Assembly: GCA_944385995.1 (NCBI GenBank)
Contig: CALWZL010000001.1
Location: forward strand, 46,382-110,381
From: an uncultured Faecalibacterium sp.
Lineage (GTDB): Bacteria > Bacillota > Clostridia > Oscillospirales > Ruminococcaceae
Length of the DNA stretch: 64,000 nucleotides
Reading direction: 5' to 3'
Below the pieces are notes generated by a model that saw only the letters and a program-made list of their open reading frames with translations, was not told the origin of the DNA and made no database searches. Numbering within the stretch: the first letter of the stretch is position 1; each line of letters opens with the position of its first letter. Below, in pieces: positions 1-64,000 of this stretch. The position numbers were made by a program, and so were the translations under genes.

Positions 1-2
1 GC

Positions 3-920
3 GAGACGGGCCGCCTGCAGCTGTACCCCGACCCCGCCTGCACCGCCCTGCGGCAGGCTGCGGCCCGGTATTACGGCATCGAGCCGGACGAGGTGATGGC
101 AGGCAACGGCAGCGACGAAAATTTGTTTTTCGCCCTGCGGGCCTTCTGCGATGAGACCCACCCCCTGGCCCACGCCGATGTGACCTATGGATGCTATGCC
201 GTCTGGTGCGGGCTGCTCCACATCCCGGAGGACGTGATTCCCCTGGAAGCGAATTTCAGCCTGGACCCGGTGAAATACCATGGCCGGAACGAGACCATCG
301 TCATTGCCAACCCCAATGCACCCACCGGCCTGGCCCTGCCGCCGGAGGAAATTGCCAAAATCGCCGCCGCCAATCCCGACAATGTGGTGATTGTGGATGA
401 GGCCTATGTGGACTTTGGGGCCGAGAGCTGCGTTCCCCTGATCCACAGCTGCGACAATCTGCTGGTGGTCCAGACCTTTTCCAAGTCCCGGCAGATGGCC
501 GGGGCCCGTCTGGGCTTTGCCATCGGCTGCAAGAGCCTGATTGCCGACCTGGAACGGGTCCGCTCCAGCCTCAACCCCTACAACATCAACCGGATGACCC
601 TGGCCGCCGGCGTTGCGGCCCTGGAGAGCACCGGCTATTTCAACGAGACCCGCCAGCAGATCATGGAAACCCGGGCCTGGACGGCCGGGGAGCTGGCCCG
701 GCGCGGGTTTGAACTCACCGACAGCCGGACCAACTTCCTGTTTGCCCGGACCGACCGGATGGAGGGCGGCGCCCTCTACCAGGCGCTGAAGGACAAGGGC
801 GTTCTGGTCCGTCATTTCAGCACCCCCCGGATTTCCGACTGGCTGCGGATTACGGTGGGCACCCTGGAGCAGATGGAGACGCTGCTCCAAAAACTGGACG
901 AAATTCTGGGCGGGACCTGA
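3..920 (+). CDS. hisC: Histidinol-phosphate aminotransferase (5' end outside window)
   Basis: Frame open from position 3 (…LQLYPDP…); motifs GNGSDE, NPNAPTG, DEAY, TFSK..GARLG; first gene of the his cluster. Confidence 0.95.
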   Translation, partial: ETGRLQLYPDPACTALRQAAARYYGIEPDEVMAGNGSDENLFFALRAFCDETHPLAHADVTYGCYAVWCGLLHIPEDVIPLEANFSLDPVKYHGRNETIVIANPNAPTGLALPPEEIAKIAAANPDNVVIVDEAYVDFGAESCVPLIHSCDNLLVVQTFSKSRQMAGARLGFAIGCKSLIADLERVRSSLNPYNINRMTLAAGVAALESTGYFNETRQQIMETRAWTAGELARRGFELTDSRTNFLFARTDRMEGGALYQALKDKGVLVRHFSTPRISDWLRITVGTLEQMETLLQKLDEILGGT

Positions 921-953
921 AGACCTGTCCCAGCCACGAGGGAGGACGACACC

Positions 954-1544
954 ATGCGGGAAGTACGAGTGGAACGCAACACCGCCGAGACCCAGATCGA
1001 GCTGACGCTGGACCTGGACGGGGCGGGGATTTATCAGGTGGACACCGGCTGCGGTTTTTTGAACCATATGCTGGAGCTGTTCGCCCGGCATGGCCGGTTT
1101 GATCTGGTTCTGACCTGCCACGGGGATGTGGAGGTGGATTACCATCACACCGCCGAGGACATCGGCATCGCCCTGGGCCAGGCTTTCCGCCAGGGGCTGG
1201 GAGAGATGCGGGGCATCCAGCGCTACGGCAGTTTTTATCTGCCCATGGATGAGGCGCTGGTTCTCTGCGCGGTGGATCTGTCGGGCCGGTGCACCCTGAA
1301 CTGGTCGGTGCACTGCCCCACCGAGAAGGTGGGGGACTTCGACGTGGAGTGTGCCAGGGAGTTCTGGATGGGTTTTGCCCGCAGCGTTCCGGCCACCCTC
1401 CACTTTGTCCAGTTCGCGGGAGAAAACAGCCACCACATTCTGGAGGCCTGCTACAAGGGCGCTGCCCGGGCCCTGGCCGCCGCCGTCCAGATTGACGCAT
1501 CTCACCGGGACGAAATCCCCTCAACGAAAGGACTGCTGGTATGA
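954..1544 (+). CDS. hisB: Imidazoleglycerol-phosphate dehydratase
   Basis: RxTxET, HMLE, HHTAED, PMDEAL, NSHHILE motifs; GGAGG RBS. Confidence 0.97.
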   Translation: MREVRVERNTAETQIELTLDLDGAGIYQVDTGCGFLNHMLELFARHGRFDLVLTCHGDVEVDYHHTAEDIGIALGQAFRQGLGEMRGIQRYGSFYLPMDEALVLCAVDLSGRCTLNWSVHCPTEKVGDFDVECAREFWMGFARSVPATLHFVQFAGENSHHILEACYKGAARALAAAVQIDASHRDEIPSTKGLLV

Positions 1545-2149
1545 TTGCCGTGATTGATTACGGGGTGGGAAACCTGTTCAGCCTCCGTTCCAGCCTGAAA
1601 AGTCTGGGGCTGGAGGCGGTGGTCACCGCTGACCCCGCCGTGATTCGGGCCGCCGACCGGGTGATTCTGCCCGGGGTGGGGGCCTTTGGGGACGCCAGGG
1701 AAAAGCTGACCGCCGCCGGCCTGGTGCCGGTGGTGCAGGCCGAGGCGGCCCGCAAGCCCCTGCTGGGCATCTGCCTGGGGATGCAGCTGCTGTTTGACAA
1801 GAGCTATGAGTACGGAGAGCATCAGGGCCTGGGTCTGGTGCCGGGGACCGTCTGTCCCCTGGAACCCGACCTGACCGGCCCCAGCCTCAAGGTGCCCCAG
1901 ATCGGCTGGAACGCATTGCAGATTCTGCGGGATGACCCTCTGTTCCGGTATGTGAAGAACGGGGAATATGTCTACTACGTCCACAGCTATTACGCCAAGG
2001 ACTGCACCGAAAGCACCCTGGCAGTCAGCGAGTATTCCATCCCGGTCACCGGGGTGGTCCGGTCGGGCAAGGTGTACGGCACCCAGTTCCACCCCGAAAA
2101 GAGCGGGGACACCGGCCTGCGGCTGCTGAAAGCCTTCGCTGAACTGTGA
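1541..2149 (+). CDS. hisH: Imidazole glycerol phosphate synthase, glutaminase subunit
   Basis: IDYGVGNL, PGVGAF, GICLGMQ, QFHPEKS motifs. Confidence 0.97.
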   Translation: MIAVIDYGVGNLFSLRSSLKSLGLEAVVTADPAVIRAADRVILPGVGAFGDAREKLTAAGLVPVVQAEAARKPLLGICLGMQLLFDKSYEYGEHQGLGLVPGTVCPLEPDLTGPSLKVPQIGWNALQILRDDPLFRYVKNGEYVYYVHSYYAKDCTESTLAVSEYSIPVTGVVRSGKVYGTQFHPEKSGDTGLRLLKAFAEL

Positions 2150-2170
2150 CCATCGAGGAGGGGCCATGCC

Positions 2171-2896
2171 ATGAAAATTTTTCCGGCCATCGACCTGCGG
2201 GGCGGACAGGTGGTCCGCCTGACCCAGGGCGACTATGACAAAATGACGGTCTACGGGACCGACCCCGCCGCCCAGGCCGAGGCTTTCCGGCAGGCGGGGG
2301 CCAGCTGCCTTCACCTGGTGGACCTGGACGGCGCCAAAGACGGCGCCCCGGTGAACCTGGAGGCCATCCGGGCCATTGCCCGGCAGGGGGGCCTTTACAT
2401 CGAGGTGGGAGGCGGCATCCGCACCGAAGAACGAATCGCAGAATATTTGGAGCTGGGGGTGGGCCGCTGCATTCTGGGCAGCGTGGCCGTCACCGACTTT
2501 GATTTCACCGCCCGGATGCTGAAAACCTACGGGGACCGGCTGGCGGTGGGCGTCGACATGAAGGATGGCCGGGTGGCCATTCACGGCTGGAAAGAGGTCA
2601 GCGATGTGGACGGCCTGGACTTCTGCCGGCGTCTGTATGAGGCGGGCTGCACCGCCGTCATCTGCACCGATATCGCCCGGGACGGCGCCATGCAGGGGAC
2701 CAATCTGGACCTCTACCGCCGCCTGCGGGAAGAATTGCCGGACCTGGCAGTGACGGCCAGCGGCGGCATCAGCCGGATGGAGGAGCTGGAAGCCCTGGAC
2801 CAGATGGGGACGGCGGCAGCCATCCTGGGCAAGAGTCTGTACACCGGCGCGCTGGACCTGGCCGCCTGTGTCCGTCTGTGCGAAAAGAAAGGATAA
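2171..2896 (+). CDS. hisA: ProFAR isomerase
   Basis: PAIDL, HLVDLDGA, VGGGIR, TDIARDG, ASGG motifs. Confidence 0.97.
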   Translation: MKIFPAIDLRGGQVVRLTQGDYDKMTVYGTDPAAQAEAFRQAGASCLHLVDLDGAKDGAPVNLEAIRAIARQGGLYIEVGGGIRTEERIAEYLELGVGRCILGSVAVTDFDFTARMLKTYGDRLAVGVDMKDGRVAIHGWKEVSDVDGLDFCRRLYEAGCTAVICTDIARDGAMQGTNLDLYRRLREELPDLAVTASGGISRMEELEALDQMGTAAAILGKSLYTGALDLAACVRLCEKKG

Positions 2897-2902
2897 GCGC
2901 CT

Positions 2903-3658
2903 ATGATTACCAAGCGGATCATCCCCTGCCTGGACGTGCGGAACGGCCGGGTGGTCAAGGGGGTCAACTTTGAGGGGGTGCGGGACGTGGCCGACCCGGT
3001 GGAGATGGCCCGGATGTACAACGCCGCCGGGGCCGACGAGCTGGTGTTCTATGACATCACCGCCAGCTTTGAGGGCCGGGCCCTTTTTACCGATATTCTG
3101 ACCCGGGTGGCCAGCGAAATCTTCATCCCCCTGACGGTGGGAGGCGGCATCAACACCCTGGAGGACTTCGACCGGGTGCTCAAGTGCGGCGCCGACAAGG
3201 TGTCGGTGAACTCGGGAGCCCTGAAGGACCCCGGCCTGATCCCGGCGGCAGCCCAGCGGTACGGCAGTCAGTGCGTGGTTTTGTCCGCCGATGTCAAGCG
3301 GGTGGACGGACAGTTCCGGGTCTTTGCCAAGGGCGGCCGGGAGGACACCGGCCGGGATGCCCTGGACTGGATTGCCGAATGCGTCGCCAACGGCGCCGGG
3401 GAAATCTGCCTCAACAGCATCGACACCGACGGCGTCCGGGAGGGCTTTGACCTGGAAATGCTGGACGCGGTCAGCGCCCGGGTGAATGTTCCCATCATTG
3501 CCTCGGGCGGCGCCGGCAAAAAGGAAGATTTTCTGGAGCTGTTCGGCCACAAGGGGATCGACGCCGGTCTGGCCGCCGGTATTTTCCACCAGAAACTCCT
3601 CACCATTCGGGAGCTGAAGGAATATCTTGCAAAAAATGGTGTGGAAATGCGGCTCTGA
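2903..3658 (+). CDS. hisF: Imidazole glycerol phosphate synthase, cyclase subunit
   Basis: KRIIPCLDV, VVKGVNF, GADELVFYDITAS, GADKVS motifs. Confidence 0.98.
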   Translation: MITKRIIPCLDVRNGRVVKGVNFEGVRDVADPVEMARMYNAAGADELVFYDITASFEGRALFTDILTRVASEIFIPLTVGGGINTLEDFDRVLKCGADKVSVNSGALKDPGLIPAAAQRYGSQCVVLSADVKRVDGQFRVFAKGGREDTGRDALDWIAECVANGAGEICLNSIDTDGVREGFDLEMLDAVSARVNVPIIASGGAGKKEDFLELFGHKGIDAGLAAGIFHQKLLTIRELKEYLAKNGVEMRL

Positions 3659-3723
3659 CCCCTTGCATATCGGGCCGGAATACGATAAACTGTTAATGTC
3701 CCATTTGACGGGCAGGAGAGAGT

Positions 3724-4359
3724 ATGGAACTGAAATTTGACGATCGGGGTCTGATCCCGGCCATTGTGCAGGATCACTATACCAAAGAGGTGCTCACCCT
3801 CGCATACATGAACGCCGAAACCCTGGCACTGACCATTGCCGAGGGCCGGACGGTGTTTTGGAGCCGCAGCCGCCAGGAGATCTGGCGGAAGGGGGAAACC
3901 AGCGGCAATATTCAGCGGGTGGTGTCCATCACCGCCGACTGCGACGGGGATGCACTGGTGGTGGAAGTGGTCAAGAGCGGCCCGGCCTGCCACACCGGCG
4001 CCGAGAGCTGCTTTTTCAATCCGGTCTATGTCAGCGACGAACTGAAGCAGTTCAGCTGGCAGGGCCTGTATCAGCTCATCCAGGGCCGCAAGACCGACCC
4101 CAAAGAGGGCAGTTACACCACCTACCTGTTTGAAAAGGGCAAAGAAAAAATCCTCAAAAAGGTGGGCGAAGAGTGCACCGAGGTCATCATCGCCGGAGAG
4201 AAGGAGGACAAGGCCGAGACGGTCTATGAGATCAGCGACCTTGCCTACCATGTTCTGGTGCTGATGGTACAGGCCGGCATCACGGTGGAGGACATCACCC
4301 GTGAGCTGGAAAAACGACACGTCATTGACCATAAGGTCAAACAGGAAAGGATGCAGTGA
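3724..4359 (+). CDS. hisIE: Bifunctional phosphoribosyl-AMP cyclohydrolase / phosphoribosyl-ATP pyrophosphatase
   Basis: SRSR, KGETSG, DCDGD, ACHTG and KKVGEE motifs. Confidence 0.97.
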
Positions 4360-5192
4360 ACAAGGTTATGGCAGACTTCATGAAATCCAGCGTCCACTGT
4401 CACTCGACGCTGTGCGACGGAAAAAATACCCTGCAGGAGATGGCGTCCGCAGCCTGCGCCCAGGGCCTGACAACGCTGGGATTCACGGGGCACAGCCATA
4501 CCCCCTGCGACCGGGAATACTGCATGAGTCCCCGCCGCACCGCCCAGTACAAGGCCACCATCGCCAAGCTGAAAGCGGAGTACAAGGGCAAGGTGGATAT
4601 CCTCTGCGGCATCGAGTGGGATCAGTTTTCGGACGACAAGCGGATCGGGTACGACTACTGGATCGGCAGCGTGCACTATCTGCACGGGGCCAACACCGAT
4701 CGGTACTATGAAATCGATTTCCGCAAGCAGGACCTGCAGGCCTGCATCGACGCCGATTTCGGCGGGGACGGCCTGGCGGCGGTGGAAGCCTACTTCCGCT
4801 CGGTGGCCGAAGTGGCCGCCCTCAAGCCCGACATTCTGGGCCACATCGACCTCATCAAGAAGCTGAACCGGGACGGCGCATTCTTCGACGAGAATTCCGA
4901 CCGCTACCACGCCGCGGCCCTGGGCGCCCTGGAGGCGGCCCGCTCGGCCGGCTGTGTGCTGGAAGTCAATACCGGCGCGGTGTTCCGCGGCTACCGGGAT
5001 GATTTTTATCCCAGTCCCTGGCTGCTGGAGGCATGGAACCGGATGGGCGGCAAGGTCATCATCACCGCCGACGCCCACTCCACCGACTGCCTGACCTTCG
5101 GCTATGAGGAGGCCGCCCGCCAGATCAAGGCGGCAGGCTTTGCCAGCGTCCAGGTGCTGACCGGCGCCGGCTTCCAGACCCAGGAAATCTGA
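4356..5192 (+). CDS. hisK: PHP-family histidinol-phosphatase (HisJ/HisK)
   Basis: HCHS..CDG, GIEWD, IGSVH, GHIDL, LEVNT, ADAH motifs; overlaps the hisIE stop; start could be ATG 4380. Confidence 0.85.
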
Positions 5193-5214
5193 TCCAATTC
5201 AAGAGACAACAAAA

Positions 5215-5481
5215 CGCGGCTTCCGCCTGTGCGGGAGCCGCAAAATGGTAAATTTGTCCAGACTGGACGACATGTGCGTACAGTCTGGACACCTACAGGG
5301 AAATTTTATGGCAAATTGTGTGCGAGGCCAAGGGCCAAGTGCGCGGTTTGCCGTAAAATTTTGTCCCCTGGGGGATACCAGCGGGAAGGAATTTCTGACC
5401 TGCGCAGGCAGGCAGAAATGGGTTCCCCCTGGAGCGTGTCGAAAGACACGCCCGCGGCTTCCGCCCAGAGCGGGAGCCGTG
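5215..5481 (+). ncRNA. Candidate structured intergenic element (six consecutive hairpins)
   Basis: Hairpins found by eye, including a 23-bp stem (5301-5361) with six G-U pairs and no mismatch; near-identical first and last hairpins. Confidence 0.45.
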
Positions 5482-5503
5482 TCTTGATGTTACAGGAGGC
5501 GCA

Positions 5504-6886
5504 ATGGAAAAAACACAAACGCTGGGACGGCGGCGCGGCAGCCGGCAGGTGGACCTGATTCACGGGCCCATCTTCCGCAACCTGCTGATTTTTGCCATCC
5601 CGATTTTTATTTCCAATCTGTTCCAGCAGCTGTACAACGCGGCGGATACCATGATTGTGGGCAACGTGCTGGGCGACATGTCTTTGGCGGCGGTGGGCGC
5701 CTGCGGCTCGATTTATGAGCTGCTGGTGGGCTTTGGACTGGGCATCGGCAACGGCCTGGCCATCGTCACCGCCCGGGCCTACGGCGCCGAGGATGCGGGC
5801 AAGGTCAAAAAGACGGTGGCCGGCTCCATCGTGATTGGACTGGCGGCGTCCGCCGTCATCACGGTGGTGGGCCTGCTGTTTCTGTATCCGCTGCTGGAAG
5901 CCCTGGACACCCCGCCCGAAATCATCGACGAGGCCTACAGCTACATCCGGCCCATTGCCCAGTATGTGGTGGTCATGTTTGTCTATAACCTCTGCGCCGC
6001 CCTGCTGCGGGCGGTGGGCAACAGCTTGATGCCCCTGGTGTTTCTGATCTTCTCTTCCTGCCTCAATGTGGCCCTGGACTACTGGTTTGTGGCCGGCCTG
6101 GCGATGGGGGTGCGGGGCGCTGCCCTGGCCACCGTGTTGTCCCAGGCGGTTTCGGTGGTCCTCTGCATCTTCTACATCCTCAAATGCGCCCGGCATCTGG
6201 TGCCGGGCAGGGAACACTTCTCCATTGAGAAGGGCCTCTACCGGGAGATGGTGACCCAGGGCCTTTCCATGGGCCTGATGAGCAGCATCGTGTCGGCGGG
6301 CTCGGTGATTCTTCAGTATGGCATCAATGGCCTGGGCACCCTGGTGATTGCCGGTCACACCGCCGCCCGGAAACTGTTTACCTTCACCGATATGCCGGTG
6401 ATTGCCATGGCGACGGCCTGTTCCACCTTTGTCTCCCAGAACCGGGGCGCCGACCAGCCCGACCGCATCCGCAAGGGGATGCGGCAGATTTGGCTGTTTG
6501 GCCTGGGCACCGCCATTGTGATGACCGTCCTGATGTGGCTGTGTGCCGGCATTCTGGTCCAGCTGATTTCGGGTTCCAGCGAGGCGGTGGTCCTGGAGAA
6601 CGGCGCCCGCTATCTCCGCTGGACGGCCCCCTTCTATTCGGTGCTGGGGGTGCTTTTGTCCACCCGGTATGCCCTCCAGAGCCTGGGCCAAAAAGTCCTT
6701 CCCCTGATTTCCAGCGGCATCGAACTGGTGGGCAAGATTCTGTTTATGCTCTTTTTCATCCCGCAGTTCGGCTACAACGCCGTCATCCTCTGTGAGCCGG
6801 TGATCTGGTGCTTTATGTGCGCCCAGCTTCTTTGGAGCTATTGGGGCGATCCCTACATCAAGGGCAGCAAGGCCGGCCGGACCTGA
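5504..6886 (+). CDS. MATE family efflux transporter
   Basis: FAIP...QQLYNAAD..IVG, RAVGNS..PL, GVRGAALAT motifs; ~12 hydrophobic segments; CAGGAGG RBS. Confidence 0.93.
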   Translation: MEKTQTLGRRRGSRQVDLIHGPIFRNLLIFAIPIFISNLFQQLYNAADTMIVGNVLGDMSLAAVGACGSIYELLVGFGLGIGNGLAIVTARAYGAEDAGKVKKTVAGSIVIGLAASAVITVVGLLFLYPLLEALDTPPEIIDEAYSYIRPIAQYVVVMFVYNLCAALLRAVGNSLMPLVFLIFSSCLNVALDYWFVAGLAMGVRGAALATVLSQAVSVVLCIFYILKCARHLVPGREHFSIEKGLYREMVTQGLSMGLMSSIVSAGSVILQYGINGLGTLVIAGHTAARKLFTFTDMPVIAMATACSTFVSQNRGADQPDRIRKGMRQIWLFGLGTAIVMTVLMWLCAGILVQLISGSSEAVVLENGARYLRWTAPFYSVLGVLLSTRYALQSLGQKVLPLISSGIELVGKILFMLFFIPQFGYNAVILCEPVIWCFMCAQLLWSYWGDPYIKGSKAGRT

Positions 6887-6949
6887 CCGCCGCAGCTGCC
6901 TGCACTCCAAAACAGTGCGTCTCCGGCGGACAAAAATGGGCCGAATGGA

Positions 6950-6978
6950 TTGACAACCCGGGGAAATTGTGTTATCAT
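6950..6978 (+). promoter_or_regulatory. Sigma-A promoter of an ORF-free unit
   Basis: TTGACA-17 nt-TATCAT with extended TG. Confidence 0.7.
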
Positions 6979-6984
6979 GTCCAC

Positions 6985-7147
6985 ATGACTTGACGCGACT
7001 TGAGCAAAATAAAATCCCCGGATCGCTTTGATCTGCGGTGCTCAAATGCCGTTCCGGCTTAGAATTCTTTGGCCGGCGGCCCATTCTGTGCTTTCTACGG
7101 ACCCTTGTATATATACCCCCGGCGGCTTGTCCGCCGGGGGCTTTGTT
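6985..7147 (+). ncRNA. Candidate small RNA 1
   Basis: Lies between a consensus promoter and a GC hairpin plus T-rich tail (7116-7147); three internal hairpins; no RBS-supported ORF. Confidence 0.5.
7116..7140. repeat. Palindromic CCCCGGCGG-n-CCGCCGGGG repeat/terminator, copy 1
   Basis: cccccggcggcttgtccgccggggg; related copies at 8169-8195, 8408-8432, 9786-9804, 10554-10575. Confidence 0.85.
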
Positions 7148-7365
7148 GTGTCCGGGGGTGAAAAACAACAACCTGTTACAATAAAGATGCAAAACATTAC
7201 AATATGCCTGTGGAAACGTCGCCGGGGCGGGAAACAGGCCCGGGCGGCAAGGGACGGCAAAAGGTTCCCGGTTTGGGGCGGGCATGGCGGATGCCGGAAG
7301 CATAAACCGGGAAACATTTTCCCCGGGGAAGGGCGAAGAGGTTTGTTCATGGTGAAGTTCCGTTA

Positions 7366-7394
7366 TTGACAATAACTGGTAAATATGGTATTTT
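7366..7394 (+). promoter_or_regulatory. Promoter of lipoprotein 1, with palindrome over the -35 box
   Basis: TTGACA-17-TATTTT with extended TG; GTTATTG-A-CAATAAC palindrome at 7362-7376; homologous to 8483-8511. Confidence 0.6.
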
Positions 7395-7467
7395 TATTCA
7401 AAACGAGGGGACTGGAATCAACAAGACGGTCTCATCTTCAAGGTACAGAGAAAGGATGGGTACAGCG

Positions 7468-8151
7468 ATGAAATGCAAAAAATGGATGGCTCTTGCTCTG
7501 GCGGCCGTGATGGCAGTGGGCGTTTTGGCGGGCTGCGGCGGCAATGGCAGCAGCACCAGCAGTGACTTGAACATCCAGGAGGTCAATTCTTATCTGAAAA
7601 CGGCCGGCAGTGATGTCCAGGTGAAAAATTCGGATGCCCTGAACAGCGCGGTCAAGCAGGCAGCCAGCAGCATGAAGGAAAGCGGCATTTTCACCCCGGA
7701 TAAGGCCAACGAAGAGGTCTTTAACCGCATGGACTGGTCGGACGTGGATGAGATGCTGGATGCCATCGGCAATCTGCAGGAAATGAATCCCTTCATCAAT
7801 CTGTCCTATGGCGCAGGTTTCTGCATCGAGGCAAATCGCCTGGAAGAGGGCGTGGATGTCAAATCGCTCCTGTCGGTTGTGGGGCTCAGCAGCGATCAGG
7901 TGGACAGCCTGGGCGTCGTGAAGACACCCGAACAGTTTGCAGCCGCCATTGTTCTGGCCGTGGATGAAACCATTGACGAGAACATCGATCAGGCCCTGAA
8001 TGGCCTGCTGCCGGACTGGCTGGAAGAGGTCGAATTCAAAGATCTGATCGGCTTTAACTACAGTGTCAGCGCGACCAAAGTGACCAGCGAAGAGGGCGTG
8101 GTCTACTGGGTTTTTGGCGGCCAGGTGGAAGCAAAAACCTTCAGCGTGTGA
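7468..8151 (+). CDS. Lipoprotein of unknown function, paralogue 1
   Basis: MKCKKWMALALAAVMAVGVLAGC lipobox; motifs shared with the three downstream paralogues. Confidence 0.88.
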   Translation: MKCKKWMALALAAVMAVGVLAGCGGNGSSTSSDLNIQEVNSYLKTAGSDVQVKNSDALNSAVKQAASSMKESGIFTPDKANEEVFNRMDWSDVDEMLDAIGNLQEMNPFINLSYGAGFCIEANRLEEGVDVKSLLSVVGLSSDQVDSLGVVKTPEQFAAAIVLAVDETIDENIDQALNGLLPDWLEEVEFKDLIGFNYSVSATKVTSEEGVVYWVFGGQVEAKTFSV

Positions 8152-8168
8152 GATAACAGCATCATCTT

Positions 8169-8195
8169 GTCCCCGGCGGCTGGTCCGCCGGGGAC
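8169..8195. repeat. Palindromic repeat/terminator, copy 2
   Basis: gtccccggcggctggtccgccggggac followed by tttgtt. Confidence 0.85.
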
Positions 8196-8297
8196 TTTGT
8201 TGGGTCTGGAGGAAAACAACCGGTAAAATAAGACAATCAAACGACAAATCATTACAATTTTATGGAAGAAATGCAGGAATTGTGGTATTCTGAAAGT

Positions 8298-8440
8298 ACC
8301 ATAAACGCAAAGCCCTCCCCGGATTTGCGGACCTTTCCAGAACTTGCAAATGGATCCCCAAAACGTAACGACAAATAGAGATTCCCTTCTTAACCGATCG
8401 TGCAAGACCCCCGGCGGCTCGTCCGCCGGGGGTCTTGCAC
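8298..8440 (+). ncRNA. Candidate small RNA 2
   Basis: Extended -10 TGTGGTATTCT (8281-8291); 5' hairpin cgcaaa/tttgcg with C-rich loop; ends in the extended palindrome 8400-8440; shares TCCCCGGAT with sRNA 1. Confidence 0.42.
8400..8440. repeat. Palindromic repeat/terminator, copy 3
   Basis: gtgcaagacccccggcgg-ctcgt-ccgccgggggtcttgcac. Confidence 0.85.
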
Positions 8441-8482
8441 TGTAAAAACAGTTGTATTTTTGTCGATACTGAAGTATAGTTA

Positions 8483-8511
8483 TTGACAATATATTCAAAA
8501 TATGGTACGTT
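8483..8511 (+). promoter_or_regulatory. Promoter of lipoprotein 2
   Basis: TTGACA-17-TACGTT with extended TG; homologous to the promoter at 7366. Confidence 0.55.
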
Positions 8512-8585
8512 TAATCCAAGTGAGGGAGATTGTAACCAATTTGACACAAAATTTCTCCCATCCTGGAACAGAAAGGAGCGTGGCT

Positions 8586-9068
8586 ATGAAACAAAGACGA
8601 TGGATTGCATGGATTCTGGCCGTTGTGATGGCGGCCTGTCTGCTGGCTGGCTGCGGCCTGGGCAGTGAGGCAAGCCTTTTGGCGCTGGATTATGCGTCCA
8701 TCAACCGGATGCTGAAGGAGGATGGACTGGAAGTCACCGTCTCCTCGGATGACACCCTGAATCAGGCGGTGGCCGAAGCGGCCCAGGCCCTGGACGGGGC
8801 GGAGCGGGAAGAATCCGAGTCCGACGCCGTCAAAACCCAGATCGCCCGTCAAACCGGAACCATGCCCCTGATCTGTGAGGCATATGACCGGGCCTACTGG
8901 CCCAATGCGCCGCTGGGAAACCCGGACCGCCACGAGAAAACCATGGTATCTTTTGCACAGCAGCTGTATGAGGGCGGCAACGGCCGGTCCTATACGGCGG
9001 CACTGGCCGGTTTCACCACCAAAGACGGGGATCGGATGCTCTTACTGGTGATGTCCAAAGGAAGATGA
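8586..9068 (+). CDS. Lipoprotein of unknown function, paralogue 2 (shortest, most divergent)
   Basis: GAAAGGAG RBS; MKQRRWIAWILAVVMAACLLAGC lipobox; INRML..LNQAVAEAA motif. Confidence 0.85.
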   Translation: MKQRRWIAWILAVVMAACLLAGCGLGSEASLLALDYASINRMLKEDGLEVTVSSDDTLNQAVAEAAQALDGAEREESESDAVKTQIARQTGTMPLICEAYDRAYWPNAPLGNPDRHEKTMVSFAQQLYEGGNGRSYTAALAGFTTKDGDRMLLLVMSKGR

Positions 9069-9139
9069 CAGGCACACGGCCTGTTGGTAGGCACACGATT
9101 CGGTAAAATCTTGACAACATGAAACGAGGTGTACAGGTT

Positions 9140-9766
9140 ATGAAGATCAAGAAGTTGTTGGCTCTGGCCCTGTCGGCAGTGATGGCCGTCGGTGTTCTGA
9201 CCGCCTGCGGAGGCGGCGGCGGAAGCAGCGTCAGCGGTTCTCTCAGCAACAATGAGGTAAACCGCTTGCTGAAGAGCGTAGGCAGTGGGATTACGGTGGA
9301 AAACGATACAAAACTGAACAATGCAGTGCGTTCTGCTGCCAGCGAGATCACTTCCAGCGGATCGACTTCCTCGGTTCAAAGTACCATTTCCAGCAATATG
9401 AAATGGTCCATCAGCAGCAATATTTCCAATGCCATTAAGAACTTTATCTCCAGCGGCGGCCTGATGGGCATTGATATGTCCTATGGTTCGACCTATGTGA
9501 TTGAGGAAAACCAGCTCAAGACCAATACCAGTGCCGGCGGCATCTGGAGTTCTGTCGACAATATCAGCAGCCTCGAGCCCATCAATACCCCCGAAAAGTT
9601 TGCAGCTGCCATGGTCCTGGTAGAGGAAAGCAAAAATGGCTGGATTTCAAGTGCAACCAACAATGTGGTTCGTTTTACCTACAACGTAAGTGCAAGCAAG
9701 GCGAAAACATCGGACGGCACGGTATACTGGGTCTTTGCGGCACAGGTGAATGTACACTTGCTGTAA
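9140..9766 (+). CDS. Lipoprotein of unknown function, paralogue 3 (Ser/Asn-rich)
   Basis: MKIKKLLALALSAVMAVGVLTAC lipobox; LNNAVRSAA, TPEKFAAAMVL, YNVSASK..VYWVF motifs. Confidence 0.88.
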   Translation: MKIKKLLALALSAVMAVGVLTACGGGGGSSVSGSLSNNEVNRLLKSVGSGITVENDTKLNNAVRSAASEITSSGSTSSVQSTISSNMKWSISSNISNAIKNFISSGGLMGIDMSYGSTYVIEENQLKTNTSAGGIWSSVDNISSLEPINTPEKFAAAMVLVEESKNGWISSATNNVVRFTYNVSASKAKTSDGTVYWVFAAQVNVHLL

Positions 9767-9785
9767 AATCAATGTTTGGAGTCTG

Positions 9786-9804
9786 CCCCCGGCCCCGCCG
9801 GGGG
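9786..9804. repeat. Palindromic repeat/terminator, copy 4 (shortened)
   Basis: cccccggc-ccc-gccggggg followed by tttt. Confidence 0.75.
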
Positions 9805-9910
9805 TTTTCCGGTATGAAGTGATGGCGAGCAAAGGCCGGCCGGGCGCAGAGATGGGCCGGCAGGCCGGCAGAGACCGGGCGCTGCGGCGCCCCTGGATGT
9901 GAGGTATAGA

Positions 9911-10519
9911 ATGATGAAAGCGAAAAAGTGGATGGCGCTTGCGTTGGCAGTGGTCATGGCAGTGGGAATGCTGGCCGGATGCGGCAGCGGTACTTCTTCC
10001 AGCAATCGGAGCGCCATGAGCGTATCCAAGGTCAACAGCGCGTTGCGGGCGGCGGAGAGCAAGACGAAGGCCAAGACGGTGGACGGACTGAACGAAGCAG
10101 TGGAAAAGGCCGCCGACTATATGGTGAAACGGGGCACCCTGGATGCCAACACCCTGCTGGGCTTCATTGCCTCGGAGCGCGGATACGACAATAACAACAA
10201 GTACGGCGCCGTCTTTGTGGTGTCGGAGGAAGAGCTGGAAGCCGGCATCAGCCCCAGCAGAGCAGCCGAGGGGATTGCGTCCCAGGTGAAATTGGAGGCG
10301 GACACTTCCAAGCTGGAAAAGATCGGCGTCCTGGACAGCCCCGAGCGGGTGGCCGCTGCGGTGATCCTGGGCGTGGATGGGGCGCTGAAAGAGCTTGTCG
10401 AAAACCCCTTTGTGAATGTCAGCGATATCACCTATGCGGTCAGCGGCCGGAAAGTCACGTTGGTCAATGACGTGGTCTACTATCTGATCGTGGTGGAGAT
10501 GAGCACCTCCGACGACTGA
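9911..10519 (+). CDS. Lipoprotein of unknown function, paralogue 4
   Basis: MMKAKKWMALALAVVMAVGMLAGC lipobox; LNEAVEKAA, SPERVAAAVIL, YAVSGRK..VYY motifs. Confidence 0.88.
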   Translation: MMKAKKWMALALAVVMAVGMLAGCGSGTSSSNRSAMSVSKVNSALRAAESKTKAKTVDGLNEAVEKAADYMVKRGTLDANTLLGFIASERGYDNNNKYGAVFVVSEEELEAGISPSRAAEGIASQVKLEADTSKLEKIGVLDSPERVAAAVILGVDGALKELVENPFVNVSDITYAVSGRKVTLVNDVVYYLIVVEMSTSDD

Positions 10520-10553
10520 AACACACCCCTGGAAAACCGTTCCAGATGAGATG

Positions 10554-10579
10554 AGCCCCGGCGGCCGCCGGGGCTTTTC
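10554..10579. repeat. Palindromic repeat/terminator, copy 5
   Basis: agccccggcggccgccggggct followed by tttc. Confidence 0.78.
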
Positions 10580-10653
10580 TGTTTCCAGGGCAGACAAAAA
10601 GACCGCGGCTGCTGAGAGGGGAAAGCAATCCGCGGTCTAGGATAAGGTCACTG

Positions 10654-11289
10654 TCAGAGGGAAGAATAGCCGAAGCTGTTCACCAGAGCGTCGATGGGCT
10701 GGCCCGCCTTGCACATGGGGCAGTCCCGGGATTCGTAGCTGGTGTAGTCGGGCAGGTTGTTGGGGTCAAAAATGGAGTTGACCTGCATCCCCATGAATTC
10801 ATGGGTGGTGGCGAAGATGGCAGCCAGGCCGGCCACCTGTCCGCCGTAATATTCCACCGCCTCGATGGCGGCCTGGACTGTAAAGCCGGTGGTGATGGAG
10901 GCGGCCAGAATCAGGACGTGCTTGCCCCGGACCATGGGGGCGATGTTGTCCCGCAAAATAATCTGGCTGCCGGAAGTGTACTCAGGGGTGATGACGTAGA
11001 CGGTCTGGTGGGCGTTCATGTTGCGGAAGCCGTCTTTGGTCAGCTCGTTGGCCAGACAGGTGCCGATGACCTGGGTTCCGTCCAGACAGAGGACAGTGTC
11101 CACGATGGTGGTGGTCTTGTACATATGGACCAGCTCCCGGGCAGCCTCGGCGGCCTCGGACAGGCGGGTCTTCTGCATGGTCACGTCGATGTAATAGTTG
11201 ATATGGCTGTGGCTGGTAGCGAAGTGCCCCCTGGCAACGCGCAGGATCATCCGCTTGTTTTTGGTGGGCAGCTTGACCAGGTTAATCAT
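10654..11289 (-). CDS. Type I phosphoribosyltransferase-family protein (orotate PRTase-like, atypical PRPP loop)
   Basis: GHF..SH..YY.D motif; HVLILAASITTG in place of the usual acidic DD loop; C-terminal CPMC; GGAGG RBS before ATG 11289. Confidence 0.8.
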   Translation of the reverse strand: MINLVKLPTKNKRMILRVARGHFATSHSHINYYIDVTMQKTRLSEAAEAARELVHMYKTTTIVDTVLCLDGTQVIGTCLANELTKDGFRNMNAHQTVYVITPEYTSGSQIILRDNIAPMVRGKHVLILAASITTGFTVQAAIEAVEYYGGQVAGLAAIFATTHEFMGMQVNSIFDPNNLPDYTSYESRDCPMCKAGQPIDALVNSFGYSSL

Positions 11290-11456
11290 TGGTTGAACCC
11301 CTCCTGTCTGTATGTGGTGAGCAGAGCCATCCCCCCGGACGCTCTGCAAGGCTATGTCATAATCTTATTGTAGCGGGAAATACTTTTGCACACAATACAC
11401 AAAATTCACAAATTTTAGGAAAAAATTCAGTGTAATATACTGTTCCGCCGGAGGCC

Positions 11457-11485
11457 TTGACAGGGCCTTCCAAACGTGTTATAGT
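11457..11485 (+). promoter_or_regulatory. Sigma-A promoter of trpS
   Basis: TTGACA-17-TATAGT with extended TG. Confidence 0.75.
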
Positions 11486-11494
11486 CTAATGTAC

Positions 11495-11785
11495 AAACCG
11501 ATGAAGCGGAAGATGCGGCGAGAGCATTCCCGGCAGAGAGCCTGCGGCAGCTGAAAAGCAGGCGGGACCATGTGCGCCGCTATGGGCCGCCGAGGGTGCG
11601 GGGGAAGGGCCCATGGCCTGGGTATCCCGCGACGGCAGGGCGCACGTCAGCGCCGGGGATGTGTTGGCATCCCGTCAGAGGGTGCAGCCCCCAAGGGGCT
11701 GCAAAGCAAGGTGGCACCGCGGATCAGATCTGTTGATTCGTCCTTGACAAGACCGGCAGGCCCGGCTTTGTCAGGGACTTTTTTG
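11495..11785 (+). promoter_or_regulatory. T-box riboswitch (Trp)
   Basis: AGAGA and GCTGAAA stem-I boxes, likely TGG specifier at 11583-11585, T-box AAGGTGGCACCGCG at 11708-11721, terminator 11740-11784, upstream of trpS. Confidence 0.92.
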
Positions 11786-11857
11786 ATGTCCGGGGAAAGG
11801 CAGGGCGGCCGGTCAGGACCATTCACCTTGGAAGTTGATTTGCAGGAGGCTTTTCGT

Positions 11858-12868
11858 ATGAGCGAACAGAGTGAGCGCAAGCGCGTTATTTTGTCAGGCA
11901 TTCAGCCCACCGGCACCTTTACCCTGGGCAATTATATCGGGGCGGTCCGCAACTGGGCCAAGCTCCAGGACGAGTTCGACTGTCTGTATATGGTGGCAGA
12001 CCTCCACGCCCTGACCGTCCGGCAGGACCCGGCAGCCCTGCGCCGTCACACCCGGGAAGCTGCGGCCATGATTCTGGCCGCCGGCATTGACCCGGCCCGG
12101 AGCATCCTCTTTGTCCAGAGCCATGTGCCGGCCCACACCCAGCTCAACTGGATTTTCTGCTGCAACGCCCAGTTCGGCGAGCTGAGCCGGATGACCCAGT
12201 TCAAGGACAAGAGCGCCAAGCACCCCGACAACGTCAACGGCGGCCTGTTCACCTATCCGGCCCTGATGGCCGCCGACATCCTGATCTACAACGCCGATCT
12301 GGTGCCGGTGGGACAGGATCAGACCCAGCATCTGGAGCTGGCCCGGAACATTGCCCAGCGGTTCAACAACAACTACAGCCCCACCTTTGTGATGCCGGAA
12401 GGCTATGTGACCAAGGAGGGCGCCAAGATCATGTCTCTGGCCGATCCCACCCGCAAGATGAGCAAGAGCGACACCAACGTCAACGCCTTCATCCTGCTGA
12501 CCGACGACCGGGACACCATCACCCGGAAGTTCAAGCGGGCGGTGACCGATTCGGACGGCGTGGTCCGCTACGATCCGGCCGCCAAGCCCGGCGTGTCCAA
12601 CCTGATCGCCATCTACCACATCTTCACCGGCAAGAGTATCGAGGAGATCGAGCGGGAATTTGACGGCCAGGGCTATGGCGTCTTTAAGGAGGCAGTGGGC
12701 GCGGCGGTGGCCGATGGCCTGGCCCCCATCCAGGGCGAGTACAACCGCATTCTGGCCGACAAGGCCTATGTGGACGGCGTCCTGAAGGACGGCGCGGCGG
12801 CTGCGTCCCGCATCGCTGACCGGATGATCCAGAAGGTCTACCGCAAGGTCGGCCTGCTCCAGCTGTGA
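11858..12868 (+). CDS. trpS: Tryptophan--tRNA ligase
   Basis: SGIQPTG..TLGNYIG, YPALMAADIL, VPVGQDQ, KMSKS motifs; CAGGAGG RBS. Confidence 0.98.
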   Translation: MSEQSERKRVILSGIQPTGTFTLGNYIGAVRNWAKLQDEFDCLYMVADLHALTVRQDPAALRRHTREAAAMILAAGIDPARSILFVQSHVPAHTQLNWIFCCNAQFGELSRMTQFKDKSAKHPDNVNGGLFTYPALMAADILIYNADLVPVGQDQTQHLELARNIAQRFNNNYSPTFVMPEGYVTKEGAKIMSLADPTRKMSKSDTNVNAFILLTDDRDTITRKFKRAVTDSDGVVRYDPAAKPGVSNLIAIYHIFTGKSIEEIEREFDGQGYGVFKEAVGAAVADGLAPIQGEYNRILADKAYVDGVLKDGAAAASRIADRMIQKVYRKVGLLQL

Positions 12869-13188
12869 GCCAATCCGATTGAAATAGACAAAGTTCGGCC
12901 CGTGCATCTGCGCTGATTTGGCGCGGCACGGGCCGTTTTGCGCTTTTACGGCAGAGGACGCGGTTTTGTGCGGTGAAAAACGCTTGGATTCGCACTTTTT
13001 CGGCGGCAGCAGCGGAAAAGAAACAGAGCCGGTGGGATTTTGTGTCGAAGAAAGACGGAATTCTTGACGAAAGCTGTTCCTTCCTGTATACTGGAAAAAA
13101 CAGGAAAGAATCTGTGTTTGTGCTGGGTCGGCAGCAGAGCTTTTCTGAAGGAATAGAACGCGAAGAATCGCGGAAAAAGGAGAACGAC

Positions 13189-13488
13189 ATGAAGAAAAAA
13201 AAGAGCACCGGGATCGTCCGCGGGATTGACAATCTGGGCCGTGTGGTGTTGCCCAAGGAGCTGCGTACCGCAATGGGCCTGACCGGCGACAGTAAGGTGG
13301 AAATCTTTGCGGAGAACGGTGCTATCGTCATGCGGAAGTATATCCCGCCCAAGGCCTGCATGTTCTGCGGCGCGGTGGATGAGCGGGCGGTGGTATTTGA
13401 AGGGTGCTGCATCTGTCCGGCCTGTTGTGAGCGGATTGCGTCGCTGGAGCCGGGGCAGACCACCGTGGAAGGGAGCGTTGCCCTGTGA
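13189..13488 (+). CDS. AbrB/MazE/SpoVT-family DNA-binding protein
   Basis: STGIVRGIDNLGRVVLPKELR; C-terminal CxxC...CxxC; AAGGAG RBS; promoter TTGACG-17-TATACT at 13064. Confidence 0.9.
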   Translation: MKKKKSTGIVRGIDNLGRVVLPKELRTAMGLTGDSKVEIFAENGAIVMRKYIPPKACMFCGAVDERAVVFEGCCICPACCERIASLEPGQTTVEGSVAL

Positions 13489-14426
13489 GCGATCTGCGGC
13501 ATCTGCGGATTTCCTCGGCCCGGCCGGGGAACAGCATCCATGTGATGCTCTGCCTGCCCGAGGGCCGGCCCCGGGCGGTGCTCCAGATGACCCACGGGAT
13601 GGTGGAGTACATCGGCCGGTATGAGGAACTGGCCCGCTGGCTGGCGGACCGGGGCATTGCGTCGGTGGGCCATGACCATCTGGGCCATGGGAGTTCGGTG
13701 ATGAGCAAGGACGACTACGGCTATTTTGGCCTTCCCGACGGCAACCGCCTGTTGCTGGATGACCTGTACGGGGTGACCCGCTGGGCCAAAAGGCGGGCCG
13801 AACTGGCGGGGGCGCCCTGGTTTTTGCTGGGCCACAGCATGGGCTCCTTTTACGCGCGGCAATATCTCTGTGAGCATGGCGATGAATTGAAGGGCGCCAT
13901 CCTGATGGGGACCGGCTGGCAGCCCAAAGCCGCGGTCCTGTGCGGCAAGGCGCTCTGCCGCCTGCTGGCGGCGGTGAAGGGCTGGCATGACCGGAGCAAA
14001 CTGGTGGACAGTTTAGCCTTTGGCAGCTATAACCGGAGCTTTGAGCCGGCCCGCACCCCCAAGGACTGGCTGAACCGGGACGAGGCCGAGGTGGACCGCT
14101 ATTTGGCCGAGGAGCGGTGCAGCTTCCGCTTCACCCTCAACGGCTATTACAGCATGTTCACCGGGCTGGCCCGGCTGTGCGACCCGACCTTATTGGACCA
14201 GGTGCCCAAAGACCTGCCGGTCCTCTTTCTTTCGGGGGACGATGACCCGGTGGGAGACAGGGGCCGCGGGGTGAACAGGGCGGCCCAGAGCCTCCGGGCC
14301 GCCGGCGTCCGCCAGGTGGAGGTCAAACTCTATCCCGGGGCCCGGCATGAATTGCTGGTGGAACTGAACCGCCAGGAGGTCTTTGCCGACATCGGCGCCT
14401 TCATCGAAAACAACCTGCCGGATTGA
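13485..14426 (+). CDS. Alpha/beta hydrolase (lysophospholipase-like)
   Basis: HGMVEY, DHLGHG, GHSMGS nucleophile elbow, GDDDPV, GARHEL. Confidence 0.92.
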   Translation: MSDLRHLRISSARPGNSIHVMLCLPEGRPRAVLQMTHGMVEYIGRYEELARWLADRGIASVGHDHLGHGSSVMSKDDYGYFGLPDGNRLLLDDLYGVTRWAKRRAELAGAPWFLLGHSMGSFYARQYLCEHGDELKGAILMGTGWQPKAAVLCGKALCRLLAAVKGWHDRSKLVDSLAFGSYNRSFEPARTPKDWLNRDEAEVDRYLAEERCSFRFTLNGYYSMFTGLARLCDPTLLDQVPKDLPVLFLSGDDDPVGDRGRGVNRAAQSLRAAGVRQVEVKLYPGARHELLVELNRQEVFADIGAFIENNLPD

Positions 14427-14427
14427 C

Positions 14428-14540
14428 GGCAAACACAGCGACCGCGTCCTGAGGACGAAACAGGGAGCTGTGTTTGGCGCGGTGCTCCAATTTTTACAAG
14501 GGCATTCATGCCCGCAGAAAAAATTGGTTAAGCACAAGAG
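14428..14540 (+). repeat. Dispersed structured element, copy A
   Basis: Aligns end to end with 32254-32369 (minus strand), with compensatory substitutions. Confidence 0.85.
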
Positions 14541-14646
14541 GACAGCAGTCTGTCTTTTATGGGTTCCCCCTAAAGCGTGTCGTTTTTCGATACGCTCAAG
14601 CGCCCCCGCGTGGATGAAAACGCGGGGGCGCTGGTGTTTGAGAGGG

Positions 14647-15351
14647 TTACTTGTTTTCGTCGGGCGGGGTCAGGCCGCGGATCCGGGTCTCGCTGGTCTT
14701 GACCAGGTTGAGCAGGCTGGAAGCGTAGAGGGGAAACTCCCGGGTCAGGCTCTCGGTGGTCATGGCCAGGGGTTCGGTGTCCTCCAGGCCCTCGCCGTTT
14801 TTGATACTGCCGCCGGACAAAAGGACGTTGACGTTGGCCTCGGCCATCCGCATGACGGCGTCGGCATAGCCGTTCCACTGCCCTTCGCCGATGCTGAACA
14901 TGCTGGCCGAATTGTGGGGGCCGTTGGTGTACAGCAGCCGGAACATCTTGTACACCGACATCATCAGATAGGTGCTGATCTCGGTGACCAGGGCTTTGTT
15001 GTGACACTGGCCCACCTTGGCGTACAGGACGTTGAGACTGTTGGAAATCAGCTTTTTGTTCATGGTGGGGAGGACGCTGCCGTGATAGACGCTGTCCTTC
15101 ATCTTGTCGGGATTGGGGAGGTCGTCGGCGGTCAGAACGGCGCCGGTGCGGTCTGCGCTGCGGCCCAGCAGATAGTCGCAGGACACCCCGTAATAGTCCG
15201 CCACCCGGACCACGAAGTCCAGGCCGCATTCGCGGATCCCCTTTTCGTAGTGGGAGAGCAGCGCCTGGGAAATGTGCAGGTCCTCGGCGGCCTGTTTCTG
15301 GGTGATGCCCCGTTCGGTGCGCAGCAGCTTGATGATACGGTTGAATTCCAT
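14647..15351 (-). CDS. XRE-family helix-turn-helix transcriptional regulator
   Basis: LRTERGITQKQAA..ISQALLSHYEKG..VSCDYLLG; AGGAGG RBS before ATG 15351. Confidence 0.9.
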   Translation of the reverse strand: MEFNRIIKLLRTERGITQKQAAEDLHISQALLSHYEKGIRECGLDFVVRVADYYGVSCDYLLGRSADRTGAVLTADDLPNPDKMKDSVYHGSVLPTMNKKLISNSLNVLYAKVGQCHNKALVTEISTYLMMSVYKMFRLLYTNGPHNSASMFSIGEGQWNGYADAVMRMAEANVNVLLSGGSIKNGEGLEDTEPLAMTTESLTREFPLYASSLLNLVKTSETRIRGLTPPDENK

Positions 15352-15636
15352 GAATGATCCTCCTGGGCGGGGCCGGCCCCCCATGACCGGCGAAAAAAGC
15401 CCTTTTTACCTTTGTTTCAACAACACGTTGATTATACACAAGGGAAAACGACTTGTAAAGGAAAAAATCGCCGATGTTTTGCCTGATTTTTCGTCGTTTT
15501 TGTCAAAAGGCTTGCTCTGCCACCAGATATATGATACACTTAACCATATTCCCCGCCTATCTTGTGTCTGCGGTCTGCCGCAGGCGCAAAATTTTTTGGG
15601 AGGGCGGGGCTCTGGTACGAAAGAGGTGCGTTGTGC

Positions 15637-16311
15637 ATGAAGACCTTTAAGCTGCATCTGATCCGCCACGGCCTGACCGCCGGCAATCTGGACGGGCGGT
15701 ACATCGGCGGAGGGACCGATCTCCCGCTGTGCGACGAGGGCCGGGCCCAGCTGGCCGAGCTGCAGGCGCGGTTTACCTACCCCCAGGTGGACACCGTCTT
15801 TTCTTCGCCGATGCTGCGGGCGGTCGAGACGGCGAATATCCTCTTCCCGGGGGCAGCCCATCAGTTCACGGTCCACGACCTGCGGGAGGCCCACTTCGGG
15901 GTGTTTGAAAACCGCCCCGTCAAGGAATTGGTGAAGGACCCGGATTTTTCCCGCTGGATCACCCCCGGTTCCGGCTTCACCCCCCAGGGAGCCGAGCCCA
16001 CGGCGGATTTCCACCGGCGGTGCGGCGAGTCCCTGCTCAAGCTGTTTGAGTATATGATCCGAATGGATGTCACCGAGGCCGCCTGTGTGACCCACGGCGG
16101 CGTCATTGTCAGTATGTTGTCCCAGCACGCCCTGCCCAGCCGCCGCCCCGAGCAGTGGATGGCCGATCCGGGCTGCGGCTATACCGTCCAGACCGATGTC
16201 CAGCTCTGGATGCGGGATCGGATGGTGGAGGCCATCGACATTGTCCCCTACGGCTATGCTGACACCCTGCGGGGCCAGGCCGAGGCCGAAGAAAACGAGT
16301 CCTACCGATAA
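15637..16311 (+). CDS. Histidine phosphatase (phosphoglycerate mutase/CobC-like) family protein
   Basis: LIRHG, SSPMLRAVETA, LREAHFG, VTHGG motifs. Confidence 0.9.
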   Translation: MKTFKLHLIRHGLTAGNLDGRYIGGGTDLPLCDEGRAQLAELQARFTYPQVDTVFSSPMLRAVETANILFPGAAHQFTVHDLREAHFGVFENRPVKELVKDPDFSRWITPGSGFTPQGAEPTADFHRRCGESLLKLFEYMIRMDVTEAACVTHGGVIVSMLSQHALPSRRPEQWMADPGCGYTVQTDVQLWMRDRMVEAIDIVPYGYADTLRGQAEAEENESYR

Positions 16312-16358
16312 AACAAAGACCGCCCTCTGCACTGGCAGGGGGCGGTTTTGGTTTGGAA

Positions 16359-17453
16359 TCAGTTGGCAGTCATCTCGGAGCCCTGGCTGTCCCGGAGGAT
16401 CACTTCCTGGCCGGCCACGCTGCCCATCAGGGCGATGTAGCTGGTGCCTGGCTGGACGTTGAGGGCGGTGCCGTCCGAATTGTAGATGGAGAGGGTGGAC
16501 TCCACGCCGGGCATCCAGAGGATGCTCCAGACCGATCCGCCGCTGAGGTAGACCCCGGCGCCCATGGTCAAATCATAGCCCCAGGAATAGCCGTCATCCC
16601 GGAGGGAAGGGGCGCTGTAGAGGATCAGCAGGTTGTCAAAACCCGCCTGGGTGCCGGTGTTGGCGTCGGTCTGGGGAGAACCGTCGGCCCGGGCCATCAG
16701 GTATTGCTGGGTGCCGGCGTCATAGGTAAAACTGGTGGAGCTGGTGGAGGAAAAGATCAGCTCCACCGAGGAGGCCCCTTCCTTGCCGTTGGCGGGCTCC
16801 CCAAAGGGGAGAAGGGGCGGCAGATGGACGGTGGTGTCGCCCCCGGAGGAGTCGCTGTCCGCGGCGAGGGAATCGGCGTCAGCCTGGGGAATCAGAGAGA
16901 CGCCGGCGCTGGCGGCCAGGGGCAGCAGATCGGCGCCGCTGGTGGTCCAGCTGACCTGATCCGGCTGGCCCCAAGCGCCCTGGTAGGTGAAGCCCTGGAC
17001 CCCCAGGGAAAGGGCATCCAGGGGCAGAACGTCATAGAGGTCCAAAAAGTTGGCCGCGTAGATGCTGGCGTCCCGCTGCACCGGAATCACCTGTTGGCAG
17101 GCCAGGAGCTGGAGATAGAGGTCCCGGGCCTGGGCCACAGGTCCGGCCTGGGGGACAGCCTCCAGAGCGGGATAGACCAGACAGAGGCTGGTGTCGGTTT
17201 GCCCCTCGGTGAGAGCTTCCAGGACCACCGACGCTTCCCCGATGCCCCATTGACGGCTGGCATCCGGCCCGTTGTCAAGAAAGACGGCCGCGGGCCGCTG
17301 GTCGGGCCAGCGGGCTGTTTTGCCGGTGAGGGGGTCCAGAGCAACGGCGTCGGGATCGGAGGCCGAGCCGGTCTGCTGTCCGAACAGGGTACAGCCGGTC
17401 AGGACCAGGGCCGCAAAACAGAGGGCCGCCAGTGCCGGAGCAAGTTTCTTCAT
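16359..17453 (-). CDS. DUF3048-like lipoprotein (degenerate)
   Basis: LTGC lipobox; DPLTG..RPAAVFLDN..RQWGI..A.VVLE; similar to the adjacent gene. Confidence 0.75.
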   Translation of the reverse strand: MKKLAPALAALCFAALVLTGCTLFGQQTGSASDPDAVALDPLTGKTARWPDQRPAAVFLDNGPDASRQWGIGEASVVLEALTEGQTDTSLCLVYPALEAVPQAGPVAQARDLYLQLLACQQVIPVQRDASIYAANFLDLYDVLPLDALSLGVQGFTYQGAWGQPDQVSWTTSGADLLPLAASAGVSLIPQADADSLAADSDSSGGDTTVHLPPLLPFGEPANGKEGASSVELIFSSTSSTSFTYDAGTQQYLMARADGSPQTDANTGTQAGFDNLLILYSAPSLRDDGYSWGYDLTMGAGVYLSGGSVWSILWMPGVESTLSIYNSDGTALNVQPGTSYIALMGSVAGQEVILRDSQGSEMTAN

Positions 17454-17472
17454 GGTGAAAGTCCTTCCCAAA

Positions 17473-18675
17473 TCAGGCATTGAAGGTAAAGTATCCCTGT
17501 TCATCCTCGTCCACGATGGCCAGATAGGTGCGGCCGCGGTTGAACGTCACCGGCTGGCCGTTGTCGGTCACTTCGAGGGGGAGATCGGGGGCCAGTTTGG
17601 ACCACTGGCAGACCCGCACCCGGCCCCGGGTAAAGAGATAGGCTTCGCCGCCGGCGATATACTGGACCTCCTGCACATCGCCCGAGTCGCCGGCATAGGC
17701 GGCAATGGGTGCAAAGCAGACCAGGAGGTTTTCAAAGGCCAGCTGCTGGCCGTTCAGCTCATCCACCGCAGCTTCAAAGGCGCCGGTGCGGGCGCTGTAC
17801 ATCTGCATCCGGTAGACCTTGTCAGGGGCGCTGTAGGTAAAGGCGGACTGGTACTTGGCCGAATGCCGGACGGTGACCGACCGGGCAGCCTGACAGCCTT
17901 CCAGCAGCTCGATCTCGCCGGTGCGGTAGTCAGTGAAGGGGAAGAAGGTGTTGTCGTAGTTGTAGGTCAAGCCGATGCCGGCATTGGCGGCGGCCTGACG
18001 GATCTCAGGCCCGGAGGTGAATTCGGTGTGCTCATAGGCCACCACACCGCCGCGGCTGTCCCGATGGGCCACATGGGGATGGGTGGGGGTGTTGAAATAG
18101 CTCTTGCCGCCGATGTTCAGCCCGGAGTAATTCCACTGGTTGATGTACTGGGTGCAAAAAACGCTCTCGCCGTCGTGATAGTAGAGGGCCTGCCAGGGCA
18201 TCACCAACTGGAGGAACTGATCCCGGCCTGACCGCAGGGGACCGACCTCGGGAATGGCGTCTACATTGTCATAGAGGGCGCAGAGCCGGCTGATGCTGCC
18301 CTCCACCTTGGATTCGATGACAATGGAAGCCGACGACAGACCCCGCTGGGGCCGCGCATTTTGCCGGGCGCTGTTGCAGATGTTGTTGACCATGACCGCA
18401 ATGATCCGACCGCTGCCGGTTTTGGCTTCACCGGTGAGGGGATCGGCGTCATAAGGGGGCAGGGCCGGGGCACTGCTGGAGGCCGGCTGTGAAGAAGCGG
18501 CGGCAGAGGACGAGGAAGAAGCTGCGCTGGAGGAGGAAGAGGAGGGGGCCTCTCCCTTGCCCAGCAGACTCTGGAGCCAATCCATGAAACTGCTCTTGGC
18601 GCTGGCACCTGTGAGGGCCAGGCATCCGGCGAAGGCTGCCGAACAGCGCAGCAGCAGACGGCGAGTGATCTTCAT
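17473..18675 (-). CDS. DUF3048 domain-containing secreted protein
   Basis: DPLTG, AVMVNN, ARPQRGLSSA, VEG.ISRL, VGPLRSGR motifs; signal peptide and Ser-rich linker. Confidence 0.82.
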   Translation of the reverse strand: MKITRRLLLRCSAAFAGCLALTGASAKSSFMDWLQSLLGKGEAPSSSSSSAASSSSSAAASSQPASSSAPALPPYDADPLTGEAKTGSGRIIAVMVNNICNSARQNARPQRGLSSASIVIESKVEGSISRLCALYDNVDAIPEVGPLRSGRDQFLQLVMPWQALYYHDGESVFCTQYINQWNYSGLNIGGKSYFNTPTHPHVAHRDSRGGVVAYEHTEFTSGPEIRQAAANAGIGLTYNYDNTFFPFTDYRTGEIELLEGCQAARSVTVRHSAKYQSAFTYSAPDKVYRMQMYSARTGAFEAAVDELNGQQLAFENLLVCFAPIAAYAGDSGDVQEVQYIAGGEAYLFTRGRVRVCQWSKLAPDLPLEVTDNGQPVTFNRGRTYLAIVDEDEQGYFTFNA

Positions 18676-18854
18676 AAATCTATCTCTCCTTTACAGTGGG
18701 GGATCAGCCGGGGCGCAGCCCCGGCTGGTTGGTACACAAATGTGCGCATCCAGGTACCCTGTATATCTCCCATTGTAACTATTTTGTATCTCTTTGTAAA
18801 GAGGAACTTCCTTCCGCCCCGGCGGCCCGCCGGCGGACTTTTTTGCGGCAGCTC

Positions 18855-18883
18855 TTGCAATTTATGCCCGGGTGTGGTAAAAT
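18855..18883 (+). promoter_or_regulatory. Promoter of tRNA-Lys
   Basis: TTGCAA-17-TAAAAT with extended TG. Confidence 0.65.
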
Positions 18884-18926
18884 AGTCGGGCAGTATAGCA
18901 CTGCCCTGTTTCAGTATGCAGTATAT

Positions 18927-19002
18927 GCGCTCGTAGCTCAGTCGGTAGAGCATCTGACTTTTAATCAGAGGGCCCGGGATTCGAGTTCCCGCGAGCGCAC
19001 CA
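18927..19002 (+). tRNA. tRNA-Lys (anticodon UUU)
   Basis: 76-nt cloverleaf: GCGCTCG/CGAGCGC acceptor stem, TAGCTCAGTCGGTAGAGC D arm, TCTGA-CTTTTAA-TCAGA anticodon arm, TTCGA T loop, encoded CCA. Confidence 0.97.
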
Positions 19003-19043
19003 AAAGCCCACGGTCAATCCTACGATTGACCGTGGGCTTTTTT
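19002..19043. terminator. Bidirectional intrinsic terminator
   Basis: aaaagcccacggtcaatc-ctac-gattgaccgtgggctttt. Confidence 0.85.
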
Positions 19044-19104
19044 GCTAAGCTGTGAAAATTGTGTGCCATGCTTCCGGCACGGTTGCTTTGGAGGGTTTCG
19101 GCTG

Positions 19105-20718
19105 TCAGATAGTGGCAGACGCAGGAGTCAGCTGGTATACATGGTCGAACTGGGCTTTGCGTTCATCGCTCAGGTGATGACTAATCAGGATCAGGGTCAG
19201 GTCGGGGTTGGACAGCAGGCTCTTTTCCACGATGTCGGCGTTTTTCTGGTCCAGGGCGCTGGTGCCCTCGTCCACCAGGAGGATGCTGCGGTTATGGATC
19301 AGAGCACGGGCGATGGCCACACGCTGTTTCTGGCCGCCCGAAAGAGCGCTGCCTTCCTCGCCCACCAGCGTATCCAGACCCTGGGGCATGTTGACAAGGT
19401 CGCCTGCCAGGGCGCTGTCACGCAGAGCCTTTTCCATCTGCTCGTCGGTAAAGTGCTCACCCAGGGTAATGTTTTCCCGGATGGTGGTGTTGAACAGGAA
19501 CACATCCTGTTCGATGTAGCTCATCTGCTGCTGGAGTTGCTCGGGCGTATAATCCCGCATATCCTTGCCGTCAAGCGTCACCTTGCCCTGATAGCCGGGC
19601 AGCCAGCCAAGAAGAATCTTCAGCAGGGTGCTCTTGCCGCAGCCCGAGGGGCCGGTGAGCGCATATTTGCCGCCCTTCTTGAACTGGGCGTTCATGTGGA
19701 CCAGGATCGGCTTCTTTTCATCATAGCAGAAAAAGACATCCTTGACCGTAATGCCTTCCTGCAGGGCAGGCAGGCCGAAATCCGGGAGCTGTGCCTCGCC
19801 GGCATGGACGGTAATCTTATCGAAATAAGGCTTGCTGGCCGAGAAGGACACTGCAAGTTTGGACACCTGGTTCAGTCCATTATACACGCCGGCGCAGATG
19901 GTGCCGGTGCCCATAAAGGTGGCCAGAGGAATCATATCATGGAGGATCAGGACACCCAGCAGGATGACAACGGCCACCTGGCAGACGGCGCTGATATAGG
20001 CCAGGCCGCAGCCGATGCTGTCCTTGTTGATGGTCAGTTTGTACTTGGCCTGCTCCATCCTGTCGCTGGCTGCATCGACTCCGCTGGTAAACCGTTCATC
20101 CTTGCCAAAGAAGCGAAGTACATCGTAGCCTGCCAGCAGATCCTTGATTTTACTGACGCTGTCCGCCTGGCTGGCGGCGCAGGCTGCGCCAACGGTTCCC
20201 AGCCGTTTGCTGAACAGACGAGGAACGAAGATCATGACCAATGCAATGACCAGAGAAACCACCAGCAACAGCCAATGAATGGATGCCAGCGCAATGATGC
20301 CGAACACCACCTGTGCCGCCGAGCCCATGATGGTGAAAAACGGAGTCCAGGCCATCTGTTCAATCTGGTTCACGTCGTTGGTGAACTGGGAGAGGTATTC
20401 GCCGCTCTCCTGCTGATGATATTCCTGATGGTTTTTGTGCAGCAGGCCCGCCGCCATATCCCGGCGCAGTGCGTTGTTCATCCGGCGCACGGCCCGGCCC
20501 TGGAAGAAGGTCTCTGCAACCAGGCAAAGGACCACGGCCAGCCAGGTCAGCAGAAGAAGAATGATCTGAATGGTGAAAGCCCGCAGATCACCGTCCAGCA
20601 GCCCCTGGGTAACTTGAATCTGTACCAGACTGGTGCAGACCTGCAAGCCATAGGCAATCACCATACAGATGGAGGCCGCTGTAACGGCCGGCCAACACTT
20701 TTTTAAATAGTATTTCAT
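19105..20718 (-). CDS. ABC exporter, fused permease/ATPase
   Basis: N-terminal TM domain; [27 protein letters not shown] motifs. Confidence 0.93.
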   Translation of the reverse strand: MKYYLKKCWPAVTAASICMVIAYGLQVCTSLVQIQVTQGLLDGDLRAFTIQIILLLLTWLAVVLCLVAETFFQGRAVRRMNNALRRDMAAGLLHKNHQEYHQQESGEYLSQFTNDVNQIEQMAWTPFFTIMGSAAQVVFGIIALASIHWLLLVVSLVIALVMIFVPRLFSKRLGTVGAACAASQADSVSKIKDLLAGYDVLRFFGKDERFTSGVDAASDRMEQAKYKLTINKDSIGCGLAYISAVCQVAVVILLGVLILHDMIPLATFMGTGTICAGVYNGLNQVSKLAVSFSASKPYFDKITVHAGEAQLPDFGLPALQEGITVKDVFFCYDEKKPILVHMNAQFKKGGKYALTGPSGCGKSTLLKILLGWLPGYQGKVTLDGKDMRDYTPEQLQQQMSYIEQDVFLFNTTIRENITLGEHFTDEQMEKALRDSALAGDLVNMPQGLDTLVGEEGSALSGGQKQRVAIARALIHNRSILLVDEGTSALDQKNADIVEKSLLSNPDLTLILISHHLSDERKAQFDHVYQLTPASATI

Positions 20719-21116
20719 GGTTTCTCTCTCCTGTCATGCTAAAGTTTCGGGCCGGGAAGGGGCCGAAGTGGTTTCAATCGTTTATCTGCTGGAGTGGCCT
20801 TGCGCCTGGCTGCCTGTTCCAGGCGAACCAGACCGGGCGGCAAGATGTCCGGGCCCTGGAAGGGGCAGCCGGACGGGATTCCGTGCCGCGGCTTTTGCGC
20901 CGCATCCTGGTCACCTCGCACCTACAGTATAGCAAAAGACCCGCCGGAGCGGGTCTTTGGGGGATGAACTGTCGTTTTCGGGGGACGAATTGCAACTGGA
21001 AACCATGGATTGAACCAAAAACGGCGGCCGCCTCCCACACAGCCAGAGGGTGGAGAGGCGGCCGTCTGATTGGATTGATAGAAAGGAAGCGGTTTTCCGG
21101 CAGTCCGCCGATGGGA

Positions 21117-21242
21117 TTACCGGGAGTGGCGGATCAGCCAGGAGATCATCCAGACAATCACCGCGATGAAAAGCAGCGGGATGAGCAGGTGAAGCAGCAT
21201 GAAGCACAGGCCGATGGCCATATGAAACAGGGCAAAGAACAT
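21117..21242 (-). CDS. Small hydrophobic membrane protein (41 aa), absent from the ORF track
   Basis: GAGGAGG RBS then MFFALFHMAIGLCFMLLHLLIPLLFIAVIVWMISWLIRHSR*. Confidence 0.7.
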   Translation of the reverse strand: MFFALFHMAIGLCFMLLHLLIPLLFIAVIVWMISWLIRHSR

Positions 21243-21273
21243 GATCGGTTTCCTCCTCAGGAATCAGGGCATA

Positions 21274-22036
21274 TTATGAATCTTCTGGGAAGACAACTTC
21301 GACGCTGCCCATGGAACATTGAATCTGGATGGTTTTGGCGCTGCCGTTGTCGATGGAATGGCTTCCGCGGGCCCCGGCAAAGGACTGACTGCCGACGGCG
21401 ATATGGCCGAGGTCGTATTCCAGTTCATAGTTGAAGTCTGAGGGGCGGCCGCTGAGCTGGAGTAGGGTTTCGCCCTGCAGGTGGTCCACCTGCGCGGAGC
21501 CCTCCACCTGCCCGGTGTAATGCAGGACGCCCTGCTGGCAGGAAGTGGAGAGGGTGCCGGTGCAGAGATTTTCTGCGGACAGGTTGCCGCCGTTGACGGT
21601 CAGGGAGACCGCCTGAAAATGGGTGCCCTGGGGAACGGTCAGCACAATGGGTTCCGATCGGGTGGTGTTGACCGAGAGAAGATAGGCGCCATCCTCCCAG
21701 GAGACCTGGCATTCGCTCCCGCTGTCATCGGAGAGACCGAAATGGTCCCCCTGCACCAGACGAAGCATACCGTGTTCCACCGAACAGCGCAGTTCGGCCG
21801 GGACGGCGGCGTCAGGCTGGGCCGGGACGGAGAGGGCCGCATCCTCTCCGCCGGTGACGCTTGCCGCCTGACCGGTGGGACCGGAAACCGACGGATCAGA
21901 GAGGGAAGCGGTTTCGACCGCAGAGACGGACGGAGCATCAGCGGCGTCCGTTCGGTACAGATGAAAAACAGCCGCGGTGAGTACCAGCACGGCGGCCATC
22001 AAAAGGGCGATCAGCGAGAGCAATCCATTTTTGCAT
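21274..22036 (-). pseudogene. DUF4097/adhesin-like beta-strand-repeat protein; RBS-linked ATG is out of frame by 1 nt
   Basis: Long frame 21274-22023 with a hydrophobic N-terminus and C-terminal DFNYELEYDLGHI..IQIQCSMGSVEV; AGGAGG-8nt-ATG at 22036 is frameshifted relative to it. Confidence 0.55.
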
Positions 22037-22206
22037 AAAAAATTCCTCCTATGTCTTTATTCTACCGCATTTTTGACTTGGATACAATCATTATAAAATG
22101 CCGTGTCAAAAAATGAAGGCCGGGGAAGATGGTTCTGGAGGAAGGTGAGGGGACAAAAAAGGGCTGCCCGCCGCCCGGAACAGGCGACAGACAGCCCTTT
22201 GCAGAT

Positions 22207-22689
22207 TCAGAAGCGAAGCCGCATTTGATACCAGACCACATCCCCGTGGGTGGACTGGGAAATGCCCTCGCTGACAAAGCCGAATTTGGCGTAATAGTGG
22301 ACCAGGCGGTCCTTGCAGGTCAAAACCAGACCCCGGCGGCCCTGGGCCCGGGCCTGACCGATGACATGTTCCAGCAGGAGGGCGGCGCAGCCCCGGCGGC
22401 GGTAGGCCGGCAGGGTGTCCACTCCAAAAATCATCTGCCAGGCGCCGGCCTCGTTGTGGAGGGCGGGCTGGTCGTACATCTCGTCCTGAAGGTCGGGCTG
22501 GTCGGTGACCATGCCGTTCACAAAGCCGATGACGGTGCCGCCGTCGGTCAGAAGCCAAAAATGATGGGGATAGACGGCCAGACGGCCGGCCAGGCTTTCC
22601 CGGCCGGCCGCTTCTGCCGGCGGAAAACAGGCCGCTTCGATGGCGGCGACCGCATCCAGGTCACCGGGAGCGGCGGTGCGGATCTCCAT
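22207..22689 (-). CDS. GNAT family N-acetyltransferase
   Basis: IEAACFPPAEA, YRRRG, LTCK..L..YYAKFGF motifs. Confidence 0.92.
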   Translation of the reverse strand: MEIRTAAPGDLDAVAAIEAACFPPAEAAGRESLAGRLAVYPHHFWLLTDGGTVIGFVNGMVTDQPDLQDEMYDQPALHNEAGAWQMIFGVDTLPAYRRRGCAALLLEHVIGQARAQGRRGLVLTCKDRLVHYYAKFGFVSEGISQSTHGDVVWYQMRLRF

Positions 22690-22702
22690 GCGACTGCCTC
22701 CC

Positions 22703-24010
22703 TTACTGGCCCTGCATCATGATCTTGACAATTTCCTTGTCGGTCTCCCGCATGCCTTCCCGGCCCAGCTGGCTCACGTTGCGGATGGTGTTCTCGACGC
22801 CCTTGGTGACGATGCCGTCCCCCGCCAGGAACTGCTGGCCGTTCAGGTACATGTGATAGCCCATGATGCCGGCCTCCACGCTGGAGGCGATTTTGGCGGC
22901 ACAGCTGGGCTTGGCGCCGTCGCAGATGATGCCCGAGACGATGGCCAGCGAGTTCACCAGGGTGTGGGCGATGGCCTCATAGTCGGCCCCCTGGAGATAG
23001 GCGATGCCGCAGCCTGCCGCGCAGCCGGCGCTGACGGCGCCGCAGTAGGCGGACAGACGGCCGATGCCGCTCTTTTCGTGGATGGCGATCAGGTTGGAGA
23101 CGGCCAAAGCCCGATACAGCCGTTCCTTGGGGACGGCCAGGGCCTTGGCGTACTCAATCACCGGCACCGACACCGTGATGCCCTGGTTGCCGCTGCCCGA
23201 GTTGATGACCACCGGGAGCTCACAGCCGCTCATCCGGGCATCCGAACCGGCGGCCGCCTTGGCAATGGCCCGGTTGCGAACGTCGTCGCCGTAGAATTTC
23301 AGCATGGTGGAGCCGATGTTGGCGCCGTAGTCCCCCAGCAGGCCCTCCTCCGAAATCTGGGTGTTGTACTGGATCTGGGTGTCCAGCACCGGCCGGATGT
23401 CGGCCAGGTCGCAGGTGTTGGCAAAGTCCAGGATGTCGGCGATGGTCAACAGGTTCTTGTCGGTGAGTCCCGCCTCGGCGGGGCCGTCCGAACCGCAGCC
23501 GCCCTTGGTCTGGGCGGCGGTGTTGTCCAGCAGGACCTGCCCGTTCTTCTCGATGTAGACAATGTTGGTGTGGTACTGGCTGATCCGCACCACCGCCGAT
23601 TCGCTGCCGCTGGTCAGCCGGATGATGATGTCGAAAATCATCCCGTTGTCCACCGGATGGACCGACACCGGCACCTGTGCCAGAAAGCGGCGCATGTCGG
23701 CCTTCTGCTGGTCGCTGACCTGGGAAATGACCTCCAGAGCCTTGGGGGCCTGGCCGGCCACCACGCCGGCGGCTGCGGCGGCTTCGATGCCCTTCATCCC
23801 GTCGGTGTTGGGCACAATGACGCTCTTGACGTTCTTGATGATGTTGTTGCTGACCCCGATTTCCACCGTCTGGGGCAGGCAGCCCAGCACCTCCCGGGCC
23901 TTGGCGGCGGCGTAGGCGATGGCGATGGGCTCGGTGCAGCCCATGGCCGGGATCAATTCCTCTTTCAGAATCTGTACATATGCCTGGTAGAGTTTGCTCG
24001 TCTTTTCCAT
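22703..24010 (-). CDS. Serine dehydratase-alpha family / L-cysteine desulfidase-like protein (UPF0597)
   Basis: GCTEP, SDARMSG, GSGNQG, RLSAYCG, CDGAKPSCA motifs. Confidence 0.88.
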   Translation of the reverse strand: MEKTSKLYQAYVQILKEELIPAMGCTEPIAIAYAAAKAREVLGCLPQTVEIGVSNNIIKNVKSVIVPNTDGMKGIEAAAAAGVVAGQAPKALEVISQVSDQQKADMRRFLAQVPVSVHPVDNGMIFDIIIRLTSGSESAVVRISQYHTNIVYIEKNGQVLLDNTAAQTKGGCGSDGPAEAGLTDKNLLTIADILDFANTCDLADIRPVLDTQIQYNTQISEEGLLGDYGANIGSTMLKFYGDDVRNRAIAKAAAGSDARMSGCELPVVINSGSGNQGITVSVPVIEYAKALAVPKERLYRALAVSNLIAIHEKSGIGRLSAYCGAVSAGCAAGCGIAYLQGADYEAIAHTLVNSLAIVSGIICDGAKPSCAAKIASSVEAGIMGYHMYLNGQQFLAGDGIVTKGVENTIRNVSQLGREGMRETDKEIVKIMMQGQ

Positions 24011-24172
24011 TGCTGTAATCTCCTTCTGGCGGCCGGCAGGGACCGGCCGTGCACGGTATAAATATACACATTCCGGCGGCGGATTGCAACCAAAGAAATG
24101 CGCCCCGGGACATCTTTCCCATCTGGGATACAATCAGGTAAAAAAATCCTGCATGGTTTCGCCTCCTTCCAC

Positions 24173-24201
24173 TTGACAAGCGGACGGATGTTTCGTAAAC
24201 T
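24173..24201 (+). promoter_or_regulatory. Sigma-A promoter upstream of the rny leader
   Basis: TTGACA-17-TAAACT. Confidence 0.65.
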
Positions 24202-24207
24202 AATAAA

Positions 24208-24450
24208 TAGTAGAAACAACGGGGTTTCAGGCTGTCTGACCAGCCCGAAGCTCCTTGGAAGGGCAGCGGACGGCTGAGCCCGACGTTGGAGCGGGAGGCT
24301 TCGGCGCTGCCCCGGGGTGTTGTTTCGAGGGATGCAGGCGCTGCGCGATGCCTCCGGGCTGACCACGGCGCGGCCACTGCTCCGAAACAACCCCGCCAGA
24401 TGCTGCTTGCAGGGCCGCTGCCCACAGACGAACCGAGCAATTTGCTCGTT
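24208..24450 (+). ncRNA. Candidate structured RNA / long rny leader
   Basis: Long-range stems 24261-24269/24415-24423 and 24314-24327/24383-24394; no RBS-supported ORF. Confidence 0.45.
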
Positions 24451-24626
24451 ACTATTTATAAGCTTGAAACTGTAACTTGGAAGCCGCCGACCCGCGCGCC
24501 GGTCTTGTTCCTGTGCGCGGTTTTGTTGTCTTTTTCGATCAAAGGCTCACTTATAGATAAAAGGTTTATGCCCGCGCTCTGCCGCAGCATCTCCACAAAC
24601 CATTTGAATTTGAGGAGAACGAAACA

Positions 24627-26210
24627 ATGGAAGCGACCACGATGATTGTCACTGTCGTGATCGCCCTCGTTGCACTTGCTGTCGGCGCAGCCGCGGGCTT
24701 TTTTGGTGGATTCAACTACCGCAAAAAGACCGCAGAGGCCCAGATCGGCAGTGCAGAAGCCGAGGCAACCCGGCTGGTGAACGAGGCGATCAAGACAGCC
24801 ACCCAAAAGAAGAAAGAAGCCATTCTCGAAGCCAAGGACGAAGTGTTTCGGATGAAGGCGGACGTAGATGCCCAGAAGGCGGAAGCCGACCGGGAGATCA
24901 AGCAGCGCCGCGCCGAGATCAGCCGTCAGGAAAACCGGATTGACCAGAAGGAAAACGCGCTGGACAAAAAGACCGAAGCCCTGGAAAAGCGGGAAGAGGA
25001 TGTCAAGAAGCGGATGGCCGAGGCGGAAGCCCACCTGGCCGAAGCCGACGAACTGCGGGCCAAGCAGATGGAGCGGCTGGAGATGCTGGCCGGCCTGAGC
25101 CAGGCCGACGCCCGGGAAGTGCTGCTGAACAAGGTGGATGAGGAGCTGACCCACGAAAAGGCCCTCCGTGTGGCCACCTACGAGTCGGATCTGAAGGACG
25201 ACTGTGAGAACATCGCCCGGAATATGATTGCCCAGGCCATCAGCCGGTGCGCTGCCGACCATTCCAGCGAGACCACCGTCACGGTGGTGCCCCTGCCCAG
25301 CGACGAGATGAAGGGCCGGATCATCGGCCGCGAGGGCCGGAACATCCGGGCCCTGGAGACCGCCACCGGCGTGGATCTCATCATCGACGACACCCCCGAG
25401 GCCATTACTCTGTCCTCCTTCGACCAGACCCGCCGCGAGGTGGCCCGGATGACCCTGGAGCGCCTGATCGGCGACGGCCGTATCCACCCGGCCCGGATCG
25501 AGGAGACGGTGGAAAAGTGCCGTCGCGAGCTGGAAATCCAGATGAAGAAAGAGGGCGAGCGTGCGGTCATGGAGCTTGGCATCCACGGCCTGCACCCCGA
25601 CCTGGTCAAGCTGATCGGCCGTCTGAAGTACCGCACCAGCTTTGGCCAGAACGCCCTGACCCACAGCATGGAAGTGGCCTGGCTGTCCGGCCTGCTGGCC
25701 AGCGAATTGGGCGTCAATGTGACCATGGCCCGGCGTGCCGGCCTGCTGCATGACATCGGCAAGGCCCTGGATCATGAGATCGAGGGCAGCCATGTCCAGA
25801 TCGGCGTGGATATCTGCCGCAAGTACAAGGAGAACGCCCAGGTCATCCATGCCGTCGAGGCGCACCACGGCGACGTGGAGCCCAAGACCCCCCTGGCCTT
25901 CATCGTCCAGGCCGCCGACGCCATCAGCGCAGCCCGGCCCGGCGCCCGCCGTGAGAACGTGGAGAGCTATGTCCGCCGTCTGGAGAACCTGGAGGAGATT
26001 GCCTCCGGCTTCGAGGGCGTCGAGCAGGCCTTTGCCGTTCAGGCCGGCCGGGAAGTGCGGATCATGGTCAAGCCCGATGTCATCGGGGACGATCAGGTCA
26101 TCCTGCTGGCCCGGACCATTGCCCGAAAGATCGAGGAGAGCCTCGACTATCCCGGCCAGATCAAGGTCAACGTCATCCGGGAGAGCCGCGCCGTGGAATA
26201 CGCCAAGTAA
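24627..26210 (+). CDS. rny: Ribonuclease Y
   Basis: N-terminal TM, coiled coil, KH domain ([14 protein letters not shown]), HD domain (LLHDIGK), QAGREVR. Confidence 0.98.
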
Positions 26211-26233
26211 TCCCGGCCCCCAAAAACAAAACA

Positions 26234-26272
26234 ACAGCCGCCGCCTTTCAGACGAAAGGCGGCGGCTGTTTT
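26234..26272. terminator. Intrinsic terminator after rny
   Basis: aacagccgccgcctttc-agac-gaaaggcggcggctgtttt. Confidence 0.85.
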
Positions 26273-26299
26273 GCTTAGCAGAGGGGCTCCATCGGGGGC

Positions 26300-26530
26300 T
26301 TATTTTTCCCGGCACTTGACGCCGTAGTTGCCCCGGCTTCCACTCTCGTATCCGCGGTAAATGTCATAGGATTTCCCATCGATCAAGACTTCATCGTCGC
26401 TGGGAAAGGTGCAGGACCAGCCATTTTTCTCGCAGTGTGCGGCGATGGCCTGATGGGCTTTTTCCACGGTGGGGTAAACGTCGGCGGGCTCATAGGGAAC
26501 CCAAAAGGCTTTTTTCAAAAAATTCAGCAT
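26300..26530 (-). CDS. Small conserved protein (DUF4318-like)
   Basis: 76 aa; GAAAGGAG RBS; KKAF..YPT..AI..HC..V.IDG..Y pattern. Confidence 0.72.
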   Translation of the reverse strand: MLNFLKKAFWVPYEPADVYPTVEKAHQAIAAHCEKNGWSCTFPSDDEVLIDGKSYDIYRGYESGSRGNYGVKCREK

Positions 26531-26578
26531 GGCGGTCTCCTTTCTGTGGTGATGGGGTGAGGGAAGCGAGCGGCAAAC

Positions 26579-27529
26579 TCAGGCGCCCACAATCAGCCGG
26601 ACGGCGCCGTAGATGCCGGCGTCGTTGCCCAGGCTGGCCTGTTTGATGGGGGTCTCCCGGCAGGACTTAAAGGCGTAGGTCTTGTAGTGCTCGGTCAGGG
26701 GCTGGAACAGCACGTCGCCGGCCCGGGCCACGCCGCCGCCCACCAGGAACACTTCGGGGTCTGCGGTGGCGGCAATGATGGCCAGCGCCAGACCCAGGTC
26801 GTCGGTCATCTGGTCCACTTCCTTGGCGGCCAGTGCGTCGCCGGCCCGGGCGGCGTCAAAGACATCCTTGGCGGCAAAGTCGGTGCCCCGCAGGGTGCAG
26901 GGGGTGTCGGGATTTTCCTCCAACAGCTTCTTCATGCAGCGGACCACGCCGGTGGCGCTGGAATACTGCTCCAGGCAGCCGTGCTTGCCGCAGCCGCAGA
27001 CGGCGGTCTCGTTTTTGTTGACGGTGATGTGGCCGATCTCGCCGCCGGCCCCGTGGGCGCCGTCGATCACCTTGCCGTTGACGATGACGCCGCCGCCGAC
27101 ACCGGTGCCCAGAGTCACCATGACGGCACTGCGGCAGCCCTTGGCGGCGCCCATCCAGATTTCACCCAGGGCGGCCACGTTGGCGTCGTTGCCCACCATT
27201 ACCTTCATCCCGTTCAGCAGCAGGGAGAGGTTGGCGGCCACATCCTGCTGGCCCCAGCCGCCCAGATTGGCGCAGACGATGGGCACCACACTGGAATCCT
27301 GAACCGGACCGGGCACGCCGATGCCGACGCCCTCGATCTGGTCGGCGGTCAGACCCTTTTCTTCCATCTTGCCCAGGAGGGCCGCTGCCAGATTGGGCAG
27401 AATGCGGATGCCCTCGTCGGAAGTGTCGGTGGGAACCTCCCATTTTTCCAGCAGAGCGCCGGCGGTGGTGAACAGGCCGACCTTGGCGGTGGTGCCGCCC
27501 AGGTCGATGCCGAATGCGTATTCCTTCAT
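26579..27529 (-). CDS. glcK: ROK family glucokinase
   Basis: GIDLGGT, NDANVAALGE, TLGTGVGGG, GEIGH, CGCGKHGCLE motifs. Confidence 0.93.
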   Translation of the reverse strand: MKEYAFGIDLGGTTAKVGLFTTAGALLEKWEVPTDTSDEGIRILPNLAAALLGKMEEKGLTADQIEGVGIGVPGPVQDSSVVPIVCANLGGWGQQDVAANLSLLLNGMKVMVGNDANVAALGEIWMGAAKGCRSAVMVTLGTGVGGGVIVNGKVIDGAHGAGGEIGHITVNKNETAVCGCGKHGCLEQYSSATGVVRCMKKLLEENPDTPCTLRGTDFAAKDVFDAARAGDALAAKEVDQMTDDLGLALAIIAATADPEVFLVGGGVARAGDVLFQPLTEHYKTYAFKSCRETPIKQASLGNDAGIYGAVRLIVGA

Positions 27530-27735
27530 GATCCTTTACCTCGCTTTTCGCCGGGCGGGGAGCCCGGGCAGTACTTTCTATTAGTATAGCATACTTGACG
27601 GAAAAATACAGGCCCTTTGCCAGATTTTTGACAGTCTGGACGAAAAGCCGCCACAGCGCAAAAAAGGCCGCCGCTCGGGCGGGAGGACCCGAAGAGCGGC
27701 GGCCTTGGTTGATTGTAACGTCGTCTGTGCTGCAA

Positions 27736-27921
27736 TCAGCGGACGGTGTGCATCCGCATCGGCTTGCTGCTGGCGCGGACCAGATGGCGGACCAGCACAA
27801 CAGGCCACAGCAGGGTATTGAGGACGATCTCGACCGGCTTGACATCCACAGTATCCATACTGCTGATGCCGGTGAAGATCAGACAGGCAATGCCACAACC
27901 AAGAATGTAACAGTACAACAT
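27736..27921 (-). CDS. Small membrane protein (61 aa)
   Basis: GGAGG RBS before ATG 27921; two hydrophobic stretches, LLWP motif; own promoter TTGACT-17-TATAGT at 28067-28039. Confidence 0.7.
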   Translation of the reverse strand: MLYCYILGCGIACLIFTGISSMDTVDVKPVEIVLNTLLWPVVLVRHLVRASSKPMRMHTVR

Positions 27922-28365
27922 GTGCAAACCTCCACAAAAAGATTCGGCCGCGAAGGGCCATTTTATTTTTCAGGCCGGGTGATCTGCCCGCGCCCTGATT
28001 CATCATCCGCGGGGGGCTGCGCGCCCTTCCGCATCCTTACTATACCGCAAATGAGCAGTAAAGTCAATGGGGTGATATGCTGAAAAAATAGAAGGTGTGG
28101 CTTGAATGAAAGTATAATCACGAAAGTGAATTGCCGGAAAATGGTTTACTTTTTGACGCTAAAGCGAGCCGCCGAAATGTCCGCTCAGCAAGGACAGAGC
28201 CGGGGTGTTTTGGCAGGAAAAGGGGCGGTTTGTGCGCGCAATATGAACAAAATGTGAATACAGCACACCCGGCCCGGAGGACGGAATTTCATGCCGGAGG
28301 CAATGAAACCCGGTCCTGAAACGTATTCCTTTCAAAGAAAAACTTTCCAAAAGGAGGCGCGGAAG

Positions 28366-29223
28366 ATGGAACGCTTGAAAGGATGCAGCCGGAAACTGAT
28401 GATTCTGCTGGCGCTGCTGGTGTTGACGGCGGGTCTGGCCCTGCCCGCCGCGGCGGATATGGGGCCCAAGCCCTCGGTGGAGGTGGTCTTTCGGGGTCTG
28501 GAGGGCCAGAGATACCAGGTGACCCTGTTGGCCGATGTCACCCAGTATGGGCCATGGTCGGCGAATCAGGGGTACAGCGACTGGATGGGAGACCCGGAGG
28601 GCTGGGATGCCTTTGCCGGCTATCCGGCGCCGGAGGGCTGGTACTTTTTGGGGGAATACGCCGACTGTACCGAGACCGGACGCTTTGTCTGGAGCTATTA
28701 TCCCCCGGAGACTTTTTATGTTCTGGTCTGGCTGCCGGACAGCGGCCGCTACCTGTGCAGCACCCAGCCTGTGAGCCGGTACGCCTTTGACAGCCGGTTC
28801 ACTGCCGCAGTCGAAGGAAACGCCCTCACCGTCCAGCCCAGCTACGACTATGCCGGGGAGGCGGCGGGATTGGTGGTGCGGGCCGCGCTGACCATCCTGC
28901 TGGAGACGGCGGCGGCCTGGCTCCTGTTTGGACTGCGGCGGCGGGATCAGTGGATCCTGATCCTCAAGGTCAACCTGGTGACCCAGCTGGCTTTGAATCT
29001 CCTGCTCAACCTGTGCGGCTATTTCTATGGCCCCCTGTGGACGGCCATGGCATATGGCTTGCTGGAATTGCTGGTCTTTGTGGCCGAGGGCTGGGCCTAT
29101 GCCCGGTGGCTGCGGTGGGGCGAGGACCAAAAACCCCATCCCTGGCTGTATGCCCTGGCGTCCAACATCCTGTCCTTTGCGGCGGGCTGGGAATTGGCCC
29201 GCTGGCTGCCGGGGGTCTTTTGA
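28366..29223 (+). CDS. Exported membrane protein of unknown function
   Basis: AAGGAGG RBS; signal peptide (..PAAA-DMGPKPS), aromatic-rich domain, ~4 C-terminal TM helices. Confidence 0.82.
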   Translation: MERLKGCSRKLMILLALLVLTAGLALPAAADMGPKPSVEVVFRGLEGQRYQVTLLADVTQYGPWSANQGYSDWMGDPEGWDAFAGYPAPEGWYFLGEYADCTETGRFVWSYYPPETFYVLVWLPDSGRYLCSTQPVSRYAFDSRFTAAVEGNALTVQPSYDYAGEAAGLVVRAALTILLETAAAWLLFGLRRRDQWILILKVNLVTQLALNLLLNLCGYFYGPLWTAMAYGLLELLVFVAEGWAYARWLRWGEDQKPHPWLYALASNILSFAAGWELARWLPGVF

Positions 29224-29353
29224 GATTGCAAACACTCCTAAAAGTTATCAATAATCGATATAAAAATTGTTCTTATTGACAAAAGAAGCCTCTGCTAGTA
29301 TAATGATAGATGCACAGCTGGCATTTATGCTCAAAGAAAGGAGAGGTCATTTT

Positions 29354-29953
29354 ATGGCACGGGCATCGCAGGTTGTCTTATCAGAGAACGAATATTACCT
29401 GATTAAAGCACCCAACGGAAAGGTCCTGGAAGTGAAGGATTTCAGCACGGCAAACGGCGCGTTCATCCAGCTGTGGGATTACGCCGGACACCCGTGGCAG
29501 CAGTGGCGGTTTGTGGACGCAGGCGAAGGGCGCTGGCGGATTCAGAACCGGTTCACCGGCAAGATGATCGATCTGGTTCAGGACGGCGTGGTGGAAGGCA
29601 CCTGGCTGCATCAATGGAGCCGCACCAGCGGGCTGAGCCAGTGCTGGGTATTGGAGCCGCTGCGGAACGGCCGGACCCGGATTCGCAGCGTGTTGGCCAA
29701 CAAGTACATCGATCTGGTGGGGATGAATACCTCCAATGGCGCCCAGGCGCAGATTTGGCTGGAAGTGCAGGGAGGCAATCAGGAGTGGAATCTGGAACGG
29801 GTGGATGACATCACAGCCCGGACAGCGCCCCACACCGACGAAATGGCATACCCCCACGGGCCGACGCCGGGGCAGCGGCGCCATCAGGATGATCTGGTGC
29901 GGAAGCTGAACCAGTCGGGCAAGGGCCGCACCCGCAAAGGCGGCAAAGCCTGA
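29354..29953 (+). CDS. Ricin-type beta-trefoil lectin domain protein, no signal peptide
   Basis: Repeated QxW motifs (QLW, QQW, HQW, QCW, QIW, QEW); GAAAGGAG RBS. Confidence 0.88.
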   Translation: MARASQVVLSENEYYLIKAPNGKVLEVKDFSTANGAFIQLWDYAGHPWQQWRFVDAGEGRWRIQNRFTGKMIDLVQDGVVEGTWLHQWSRTSGLSQCWVLEPLRNGRTRIRSVLANKYIDLVGMNTSNGAQAQIWLEVQGGNQEWNLERVDDITARTAPHTDEMAYPHGPTPGQRRHQDDLVRKLNQSGKGRTRKGGKA

Positions 29954-30047
29954 CCCAACCGAACAAAAACCAGAGGCGCCCCGCCAGGCAATCGGGCCCG
30001 GCGGGGCGCCTTTCTGCATCGAATCACAAGGAGAGAGGGAATCTAAG

Positions 30048-30548
30048 ATGTCACTGGCCCAAAATACAACCCTGTGTTACCTGGAGCGGGACGGCGCGTG
30101 GCTGATGCTCCACCGGGTCAAAAAGAAAAACGACTGCAACCACGACAAATGGATTGGGGTGGGGGGCAAATTTGAAGCCTGCGAGAGCCCGGAAGAATGC
30201 CTGCTGCGGGAGGTGAAAGAGGAGACCGGGGTCACCCTGACCCGGTGGCGGTATCGGGGGATCATCACCTTTGTGCTGGACGGGGTGGGAGAATATATGC
30301 ACCTGTTCACCGCCGACCAGTGGGAAGGGGAGCCCGCCTGCGGGGACAGCGCCGAAGGGGTGCTGGAATGGGTGCCGCGGGAGCAGGTGCCCGCCCTGCC
30401 CATCTGGGAGGGAGACAAGATCTTTTTCCGGCTGATGGCGGAGGAACAGCCCTTTTTCTCCCTGAAACTTTGCTACCGGGGAGATACGCTGACAGAAGTT
30501 TTGCTGAACGGAAAGAAACTGGAGCCAACATCCGGCTGGATCCGCTGA
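30048..30548 (+). CDS. NUDIX hydrolase (8-oxo-dGTP diphosphatase-like)
   Basis: Nudix box GGKFE..ESPEECLLREVKEETG; WEGD motif. Confidence 0.92.
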   Translation: MSLAQNTTLCYLERDGAWLMLHRVKKKNDCNHDKWIGVGGKFEACESPEECLLREVKEETGVTLTRWRYRGIITFVLDGVGEYMHLFTADQWEGEPACGDSAEGVLEWVPREQVPALPIWEGDKIFFRLMAEEQPFFSLKLCYRGDTLTEVLLNGKKLEPTSGWIR

Positions 30549-30794
30549 AAATCACCGGGCGCCTGTGCAGACAGGCGCTTTTTCCATGCCCTGGCCGCGG
30601 CGGCCCCGGGAAAACTGGCAAAATCCGGGCAGAAGCTTTATAAAATACTGTTTTTCTGACGTTTTGGGGGAAGATTATGGGGCGGTTTGCACATTGTGCA
30701 GGCGGGGGCGTTGTGGTACAATAGCCGCTGCATAGCCGATCAAAAGGCTGGCGTAAATGATTTGGGATTTTCAGAGCAAAAGAAGGGATTTGTT

Positions 30795-31199
30795 TTGCGC
30801 TATCTGCGTCAATTTTTGTGGATCATTGGTTTTACTCTGGTGGGTGAGGTGCTGCACGCTGTACTGCCCCTGCCGGTGCCGGCAGCTGTGTGGGGCCTGG
30901 TGCTGCTGTTCATCGCCCTGGAAAGCGGAAAACTCAAGCTCAGCTCGGTCCAGGACTGCGGGCAGTTTATGCTGGGTCTGATGCCGGTGCTGTTTATTGC
31001 CCCGTCGGTGGGCCTGATGGACAGCTGGTCTATGCTGGCCAGCGTTTGGCCGGCGGTTCTGGCCATCATCGTCCTGTCCACGGTGGTGGTGTTCGCCGTG
31101 AGCGGCGTGGTGACCCAGACCCTGATGGATTTTGCCAGCGCCCGGGAGAACGCCGGACAGCCGATGGTGGGACAGGCAGAGGAGGTTTCCGATGAGTGA
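30795..31199 (+). CDS. lrgA: CidA/LrgA family holin-like protein
   Basis: QFLWII..GE..LPVPA..WGLVLLF, LFIAPSVG; probable TTG start after AGAAGGGA. Confidence 0.88.
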   Translation: MRYLRQFLWIIGFTLVGEVLHAVLPLPVPAAVWGLVLLFIALESGKLKLSSVQDCGQFMLGLMPVLFIAPSVGLMDSWSMLASVWPAVLAIIVLSTVVVFAVSGVVTQTLMDFASARENAGQPMVGQAEEVSDE

Positions 31200-31875
31200 G
31201 TTCATTTCCGGGTCGGCGCTGTTTGCCATCCTGCTGACCTTCGGCGCCTACGAACTGGGACGGATGTTCCAGAAGAAAACCCGCATGGCGATTTTCAATC
31301 CGATTTTGGTGGCGGCCCTTCTGGTGGGGGTGGTGCTGGTCCTGACCGGTACCCCCAACCAGGTCTATCAGGACCACTGCGAGACCTTTTCCTGGCTGCT
31401 GACCCCGGCTACCGTCTGCCTGGCCATTCCGCTGTATGCCCAGTTCAGCCGCCTGCGCCATGACCTGCCCGCCATTCTGGCAGGGGTGACAGCCGGTACC
31501 CTGGTGAGCATGGGATTTGTTCTGCTGCTGACCCGTCTGTGCCGCCTGAACGATGTTTTGACCGCTTCCCTGCTGCCCAAGAGCATCACCACCGCCATGG
31601 GCATTGTGGTGAGCGAGGCGGGCGGCGGCGAACCCGCCATCACCACCGCCGCCATCATTCTGACCGGCATTCTGGGCAGTATTTTTGGACCGTGGCTGTG
31701 CAAGGTGCTGCGGCTTCATGGCCCTGCCGCCCAGGGCGTGGCGTTTGGGACCTCGGCCCACGTGGTGGGGACTTCCAAGGCGGCTGAAATCAGCCAGACC
31801 GCCGAGGCTGTGAGCAGCCTGTCGCTGGTATTTGCGGGAATTTTGACCGCGGTGATCTGCCCGATGCTGATGTGA
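31192..31875 (+). CDS. lrgB: LrgB family membrane protein
   Basis: NPIL, LLTPATVCLAIPLY, PKSITT, G.A.GTSAHVVGT motifs. Confidence 0.92.
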   Translation: MSEFISGSALFAILLTFGAYELGRMFQKKTRMAIFNPILVAALLVGVVLVLTGTPNQVYQDHCETFSWLLTPATVCLAIPLYAQFSRLRHDLPAILAGVTAGTLVSMGFVLLLTRLCRLNDVLTASLLPKSITTAMGIVVSEAGGGEPAITTAAIILTGILGSIFGPWLCKVLRLHGPAAQGVAFGTSAHVVGTSKAAEISQTAEAVSSLSLVFAGILTAVICPMLM

Positions 31876-32253
31876 GACGGGGCAGGTCCATCTTTCTTTT
31901 GCCATTTCCGGGCGCGAAGGCAGGCGTCTGAAACGAAAAGGAAAACCGGTATTCTGCGAGCTGAGCGGCTGGCAGGAAGCCGGTTTTTTGGTTTTTATGG
32001 GGGTTGCCGTTGACCAAATTTTCTGTGCCAGACGCTCCGATTTTATCATCGAATCCCACCCGCCGCCCATAGCGGAACCCCCAGCCCTGCGGGCTCGCCC
32101 CCATGGGGCTCTAAACCTAAAACTTGTTCAAACACAAAACCCCCGCTCCAAAACCATGGAGCGAGGGTTTGTTTTGATTCTGAAGTTTTACGACAGGTAA
32201 AATCAGTCGGAAGATAATCTATTTGTAACTTTACATCGTGCCGGGTCGGTGCT

Positions 32254-32369
32254 CTCTTGCGCTTAGCCAATTTTCCCTGCGGGCCGCACAGCGCCCTTGT
32301 GAAAATTGGAGCGCGGCGCCAAACACACCTGGCTGTTTTGTCCACTGGACCCGCTTCGGCGTGTTTGCC
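32254..32369 (-). repeat. Dispersed structured element, copy B
   Basis: Reverse complement aligns with 14428-14540. Confidence 0.85.
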
Positions 32370-32488
32370 CGGACCTGACGTGAGCGCGGTACAGTCTGCA
32401 ACCCTCTGCCGCCTCATAAAGAGCGGCCAGAGTGTATGGTACCCAGTAAAGTTCTTTTTGCCTTCTTTTTCTTTCAAGAAAAAGAAGG

Positions 32489-34300
32489 TTAGTCGTCGGA
32501 GTTGTCGAGTTTGAGGACGGCGGTGAAGGCTTCGCTGGGGAGGGAGACAGAGCCGAGCTGGCGCATCTTCTTTTTGCCTTCTTTCTGCTTTTCCAGCAGC
32601 TTCTTTTTGCGGGTGATGTCGCCGCCATAGCACTTGGCCAGAACATCCTTGCGCAGTGCCTTGACCGTTTCCCGGGCAATAATCTTGCCGCCCACGGCCG
32701 CCTGAATCGGAATCTCGAACAGGGTACGGGGAATGTTGTCCCGCAGCTTCTCGCAGATTCGGCGGCCCTTGGAATAGGCGTTGTCCCGGAATACAATCAT
32801 GGACAAAGCGTCCACGGGATCGCCGACCAGCAGGAAATCCAGCCGGACCAGATCGCTCTCCCGGTACTCCTTGAACTCGTAGTCGTAGCTGGCATAGCCG
32901 CGGCTCCGGCTCTTGATGGCGTCAAAGAAGTCATAGACAATCTCGCCCAGAGGCATCGCGTAGTGGAGGTCCACCCGGACATCGTCCAGATACTTCATGT
33001 CGATGAGCTCGCCCCGCTTTTGCTGGCAGAGATCCATCAGGCCGCCCACATAGTCGTTGGGGGTGTAGAGGTGGACATCCACAAAGGGCTCTTCCTGCTT
33101 GGCAATCTGGGAGGGATCGGGATATTCGGAGGGGTTGGAAATGATCTTGACGGTGCCGTCGGTCAGGGTGATCCGGTACTGGACGCCGGGGGTGGTGGTG
33201 ACCAGGTCCAGATCGAATTCCCGCTCCAGACGCTCGGTGATGATCTCCATGTGGAGCAGGCCCAGGAAGCCGCACCGGAAGCCGAAGCCCAGGGCGGCGC
33301 TGTTCTCAGGCTCGTAGGTCAGGGATGCGTCGTTGAGCTGGAGCTTTTCCAGGGCGTCCTTCAGGTCGGGGTACCGCTTGCCGTCGGCAGGGTAGACGCC
33401 GCAGAACACCATGGGCTTGACCTGGCGGTAGCCGGGCAGGGCCTCGGCGGTGGGATTGTCGGCCAGGGTGACGGTGTCGCCCACCCGGGTATCCTGGACT
33501 GTCTTGATGCTGGCGGTCAGATAACCGACTTCGCCGGCGGACAGCTGGTCACAGGGAGAGAGATTGGTGGCCCCCATGTGGCCCACCTCCACCAAGGTGA
33601 ATTTGGCCCCGGTGGCCATCAGCAGGATGGTGTCGCCCGGCTTGACGGTGCCCTCAAAGACCCGGATGTAGACGATAACGCCCTTGTAGCTGTCATAGAC
33701 GCTGTCGAAAATCAGGGCTTTCAGGGGGGCGTCGGGGTCCCCGGCAGGGGCCGGAATGTCCGACACCACCCGCTCCAGGACCTCGCCCACATTCAGGCCG
33801 GTCTTGGCCGAGATGCGGGGCGCGTCGAGACAGGGCAGACCAATGACATCCTCCACCTCGTGGGCCACCTCATCGGGGTGGGCGCTGGGCAGATCGATTT
33901 TGTTCAGGACCGGCACGATTTCCAGATCGTGTTCCAGGGCCATATAGGTGTTGGCCAGGGTCTGGGCCTCCACGCCCTGGGTGGCGTCCACCACCAGGAT
34001 GGCGCCTTCACAGGCGGCCAGGCTGCGGCTGACTTCGTAGGCAAAGTCAACGTGGCCCGGGGTGTCGATGAGGTTCAGCTCATAGACCTGCCCGTCCTGG
34101 GCGGTATAGTGCATGGTGACGGCGCGGGCCTTGATGGTGATGCCCCGCTCCCGCTCGATGTCCATGTTGTCCAGAATCTGATCGGACATGGTCCGCTCAT
34201 CCACGCTCTCGGTCAGTTCCAGGATGCGGTCGGAGAGGGTGGATTTGCCGTGGTCGATGTGGGCGATGATGCAGAAATTGCGGATATTTTTGTTTGCCAT
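32489..34300 (-). CDS. lepA: Translation elongation factor 4
   Basis: [46 protein letters not shown] motifs. Confidence 0.99.
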
Positions 34301-34341
34301 GGGTTCCTCCGTGCAACGAGTGAAGGGAATCGGGTGATGGT

Positions 34342-35541
34342 TCAGCTGTCCAGGTGGTCATCCACGCAGACCGGCTGCCCCTGTTCCAGATAGACCCGGG
34401 GCACCCGGCGGGCTACCCCGCAGAGAATCTCATAGGAAATGGTACCAGTCTTTTGGGCGATGGTCTCGGCGGTGTCGCCGGCGCTGCTGCCGCCCCACAG
34501 GATGGCCTCATCCCCTTCGGCGACGCCGGGCAGATCGGTGACATCCACCAGCATCTGATCCATGCAGACCCGGCCCAGGGTGGGGCAGGGGCGGCCGTGG
34601 AGATCCACAATCCCTTTGCCCTCGCTGAGCAGACGGGGATAGCCGTCGGCATAGCCGGCACAGAGGGTGGCGGCCAGGGTGGGACGCTGGGCGGTAAAAC
34701 GGCGGCCATAGCTGACCGATTGGCCGGGCTGGAGTTCCTTGACCATGCTGACCACCGTCTTGAGGGTCATGACGGGGCGCAGGTCGGGGCAGGAAACGTC
34801 GGCGCTGGGCGGATAACCGTATAAGATGATGCCGGGCCGGCCCATGCAGCGCTCCCGGGGCAGGCCGGCGGGCCAGTCGGGATGGAGCAGGGTGCCGGCG
34901 GAATTGTCGCAGTGGACCAGGGCGGGTTCCCGTCCGGCAGCCCGGAGGGCTTCAAAAGCCCGGACAAACAGTGCATGCTGTTCGGCGGTATAGGCGACGC
35001 TGTCCCCGGCGGCCTCATCGGCGGCGGCAAAGTGCTGGAACAGGCCGGTCATCTCCAATCCCGGCAGAGAGGCAGAGGCCAGCATCTCCCGGATAGACCC
35101 GTCGAAGTCGCTGCGGAGGGGAAAACCAATCCGGCCCATCCCGGTGTCCGCCTTGAGATGAATCTGGACCCGGACCCCTGCCTTTTGGGCCTCCTGAGAG
35201 AGAGCCCGGGCATAGGGCAGGGAGTAGCAGCACTGGGTGATCCGGTATTCTGCCAGAACAGGGGCGTACTGGGGCTCGGTGCGGCCCAGAATCAGGATGG
35301 GCAGCTTCTGGCCGGCCCGGCGAAGCTCCAGGGCCTCGGTGAGGCGGCTGACCGCCAGCCAGGCGGCGCCGGCCTGGGCAAAGGCCTGGGCGCACCGGAC
35401 GGCGCCGTGGCCATAGGCGTCGGCCTTGACCACCGCGCACAGGGGCAGGCCGGCGGCCTGCTGCTGGGTGATACGAAAATTGTGGCGCAGGGCGTCCAGG
35501 TCGATTTCGGCCCAGACGTGCCGCTCAAAGGGAACGTTCAT
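34342..35541 (-). CDS. alr: Alanine racemase
   Basis: [39 protein letters not shown] motifs. Confidence 0.96.
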
Positions 35542-36335
35542 ACTTTCTCCTCCGCCTCTCCATGTTGCTGTTTGATTTTGAAAGAACCCCGCCCGGTATG
35601 CAGCGGACGCCAGCCGTCAATTCCACTCTCCTGCAGGGCGTGCAGGGTCTTTTGACGGAAGGCGTGGTCGGTACGGCACCGCTCCTGGACAAAGTCCTTG
35701 GTCCGCTCCCGGGTGGTGGTGCCGTCGGCGGGGCAGCGGCTCTTGACGATGGGGAGCCCCTCCTCGTAGACGGCGGCCCGGACTTCCGACTCGGTGGCCA
35801 AAAGCATGGGCCGAATCAGGGTCAGATCCCGCCGGGACAGGTAGGTCACCGGAGAAAAACACCCGATCCGTCCCTCCTGCCACAGGTTCATATAAAAGGT
35901 CTCGATGGCGTCATCCAGGTGGTGCCCCAGGGCAACCTTGTTGCAGCCCAGCTCCTGAGCCGCCGTGTGAAGGGCGCCCCGGCGGAGCTTGGCACAGAGG
36001 GCGCAGGGATTTTTTTCCTGCCGCTCCTCAAAGATGACCGGCCCGATGTCGGTGCGCCGGACCTGGTAGGGAATCCCGTACCGCTCCATCAGGGCGGCCA
36101 GCGCGGCATAATCGCCGGGCTGCCGGCCAAACTGGGGGTCCAGGGTGACGGCCTGGATCTGGTAGTCAAATCCTATGTATTCCCGCAGCAGGGCCAAACC
36201 CACCGTCAGGGCCACGCTGTCTTTGCCGCCTGAGACGCCCACCAGCACCCGATCCCCGGGGGCCAGCATCTCATAATCCTGGACGGCCTTCCGCATCAGG
36301 CCGGTGAGCCGCTGCATTGCTTTCTGTTCACTCAT
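35538..36335 (-). CDS. ttcA: tRNA 2-thiocytidine biosynthesis TtcA-family protein
   Basis: SGGKDS PP-loop, PCALC..RRG, LGHHLDD, IRP motifs. Confidence 0.85.
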   Translation of the reverse strand: MSEQKAMQRLTGLMRKAVQDYEMLAPGDRVLVGVSGGKDSVALTVGLALLREYIGFDYQIQAVTLDPQFGRQPGDYAALAALMERYGIPYQVRRTDIGPVIFEERQEKNPCALCAKLRRGALHTAAQELGCNKVALGHHLDDAIETFYMNLWQEGRIGCFSPVTYLSRRDLTLIRPMLLATESEVRAAVYEEGLPIVKSRCPADGTTTRERTKDFVQERCRTDHAFRQKTLHALQESGIDGWRPLHTGRGSFKIKQQHGEAEEKV

Positions 36336-36620
36336 GACGGAACCGTCCTTTCCTGCTGGGCAAAGACAGGCGGCGGGCGGCCTGGCGGTGGATTTCTCTG
36401 GGCATGGGGGAAAATCTCCTTTTCAATGGATAATAGACACAAGGTACCTTACAGTATACCACAAAACACAGCGGATTTACAGCGCCGGCACAAAGAAAAC
36501 CCGCCCTGACGGGCCGCGGGAAAAAGCAAAAATACGATTTGAGTATTTGAGAGATTTCAAGAGAAAACAAGAGATTTTCAAAGAATCATAAATTTGCACT
36601 GAAAAAATCAAAAAATCGTG

Positions 36621-36690
36621 TTGACAGGCAGCTTTTGATGGTATATACTATCATTCGCGCCCACCCGGCGCCTGAACTGTTACGAATGCT
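36621..36690 (+). promoter_or_regulatory. rplM promoter and probable L13 autoregulatory leader
   Basis: TTGACA-17-TATACT; leader hairpin cattcg(36652)/cgaatg(36688) containing CCCGG. Confidence 0.6.
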
Positions 36691-36708
36691 TATCAGGAGG
36701 AAATATAT

Positions 36709-37137
36709 ATGAGCACTACTCTCGTAAAGCCCGCTGAAGTCGAGCGCAAGTGGTACCTGCTCGACGCCGCCGGCAAGCCGCTGGGCCGCGTCGCTGCCGA
36801 GGCTGCTGTTCTGCTGCGCGGCAAGCAGAAAGTTGATTTCACCCCCAATGTGGATTGCGGTGACTTTGTGGTCATCGTCAACTGCGACAAGGCAGTCCTG
36901 ACCGGCAAGAAGGCCGAGCAGAAGTTCCACATCACCCATTCTCTGTACATCGGCGGCCTGAAGAAGGTCCAGTACAAGAAGCTGATGGCTGAGAACAGCA
37001 ACCTGGCTATGACCTACGCTGTCAAGGGCATGATCCCTTCCAACACCATCGGTGCCAAGGCTCTGACCCGCCTGCACTGCTACAAGGGTGCTGAGCACGC
37101 TCACGCTGCACAGAAGCCCGAGAAGATCGAGTTCTAA
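36709..37137 (+). CDS. rplM: 50S ribosomal protein L13
   Basis: [25 protein letters not shown]. Confidence 0.99.
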
Positions 37138-37154
37138 GAAGGAGGCAATCGAAT

Positions 37155-37553
37155 ATGTACGAAACCAAACCTTATTTCTACGGCACTGGTCGTCGTAAGG
37201 ATTCCGTTGCCCGCGTTCGCGTGTACGCCGGCACCGGCAAGATCACCGTCAACGACCGTGATCTGGACAACTACTTCGGTCTGGAGACCCTGAAGCTGAT
37301 TGTCCGCGCTCCGCTGGTTCTGCTGGGCGTTGAGGACAAGTTTGACGTGGTGGTCCGCGTTGCAGGCGGCGGCGTTTCCGGCCAGGCCGGCGCCATCCGT
37401 CACGGCATCAGCCGCGCCATGCTGCAGCAGAATGAGGAGAACCGTGCCGTCCTGAAGAAGGCTGGTTACCTGACCCGCGATCCTCGTATGAAGGAGCGCA
37501 AGAAGTACGGTCTGAAGGCTGCCCGCCGCGCTCCCCAGTTCTCGAAGCGCTGA
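37155..37553 (+). CDS. rpsI: 30S ribosomal protein S9
   Basis: [27 protein letters not shown]-terminus. Confidence 0.99.
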
Positions 37554-37580
37554 TTTCAGCCCGTCTCTACCTACGCAAAC

Positions 37581-37625
37581 AAACTCCCCGAAACCCTGGT
37601 GGCTTCGGGGAGTTTTTCTGTTTTT
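37581..37625. terminator. Intrinsic terminator after rpsI
   Basis: aaactccccgaa..ttcggggagttttt. Confidence 0.8.
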
Positions 37626-39036
37626 ACCGCTTCAGCCGGTACCGCCGCTTGCAGCTCTCTCCCTTGGGGACGACGATCTGGTCGGCGGCCAGCTGCCGGA
37701 GGAGACTGCGCACCCGCGGCCGGCCGACCCCCAGCAGGGCGGCCAGCTCGGAGGAAGAGGCCTCGGAGCGGTCGGTCAGATGTTCGATGATGGCGGCCTT
37801 TTGGAGGGCGTCACGGGCTGGGGTCTGGATGGCGCTGCCAGGAGGCACGGCCAGGGGCCGGGATGTCATGGACAGGGTCAGGGTGATCCGCTCGGGGTCA
37901 AACTGCTCCCGAATCACCGGGGGAGGCCAGCCCTGGGCGTTCCAGACATTGTAGATGTTGGGCAGGCCGCGGCCGGTGCCGGTGCCGACATCGATCAAAT
38001 TCAGCATCCGGGTGAGGGCGCTGTTGCGGGGGTCGGAGATCCCCCCGCTGATGGCCTCGGAGAGCCCCACCCGGAACCCGCCCGGATTTGTGAAGGCAAT
38101 CCGGTCGGGACAGCGGAGAATCTCGATGCCCTGACGGCTGTAGTAGTCGGCGTTGTCCAGACAGTTGGCCAGGGCTTCTTCCAAAGCGGACCGGATGGGA
38201 CTTTGGGCGAAGCCTTGACAGAGGCGCCGGGATACGATACAGTAAAAATCATAGAGATTCCCGCTCCAATCCCCGGAACCGGACGCCAGCCGGTGGGTGC
38301 AGGGGCCGCTTGGGCCGGCCTGCTCCCGGTAGTCCAGGGAGTAGGATGGGAAAACCTGCCGGATGGCCGGCTCCCGTCCAAACATCAGCAGGCCGGCGGC
38401 GGTGGGACAAAGGGCCTCGCCGGAGGCTTGACCGGCCGCACCAATCCGGCAGAGAAAGGCCGAGTCTGTTTCGTCTGGATGGCCGGGGCGGCAGGCCTGG
38501 ATGCGGGCCCGGTAGCGGCCAAGGCTGTCGGGGTCCAATGCGTCGAGGGAGAGATCTGTCAGCAGGGCCATGTCCTGGGTTTTGACGGCGGCATCCCGCT
38601 GCATGGCCCGGACCTCCTCAGGGGTACAGCGGTAGTCGCCCTCTCCGCTGCGCCGGTAGCTGCCCCACAAGGGGTCTCCCTCGATGTACACAGGCCGGTC
38701 GGTGCGCTGGGCCCGGGGGACCCGAATGACCAGAATTCGCCCGCCGCCGGTTTCCTCGATGGACAGACTGCCGCGGGTCAGGATGTTGACGCTGACCCGA
38801 TTGGGATCGTTGAGAATGGCCCAGAATTCCTCTGCCAGCCGCTGCGGGTTGGGCAGATGCAGGGCGTGGAGGGATTTGTCGGGCAGCTCCTCCACTCCCA
38901 GCAACAGCAGACCGCCCATGGTATTGGCAAAGGCTGAGTAGGTCTCCCACAGGCTTTTGGGAAGGCCGCCCAAAGCCTTTTTGGCCTCGATGCGGTTGTT
39001 TTCGCGGTATTGTTCCAGATGGGCCAGATCGATCAC
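37624..39036 (-). CDS. AlbA_2 (Schlafen-like) domain plus HATPase-like and C-terminal HTH protein
   Basis: ENNRIEAK, SAFANTMGG..LGV, EALAN, NPGG, PRN, GTGRG motifs; C-terminal HTH; GTG start with AGGAGG. Confidence 0.85.
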   Translation of the reverse strand: MIDLAHLEQYRENNRIEAKKALGGLPKSLWETYSAFANTMGGLLLLGVEELPDKSLHALHLPNPQRLAEEFWAILNDPNRVSVNILTRGSLSIEETGGGRILVIRVPRAQRTDRPVYIEGDPLWGSYRRSGEGDYRCTPEEVRAMQRDAAVKTQDMALLTDLSLDALDPDSLGRYRARIQACRPGHPDETDSAFLCRIGAAGQASGEALCPTAAGLLMFGREPAIRQVFPSYSLDYREQAGPSGPCTHRLASGSGDWSGNLYDFYCIVSRRLCQGFAQSPIRSALEEALANCLDNADYYSRQGIEILRCPDRIAFTNPGGFRVGLSEAISGGISDPRNSALTRMLNLIDVGTGTGRGLPNIYNVWNAQGWPPPVIREQFDPERITLTLSMTSRPLAVPPGSAIQTPARDALQKAAIIEHLTDRSEASSSELAALLGVGRPRVRSLLRQLAADQIVVPKGESCKRRYRLKR

Positions 39037-39160
39037 AGGTCAGCCGCCTCCTTGACAGGTCATGGAAATGCTCCGATTGGTATCATAATAACACAGTGCC
39101 GGGAAGGAATCAAACAAAACCATCCCGGCCATACTGACAGGCAAAAAGGAGGACAAGCGG

Positions 39161-40132
39161 ATGTGTACCAGTATCGCAATGCAACAGGGCGGCGGCCTCT
39201 TTGGCCGGAATCTGGACCTGGAATATCCTTTTGGGCAGCAGGTAGCCATCACCCCGCGGCGGTTCCCGCTGACATTCCGGCGTCAGCCGCCGATGGAGCG
39301 GCATTTGGCCATGGCGGGGATGGCGCATGTTGCAAAGGGCTGCCCCCTCTATGCCGAGGCAGTCAATGAGGCCGGTCTCTATATGGCGGGGCTGTATTTC
39401 CCGGGAAATGCCTGGTATCCCGCCGAGGTTCCGGCAGATTTGGATGCGGTGGCCCCCTATGAACTGATTCCCTGGGTGCTGGGACGGTGCGAAACGCTGG
39501 ACCAGGCCAGGGAACAGCTGGCGCGCTTCCGGCCGCTGGGGGTGCCCTTTGCCGATGATCTGCCCCTGGCTCCGCTGCACTGGCATTTGGCGGACCGGAC
39601 CGGTGCGGCCGTCCTGGAGGCCACCCGGGAAGGCGTCCGTCTCTACGACGACCCGGTGGGTGTGCTGACCAACAATCCGCCGTTTCCGTTCCACCAGACC
39701 AATTTGCGGCAGTATCAGGCCCTCAGCCCCCGGCCGCCGGAAAATCACCTGGCGCCCCATCTCCCGCTGGAGCCCTTCGGGCAGGGCTTGGGCGCCTTTG
39801 GACTGCCCGGCGACGCCTCGCCGGCCTCGCGGTATCTGCGGGCGGCGTTTTTGAAACTGCACAGCCCCGACGAGGGGAGCGAAATGGACCGGGTGACCCA
39901 GTTTTTCCATCTTCTGGACGGGGTGGCCATGGTGCGGGGCAGCGTCGTGACCCCGGCGGGCCAGTATGACAGGACACAATATTCCTGCTGCTGTGCCGGC
40001 GGCGTCTATTATTATAAAACCTACGGCAACAGCCGAATCACCGCCATCCGCTGGGCCGGGACGGACCTGGACCGTGACCAGCTGACGGTGTTCCCCCTGC
40101 GTGAAGCGCAGGATGTGCTGTACCAGCTCTGA
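39161..40132 (+). CDS. Choloylglycine hydrolase (bile salt hydrolase / penicillin V acylase family)
   Basis: N-terminal nucleophile M-C-T; FGRNLD, NEAGL, GVLTNNP, GLPGD..SRYLR motifs. Confidence 0.92.
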   Translation: MCTSIAMQQGGGLFGRNLDLEYPFGQQVAITPRRFPLTFRRQPPMERHLAMAGMAHVAKGCPLYAEAVNEAGLYMAGLYFPGNAWYPAEVPADLDAVAPYELIPWVLGRCETLDQAREQLARFRPLGVPFADDLPLAPLHWHLADRTGAAVLEATREGVRLYDDPVGVLTNNPPFPFHQTNLRQYQALSPRPPENHLAPHLPLEPFGQGLGAFGLPGDASPASRYLRAAFLKLHSPDEGSEMDRVTQFFHLLDGVAMVRGSVVTPAGQYDRTQYSCCCAGGVYYYKTYGNSRITAIRWAGTDLDRDQLTVFPLREAQDVLYQL

Positions 40133-40320
40133 ACTTGGACCCGACAAAAAACCCCTGTTCCGCCCTTCCGGGCAGAGCAGGGGTTTGCTATGGGATGAAG
40201 CAGTGCAGAAAGAATCAGGGATGGCCGGTGGTCAAGGGAGAACCCGGCCATGGAAAAACACAGCCCAAAGATACCAGAAGACCCTGGAAGATCAAGACAA
40301 CCAGGTCGAGAAAAAGAAGG

Positions 40321-41034
40321 TTAGCCGCCCAGGTAGGCGGTCTGGACCTTTTCGTTGGTGAGGAGCTCGGCGCCGGTGCCCTCCATAACGATCCGGCCGG
40401 TCTCCAGGACGTAGGCGCGGTCGGCGATGGACAGGGCCATCTGGGCGTTCTGCTCCACCAGAAGGATGGTCATGCCCTCTTTGTGGACGTTCTCAATGAT
40501 GTCGAAGATCTCCTGGACCAGCAGAGGAGACAAACCCATCGAAGGCTCGTCCAGCATCAGCATGGAGGCGTTGCTCATCAGGGCGCGGCCCATGGCCAAC
40601 ATCTGCTGTTCGCCGCCCGAGAGGGTGCCGGCCATCTGGCGGCGCCGCTCCTTCAGACGGGGGAAGAGGGTGAACACCTTCTCCATGTTGGGCGCGATGG
40701 TGCTGCGGTCCTGGGTGTAGCCGCCCATCTCCAGGTTTTCCTCCACCGTCATGTGCAGGAAAACCCGCCGTCCCTCGGGAACCTGGGCCAGGCCCAGCTG
40801 GACGATCTTGTGGGCCCGCATCCCGGAAATGTTCTGGCCTTTGTAGGTGATGGACCCGGTCTTGCTGTGGAGCAGACCCGAAATGGTCTTCAGGTTGGTG
40901 GATTTGCCAGCGCCGTTGGCGCCGATCAGGGTCACGATCTCGCCCTCGTTCACGTGGAAGGAGATGTCCTTGATGGCGTGAATCGCGCCGTAGTAGACGT
41001 TGATGCCGTCAACGTTCAGCATTGTCTGTGCCAT
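40321..41034 (-). CDS. livF: Branched-chain amino acid ABC transporter ATP-binding protein
   Basis: GANGAGKS, VPEGRRVF, LSGGEQQML, DEPSMGL. Confidence 0.95.
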   Translation of the reverse strand: MAQTMLNVDGINVYYGAIHAIKDISFHVNEGEIVTLIGANGAGKSTNLKTISGLLHSKTGSITYKGQNISGMRAHKIVQLGLAQVPEGRRVFLHMTVEENLEMGGYTQDRSTIAPNMEKVFTLFPRLKERRRQMAGTLSGGEQQMLAMGRALMSNASMLMLDEPSMGLSPLLVQEIFDIIENVHKEGMTILLVEQNAQMALSIADRAYVLETGRIVMEGTGAELLTNEKVQTAYLGG

Positions 41035-41037
41035 GGA

Positions 41038-41877
41038 TCAGACCTCCTTCTTGCCAAGGTATGCTTCGATGACCTGGGGATTTTCGCGGATCTCGTCGGG
41101 CGTGCCCTTGGCAATGACGCGGCCGAAGTTCAGCACCGCGATGCCCTCGCAGATGCCCATGACCAGGTTCATATCGTGCTCGATCAGCAGAATCGCGATG
41201 TCGAACTCGTCCCGAATCCGCCGGATGACTTCCATCAGCTCGGCTGTCTCGGAGGGGTTCATGCCGGCGGCCGGCTCGTCCAGCAGCAGCAGCTTGGGAC
41301 GGGTGGCCAGGGCGCGGATGATCTCCAGGCGGCGCTGGGCGCCGTAGGGCAGGCTGCCGGCCTGCTTGCCGGCCAGGTCGGACATGTGGAAGATGTTCAG
41401 CAGTTCGATGGCCTCGTCGGTGGTCCGCTTCTCCTGCTTCCAGTAGCTGGGCAGGCGGATCAGCGCCTCGGGCAGACGGTAGTTCATGGACTGGTGCAGG
41501 CCCACCTTGACGTTGTCAATGACGGTCAGATCCTTGAACAGACGAATGTTCTGGAAGGTGCGGGCCACGCCCATCCGGTTGACCTGGTAGGTCTTTTTGC
41601 CGGCGGTGGGCATGCCGTCCAGCAGGATGGAACCGCGGCTGGGCTGGTAGACGTTGGTCAGCAGGTTGAAAACGGTGGTCTTGCCGGCGCCGTTGGGGCC
41701 GATCAGGCCGGTGATTTCGTTGCGGCCGATCATCAGGTTGAAATCGTCGACGGCGGTCAGGCCGCCGAAATCGATGCCCAGGCCGCGGACATCCAGAACG
41801 GGGCGCTTGTCCTTGTCCCGCTCGGTCAGGAAGCCGCCCGAGGGAATGCTGTGCAGGCTGGTCTTAAACTCACTCAT
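41038..41877 (-). CDS. livG: Branched-chain amino acid ABC transporter ATP-binding protein
   Basis: GPNGAGKT, ARTFQNIRLF, LPYGAQRRLE, EHDM. Confidence 0.95.
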   Translation of the reverse strand: MSEFKTSLHSIPSGGFLTERDKDKRPVLDVRGLGIDFGGLTAVDDFNLMIGRNEITGLIGPNGAGKTTVFNLLTNVYQPSRGSILLDGMPTAGKKTYQVNRMGVARTFQNIRLFKDLTVIDNVKVGLHQSMNYRLPEALIRLPSYWKQEKRTTDEAIELLNIFHMSDLAGKQAGSLPYGAQRRLEIIRALATRPKLLLLDEPAAGMNPSETAELMEVIRRIRDEFDIAILLIEHDMNLVMGICEGIAVLNFGRVIAKGTPDEIRENPQVIEAYLGKKEV

Positions 41878-42895
41878 GATGTGCCTCCTCCTTCGCGCCT
41901 TTGCGGCCGGTGAAGCTGAGGGCCTTGCTGATGATGCGGCTCAGCGAGAAGTCATAGCTGCCCAGCAGTCCGCCGGGACGGAAGATCATCATAAAGATCA
42001 GCACCACCGAGTAGAGCACCATCCGGTAATCGGAGAAGCTGCGCAGGGCCTCGGGCAGGATGGTCAGGACGGTGGCCGACAGGATGGAGCCCAGCATCGA
42101 GCCCATGCCGCCCAGCACCACCATGACCAGAATCTCGATGGACTTCATGAAGTCGAAGCCGGAGGGGTCCAGAACGCCCAGATAACCGGCGTAGAGGCCG
42201 CCGGCCAGACCGGCGAAGGCAGCCGAGAAAGAGAAGGCCATGACCTTGTAGTAGGTGGTCTGGATGCCGCAGCTCTCAGCGGCGATCTCGTTGTCCCGGA
42301 TGGCCAGGACGGCCCGGCCGTGACGGCTCTTGAGCATGGTGTGGATGAAGAAGCAGGTCAGCACCACGCACAGGAACACCGAGAACAGATCGGAATACTT
42401 GGGGATGTTCTTCAGGCCCTTGGCACCGTAGAAGAGGGAAAATCCCAACACGTTGTCGATGTTGTTGAGGGTGATGCGGATGATTTCGCCAAAGCCCAGA
42501 GTCAGGATGGCCAGATAGTCGCCGCTGAGCCGCAGGGCCGGGATGCCGATCAGGATGCCGAACAGGCAGGCCATGGCGGCGCCCAGAATCAGGCCGGCCG
42601 CAAAGGCCACCGGTTCGGGCAGGGTGCTGTACTTGGTGAAGAGGGCGCTGGTGTAGGCGCCCACCGCCATAAAGCCGGCGTGGCCCAGAGGCAGCTGGCC
42701 CAGGTAGCCGGTGGCCACGTTCAGGGAGACGGCCAGGATGATGTTGATGCCCACCAGCAGCAGAACTTTGTTCTGGTAGGTGGACAGGACGTTCTGGCTC
42801 AGCAGCTGGAGAGCCACAAACAGGAGCACCACCAGGATGGTATTGATGAGGTAGCGCACCGGCATTTTCAGTGCGCGATATTTGGAATTGCTCAC
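41870..42895 (-). CDS. livM: Branched-chain amino acid ABC transporter permease
   Basis: GQLPLGHAGF, LRLSGDYLAILTLGF, AIRDNEIAA; GTG start with AAGGAGG. Confidence 0.93.
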   Translation of the reverse strand: MSNSKYRALKMPVRYLINTILVVLLFVALQLLSQNVLSTYQNKVLLLVGINIILAVSLNVATGYLGQLPLGHAGFMAVGAYTSALFTKYSTLPEPVAFAAGLILGAAMACLFGILIGIPALRLSGDYLAILTLGFGEIIRITLNNIDNVLGFSLFYGAKGLKNIPKYSDLFSVFLCVVLTCFFIHTMLKSRHGRAVLAIRDNEIAAESCGIQTTYYKVMAFSFSAAFAGLAGGLYAGYLGVLDPSGFDFMKSIEILVMVVLGGMGSMLGSILSATVLTILPEALRSFSDYRMVLYSVVLIFMMIFRPGGLLGSYDFSLSRIISKALSFTGRKGAKEEAHHE

Positions 42896-42908
42896 AGTCG
42901 AACCCTCC

Positions 42909-43787
42909 TTAAACCTTTTCCTGCACCTGGCGGCCCAGAATACCGGTGGGCTTGACCAGCAGCACAACGATCAGGATGGCGAAGGTGACGGCGTCACGCC
43001 AGGCCGACAGGCCGATGGCCGACACCATGCTCTCGCAGACGCCGATGGCCAGACCGCCGATCATGGCGCCGGGGATGGAGCCGATGCCGCCCAGAACGGC
43101 GGCGACGAAGGCTTTCAGGCCCAGCATCGAGCCCATGGTGGGGGTAGCCTGGGGATAGCTGCAGCAGTACAGCACCGAACCGATGCCGGCCAGGGCCGAG
43201 CCCACGGCGAAGGTGAAGGAAATGGTGCTGTTGACGTTGACGCCCATCAGACGGGCGGCGTCCATGTCCTCCGAGACGGCCCGCATGGCCTTGCCCAGCT
43301 TGGTCTGCTGGACCAGCAGGGTCAGGACGATCATGGACACCACCGTGACGCCCAGGGTCAGGATGGTGGTGAGGCTCAGGTTGACGCTGCCCAGACGGAA
43401 CACCTGGTTGTCAAAGTAGGAGGGAATCACCTTGGCGCCCGAGCCCAGAATCAGTTCGGCGGTGTACTCCAGGAAGAAGGAGACGCCGATGGCGGTGATC
43501 AGCAGGGACAGACGGGGGGCGGAGCGCAGGGGGGTGTAGGCGATCTTTTCAATCACCACGCCCAGCAAAGTACAGGTGATGATGGAGGCACAGACCGCGG
43601 TGACCGGTCCGAGGCCCAGCTGGTTCATGACAAACCAGGACATGTAGGCGCCCACCATGATGATGTCGCCGTGGGCAAAGTTCAGCAGCAGGATGATGCC
43701 GTACACCATGCTGTAGCCCAGTGCGATCAGCGCATAGATGCTGCCCAGCGAAAGGCCGTTGATCAGCTGGCTAAAAAACACTGTCAT
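42909..43787 (-). CDS. livH: Branched-chain amino acid ABC transporter permease
   Basis: YALIALGYSMVYG..NFAHG, GKAMRAV, KAFVAAVLGGIG. Confidence 0.94.
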   Translation of the reverse strand: MTVFFSQLINGLSLGSIYALIALGYSMVYGIILLLNFAHGDIIMVGAYMSWFVMNQLGLGPVTAVCASIITCTLLGVVIEKIAYTPLRSAPRLSLLITAIGVSFFLEYTAELILGSGAKVIPSYFDNQVFRLGSVNLSLTTILTLGVTVVSMIVLTLLVQQTKLGKAMRAVSEDMDAARLMGVNVNSTISFTFAVGSALAGIGSVLYCCSYPQATPTMGSMLGLKAFVAAVLGGIGSIPGAMIGGLAIGVCESMVSAIGLSAWRDAVTFAILIVVLLVKPTGILGRQVQEKV

Positions 43788-43993
43788 CTTTAGCAGTTCC
43801 TTTCTTTTAACGTTGATGCGTGGAATGCAGCGGCTGTCAAAAAGAAATGCGGAGACCATCCGAGCATTTCCTGTTCGAGCGGTCTCCGCACTATACGTTT
43901 TTTATTGCTCCGCAGTATTCCGCAATAAAAACAGGTCACAACGCACACACAAAGCTGCACGCAGGCCCGGCGGACGGGTCTGACGGTGCGGGA

Positions 43994-45235
43994 TTAGTAC
44001 TCCTCGACGAAGACGGCCTCACCGTTCTCGAAGGACAGGATGGCGGCAGTCTTGACGGGGTCGTTGTGGTCATCAAAGGTGAAGGTACCGGTCACGCCCT
44101 CGAAGGTACCATTCTTGATGCCGTCGATGACAGCCTGCTTGTACTCGTCGGTACCTGCCTCCAGGCCGGCATCCTCAGCAGCCTGCAGACCGCCGCAAAT
44201 GGTCATGGCTGCATCGTAGCCCAGGGGAGAGAAGCCGTTGGGGTAGGGCTCGCCGTACTCGGCCTCGTAAGCGCTCTCGAAGTCGGGGTTGGAGCCGGTG
44301 GCGTAGTTGGCGCAGAAGTAGCAGCCATCCAGCTGGTCAGCGGTAGCGTACTGGGTGACGCCGTCCCAGCCGTCGCCGCCCAGGAAGGGAACATCCAGGC
44401 CCACATCGGCAGCCTGGGACAGGATCTGGCCCACATCCTCGTAGTAGTTGGGGCAGTAGACCATGTCGGGGCCGGCAGCCAGGATGGTGGTCAGCTGGGT
44501 GCGGAAGTCCACGTCGCCGGCGGAGTAGGTCTCGGAAGCGACGATCTCGCCGCCGTTGGCAGCGAACTCGGTCTCGAAGTTGGTGGCCAGGCCCTCGTTG
44601 TAGTCGGCGCCCAGCTGATAGATCACGCCGGCCTTCTTGAAGCCCAGCTTGTCGGTGGCGTAGTCAGCCATCTTGATGCCCTGGAACGGGTCGGTGAAGG
44701 TGGTGCGGAAGACGTTGGAATAGACGGTGTCAGTCTCAGCGTCGTAGGTGACAGCCTCAGCGGTAGCGGAAGCGGTGACCATGGGCATGTTGTAGTCCTG
44801 GCTCTCAGCCACGACGGCCAGAGTCGGGGTGGTGGTGACATCGCCGATCAGAGCGGTAATGCCCTCGTCCACCATCTGGGTGAAGCAGGTGACAGCCTGG
44901 GTGGCGTCGCCCTGCTCGTCCATCTCGACGACTTCGATCTGCTTGCCGTTGATGCCGCCGGCCTCATTCAGCTGCTTGATGTACAGGTTGGCGCCGTTGG
45001 CAACGGCGATGCCGTAGACCGACACGTCACCGGTCAGGGGGGCCAGCAGGCCGACCTTGATGGTGTCGCCCGAGGCGGAGCCGGAAGCTGCGCCCGAGGC
45101 AGCAGTGGAGGCGGCAGTGGAGGCGGCAGTGCTGCTGGCGGCACTGGAGGAAGAACCGCAGGCGCTCAGTGCGCCCACAGCGGCAGCAGCGCCCACAACA
45201 GCCAGGAACTGACGGCGGGAAATGCTCGTTTTCAT
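43994..45235 (-). CDS. livK: Branched-chain amino acid ABC transporter substrate-binding lipoprotein
   Basis: RRQFL leader, LSAC lipobox, IKVGLLAPLTG, GGDGWDG, GYDA. Confidence 0.9.
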   Translation of the reverse strand: MKTSISRRQFLAVVGAAAAVGALSACGSSSSAASSTAASTAASTAASGAASGSASGDTIKVGLLAPLTGDVSVYGIAVANGANLYIKQLNEAGGINGKQIEVVEMDEQGDATQAVTCFTQMVDEGITALIGDVTTTPTLAVVAESQDYNMPMVTASATAEAVTYDAETDTVYSNVFRTTFTDPFQGIKMADYATDKLGFKKAGVIYQLGADYNEGLATNFETEFAANGGEIVASETYSAGDVDFRTQLTTILAAGPDMVYCPNYYEDVGQILSQAADVGLDVPFLGGDGWDGVTQYATADQLDGCYFCANYATGSNPDFESAYEAEYGEPYPNGFSPLGYDAAMTICGGLQAAEDAGLEAGTDEYKQAVIDGIKNGTFEGVTGTFTFDDHNDPVKTAAILSFENGEAVFVEEY

Positions 45236-45469
45236 GATAATATCCCTCTTTCTTGCTTGCTTCTTACATCGAGTTGAAAATGAACAAACAAGGGAGCCCC
45301 TTCTCCCATTGAAGCTCCCTTGCTTTGTTATAGTATAATCAACGAAAGCGCCCGCCGCAAGTCACAAACCCGACATAGTTTTTTCATACGTGAGACTTTT
45401 TTATTGTGAACTTTAACAAATTTCACCTACAATTTCCTTGACAGGAATATCTTGCCGGGAAGTGCGGGA

Positions 45470-46864
45470 TCAGGCTTTTTCGCCGGCGAGGGTACCCGCG
45501 GCGTCGGCAGAAGCCGGATCGGCGGCAGCGGCGGTGTTCCGGGCCTTGCCGATGGCCCGCAGGCAGAAGAACAGGGACAGGGCGGTGCCGACGGTCCAGC
45601 CGATGGGCCAGGACAGCCAGATGCCGTCCGAGCCCAGGGCGGTGGCGGACAGGCCGACGGCCAGGGCCACACGGAGGATCAGGTCGGCAAAGGTGGAGAT
45701 CATGAACTGGATCATCAGGGCGCAGCCGCGGAGGACGCCGTCCGATACCAGCTTGACCGATACCAGGAAGTAGAAGGGCGCCACAATCCGCAGGAACAGG
45801 ATACCGGTGTCGATGGCGGTGCCGGTGGGCTCATTCATGAAGAGGAAGAGGAGCTGACGGCCGGCGAAGAAATAGAGGGCAGCCAGCGGCACGCAGAGGG
45901 CCCAGACCAGCTTGACGCCGGCGGCGTAGCCCTGCCGCATCCGGTCGGGCTTGCCGGCGCCCAGGTTCTGGGAGGTGTAGTTGGAGATGCCGTTGGCCAG
46001 GGTGGTGAAGGAGGTGATGACCAGGTTGTTCAGCTTGACCGAAGCCGAGTAGCCGGCGATGACGCTGGCGCCGAAGCTGTTGACCACACTCTGGATCACG
46101 ATGTTGCCCACCGAGATAAAGCTCTGCTGCAGGATGCTGGGGATGGCGATGACCGAGATCTTGCCCAGCATGCTCCAGGAGAACAGGGCGGGCTTGGACT
46201 GGGTGCGGATGGAGATCATCCGCTTGGCCACAACCCACATGGCCAGGATGCAGCTGGCGCCCTGGCACAGGAAGGTAGCCCATGCCACGCCGGCCACACC
46301 CATCTGGAAAGCGGTGACAAAGAGGATGTCCATAAAGATGTTGCTGGTGGAGGAAGCCGCCAGGAACAGGAAGGGCGTCTTGCTGTCGCCCAGAGCCGAG
46401 AAGATGCCGGTGGCCACGTTGTAGAAGAACATGAAGGGGAGGCCCAGGACGTAGATGTCCAGGTAGAGGGCCGAGTCGGCCAGAATCTCGTCGGGGGTGT
46501 TGATGAGTTCCAGCAGGGCGTCGCAGCCCAGCAGACCGATTCCCATCAGGACCACCACCAGGACGGCGCAGCCGATCAAAGAGGTGGTGACGGCGGTCTT
46601 CATGTCCTCGTACTGCTTGGCGCCGAAGAACCGGGAGACGATGACCGAGCAGCCGATGTTGCAGCCAAAGGCAAAGGCGATAAAGATCAGGGTAATTTCG
46701 TAGCTGTTGCCGACGGCAGCCAGGGCGTCCTCGCCGACAAACTTGCCGGCCACCAGGCTGTCCGCAATATTATAAAGCTGTTGAAAGACAATGCTGCCGA
46801 ACATAGGCAGGCAGAACTGCCAGAGCACGGTGGAAGGTTTGCCCACCGTCAAATCCTTATTCAC
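45470..46864 (-). CDS. MATE family efflux transporter
   Basis: DLTVGKP, QQLYNIADS..GK, ALGDSKTP, GVAGVAWAT motifs; GTG start with AAGGAGG. Confidence 0.93.
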   Translation of the reverse strand: MNKDLTVGKPSTVLWQFCLPMFGSIVFQQLYNIADSLVAGKFVGEDALAAVGNSYEITLIFIAFAFGCNIGCSVIVSRFFGAKQYEDMKTAVTTSLIGCAVLVVVLMGIGLLGCDALLELINTPDEILADSALYLDIYVLGLPFMFFYNVATGIFSALGDSKTPFLFLAASSTSNIFMDILFVTAFQMGVAGVAWATFLCQGASCILAMWVVAKRMISIRTQSKPALFSWSMLGKISVIAIPSILQQSFISVGNIVIQSVVNSFGASVIAGYSASVKLNNLVITSFTTLANGISNYTSQNLGAGKPDRMRQGYAAGVKLVWALCVPLAALYFFAGRQLLFLFMNEPTGTAIDTGILFLRIVAPFYFLVSVKLVSDGVLRGCALMIQFMISTFADLILRVALAVGLSATALGSDGIWLSWPIGWTVGTALSLFFCLRAIGKARNTAAAADPASADAAGTLAGEKA

Positions 46865-47007
46865 AAGTGATTCCTCCTTCGAGATGCTGTAGCGGATCGA
46901 GCGGTTGTAATTTCTGCCGAAAGATAGTATACTTTTTTGGACGGCATAAGTAAAATATATGTTTTATATAAAAACTATACCCAAATGAAATGATAAGGAG
47001 GCGGCCC

Positions 47008-47907
47008 ATGTCGGTACCATATGACTACTACCGGATTTTCTACTATGTAGCCAAATACAGGAGCTTCACCCAGGCTGCGGCAGCCCTCCACGGCAGCCAG
47101 CCCAACATCACCCGGACCATCAACCTGTTGGAACAGGAGCTGGGCTGCCGGCTGTTTGAGCGGAGTCACCGGGGGGTGACCCTGACCCCGGAAGGGGAGC
47201 GGCTCTACGCCCACGTCCAGATCATGCAGGAACAGCTGCAGGCCGCCGAGTATGAGCTGGCCAGCCGGCGGAGCCTCCACAGCGGACAGATTGCCATCGG
47301 CGCCAGCGAGACAGCGCTGCATGGCCTGCTGCTGCCGGTGCTGCGGGATTTCAAGCGGCGGTATCCGGGGGTGCGGCTCCAGATCACCAACCATTCCACC
47401 CCCCAGGCCATCGCGGCCCTGCGGTCGGGGCTGGTGGAACTGGCGGTGGTGGGCACCCCTTGCGGAGAACTCACCGTCCCCCTCACCGAACAGCGGCTGC
47501 GGCCCTTCCATGATTTATTGGTGGCGGGACAGGAATATGCCTATCTGGCCGACCGGACCCTCACCTATGAGGAAGTGGCGCAGCTTCCCCTGATTTCCCT
47601 GGGATCCGACAGCTCCACCCACACATTCTATTCCCAGCTCTTTGCCGAGCATGGGGCCATGCTGGAACCCGATGTCCAGACCGCCACCACCGACCAGATT
47701 TTGCCCCTGGTCCGCTATGGGCTGGGTTTGGCCTTTGTCCCCGAGGATTTCGCCCGGGAAGCTCTTGCCAAAAAGGATGTGGTCCAGCTCCGGCTCCAGA
47801 CCCCGCCCCCGGCCCGCTATATCAGCCTGGTCAAGGACAAGAGCCGCCCGCTGAGCGTGGCGGCCATCGAGCTGGAACGGATGCTCCGGGCTGCCTCGGC
47901 CCAGTGA
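47008..47907 (+). CDS. LysR family transcriptional regulator
   Basis: SFTQAA..SQPNITRTI..LE.ELG..LFERS HTH; divergent from the MATE gene; AAGGAGG RBS. Confidence 0.94.
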   Translation: MSVPYDYYRIFYYVAKYRSFTQAAAALHGSQPNITRTINLLEQELGCRLFERSHRGVTLTPEGERLYAHVQIMQEQLQAAEYELASRRSLHSGQIAIGASETALHGLLLPVLRDFKRRYPGVRLQITNHSTPQAIAALRSGLVELAVVGTPCGELTVPLTEQRLRPFHDLLVAGQEYAYLADRTLTYEEVAQLPLISLGSDSSTHTFYSQLFAEHGAMLEPDVQTATTDQILPLVRYGLGLAFVPEDFAREALAKKDVVQLRLQTPPPARYISLVKDKSRPLSVAAIELERMLRAASAQ

Positions 47908-47908
47908 C

Positions 47909-48424
47909 TCACCGCCAGAGCGTTTGCCAGCGGGCCGCCTGGGCTTCCAGCCAGCGATCCAGCTTGGGATGGCTGGCCCAGGCTTTCCCCTCCTGGCCGG
48001 AAATCAGATGCCGGGCCAGAGCATGGGGGTCGGTGTCGGCCTGGCCCACAGCATCAGGCCCCAGAGCAAGGGTGAGCGCCATGGTGCAGTCGGGCCAGGG
48101 CGGGGCCGCCTCGTCCGAGGGCCAGAGAAAGGGCGGCAGCAGCCGCACCGCGCAGCTGCGGCGGCTGCCCTCCTGGGTGAGAACCAGGGCCGCCGGCACC
48201 CCGGCGGGGGTGCAGCGGAGTTCGCTGTAGAGGACCCGCAGATGCCCCGGGGCCAGGATCGGGGTGTATCCCTCTCTGGGAACAGGGGAGAGACTGCACC
48301 AGTCCCGGGCCTCCCGGGCCTCGATGGGCCAGGCGGGCGGGTCAAATTTGGCGTACAGTCCCGGCAGGGTGAACCGCTCGGTTCCCGCCAGTCCCTCCAG
48401 CAAAAGGGTATAAAATTCGGTCAT
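47909..48424 (-). CDS. Hypothetical protein
   Basis: ORF fills the gap between LysR and bioY; start uncertain; no recognisable motif. Confidence 0.5.
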   Translation of the reverse strand: MTEFYTLLLEGLAGTERFTLPGLYAKFDPPAWPIEAREARDWCSLSPVPREGYTPILAPGHLRVLYSELRCTPAGVPAALVLTQEGSRRSCAVRLLPPFLWPSDEAAPPWPDCTMALTLALGPDAVGQADTDPHALARHLISGQEGKAWASHPKLDRWLEAQAARWQTLWR

Positions 48425-48571
48425 GGGATGCCCCGGATCGGGCTGTCCCAGCCCAAAATCGGGGCGGGTTACTCTGCCGCCGCCCATACAATGCTCCTTT
48501 TTTCACAAATTTTTGTTTGACCTTTGGACCCGGATTCCCTATACTGGGAACAGAAAGGAAGGAAAAAACCT

Positions 48572-49135
48572 ATGACCATGAAAGATCACAAGCAAGCCAC
48601 GTCCCATCTGACGGTCACGGCCCTGATGGCCGCCGCCATGTGCATTTTGGGCCCGCTGTCGGTGCCCATCGGCGCCATCCCCATTTCTCTGACCAATCTG
48701 GTGGTCTGTCTGGCCGCCTGGATGCTGGGTCCCCGGCTGGGCGCCGCCAGCGTCGGCGTCTACCTGGTGCTGGGAGCGGTGGGCCTGCCGGTCTTTTCGG
48801 GATATGCCGGCGGTCTGGCCAAGCTGCTGGGCCCCACCGGCGGCTACCTGATCGGCTTTGTGGCACAGGCCGCCATCGGCGGCTGGGCCGTCGAGCGCAG
48901 CCATGGCCATCCCGTCTGGTCGGGCCTGGGAATGGCGGCCGGAATTGCGGTCAGCTATGCCTTCGGCACCGCCTGGTTCATCGTCCAGATGGGCTGTACC
49001 CTTCCGTATGCCCTGGGGGTCTGCGTGCTGCCGTTCCTCCCCTTTGATCTGGCCAAGGTGATCCTCTCCTCGGCGGTGGGCAGCGTCATCCGGGAGCGGC
49101 TGCTCCGGGCGGGCCTCATCGGCCGGAACCTCTGA
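48572..49135 (+). CDS. bioY: Biotin transporter BioY (ECF S-component)
   Basis: IPISLT, GAVGLPVFSG, GPTGGYLIGF, PFLPFD..K motifs. Confidence 0.93.
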   Translation: MTMKDHKQATSHLTVTALMAAAMCILGPLSVPIGAIPISLTNLVVCLAAWMLGPRLGAASVGVYLVLGAVGLPVFSGYAGGLAKLLGPTGGYLIGFVAQAAIGGWAVERSHGHPVWSGLGMAAGIAVSYAFGTAWFIVQMGCTLPYALGVCVLPFLPFDLAKVILSSAVGSVIRERLLRAGLIGRNL

Positions 49136-49238
49136 CGGCTGAATTTGACGCGCCTTGCCAGGCTGAAAAGTGAATTTCTTTCATTATTATAATAGAGAAG
49201 GCCGCAGCCAGAAACCGCTGCGGCCTTTGGTGTTTGAT

Positions 49239-50237
49239 TCAGGCTTCCTGATAGCCCAGGGTGGCGGCCATCACTGCCTTGATGGTGTGCATCCGGTTCT
49301 CGGCCTCGTCAAAGACAATGCTCTGGGGGCCCTGGAACACCTCGTCGGTGACCTCCATGGCGTCCCGGCCAAACCGTTCGCCCATCTCCTTGCCGATGAC
49401 CGTCTTGTGGTCGTGGAAGGCGGGCAGGCAGTGCATAAACACAGCCTGGGGCCCGGCGGCAGCCATCAGCTGGGTATTGATCTGGTAGGGGGCCAGGTCG
49501 GCGATCCGCTCGGCCCAGACCTCCACCGGCTCGCCCATCGACACCCACACGTCGGTGTAGAGGACATCGGCCCCCTTGGCGGCGGTCATGGGGTCCTCTT
49601 CAAAGGCGATGGTGGCACCGGTCTCGGCGGCAATGGCCTGGCACTGGGCCACCAGGGCGGGATCGGGCCAATACTTCTTGGGGGCGCAGGCGGTGAAGTG
49701 GAGGCCCATCTTGGCACATCCCACCATCAGGCTGTTGCCCATGTTGTACCGGGCATCCCCGAAATAGACAAAGTTGATTCCGGCCAGCTTGCCGAAGTGC
49801 TCCCGGATGGTCAGAAAATCGGCCAGAATCTGGGTGGGGTGGAACTCATTGGTCAGACCGTTCCAGACCGGAACCCCGGCGTACCGGGCCAGCTCCTCCA
49901 CGATTTCCTGGCCGTAGCCACGGTACTCGATGCCGTCAAACATCCGGCCCAGCACCTGGGCGGTGTCGGCGATGGACTCCTTTTTGCCGATCTGGCTGCC
50001 CTGAGGGTCCAGGTAGGTGACCTGCATCCCCAGGTCGTGGGCGGCCACCTCAAAGCTGCACCGGGTGCGGGTGGAGGTCTTTTCAAAAATCAGGGCGATG
50101 TTCTTGCCCCGCAGGGTGTCGTGCGGGATGCCCGCCTTTTTCTTGGCCTTCAGGTCTGCCGCCAGGTCGATCAGTGCGCCGATCTCGGCGGGGGTATAGT
50201 CCAGCAGTTTCAAAAAGCTGCGTCCTTTGAAATTCAT
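49239..50237 (-). CDS. argF: Ornithine carbamoyltransferase
   Basis: [28 protein letters not shown] motifs. Confidence 0.97.
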
Positions 50238-50251
50238 AAAACAATCCCCTT

Positions 50252-50331
50252 TCTGCATATATTCCATCATTTTATGGATTGATCTGCATAAATATGCGCT
50301 TATTATACGCCGCAGACGGTATCTGTGTCAA
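50252..50331 (-). promoter_or_regulatory. argF promoter with ARG-box-like operators
   Basis: TTGACA(50331)-18-TATAAT(50307-50302); TGCATAAATATGCG at 50285-50298 and a weaker copy at 50254-50266 resemble ArgR sites. Confidence 0.65.
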
Positions 50332-50342
50332 GCGGCAGCGCC

Positions 50343-50822
50343 TCACAGGGTGAAGTGAATCTCCCGGCCGCTGGCCTGGTAGGCCGTCACCCGGACCCCG
50401 GCTTTTTGGAGCATGAACCGGGCCGCGATGCTGGAGTCGCTGTCGTGGTATTTGTCGTTGTAGTAGACAATCTCCTTGATCCCCGACTGGATGATGGCCT
50501 TGGTGCACTCGTTGCAGGGGAACAGGGTGACGTAAATCCGGGCGCCTTTGAGGTTGTTGTGGGCGCTGTTGAGGATGGCGTTCAGCTCGGCATGGCAGAC
50601 GTACATGTATTTGGTGTCCAGGGGCTTGCCCTCCCGGTCCCAGGGCATGGCGTCGTCGTCGCAGCCGATGGGCATGCCGTTGTAGCCCAGGGAGAGGATT
50701 TTGTTTTCGGGGCTGACAATGCAGGCCCCCACCTGGCTGTTGGGGTCCTTGGAGCGCATGGCGCTCAGCAGGGCAATCCCCATAAAGTATTCGTCCCAGT
50801 TGATGTAGTCGGTGCGTTTCAT
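50343..50822 (-). CDS. dCMP deaminase
   Basis: WDEYFM, RSKDP..QVGA, GYNG, HAELNA, PCNEC motifs. Confidence 0.94.
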
Positions 50823-51211
50823 GGCAGTGGTACAGGCGGGGCGCAGGGGAAACGTGCGCCCTGCCGGGATCTCCTTTCCGGTCAAAGTTTTCGTCGTTCC
50901 GCACAATTTTCGCGGACAAAGTTTTTCGCAAAAGCCCGGCCTGTCTCAACAGGCGGCCCTCCACAAGGGCCGGCCGGGCCGGCCGCGGCCCTGACTGCCT
51001 GGATTTGGGTACCCACATTATACCGTAACAGCGTCTAAAATACAATCCGCAATCCCGGCGCTGACAAAATGCACAAAACCGGCGGGGGAACTTTGGAGGC
51101 CAAATCTGCGACAAATGATTTAAACTTGAAAGGAAATGTGGTATTATCTTTGTAAAATATGCCACAAAAGCGGAGAGAAGTCCCGCCAGGCGGAAATGAG
51201 GGAAGACCGTT

Positions 51212-53296
51212 ATGAAATACGCAAGCAACAATATCCGCAATATCTTGATTGCAGGCCATGCCGGCAGCGGCAAGACAACGCTGACTGAGGCATTGGTCTA
51301 TTTTTCGGGCGCTTCCGAGCGGATGGGCCGCGTGGAGGACGGCTCCACCATCTCCGACTTTGACCCCGAGGAGGCAAAGCGCAAGGCCAGCCTGTCGGCA
51401 TCGGTGGTGCCGGTGGAGTTTGGCGGCATCAAGTACAATCTGATCGACGCGCCGGGCCTGTTTGACTTCGAGGCCGGCGAGTACGAGGGCATCCGGGCCG
51501 CCGAGAGCGTCCTGGTCTGCGTGTCGGGCCGCAGCGGCGTCACCGTCGGCGCCGAGAAGGCGTTCCAGCTGGCCCGCAAGAACGGCAAGGCCACCATGGT
51601 CTTTGTCTCCAAGTCGGATCTGGAGCACTCCAACTACTTCCAGATTCTGGAGGACATGAAGATCAAGTTTGGTTCCAGCATCTGCCCCTGCGTGGTGCCC
51701 GCCCGTCTGGATGACGGCACCAGCGTTTACATCAACCTGTTCAGCCAGAAGGCATTCAAATACGAGAGCGGCAAGCAGATTCAGGTGGATCTGCCCGACA
51801 TCGGCCACCGGTTCCAGGGCCTGATCGAGGCTATGAGCGAGGCCATCGCTGAGACCGACGACGAGCTGATGGAGAAATTCTTCGGCGGCGAGCCCTTCAC
51901 CACCGAGGAGATTGTCGAGGGCATGCGCAAGGGCGTCAAGGACGGCCTGATTACCCCTGTGTTCTGTGGCAGCGCCGTCAATATGCAGGCTTTGGATATG
52001 CTGCTCTATAACATGGATAAGCTGCTGCCCAGCCCGGCCCACGCCGAGGGCATCCCGGCCGAGAACGCTGCCGGCGATCTGGTGGAGCTGCACTGCAAGG
52101 CCGACGAGCCCACCGCTGCCTATGTGTTCAAGACGGTGGCCGATCCCTTTGTGGGCAAGATGAGCTATCTGCGGGTGGTCAGCGGCCGGGTCACCCCGGG
52201 CATGAGCCTGGTGAACGCCCGGACCGGCGACACCGAAAAACTGGGCAAACCCATGTTCATCTGCGGCAAGAAGCAGATTGACACCGACGAGATCACCGCC
52301 GGCGATATCGGCGCGGTGGCCAAGATGGTCAGCGCCCGGACCGGCGACACCTTCTGCGACCCCGCCCGTGTGGTCAAGCTGGCCGCGCCGGTCTTCCCGC
52401 AGCCCAGCTTCTTCATGGCGGTGACGGTGTCCAAGAAGGGCGACGAGGGCAAGATCAGCAGCGCATTGGCCCGCCTGATGGAAGAAGATCCCACCCTGAG
52501 CTATGAGAACAACGCCGAGACCCATCAGCAGATCATCGGCGGCCTGGGCGAGCAGCACCTGGATGTGGTCAAGGCCAAGCTGAAGAACAAGTTCGGCGTC
52601 GAGATCGGCCTGGAGGCACCCCGGATCGCCTACCGCGAGTCCATCCGCAAGGCCGTCCAGAAGCAGGGCCGTCACAAGAAGCAGACCGGCGGTCACGGCC
52701 AGTTCGGCGACGTTATCATCAAGTTTGAGCCCTGCGAGGGCGAGAACATCCAGTTCGAGGAGAACGTCTTTGGCGGCAGCGTCCCCAAGAACTTCTTCCC
52801 GGCTGTCGAAAAGGGCGTCCGTCTGGCCGCCGAAAAGGGCATCCTGGCCGGCTACCCGGTGGTGGGCCTGAAGGCCACCCTGCTGGATGGCAGCTATCAC
52901 CCGGTGGACAGCTCGGAAATGGCCTTCATCATGGCCGCCAAGCTGGCCTACAAGGCCGCCATGCCCGAGGCTGGCCCCGTCATTCTGGAGCCCATCTACA
53001 CCGTCCGCACCCACGTCCCCAACGACAACACCGGCGACGTGATGGGCGATGTGACCAAGCGCCGTGGCCGTGTGCTGGGCATGGAGCCGGATGAGGACGG
53101 CCTCCAGACCATCATCGCCGAGATCCCCTTGTCCGAGCTGACCACCCTGACCACCTTCATCCGTCAGACCACCCAGGGCCGCGGCTGGTTCACCCGCGAA
53201 TTCGCCCGCTATGAGGTCCTGCCTGAGAACCTGGTCCCCGGTGTGGTGGAGCAGGCCCGGAAGCTGGGCAACCTGGACGAGAGCGCCGACGACTGA
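51212..53296 (+). CDS. Elongation factor G paralogue (EF-G2-like)
   Basis: Full EF-G architecture (GHAGSGKT, EEDPT, GEQHL, KKQTGGHGQF, GSYHPVDSSE) with divergent G-domain motifs. Confidence 0.92.
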   Translation: MKYASNNIRNILIAGHAGSGKTTLTEALVYFSGASERMGRVEDGSTISDFDPEEAKRKASLSASVVPVEFGGIKYNLIDAPGLFDFEAGEYEGIRAAESVLVCVSGRSGVTVGAEKAFQLARKNGKATMVFVSKSDLEHSNYFQILEDMKIKFGSSICPCVVPARLDDGTSVYINLFSQKAFKYESGKQIQVDLPDIGHRFQGLIEAMSEAIAETDDELMEKFFGGEPFTTEEIVEGMRKGVKDGLITPVFCGSAVNMQALDMLLYNMDKLLPSPAHAEGIPAENAAGDLVELHCKADEPTAAYVFKTVADPFVGKMSYLRVVSGRVTPGMSLVNARTGDTEKLGKPMFICGKKQIDTDEITAGDIGAVAKMVSARTGDTFCDPARVVKLAAPVFPQPSFFMAVTVSKKGDEGKISSALARLMEEDPTLSYENNAETHQQIIGGLGEQHLDVVKAKLKNKFGVEIGLEAPRIAYRESIRKAVQKQGRHKKQTGGHGQFGDVIIKFEPCEGENIQFEENVFGGSVPKNFFPAVEKGVRLAAEKGILAGYPVVGLKATLLDGSYHPVDSSEMAFIMAAKLAYKAAMPEAGPVILEPIYTVRTHVPNDNTGDVMGDVTKRRGRVLGMEPDEDGLQTIIAEIPLSELTTLTTFIRQTTQGRGWFTREFARYEVLPENLVPGVVEQARKLGNLDESADD

Positions 53297-53395
53297 TTGA
53301 CGCCCTTCGCCTTGTCATGACATCCACCGGACCCTGTCGGCAATTCCCTCTGCCGGCGGGGTCCTTTTTTGTACCGTATCTGCGATGTGTTTTGG

Positions 53396-53424
53396 TTGAC
53401 ATCCCGCAGGGTTGCTATTATAAT
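53396..53424 (+). promoter_or_regulatory. Consensus sigma-A promoter of greA-lysS
   Basis: TTGACA-17-TATAAT. Confidence 0.85.
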
Positions 53425-53543
53425 AGAGAGGTTAGGGTGCCGGATTGTCCCTTTGGGGCGTCCCGCACCGCGAAAAAGAAGCCAGGCATCCAGGGGGTTG
53501 ACCGCTGGGTGCATCATTTGAGGATAAGGAGAGATTCAGATCC

Positions 53544-54026
53544 ATGGCACAGGAAATCGTAATGTCTGCCTCCGGCCTGAAGGCCGTACAGGAAGAGCTG
53601 GAATACCTCAAGACGGTCCGCCGCAAAGAGCTGGCCGAGGAAATCAAGGAAGCCCGGAGCCACGGCGACCTGTCCGAGAACAGCGAGTACGACGAGGCCA
53701 AAAATACCCAGGGCCTGGTGGAGAACCGGATCACCGAGCTGGAACAGATGATTAAGAACGTCCGGGTCATCGACGAGAGCGAGCTGAGCGTGGACGCTGT
53801 CTCGGTGGGTACCCACGTCACCATCCAGATGGAGGACGAGGAGCCGGAAGAGTACGATATCGTGGGCCGCACCGAGGCGGACCCCTTCAACGGCAAGATC
53901 AGCGACGAGAGCCCGGTGGGCCATGCCCTGCTGGGCAAGGCCGTGGGCGAGGAGGCGGAAGTCCTGCTGCCCGCCGGTCATACCGTCATGTACAAGGTGC
54001 TGGCCATCACCCACAGCAAGAACTGA
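53544..54026 (+). CDS. greA: Transcription elongation factor GreA
   Basis: ARSHGDLSENSEY, IS.ESPVG.ALLG. Confidence 0.97.
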   Translation: MAQEIVMSASGLKAVQEELEYLKTVRRKELAEEIKEARSHGDLSENSEYDEAKNTQGLVENRITELEQMIKNVRVIDESELSVDAVSVGTHVTIQMEDEEPEEYDIVGRTEADPFNGKISDESPVGHALLGKAVGEEAEVLLPAGHTVMYKVLAITHSKN

Positions 54027-54045
54027 GCCGGCACAGGAGGTAGGA

Positions 54046-56007
54046 ATGGAAGAAATCAAGAACAGCGCGGGGGCCTCTGCCGACAGCGAGCAGGTGATGG
54101 TCCGCCGCCAGAAGCTGGCGGATCTGCGGGCCGCCGGCCACGACCCCTTTGAAATCACCAAGTTTCCCCAGGACGCCTATTCGGCGGATCTGAAGGCCGA
54201 GTTTGCCGACCTGCCCAACGAGACCGACGCCGGCCGCACCGTGGCCCTGGCCGGCCGGATGATGTCCAAGCGGGTGATGGGCAAGGCCAGCTTTGCCCAC
54301 CTGCGGGACGACAAGGGGGATATTCAGCTCTATGTCCGCCGGGACGAACTGGGGGAGGAGGCCTATGCCGCCTTCAAGAAGCTGGATGTGGGCGATATCA
54401 TCGGCGTCAAGGGCGAAGTGTTCCGCACCAAGACCGGTGAACTGAGCGTCCGCGCCCTGGAACTGACCCTGCTGGCCAAGAGCCTGCGGCCTCTGCCCGA
54501 GAAGTTCCACGGCCTGACCGACACCGAAATGCGGTACCGTCAGCGCTATGTGGACCTGATTGCCAACCCCGAGGTCAAGGACACCTTTGTCAAGCGGAGC
54601 CAGATTCTGCGGGAAATCCGGGCTTACCTGGATGAGCGGGGCTTCCTGGAAGTGGACACCCCCATCCTGACCCCCTTTGAGATCGGCGCGTCGGCCCGTC
54701 CCTTCATCACCCATCACAACACCCTGAACATGGATATGGTGCTGCGGATTGAGACCGAGCTGTATCTGAAGCGTCTGGTGGTGGGCGGCATCGACCGGGT
54801 CTACGAAGTGGGCCGGATCTTCCGCAACGAGGGCATGGACCCCAAGCACAACCCCGAGTTCACCAGCGTTGAGCTGTACCAGGCTTTCACCGACTACCAC
54901 GGCATGATGGACCTGGTGGAGGAGCTGTACAAGCGGCTGGCCGAGAAGATTTGCGGCAGCCTGACCATTCCTTACCAGGGCAAGCAGATCGATATGAGCC
55001 ATTGGGAGCGGCTGACCATGGTGGAGGCCGTCAAGAAGTATTCCGGCATCGACTACCAGGACTGGAAGTCGGATGAGGAGGCCATCGCCTGCGCCAAGGA
55101 GCACAATGTGGAGCTCCCCGAGGTGCCCACCCGCGGCTCGATTCTGGCTGCCTTCTTCGATGCCTTTGTGGAAGACAAGCTGATTCAGCCCACCTTCATC
55201 TACGATTACCCGGTGGAAATCAGCCCCCTGGCCAAGCGGAAGCCCAGCGACCCCGCCTTCACCGAGCGGTTTGAATACTTCATCAACTGCACCGAGTTCG
55301 GCAACGCCTTCAGCGAGCTGAACGACCCCATCGACCAGAAGGAGCGCTTCGAGCGCCAGGTGGCCGAGCGGAAGGCTCTGGAGCCCGACTGCAAGGCCCA
55401 GGTGGACTACGACTACGTCAACGCCCTGGAGTACGGCCTGCCCCCCACGGGCGGCCTGGGCTTCGGCTTCGACCGTCTGGTCATGCTGCTGACCGATTCG
55501 GCCTCCATCCGTGACGTTCTGCTGTTCCCCACCATGAAGCCGCTGGACGCACCCAAGGACGCGCCCCGGAAGGAGGCACCCGCTGAGGCTGCTCCCGCGG
55601 CAGAAGCGGCTCCGGTACAGCCCGAGCCCATCGACTTCTCCAAGGTGGAAGTAGAGCCCCTGTTCAAGGATTTTGTGGACTTCGAGACCTTCTCCAAGTC
55701 TGACTTCCGGGCCGTCAAGGTCAAGGAATGCACCGCGGTGCCCAAGAGCAAAAAGCTGCTCCAGTTCGTTCTGGACGACGGCAGCGGGGAAGACCGGGTG
55801 ATTCTCAGCGGCATCCACGCCTATTATGAGCCGGAAGAACTGGTGGGCAAGACCTGCATCGCCATCACCAACCTGCCTCCCCGCAAGATGATGGGCATCG
55901 ACTCCTGTGGGATGCTCATCAGCGCGGTGCACCATGAGGAAGGGGAAGAGCGTCTCCACCTGCTGATGGTGGACGACCACATCCCCGCCGGCGCAAAGCT
56001 GTACTAA
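54046..56007 (+). CDS. lysS: Lysine--tRNA ligase (class II) with a C-terminal tRNA-binding OB domain
   Basis: RYRQRYVDL, FRNEG..HNPEFT, YGLPPTGGLG; extra domain DFRAVKV..KLL..ILSGI..NLPPRKMMG..S.GM. Confidence 0.97.
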   Translation: MEEIKNSAGASADSEQVMVRRQKLADLRAAGHDPFEITKFPQDAYSADLKAEFADLPNETDAGRTVALAGRMMSKRVMGKASFAHLRDDKGDIQLYVRRDELGEEAYAAFKKLDVGDIIGVKGEVFRTKTGELSVRALELTLLAKSLRPLPEKFHGLTDTEMRYRQRYVDLIANPEVKDTFVKRSQILREIRAYLDERGFLEVDTPILTPFEIGASARPFITHHNTLNMDMVLRIETELYLKRLVVGGIDRVYEVGRIFRNEGMDPKHNPEFTSVELYQAFTDYHGMMDLVEELYKRLAEKICGSLTIPYQGKQIDMSHWERLTMVEAVKKYSGIDYQDWKSDEEAIACAKEHNVELPEVPTRGSILAAFFDAFVEDKLIQPTFIYDYPVEISPLAKRKPSDPAFTERFEYFINCTEFGNAFSELNDPIDQKERFERQVAERKALEPDCKAQVDYDYVNALEYGLPPTGGLGFGFDRLVMLLTDSASIRDVLLFPTMKPLDAPKDAPRKEAPAEAAPAAEAAPVQPEPIDFSKVEVEPLFKDFVDFETFSKSDFRAVKVKECTAVPKSKKLLQFVLDDGSGEDRVILSGIHAYYEPEELVGKTCIAITNLPPRKMMGIDSCGMLISAVHHEEGEERLHLLMVDDHIPAGAKLY

Positions 56008-56048
56008 GATGAACATTCAGCCGGGAACCGGAAAGTTCCGGGCATGAC

Positions 56049-56091
56049 AAAACCTCCTGCGGCAGTTTCAACCTGCTGCAGGAGGTTTTTG
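56049..56091. terminator. Bidirectional intrinsic terminator
   Basis: aaaacctcctgcggcag..ctgctgcaggaggttttt. Confidence 0.82.
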
Positions 56092-56097
56092 TTGTTG

Positions 56098-56568
56098 TCA
56101 GGCAGAATGGAAGGGAATGGAGGCCAGCAGCAGATCTACTGCTTCCTGGGGGACGCCGGGATAGTCCCGGATGCTCTCCAGGAACGCTTTGGTGTTGGCG
56201 CTCTGGGGAAGCATGAAACCGGCTTCACGGCACAGGTCCTCGGCCATCAGCCGGGAGGACTTTTCCACGGCGGCGCTCAAAGCGCCAGGCAGCTGGGCGG
56301 CGATGTTCTCTGCCTGGGCCTTGCTTTGAATCAGGCTTCGCAGCGCCTGGACCACCGGTTCGGTCTTGGGCTGCTGGGGCGGATAGACCTTGGGCACCAT
56401 CGAAATGGCCCCCGAAGGGCAGGCGTCGGCACAGACGCCGCAGCCAATACATTTGTCGGTGTCAATGATGCTGTTCTCTGTGTCGGAGGCCCCGGTGGGG
56501 CAGACATAAAGGCACAGGCAGTCTTTGGTACAAAGGCGCAGGTTGCGCACCGCATATTTTTCAGACAT
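56098..56568 (-). CDS. 4Fe-4S dicluster ferredoxin-domain protein
   Basis: CTKDCLCLYVCP and CIGCGVCADACP motifs plus a helical C-terminal domain. Confidence 0.88.
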   Translation of the reverse strand: MSEKYAVRNLRLCTKDCLCLYVCPTGASDTENSIIDTDKCIGCGVCADACPSGAISMVPKVYPPQQPKTEPVVQALRSLIQSKAQAENIAAQLPGALSAAVEKSSRLMAEDLCREAGFMLPQSANTKAFLESIRDYPGVPQEAVDLLLASIPFHSA

Positions 56569-57239
56569 CAGACAGCCCTCCCTTCCACTTTCTCAAATTT
56601 CCAGGCCGGCACCTTGCAGACCGGGCAGATGGCGGGGGGCTCATCCCCCACATAGACAAACCCGCAGATGGTGCAGACGTAGACGCCGGTGTTTTCCAGC
56701 ATCTTTTCTCCCTCCTTCTGGTAGCGGGCCAAAAGGGATTTCAGGATGCGGGTGACCTTCTCGCTCCAAACCTGGCAGCGCAGCGCGCCGCGGTCGCCGG
56801 CGTCGGCAAGGACGGCGCTGGCCTGGGGATACTCTGCCAGGTCCTGGTCGATGAGCTGGATCAGCTTCTGGATGTCCGGCTGGGGGACCGGCTCTGCCGC
56901 CTGACGGAAGAAGGCGGCCAGCTGGGCAAAGGCTTCCGACTGCTGGGGAAGATATTGCTTTTCACAGCCCCGGGCCAGGTTGGAACAGAGGATGCTCATC
57001 TCCATGGGGGACATTTCCCGCTCATCGTGGGGCAGGGGGGAAGCGGCTGCCGGGGCCGGTGGGGCGGGCTGGGGTTCGCTGTCCTTTTCGACGAACATGT
57101 CTTTTACCGCCCCGCACAGGGGGCAGGTCCAGTCGTCGGGCAGATCTTCCCAGCGGGTTCCCGGCGGGATGCCGGCTTCGGGGATGCCTTTGCTTTCATC
57201 GTATGTATAGGAGCAGATTGAACAGACGTACTGTTTCAT
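56568..57239 (-). CDS. Rubredoxin-domain protein (two CxxC..CPxC modules flanking a helical domain)
   Basis: CSIC..WTCPLCG at the N-terminus; CTICG..CPVC at the C-terminus; AAGGAGG RBS. Confidence 0.88.
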
Positions 57240-57280
57240 GGTTGCCTCGCCTCCTTCAGAAGATGGATTCCTGTAAGGCT

Positions 57281-57322
57281 ATTATAGCATAAGCGGGCTG
57301 TGTTTTATGTGATATTGTCACA
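57281..57322 (-). promoter_or_regulatory. Extended -10 promoter with a Crp/Fnr-like palindrome
   Basis: TGcTATAAT (57289-57281, minus strand); TGTGATA-T-TGTCACA at 57308-57322. Confidence 0.62.
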
Positions 57323-57690
57323 GAAAACCCTGATTTCACAAAATAATTTTGTGTAAAACAGAAACCGGCGGCTTTTGGCTGTCAGGAGAGGGAAAACCGC
57401 CCCAAAAGCAAAGAATTCGTATTTAGTGTGAGGACAGCTGTCCTTTTGGCTTTGAAAGGAACGCTTGGATGTACGCCCATCAAGTACAAAAAACAGCGAA
57501 AAAGGAGAAGTCAGACTTTATTTTCTTCGTTTTTCTCAGAAATGCAGAGAGGCAAACTTTGTTTTATGTGGAATTTGGCCATTGCAATTTTTGGGCAGAT
57601 GTTTATAATAGTGATATCGCAGAAAATACAACTGTGTTTGTATAGCGCACATACCGGCCCTGTGCCGGAATCAGAGGGAGGAATACCAAT

Positions 57691-58920
57691 ATGAAATGCA
57701 AACGGTTTGTAGCCCTGGCTGCGGCAGCCGCTCTCAGCGTTTCCACGCTGGCCGGCTGCTCGTCGTCGTCCACGGCCGCCAGCAGCTCCACAGCTGCGGC
57801 AGGCAGCACCGCCAGCGCCGCTTCGGGGGACAAGGTGGTCAAGATCGGCGTCTTTGAGCCCTCCACCGGTGACTCGGCTTCGGGCGGCAAGAAGGAAATG
57901 CTGGGCATGCAGTACGCCAACGCCGAGACCCCCACCGTCGAGATCGGCGGCGAGACCTATCAGGTGGAACTGGTGTACGCTGACAACGGCTCCTCCACCG
58001 ACAAGGCTCCCTCGGCTGCTGCCGAGCTGGTGAGCCAGGGCGTCTCCCTGGTGCTGGGCTCCTATGGTTCGGGCGTGTCCATTGCAGGCGGCCCCGTCTT
58101 TGACGACGCCGGCCTGGCTGCCATCGGCGTCACCTGCACCAACCCCAACGTCACCGCCGGCAACGACTATTACTACCGCATCTGCTTCCTGGACCCCTTC
58201 CAGGGCACCGTTCTGGCCAACTTCGCCAAGGATAAGTTCGACGCCAAAGTCGCCTACTGCCTGGGCGAGACCGGCAACGAGTACGACCAGGGCCTGATTG
58301 CCTACTTCACCCAGGCCTTTGAGGCGGCCGGCGGCACCGTCGTCACCGCTTCCTTCCCCACCAACAACTCCGACTTCAGCACCTACCTGAACCAGGCCAA
58401 GAACGAGGGCGCTGATGTCATCTTCACCCCGGTGTCCATCGCTTACGCCACCCAGATCATCCAGCAGGCCGCTGCCCTGGACATTGACGCTGCATTCCTG
58501 GGCTCCGATACCCTGGACGACAACATGGTTCTGGCAGCCGCTGAAGGCACCGATGTTCAGCTGTATGTCTCCACCTTCTACCAGGAGGGCGGCTCGCCTG
58601 ACTTCGATGAAGGCGTCAAGGCTTACATCAACGAGAACCCCGAGGCCCTGACCAACAACGGCGGCAACGACACCATCGCAGCCGTCACTGCCATGGGCTA
58701 TGATGCCTACTATGTGGCTCTGGAAGCTCTGAAGGCTGCCGGCTCCACCGATCCTGCTGCTGTCAAGGCTGCTCTGGCTGGTGTGACCTACGACGGTGTG
58801 TCCGGCCACATCGCCTTTGATGAGCAGGGCGACGCCATCCGCGACACCGCTTACATCAAGCACTCCACCAACGACGGCGCTTGGGAACTGGAAACCCAGC
58901 AGACCGTTGCTGAGCAGTAA
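57691..58920 (+). CDS. livK: Branched-chain amino acid ABC transporter substrate-binding lipoprotein (second operon)
   Basis: LAGC lipobox; KIGVFEP.TG, GSYGSG, RICFLDPFQG, MGYDAY. Confidence 0.9.
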   Translation: MKCKRFVALAAAAALSVSTLAGCSSSSTAASSSTAAAGSTASAASGDKVVKIGVFEPSTGDSASGGKKEMLGMQYANAETPTVEIGGETYQVELVYADNGSSTDKAPSAAAELVSQGVSLVLGSYGSGVSIAGGPVFDDAGLAAIGVTCTNPNVTAGNDYYYRICFLDPFQGTVLANFAKDKFDAKVAYCLGETGNEYDQGLIAYFTQAFEAAGGTVVTASFPTNNSDFSTYLNQAKNEGADVIFTPVSIAYATQIIQQAAALDIDAAFLGSDTLDDNMVLAAAEGTDVQLYVSTFYQEGGSPDFDEGVKAYINENPEALTNNGGNDTIAAVTAMGYDAYYVALEALKAAGSTDPAAVKAALAGVTYDGVSGHIAFDEQGDAIRDTAYIKHSTNDGAWELETQQTVAEQ

Positions 58921-59005
58921 CAAACGATCGATTGAAGGTTTGGCGGGGGCCGCTGGCCCCCGCCAAACCATTTGTTGAAACCTGCCCGAAGCGAAGGGAG
59001 ACTGT

Positions 59006-59881
59006 ATGGAATACTTTATTTCGGTCCTGCTGTCCGGCATTGCAGTGGGCGGCCAGTATGCCCTGATCGCCATCGGCTATACGATGGTCTACGGCATTCT
59101 GCGTCTGATTAACTTTGCCCACGGCGACGTGTTCATGGTGGCCGGCCTGATGGGGGTCTATATCTCCACCTGGATGCCCCTCTACGCCGCTTTGCCTCTG
59201 GTGCTGCTGCTGACGGTGGCCCTGGGCTTTCTGATCGAGCGGGTGGCCTATAAGCCGCTCCGCTCGGCGCCCCGCATGTCGGTCATGATTTCGGCCATCG
59301 GCGTCAGCTATCTGCTGCAAAACACCGCCACCTATGTCACCGGCGGCCAGCCCATGAGCTACCCCACCATCCCGTTCCTGTCCGATACCATCACCATCGC
59401 CGGCACGCCCACCCGCTGGGCAGTCATCCTGACCCCCTTCCTGGTGGTGGCCCTGGTGGTGCTGCTGACCCAGCTGATCGACCGCACCAAGGTCGGCATG
59501 GCCATGCGGGCCGTTGCCAAGGACTTTGAGACCAGCCAGCTGATGGGCATCAAGATCAACTCGGTGATTTCGGCCACCTTCATCATCGGCTCGGCCCTGG
59601 CTGCTGTGGGCTCGATGCTCTACTTCACCAACTATCCCGCCATCACCCCCACCGCCGGCGCCATGCCCGGCCTGAAGGCTTTCGTGGCGGCAGTGTTTGG
59701 CGGCATCGGCTCGATTCCCGGCGCGGTGATCGGCGCTTTCATCATCGGGATCTGTGAGAACCTGGTCAAGAGCACCCAGTTCACCGTCTTTTCGGACGCC
59801 ATCACCTTCGCCCTGCTCATCGTGATCCTCGTCTTTAAGCCGACCGGTCTGTTCGGCGAAAAGGCGACCGACAAAGTGTAA
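59006..59881 (+). CDS. livH: Branched-chain amino acid ABC transporter permease
   Basis: YALIAIGYTMVYGILRLINFAHG, KAFVAAVFGGIG. Confidence 0.94.
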   Translation: MEYFISVLLSGIAVGGQYALIAIGYTMVYGILRLINFAHGDVFMVAGLMGVYISTWMPLYAALPLVLLLTVALGFLIERVAYKPLRSAPRMSVMISAIGVSYLLQNTATYVTGGQPMSYPTIPFLSDTITIAGTPTRWAVILTPFLVVALVVLLTQLIDRTKVGMAMRAVAKDFETSQLMGIKINSVISATFIIGSALAAVGSMLYFTNYPAITPTAGAMPGLKAFVAAVFGGIGSIPGAVIGAFIIGICENLVKSTQFTVFSDAITFALLIVILVFKPTGLFGEKATDKV

Positions 59882-59893
59882 GGAGGCCCCCGC

Positions 59894-61284
59894 ATGAACA
59901 AAAAGAAAAGCGTCAGCTGGGGCGCCCTGGCGGGAATTGTGGTCTTTCTGGCCTTCATCATCCTGCTGGAAAACATCACCGCCCTGATTCCCAATGCACC
60001 GCGGGTCCTGCTGCCCACAAGCCAGCTGTTCACCGTCCTGAAAAAGGGCGCTGTCTACTCCCTGGTGGTGGTCTCCATGAACCTTCTGAACGGCTTCACC
60101 GGCCTGTTCTCTCTGGGCCAGGCAGGCTTTATGCTGCTGGGCGCCTATACCTACGCCATCCTCACCGTCCCTGTGGACCAGAAGGATACCGTCTACTATC
60201 TGTTCGGCGGCTCTGCCGTCAAATTCTCCCTCCAGGATACCTTCGGCCTGCTGTTCGGCACCTCCGGCGTCGGCGGGGCCGTCAGCATGGTGCTGGGCGT
60301 CCTGGTGGCCCTGGTTCTGGCCGGCCTGGTGGCCGCCGGCTTTGCCTACCTGATCGGCCTGCCGGTTCTCCGCCTCAAGAGCGACTATCTGGCCATTGCC
60401 ACCCTGGGTTTTGCCGAAATTCTCCGGGCTGTCTTTCAGTGGCAGCCCCTGGGCCCCATCACCAACGGCGCCAACATGCTCAAGAGCTTCCCCACCTTCT
60501 CCGACTTCAACATCGAGAACGCTTCGGGCCAGACCGTTCTGCGTCTGTCGGCCTTTGTTCCCATGCTGATTGCGGTGGTCTGCATCGCCATCATTGTTCT
60601 GCTCATCAATTCCTCCTATGGCCGGGCTTTCAAGGCCATCCGGGAAGATGAGATTGCCGCCGAGGCCATGGGCATCAACCTGGCCAAGCACAAGATGCTC
60701 TCCTTCTGCATTTCCTCCTTCTTCGCCGGTGTGGGCGGCGGCCTGTTCGCCATGTACGCTGCCAACGCCCAGGCCAAGGTCTTTACCTCTACCATGACCT
60801 ATGAACTGCTCCTGATCGTGGTCATCGGCGGCATCGGCTCGGTGTCCGGCTCCATCATGGCTACCTTCCTCTATGTGGCCTGCTCCGAGTGGTGGCTCCG
60901 GTTCCTGGATTCGGAACTGGTGTTTGCCTCTCCCACCGATCCCGGCCGTCTGGCTTTTATCGCGGTGTTTGCCATCGTGGTGATTGCGGCCGCCTTCCTG
61001 GCCATCCGGGCCATCCGCAAAAAGGAGGGGCACACCCTCACCCAGGAACTTCCGGTCTGGATTGTGGCCTTCCTGCTGCTGGGCTGGCTGGTCTACTTTG
61101 TGATCTCCCGGTCCCTCAAGCTGCCCCTGCTCCGCAACGGCTTCCGAATGGTGGTATTCTCGGTCATCATCATGATCGTGGTGCTGTTCTTCCGCCGCGG
61201 CATTATGGGCGACCGGGAACTTCCCGATCTGCTGCGCAGCCGCAAAACATCCAGCCCCAAACATGCTGAAAAGGAGGCGTCGAA

Positions 61285-61288
<4 letters not shown>
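59894..61288 (+). CDS. livM: Branched-chain amino acid ABC transporter permease (enlarged)
   Basis: GLFSLGQAGF, LRLKSDYLAIATLGF, AIREDEIAA. Confidence 0.92.
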
Positions 61289-62125
<837 letters not shown>

Positions 62126-62139
<14 letters not shown>

Positions 62140-62833
62140 TGATCTGTGTGTGAGTTACGGCGGCATCGAGGCCGTCAAAGGCATTTCCTTCAAGGTGGAG
62201 GAGGGCCAGATTGTGACCCTGATCGGCGCCAACGGCGCCGGCAAATCCACCACCCTGCGGGCCCTGGCCGGCCTGGTGAAGGTAAAAAGCGGCCGGGTCC
62301 ACTTCCAGGGAGAGGACCTGACGGGCCTTCCGCCGGACCGGATTGTCTCCAAGGGGCTGACCCTGGTGCCGGAAGGCCGCCATGTGTTCCCCGACCTGAC
62401 CGTCCTGGAAAACCTGAAAATCGGCGCATACCTCCGCCGGGACAGCCTGGAAAGCGACCTGGCCTGGATTTATGAGCTGTTCCCCCGGCTGAAAGAGCGG
62501 TCCTGGCAGGCCGCCGGCACCCTGTCGGGCGGCGAACAGCAGATGCTGGCGGTGGGCCGCGCCCTGATGGCCCGTCCCAAGCTGATTATGATGGACGAGC
62601 CTTCCCTGGGCCTGGCGCCCATCGTGGTCAAGGGCATCTTCGACATCATCAAGGAGATCAACCGCAAGGGCGTCACCGTCCTGCTGATTGAGCAGAACGC
62701 CAATATGGCCCTCCAGATCGCCGACGTGGGCTATGTGATGGAGACCGGCCGGATCACCCTCAGCGGTACCGGCAAGGAACTGCTGGCCAATGAGGCCGTC
62801 CGCAAGGCCTACCTGGGCAACCACGCAAAATAA
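62126..62833 (+). CDS. livF: Branched-chain amino acid ABC transporter ATP-binding protein
   Basis: GANGAGKS, VPEGRHVF, LSGGEQQML. Confidence 0.95.
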
Positions 62834-62852
62834 GCATCCCTGCAAGAAACAC

Positions 62853-62886
62853 CAAAGCCCGCCGCGATGACTCGCGGCGGGCTTTG
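62853..62886 (+). terminator. Intrinsic terminator after the second liv operon
   Basis: caaagcccgccgcga-tgac-tcgcggcgggctttg. Confidence 0.78.
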
Positions 62887-63133
62887 TGCTGTCCGGGGGA
62901 GCAGAAACCCGGGCAAAAGCGAATGGTGCAAAATGAAACAGAAAAAACGGAGAAAAACAAGAAAAAACAAAAATACGGTCGAAAAAACAGGGAAAGAGGG
63001 GAGAGGCAGCCCCGCCGGCGAGGATCAGAGGGCCGAAGAAAAAGAGGAAACATCTGACAAAGCCGGGTCAAAGGGCCGGGAAAAGCCCCCGTCCGAAGGG
63101 ATCGGGGGCTTGAGAAGTGGTAAAAGGCCTGGG

Positions 63134-63874
63134 TCACTGGTCGCGGAAACGGGAGAGGAACTCGATGGTCTTGGGATTGCGGGGGTTCTCAAAGATGTCC
63201 TTGGGGGTGCCCTCTTCAGCGATGACGCCGTCAGCCATGTACACCACATGGCTGGAAACATCCCGCGCAAAGGCCATCTCGTGGGTGACCACAATCATGG
63301 TCAGACCGTCGGCCGCCAGTTTCCGCATGACGGCCAGCACTTCGCCCACCATCTGGGGGTCCAGGGCGCTGGTGGGCTCGTCAAAGAGGAGCACTTCCGG
63401 CTGCATGGACAGGGCCCGGGCAATGGCGACACGCTGTTTCTGGCCGCCGGACAGCTGCCGGGGCCGGGCGTTGATGTAGGGGGCCATGCCCACCTTTTCC
63501 AGGTTGGCGAGGGCGGTCTGACGGGCGGTCTCCTTGTCCTGGTGGAGGACGTACCGGAGACCGGCGGTGCAGTTGTCCAGAACGGTCATGTTGTTGAAGA
63601 GGTTGAAGCTCTGGAATACCATGCCCACCCGGGCGCGGTAGGCCGACGGATCAAACTTTTTGGACATGATGTCCTCACCGTGGAACAAAATCGAGCCGCT
63701 GGTGGGGGTTTCCAGCAGATTGATGCAGCGCAGCAGGGTGGATTTGCCGCTGCCGGAAGCGCCGATCACACAGGTGACATCCCCGGGGCTCACCGTGAAA
63801 TCCACGTCCCGCAGGACCACATGGGTGCCGAAGCTCTTGGACAGGTGGCGGACCTCAATGATGGGCTCAGACAT
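63134..63874 (-). CDS. Polar amino acid ABC transporter ATP-binding protein (GlnQ-like)
   Basis: [38 protein letters not shown]. Confidence 0.95.
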
Positions 63875-64000
63875 GGCTTGCACCCTCCTTCATATCGAGA
63901 TTCTGGGATTCGTGGTTGGGGTCGGGAGCATTGTACATCCCGCTGGTGTAGGCCAGGGTGTCGGTGGTGTTCAGGTCGTAGTTCTGGGGGCCGTCCAGTT
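63867..64000 (-). CDS. 3' end of a probable amino acid ABC permease (partial)
   Basis: Open frame LDGPQNYDL…EGASHV* overlapping the ATPase start; the product is inferred from operon context only. Confidence 0.6.

What the first reader, a model, noticed from the sequence alone, without database searches (positions are those of the whole stretch)
14428..14540. Dispersed ~115-nt structured element with compensatory base changes and a possible pseudoknot (copy A; copy B at 32254-32369, minus)
Seen: the two copies, 18 kb apart, align end to end (about three quarters identical by eye), and each lies 3' of a gene on that gene's strand (2 nt after the hydrolase stop; ~120 nt after lepA). The differences preserve pairing. 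P1 is AAACACAGC/GCTGTGTTT vs AAACACGCC/GGTGTGTTT. GTCC/GGAC keeps a variable triloop and GGGC/GCCC a variable loop. GTGCT/AGCAC becomes GCGCT/AGCGC, and CCAATTTTT/AAAAATTGG becomes CCAATTTTC/GAAAATTGG. A strand inside P1 also covaries with the linker 3' of P1 (ACCG/CGGT vs GCGG/CCGC), implying a pseudoknot or alternative fold. Unpaired segments (AAACAG, ACAA, GCAG, TAA, AAGAG) are conserved. I do not recognise the family. Inference: a new structured RNA motif (3'-UTR regulator, protein-binding site or ribozyme) or a non-autonomous mobile element acting through ssDNA/RNA structure. This is the best candidate for an undescribed system here.
Basis: partly seen in the sequence, partly recalled or inferred. 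Interest (0 to 1): 0.85.

Follow-up and report, generated by a model that had tools for sequence, protein, structure and literature searches.

The report
Folded jumping element of gut Clostridia
The two copies belong to a roughly 115-base, gene-less, tightly folded element that is widespread in gut Clostridia, is present or absent at matching sites in related genomes and usually sits right after a G, so it is likely a small mobile element moved as single-stranded DNA by an enzyme that is still unidentified.

Summary
This Faecalibacterium-like genome holds 25 whole or partial copies. Across 95 copies, 35 of 38 pairs change on both sides; the proposed pseudoknot fails in both registers, while an extra 2-bp helix covaries. 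There is no Rfam match. The family occurs in 37 of 40 other genomes of the genus, 53 of 150 of the order and 29 of 150 of the class.

It looks mobile. Orthologous sites are empty in relatives, and 40 of 46 filled/empty pairs place it 3' of a G, with an altered right junction. It lies in tRNA loops, other repeats, its own copies, prophage reading frames and antisense to lepA, often with duplicated flanks.

Best reading (0.55): a non-autonomous single-stranded-DNA insertion element that works like REP/BIME or IS200/IS605 ends but is not a member of either. No Y1, Y2, reverse transcriptase, DUF559 or RtcB gene tracks it. The scan apparently noted this family before, beside tRNAs in other Clostridia (unchecked notes). 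My literature searches found no description.

The parts
14430..14541 (+). Copy A of the element, from the first base of stem P1 to the conserved G that ends the tail (GAGG)
   Evidence: ends inferred from filled/empty pairs and the empty allele
14430..14476 (+). Domain D1 of copy A: 10-bp stem P1, tandem G.A, 2-bp stem, 1x5 internal loop, 5-bp hairpin with an N-G-N three-base loop
14477..14541 (+). Domain D2 of copy A: linker whose first two bases pair with the tail (new 2-bp helix), 3x2 loop, long stem with a 3-nt bulge, 2x3 loop, variable apical hairpin
14428..14429 (+). Left junction GG, 2 nt after the hydrolase stop; a related contig lacking the element continues with a short microhomology to the element's first bases
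   Evidence: tables 5 and 5c (run X2)
14560..14597 (+). Second, unrelated repeat module of the same intergenic mosaic
14600..14631 (.). GC-rich hairpin between the convergent genes, likely the resident terminator; relatives have a hairpin here without the element
   Evidence: it was not called by the terminator scan
13485..14426 (+). alpha/beta hydrolase gene upstream of copy A (host gene, not part of the element)
32253..32367 (-). Copy B of the element (D1 32367-32320, D2 32319-32253)
   Evidence: six joint entries in other samples end at 32254 (tables 5 and 5c)
32370..32488 (-). Other repeat modules between the lepA stop and copy B, starting with a hairpin directly after the stop codon
32489..34300 (-). 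lepA, upstream of copy B (host gene)

Best explanation
This is a gene-less element of about 115 bases with two folded domains that is present at some sites and absent at the matching sites of relatives, and it is likely a non-autonomous insertion element that moves as folded single-stranded DNA with the help of a still unidentified enzyme. Shown: the fold is kept by paired changes on one strand only; the element usually follows a G of the target; its left end is sharp, often with a few bases of microhomology; its right end usually swaps or adds one or two bases; it is often accompanied by a duplication of about 20-100 bases of the target. Inferred: an enzyme recognises the two domains on exposed single-stranded DNA, cuts or primes at an unpaired G of a nearby or distant hairpin and joins that G to the element's first base; synthesis then returns either just past the cut (plain insertion) or further upstream (duplication, tandem arrays). 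At tRNA genes only events that leave an intact copy would survive, which would explain the broken-copy-plus-intact-copy pattern.
For: Mobility: the hydrolase-HTH gap has no element in 3 of 3 relatives where it is contiguous, and a contig in run X2 lacks it at copy A's site. The lepA gap has none in 3 of 4 relatives and an antisense copy in the fourth. A 175-bp MITE occurs with and without the element, which sits just past the loop of the MITE's central hairpin. Copy number runs from 0 to 75 in one genus.

Junction rule: 46 of 214 probed junctions had an empty twin. In 40 of 46 the target base before the insertion is G, in 36 of 46 the first base after the element differs from the target's next base, and in 30 of 46 the net change is 0 or +1 base (hand count; rows share host repeats). 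The left flank ends in G in 107 of 127 copies and the tail position is G in 111 of 127.

One strand: opposed A.G 234 versus T.C 4, and G.T 70 versus A.C 19.

DNA rather than RNA: an antisense copy carries a 55-bp duplication of the lepA end, and another lies in an antisense spoVAC piece. Flanking hairpins have C-GNA-G loops in 22 of 231 cases against 6 of 241 on the opposite strand, while apical loops are GNRA in 12 of 129 and UNCG in 0. G.T pairs make up 4.5% against 9.3% in tRNAs of the same loci. This genome had no RVT_1 or RtcB match.
Against: No partner enzyme was found. Y1 occurs in 24 of 53 element-positive and 32 of 97 element-negative genomes (p=0.16), Y2 in 1 of 53, and this genome has no Y1 match (88% complete). 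Every tRNA-linked copy with a clear orientation is sense to the tRNA (35 of 36 genome loci, one mixed; 33 of 33 metagenome loci), and 20 of 25 copies here follow a gene on its own strand; both fit an RNA step equally well. Replichore bias is inconsistent (20/37, 15/18, 8/10, 19/50). RNA parameters favour the given strand (mean z -3.4 versus -2.8) while DNA parameters do not (-2.9 versus -3.0). The altered right junction is unlike the precise joins of IS200/IS605 (recalled). The loop and G.T statistics are indirect, and the copies are not independent.
Confidence: 0.55

Rival explanations
1. An RNA-mediated mobile element: the folded RNA (possibly catalytic, or bound by a reverse transcriptase acting in trans) is joined to RNA or DNA cut after a G and copied back into the genome.
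For: tRNA-linked copies are sense in 68 of 69 loci, one being mixed. Junctions fall in tRNA D-loops and anticodon loops, and snap-back inverted pieces flank some copies. Extra bases at one junction recall non-templated additions (recalled). RNA folding favours the given strand.
Against: Antisense copies with the same duplication pattern occur at lepA and spoVAC. RVT_1 is in 16 of 53 positive and 19 of 97 negative genomes, RtcB in 6 of 53 and 18 of 97, and neither is in this genome (hand tally). There is no Rfam ribozyme match. RNA-type tetraloops are rare.
Confidence: 0.18
2. No dedicated enzyme: the fold stalls or diverts the host's replication or repair machinery and is copied by template switching at short microhomologies, so it spreads as a purely structural parasite.
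For: No tested enzyme family tracks the element; 15 of 53 positive genomes have none of Y1, Y2, RVT_1, DUF559 or RtcB (hand tally). Microhomology at left junctions, imprecise right junctions, and internal and inverted recombinants are common.
Against: The exact loop sizes, the bulge and the 2-bp helix are kept across a whole class, which is more than a generic hairpin needs. The left end is the same base in most copies. The element is patchy within the order, although host machinery is universal.
Confidence: 0.15
3. A functional host non-coding RNA that is made from tRNA promoters and cut free by tRNA-processing enzymes, or acts in 3' ends of mRNAs, and whose spread is secondary.
For: Low-copy Clostridia carry it beside tRNA genes in 36 of 55 loci, nearly always sense. 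Structure is strongly conserved. Summed contig depth of an RNA run peaks over it, although this sums many copies and proves nothing about expression.
Against: It is absent from 97 of 150 genomes of the order and from orthologous sites of close relatives. The adjacent tRNA varies (at least Pro, Ser, Leu, Met, Trp, Asn, Glu, Arg, Thr). In Faecalibacterium it mostly lies away from tRNAs, in both orientations, in other repeats and in reading frames. Domains are shuffled and truncated.
Confidence: 0.12

Closest known systems
REP/BIME elements with TnpA-REP (RAYT); PMC6006769 (passages read), PMC3333891 (search listing only)
   Same: Gene-less folded repeats in intergenic mosaics, often just 3' of stop codons, in tandem and inverted clusters, with flanking DNA caught in duplications (the rolling-circle model for BIME growth is recalled, not read).
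   Different: 115 nt with two domains rather than a 20-40 nt hairpin; no GT[AG]G foot; no Y1 gene flanked by the element; Y1 presence does not track it; tRNA loops are a main target.
Non-autonomous IS200/IS605 derivatives (PATE-like; features recalled)
   Same: Two structured halves on one strand, no terminal inverted repeats, no fixed target duplication, insertion 3' of a short target motif, and bases at the 5' foot of the right-hand stem pairing with bases near the 3' end.
   Different: The target motif is one G rather than a fixed 4-5-mer; the right junction is altered; no covariation of a guide with the left flank; no TnpA-bearing parent found.
Neisseria dRS3/NTS mosaics with SsnA (GIY-YIG); PMC11893778 (passages and Discussion read)
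   Same: Strand-specific hairpin repeats that expand in some lineages and cluster in intergenic mosaics.
   Different: SRM elements are 20-50 nt and flank a single-domain nuclease gene. Here the GIY-YIG hits lie in long frames (a GNAT fusion and a 650-aa frame, likely UvrC), and the 6 GIY-YIG loci searched carry no copy.
att sites of tRNA-targeting integrative elements
   Same: Partial tRNA or guaA copies beside an intact gene; some copies lie next to integrases.
   Different: The unit is about 200 bp with no recombinase; junctions fall at many different tRNA positions and at non-tRNA hairpins; most loci have no integrase nearby.
Rickettsia palindromic elements (recalled)
   Same: Folded repeats tolerated in frame inside protein-coding genes.
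   Different: Unrelated sequence and fold, a different phylum, and mostly non-coding sites here.

Membership tests
Any Rfam 15 family | Score at or above a family's gathering threshold | tested here: not met
   Window: only one tRNA. E-value mode gave nothing convincing over either copy. Seven loci from other hosts gave only tRNAs.
Hammerhead ribozyme | Conserved CUGAnGA, then stem II, then GAAA | tested here: not met
   Copy A has a look-alike run without stem II, and its TGA loop occurs in 1 of 136 non-redundant copies.
Self-cleaving ribozyme of a new class | Site-specific cleavage of the transcript | not testable with these tools
   Needs an in vitro assay.
REP/BIME with RAYT | GT[AG]G foot on a short hairpin | tested here: not met
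   Consensus and left-flank counts show no such foot.
REP/BIME with RAYT | Cognate Y1 gene flanked by the repeat | tested here: not met
   No Y1 in this genome, G001, G005 or G084. Three copies lie near a Y1 gene (L069, L288, L560), each on one side only; the RAYT at L560 has its own GTAG repeats. Co-occurrence 24/53 versus 32/97, p=0.16.
IS200/IS605 non-autonomous element | Fixed 4-5 nt target read by an internal guide | tested here: not met
   Only the last G is fixed; linker bases do not covary convincingly with the left flank (one apparent signal traced to misparsed rows).
IS200/IS605 non-autonomous element | Structured ends on one strand, no inverted repeats, no fixed target duplication | tested here: met
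IS200/IS605 non-autonomous element | Lagging-strand-template orientation bias | tested here: inconclusive
   20/37, 15/18, 8/10, 19/50 in four closed genomes, with the terminus assumed opposite dnaA.
Ssn/SRM system | Single-domain GIY-YIG gene flanked by the repeat | tested here: not met
   No copy in 6 GIY-YIG loci; hits lie in frames of 225 aa or more.
MITE of a DDE transposon | Terminal inverted repeats and a fixed short target duplication | tested here: not met
   The element has neither. It is a passenger in a true MITE in G140 and G084.
IS91-type rolling-circle element | Y2 transposase in hosts | tested here: not met
   PF04986 in 3 of 151 genomes, 1 of them element-positive.
Retroelement (retron, group II, RT-dependent) | Linked or co-occurring reverse transcriptase | tested here: not met
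   No RVT_1 match in this genome; 16/53 versus 19/97. The ORF families shared between loci were integrases, recombinases and host genes.
Published candidate structured RNAs (PMC8040213, PMC10690425) | Identity with one of the listed models | not testable with these tools
   The supplements could not be read. Main-text passages of PMC8040213 did not describe it.

The most novel reading that the evidence does not exclude
A new class of mobile element in gut Clostridia: a 115-base folded nucleic acid that inserts after almost any unpaired G in a hairpin, using either an enzyme family not yet linked to transposition or its own catalytic fold, and that builds the intergenic mosaics, tRNA half-duplications and in-frame protein inserts of Faecalibacterium and its phages.
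Probability: 0.25. Interest if true: 0.88.

Novelty: new variant of a known kind. Interest (0 to 1): 0.64.

Why it matters
Faecalibacterium is a dominant gut bacterium. This element reaches 75 copies per genome in the genus, duplicates gene ends and tRNA halves, and adds about 40 residues in frame to prophage proteins. Its fold is far more elaborate than a REP, yet none of five tested enzyme families tracks it. Either a new single-strand transfer enzyme with relaxed, structure-based targeting remains to be found, or the element needs none. The filled/empty pairs give exact substrates for a direct test. It is also a caution: strong covariation here marks a mobile repeat, not necessarily a functional RNA.

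Tried and rejected
Pseudoknot between D1 and the linker: rejected in both registers. An APC-corrected mutual-information scan of 95 copies gave no other long-range pair beyond the linker-tail helix.

Rfam families: none.

Shared neighbouring gene: none in 46 chromosomal loci. In 46 non-redundant viral loci the shared ORFs tested were mostly phage structural genes. In about 195 further loci only integrases, recombinases and host genes recurred.

Enzyme co-occurrence in the same 150 genomes: Y1 24/53 vs 32/97; RVT_1 16/53 vs 19/97; Y2 1/53 vs 2/97; DUF559 18/53 vs 19/97; RtcB 6/53 vs 18/97 (hand tallies, only Y1 tested statistically). No copy lay in 34 DUF559 loci. ORFs between close pairs of copies looked like host genes or, in L561, an IS3-like pair judged by eye.

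Guide pairing to the left flank: not supported.

Expression: only contigs were served, so strand, ends and level could not be read.

Plasmids: no match. INPHARED phages: 19 unannotated records.

A planned test of whether empty targets are hairpins at the cut could not be run because the script machine was lost. That claim rests on single cases.

Literature searches found no description.

Full report
Observation. Copy A starts 2 nt after the stop of an alpha/beta hydrolase gene and copy B lies 120 nt after lepA. Each folds into two stem-loop domains. Rfam has no match in the window, over either copy in E-value mode, or in seven loci from other hosts. LepA is 90-91% identical to Faecalibacterium records and 80-83% to Gemmiger, so the host is likely a Faecalibacterium.

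It is a family, not a pair. An iterated profile finds 25 whole or partial copies in this 2.25-Mb, 88%-complete genome, and none at that cut-off in the reversed genome. The two domains occur alone, in tandem and in new combinations, inside larger mosaics of other hairpin modules. A covariance model finds it in 37 of 40 other genomes of the genus, with 0-75 copies; in 22 of 150 of the family with the first, narrower model; in 53 of 150 of the order; in 29 of 150 of the class; and in 1 of 150 of the phylum. It is also common in viral contigs and metagenome contigs.

Structure. In 18 copies from this genome, 22 of 38 pairs change on both sides; in 95 copies, 35 of 38 do (that alignment was fitted to the model). 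The proposed pseudoknot fails in both registers, at 42% and 51% paired, equal to shuffles. A new 2-bp helix does covary: the first two linker bases pair with the two bases after the conserved AA at the 3' end. The inner pair is kept in 129 of 135 non-redundant copies; the outer is a standard pair in 80 and G.A in 46. Conserved unpaired parts are tandem G.A, a 1x5 loop, an N-G-N three-base loop, a 3-nt bulge and two similar 2x3 loops that face each other across the long stem. The fold belongs to one strand: opposed A.G 234 versus T.C 4, and G.T 70 versus A.C 19.

It looks mobile. The hydrolase-HTH gap has no element in the three relatives where it is contiguous; two hold only a hairpin and one a different mosaic. 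A contig of run X2 joins 14428 to 14620 without it. After lepA, three of four relatives have none. A 175-bp MITE of two other genera exists with and without the element, which sits just past the loop of the MITE's central hairpin. Probing 214 distinct junctions found an empty twin for 46. By hand count, the target base before the insertion is G in 40 of 46, the first base after the element differs from the target's next base in 36 of 46, and the net change is 0 or +1 base in 30 of 46. Several rows share a host repeat, three look like tandem-array artefacts and three are probably false pairings; none was dropped from these counts. The base two before the junction is often changed too, and the target often shares 2-6 bases with the element's start. 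Targets include other repeats, the element's own unpaired Gs, the guaA end, and prophage reading frames, where it stays in frame.

tRNA link and duplications. In low-copy Clostridia a tRNA lies within 400 bp in 36 of 55 loci (35 sense, one mixed, none antisense only) and in 33 of 80 metagenome loci (all sense). The element sits in the D-loop, anticodon loop or variable-T region of a partial copy beside an intact gene, sometimes in tandem arrays or with fold-back inverted pieces. The same pattern occurs away from tRNAs and against transcription: in G005 an antisense copy is joined at a G of the lepA antisense strand, with about 55 bp of the gene end duplicated, and another lies in an antisense spoVAC piece. 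None of the 18 fetched regions around this genome's other copies holds a tRNA, and 20 of 25 copies follow a gene on its own strand.

DNA or RNA. For DNA: the antisense cases; C-GNA-G loops in flanking hairpins (22 of 231 versus 6 of 241 on the other strand); few RNA-type tetraloops (GNRA 12 of 129, UNCG 0); and a low G.T share (4.5% versus 9.3% in 103 tRNAs). That GNA three-base loops are especially stable in DNA is recalled. For RNA: the sense bias at tRNAs and a slight strand preference under RNA but not DNA parameters. Replichore bias is inconsistent across four closed genomes. Public runs gave contigs only. The question is open, leaning to DNA.

Partner enzyme. None was found. This genome has no Y1, Y2, RVT_1 or RtcB match, and its DUF559 and GIY-YIG hits lie in long frames. 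No mobilising gene recurs beside the element. Across the same 150 genomes none of five families tracks it, and 15 of 53 positive genomes have none of the five (hand tally). Three copies lie near Y1 genes, each on one side only. An enzyme acting in trans, since lost or sitting in unassembled DNA, is not excluded.

Mechanism. I commit to a non-autonomous element that moves as folded single-stranded DNA (0.55). Shown: one-strand fold, presence/absence at matching sites, G junction, altered right end, duplications. Inferred: recognition of both domains by a strand-transfer enzyme, cutting or priming at an exposed G, return of synthesis just past or upstream of the cut, and survival of tRNA insertions only with an intact copy. 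Rivals: an RNA-mediated element (0.18), a structural parasite of host replication or repair (0.15), a functional host RNA (0.12).

Comparison. It works like REP/BIME and like Neisseria NTS mosaics, and its anatomy recalls IS200/IS605 ends, but it fails the membership tests for each. Papers seen: PMC11893778, passages and Discussion; PMC6006769, passages; PMC8040213, main-text passages; PMC3333891 and PMC10690425, search listings only. Searches found no description. The supplements of the two candidate-RNA surveys could not be read and may list this motif without comment.

Earlier notes of this scan describe what is probably the same family inside tRNA duplicates of other Clostridia. Sequence look-ups returned nothing, so the identity rests on length, hosts and context. 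What this locus adds is the expansion away from tRNAs, the filled/empty pairs, the G rule, the antisense duplications and the negative enzyme survey.

Verdict: real, apparently undescribed in print, a new variant of a known kind; interest 0.64.

Noticed in passing
window 32457-32488 (-) and many loci, e.g. L005, L013, L014, L598, L601: A second module family: an A/T-tract hairpin that starts directly after a stop codon and heads long intergenic mosaics; the element inserts right behind it in some loci.
   Followed up: partly
G140 and G084 (L295, L303-L332): A 175-bp MITE with about 17-bp terminal inverted repeats and 4-bp AT-rich target duplications, about 40 matches listed per genome (the scoring cap), folding as one long nested hairpin; no parent transposase was sought.
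   Followed up: partly
L168:403-525, L171:1987-2109: The element lies in frame in prophage-like ORFs; in L171 one open frame runs from a portal match through the element into a second phage family, with an xLQLFA-like motif on both sides.
   Followed up: partly
L560 (G572): Repeated units of an antisense spoVAC piece plus a shared promoter precede different genes, one a RAYT-like gene with its own GTAG repeats, one of them inside the coding frame.
   Followed up: no
L562:2050-3200 and 7250-8800 (G001): Dense mosaics with internal and inverted recombinants of the element, broken at its conserved Gs.
   Followed up: partly
window 7115-9990: Four genes with near-identical lipoprotein-like starts, two with a shared promoter region and three similar hairpins, an array of exported-protein genes.
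   Followed up: no
window 16359-18675 (-): Two tandem DUF3048 genes.
   Followed up: no
L002:889-1755: A GIY-YIG domain fused to a GNAT acetyltransferase; similar-sized GIY-YIG frames occur in all five relatives searched.
   Followed up: no
L459 and 13 other loci: A tyrosine integrase family recurs near the element, about 220 bp away in the five loci listed, probably an integrative element using the same tRNA site.
   Followed up: partly
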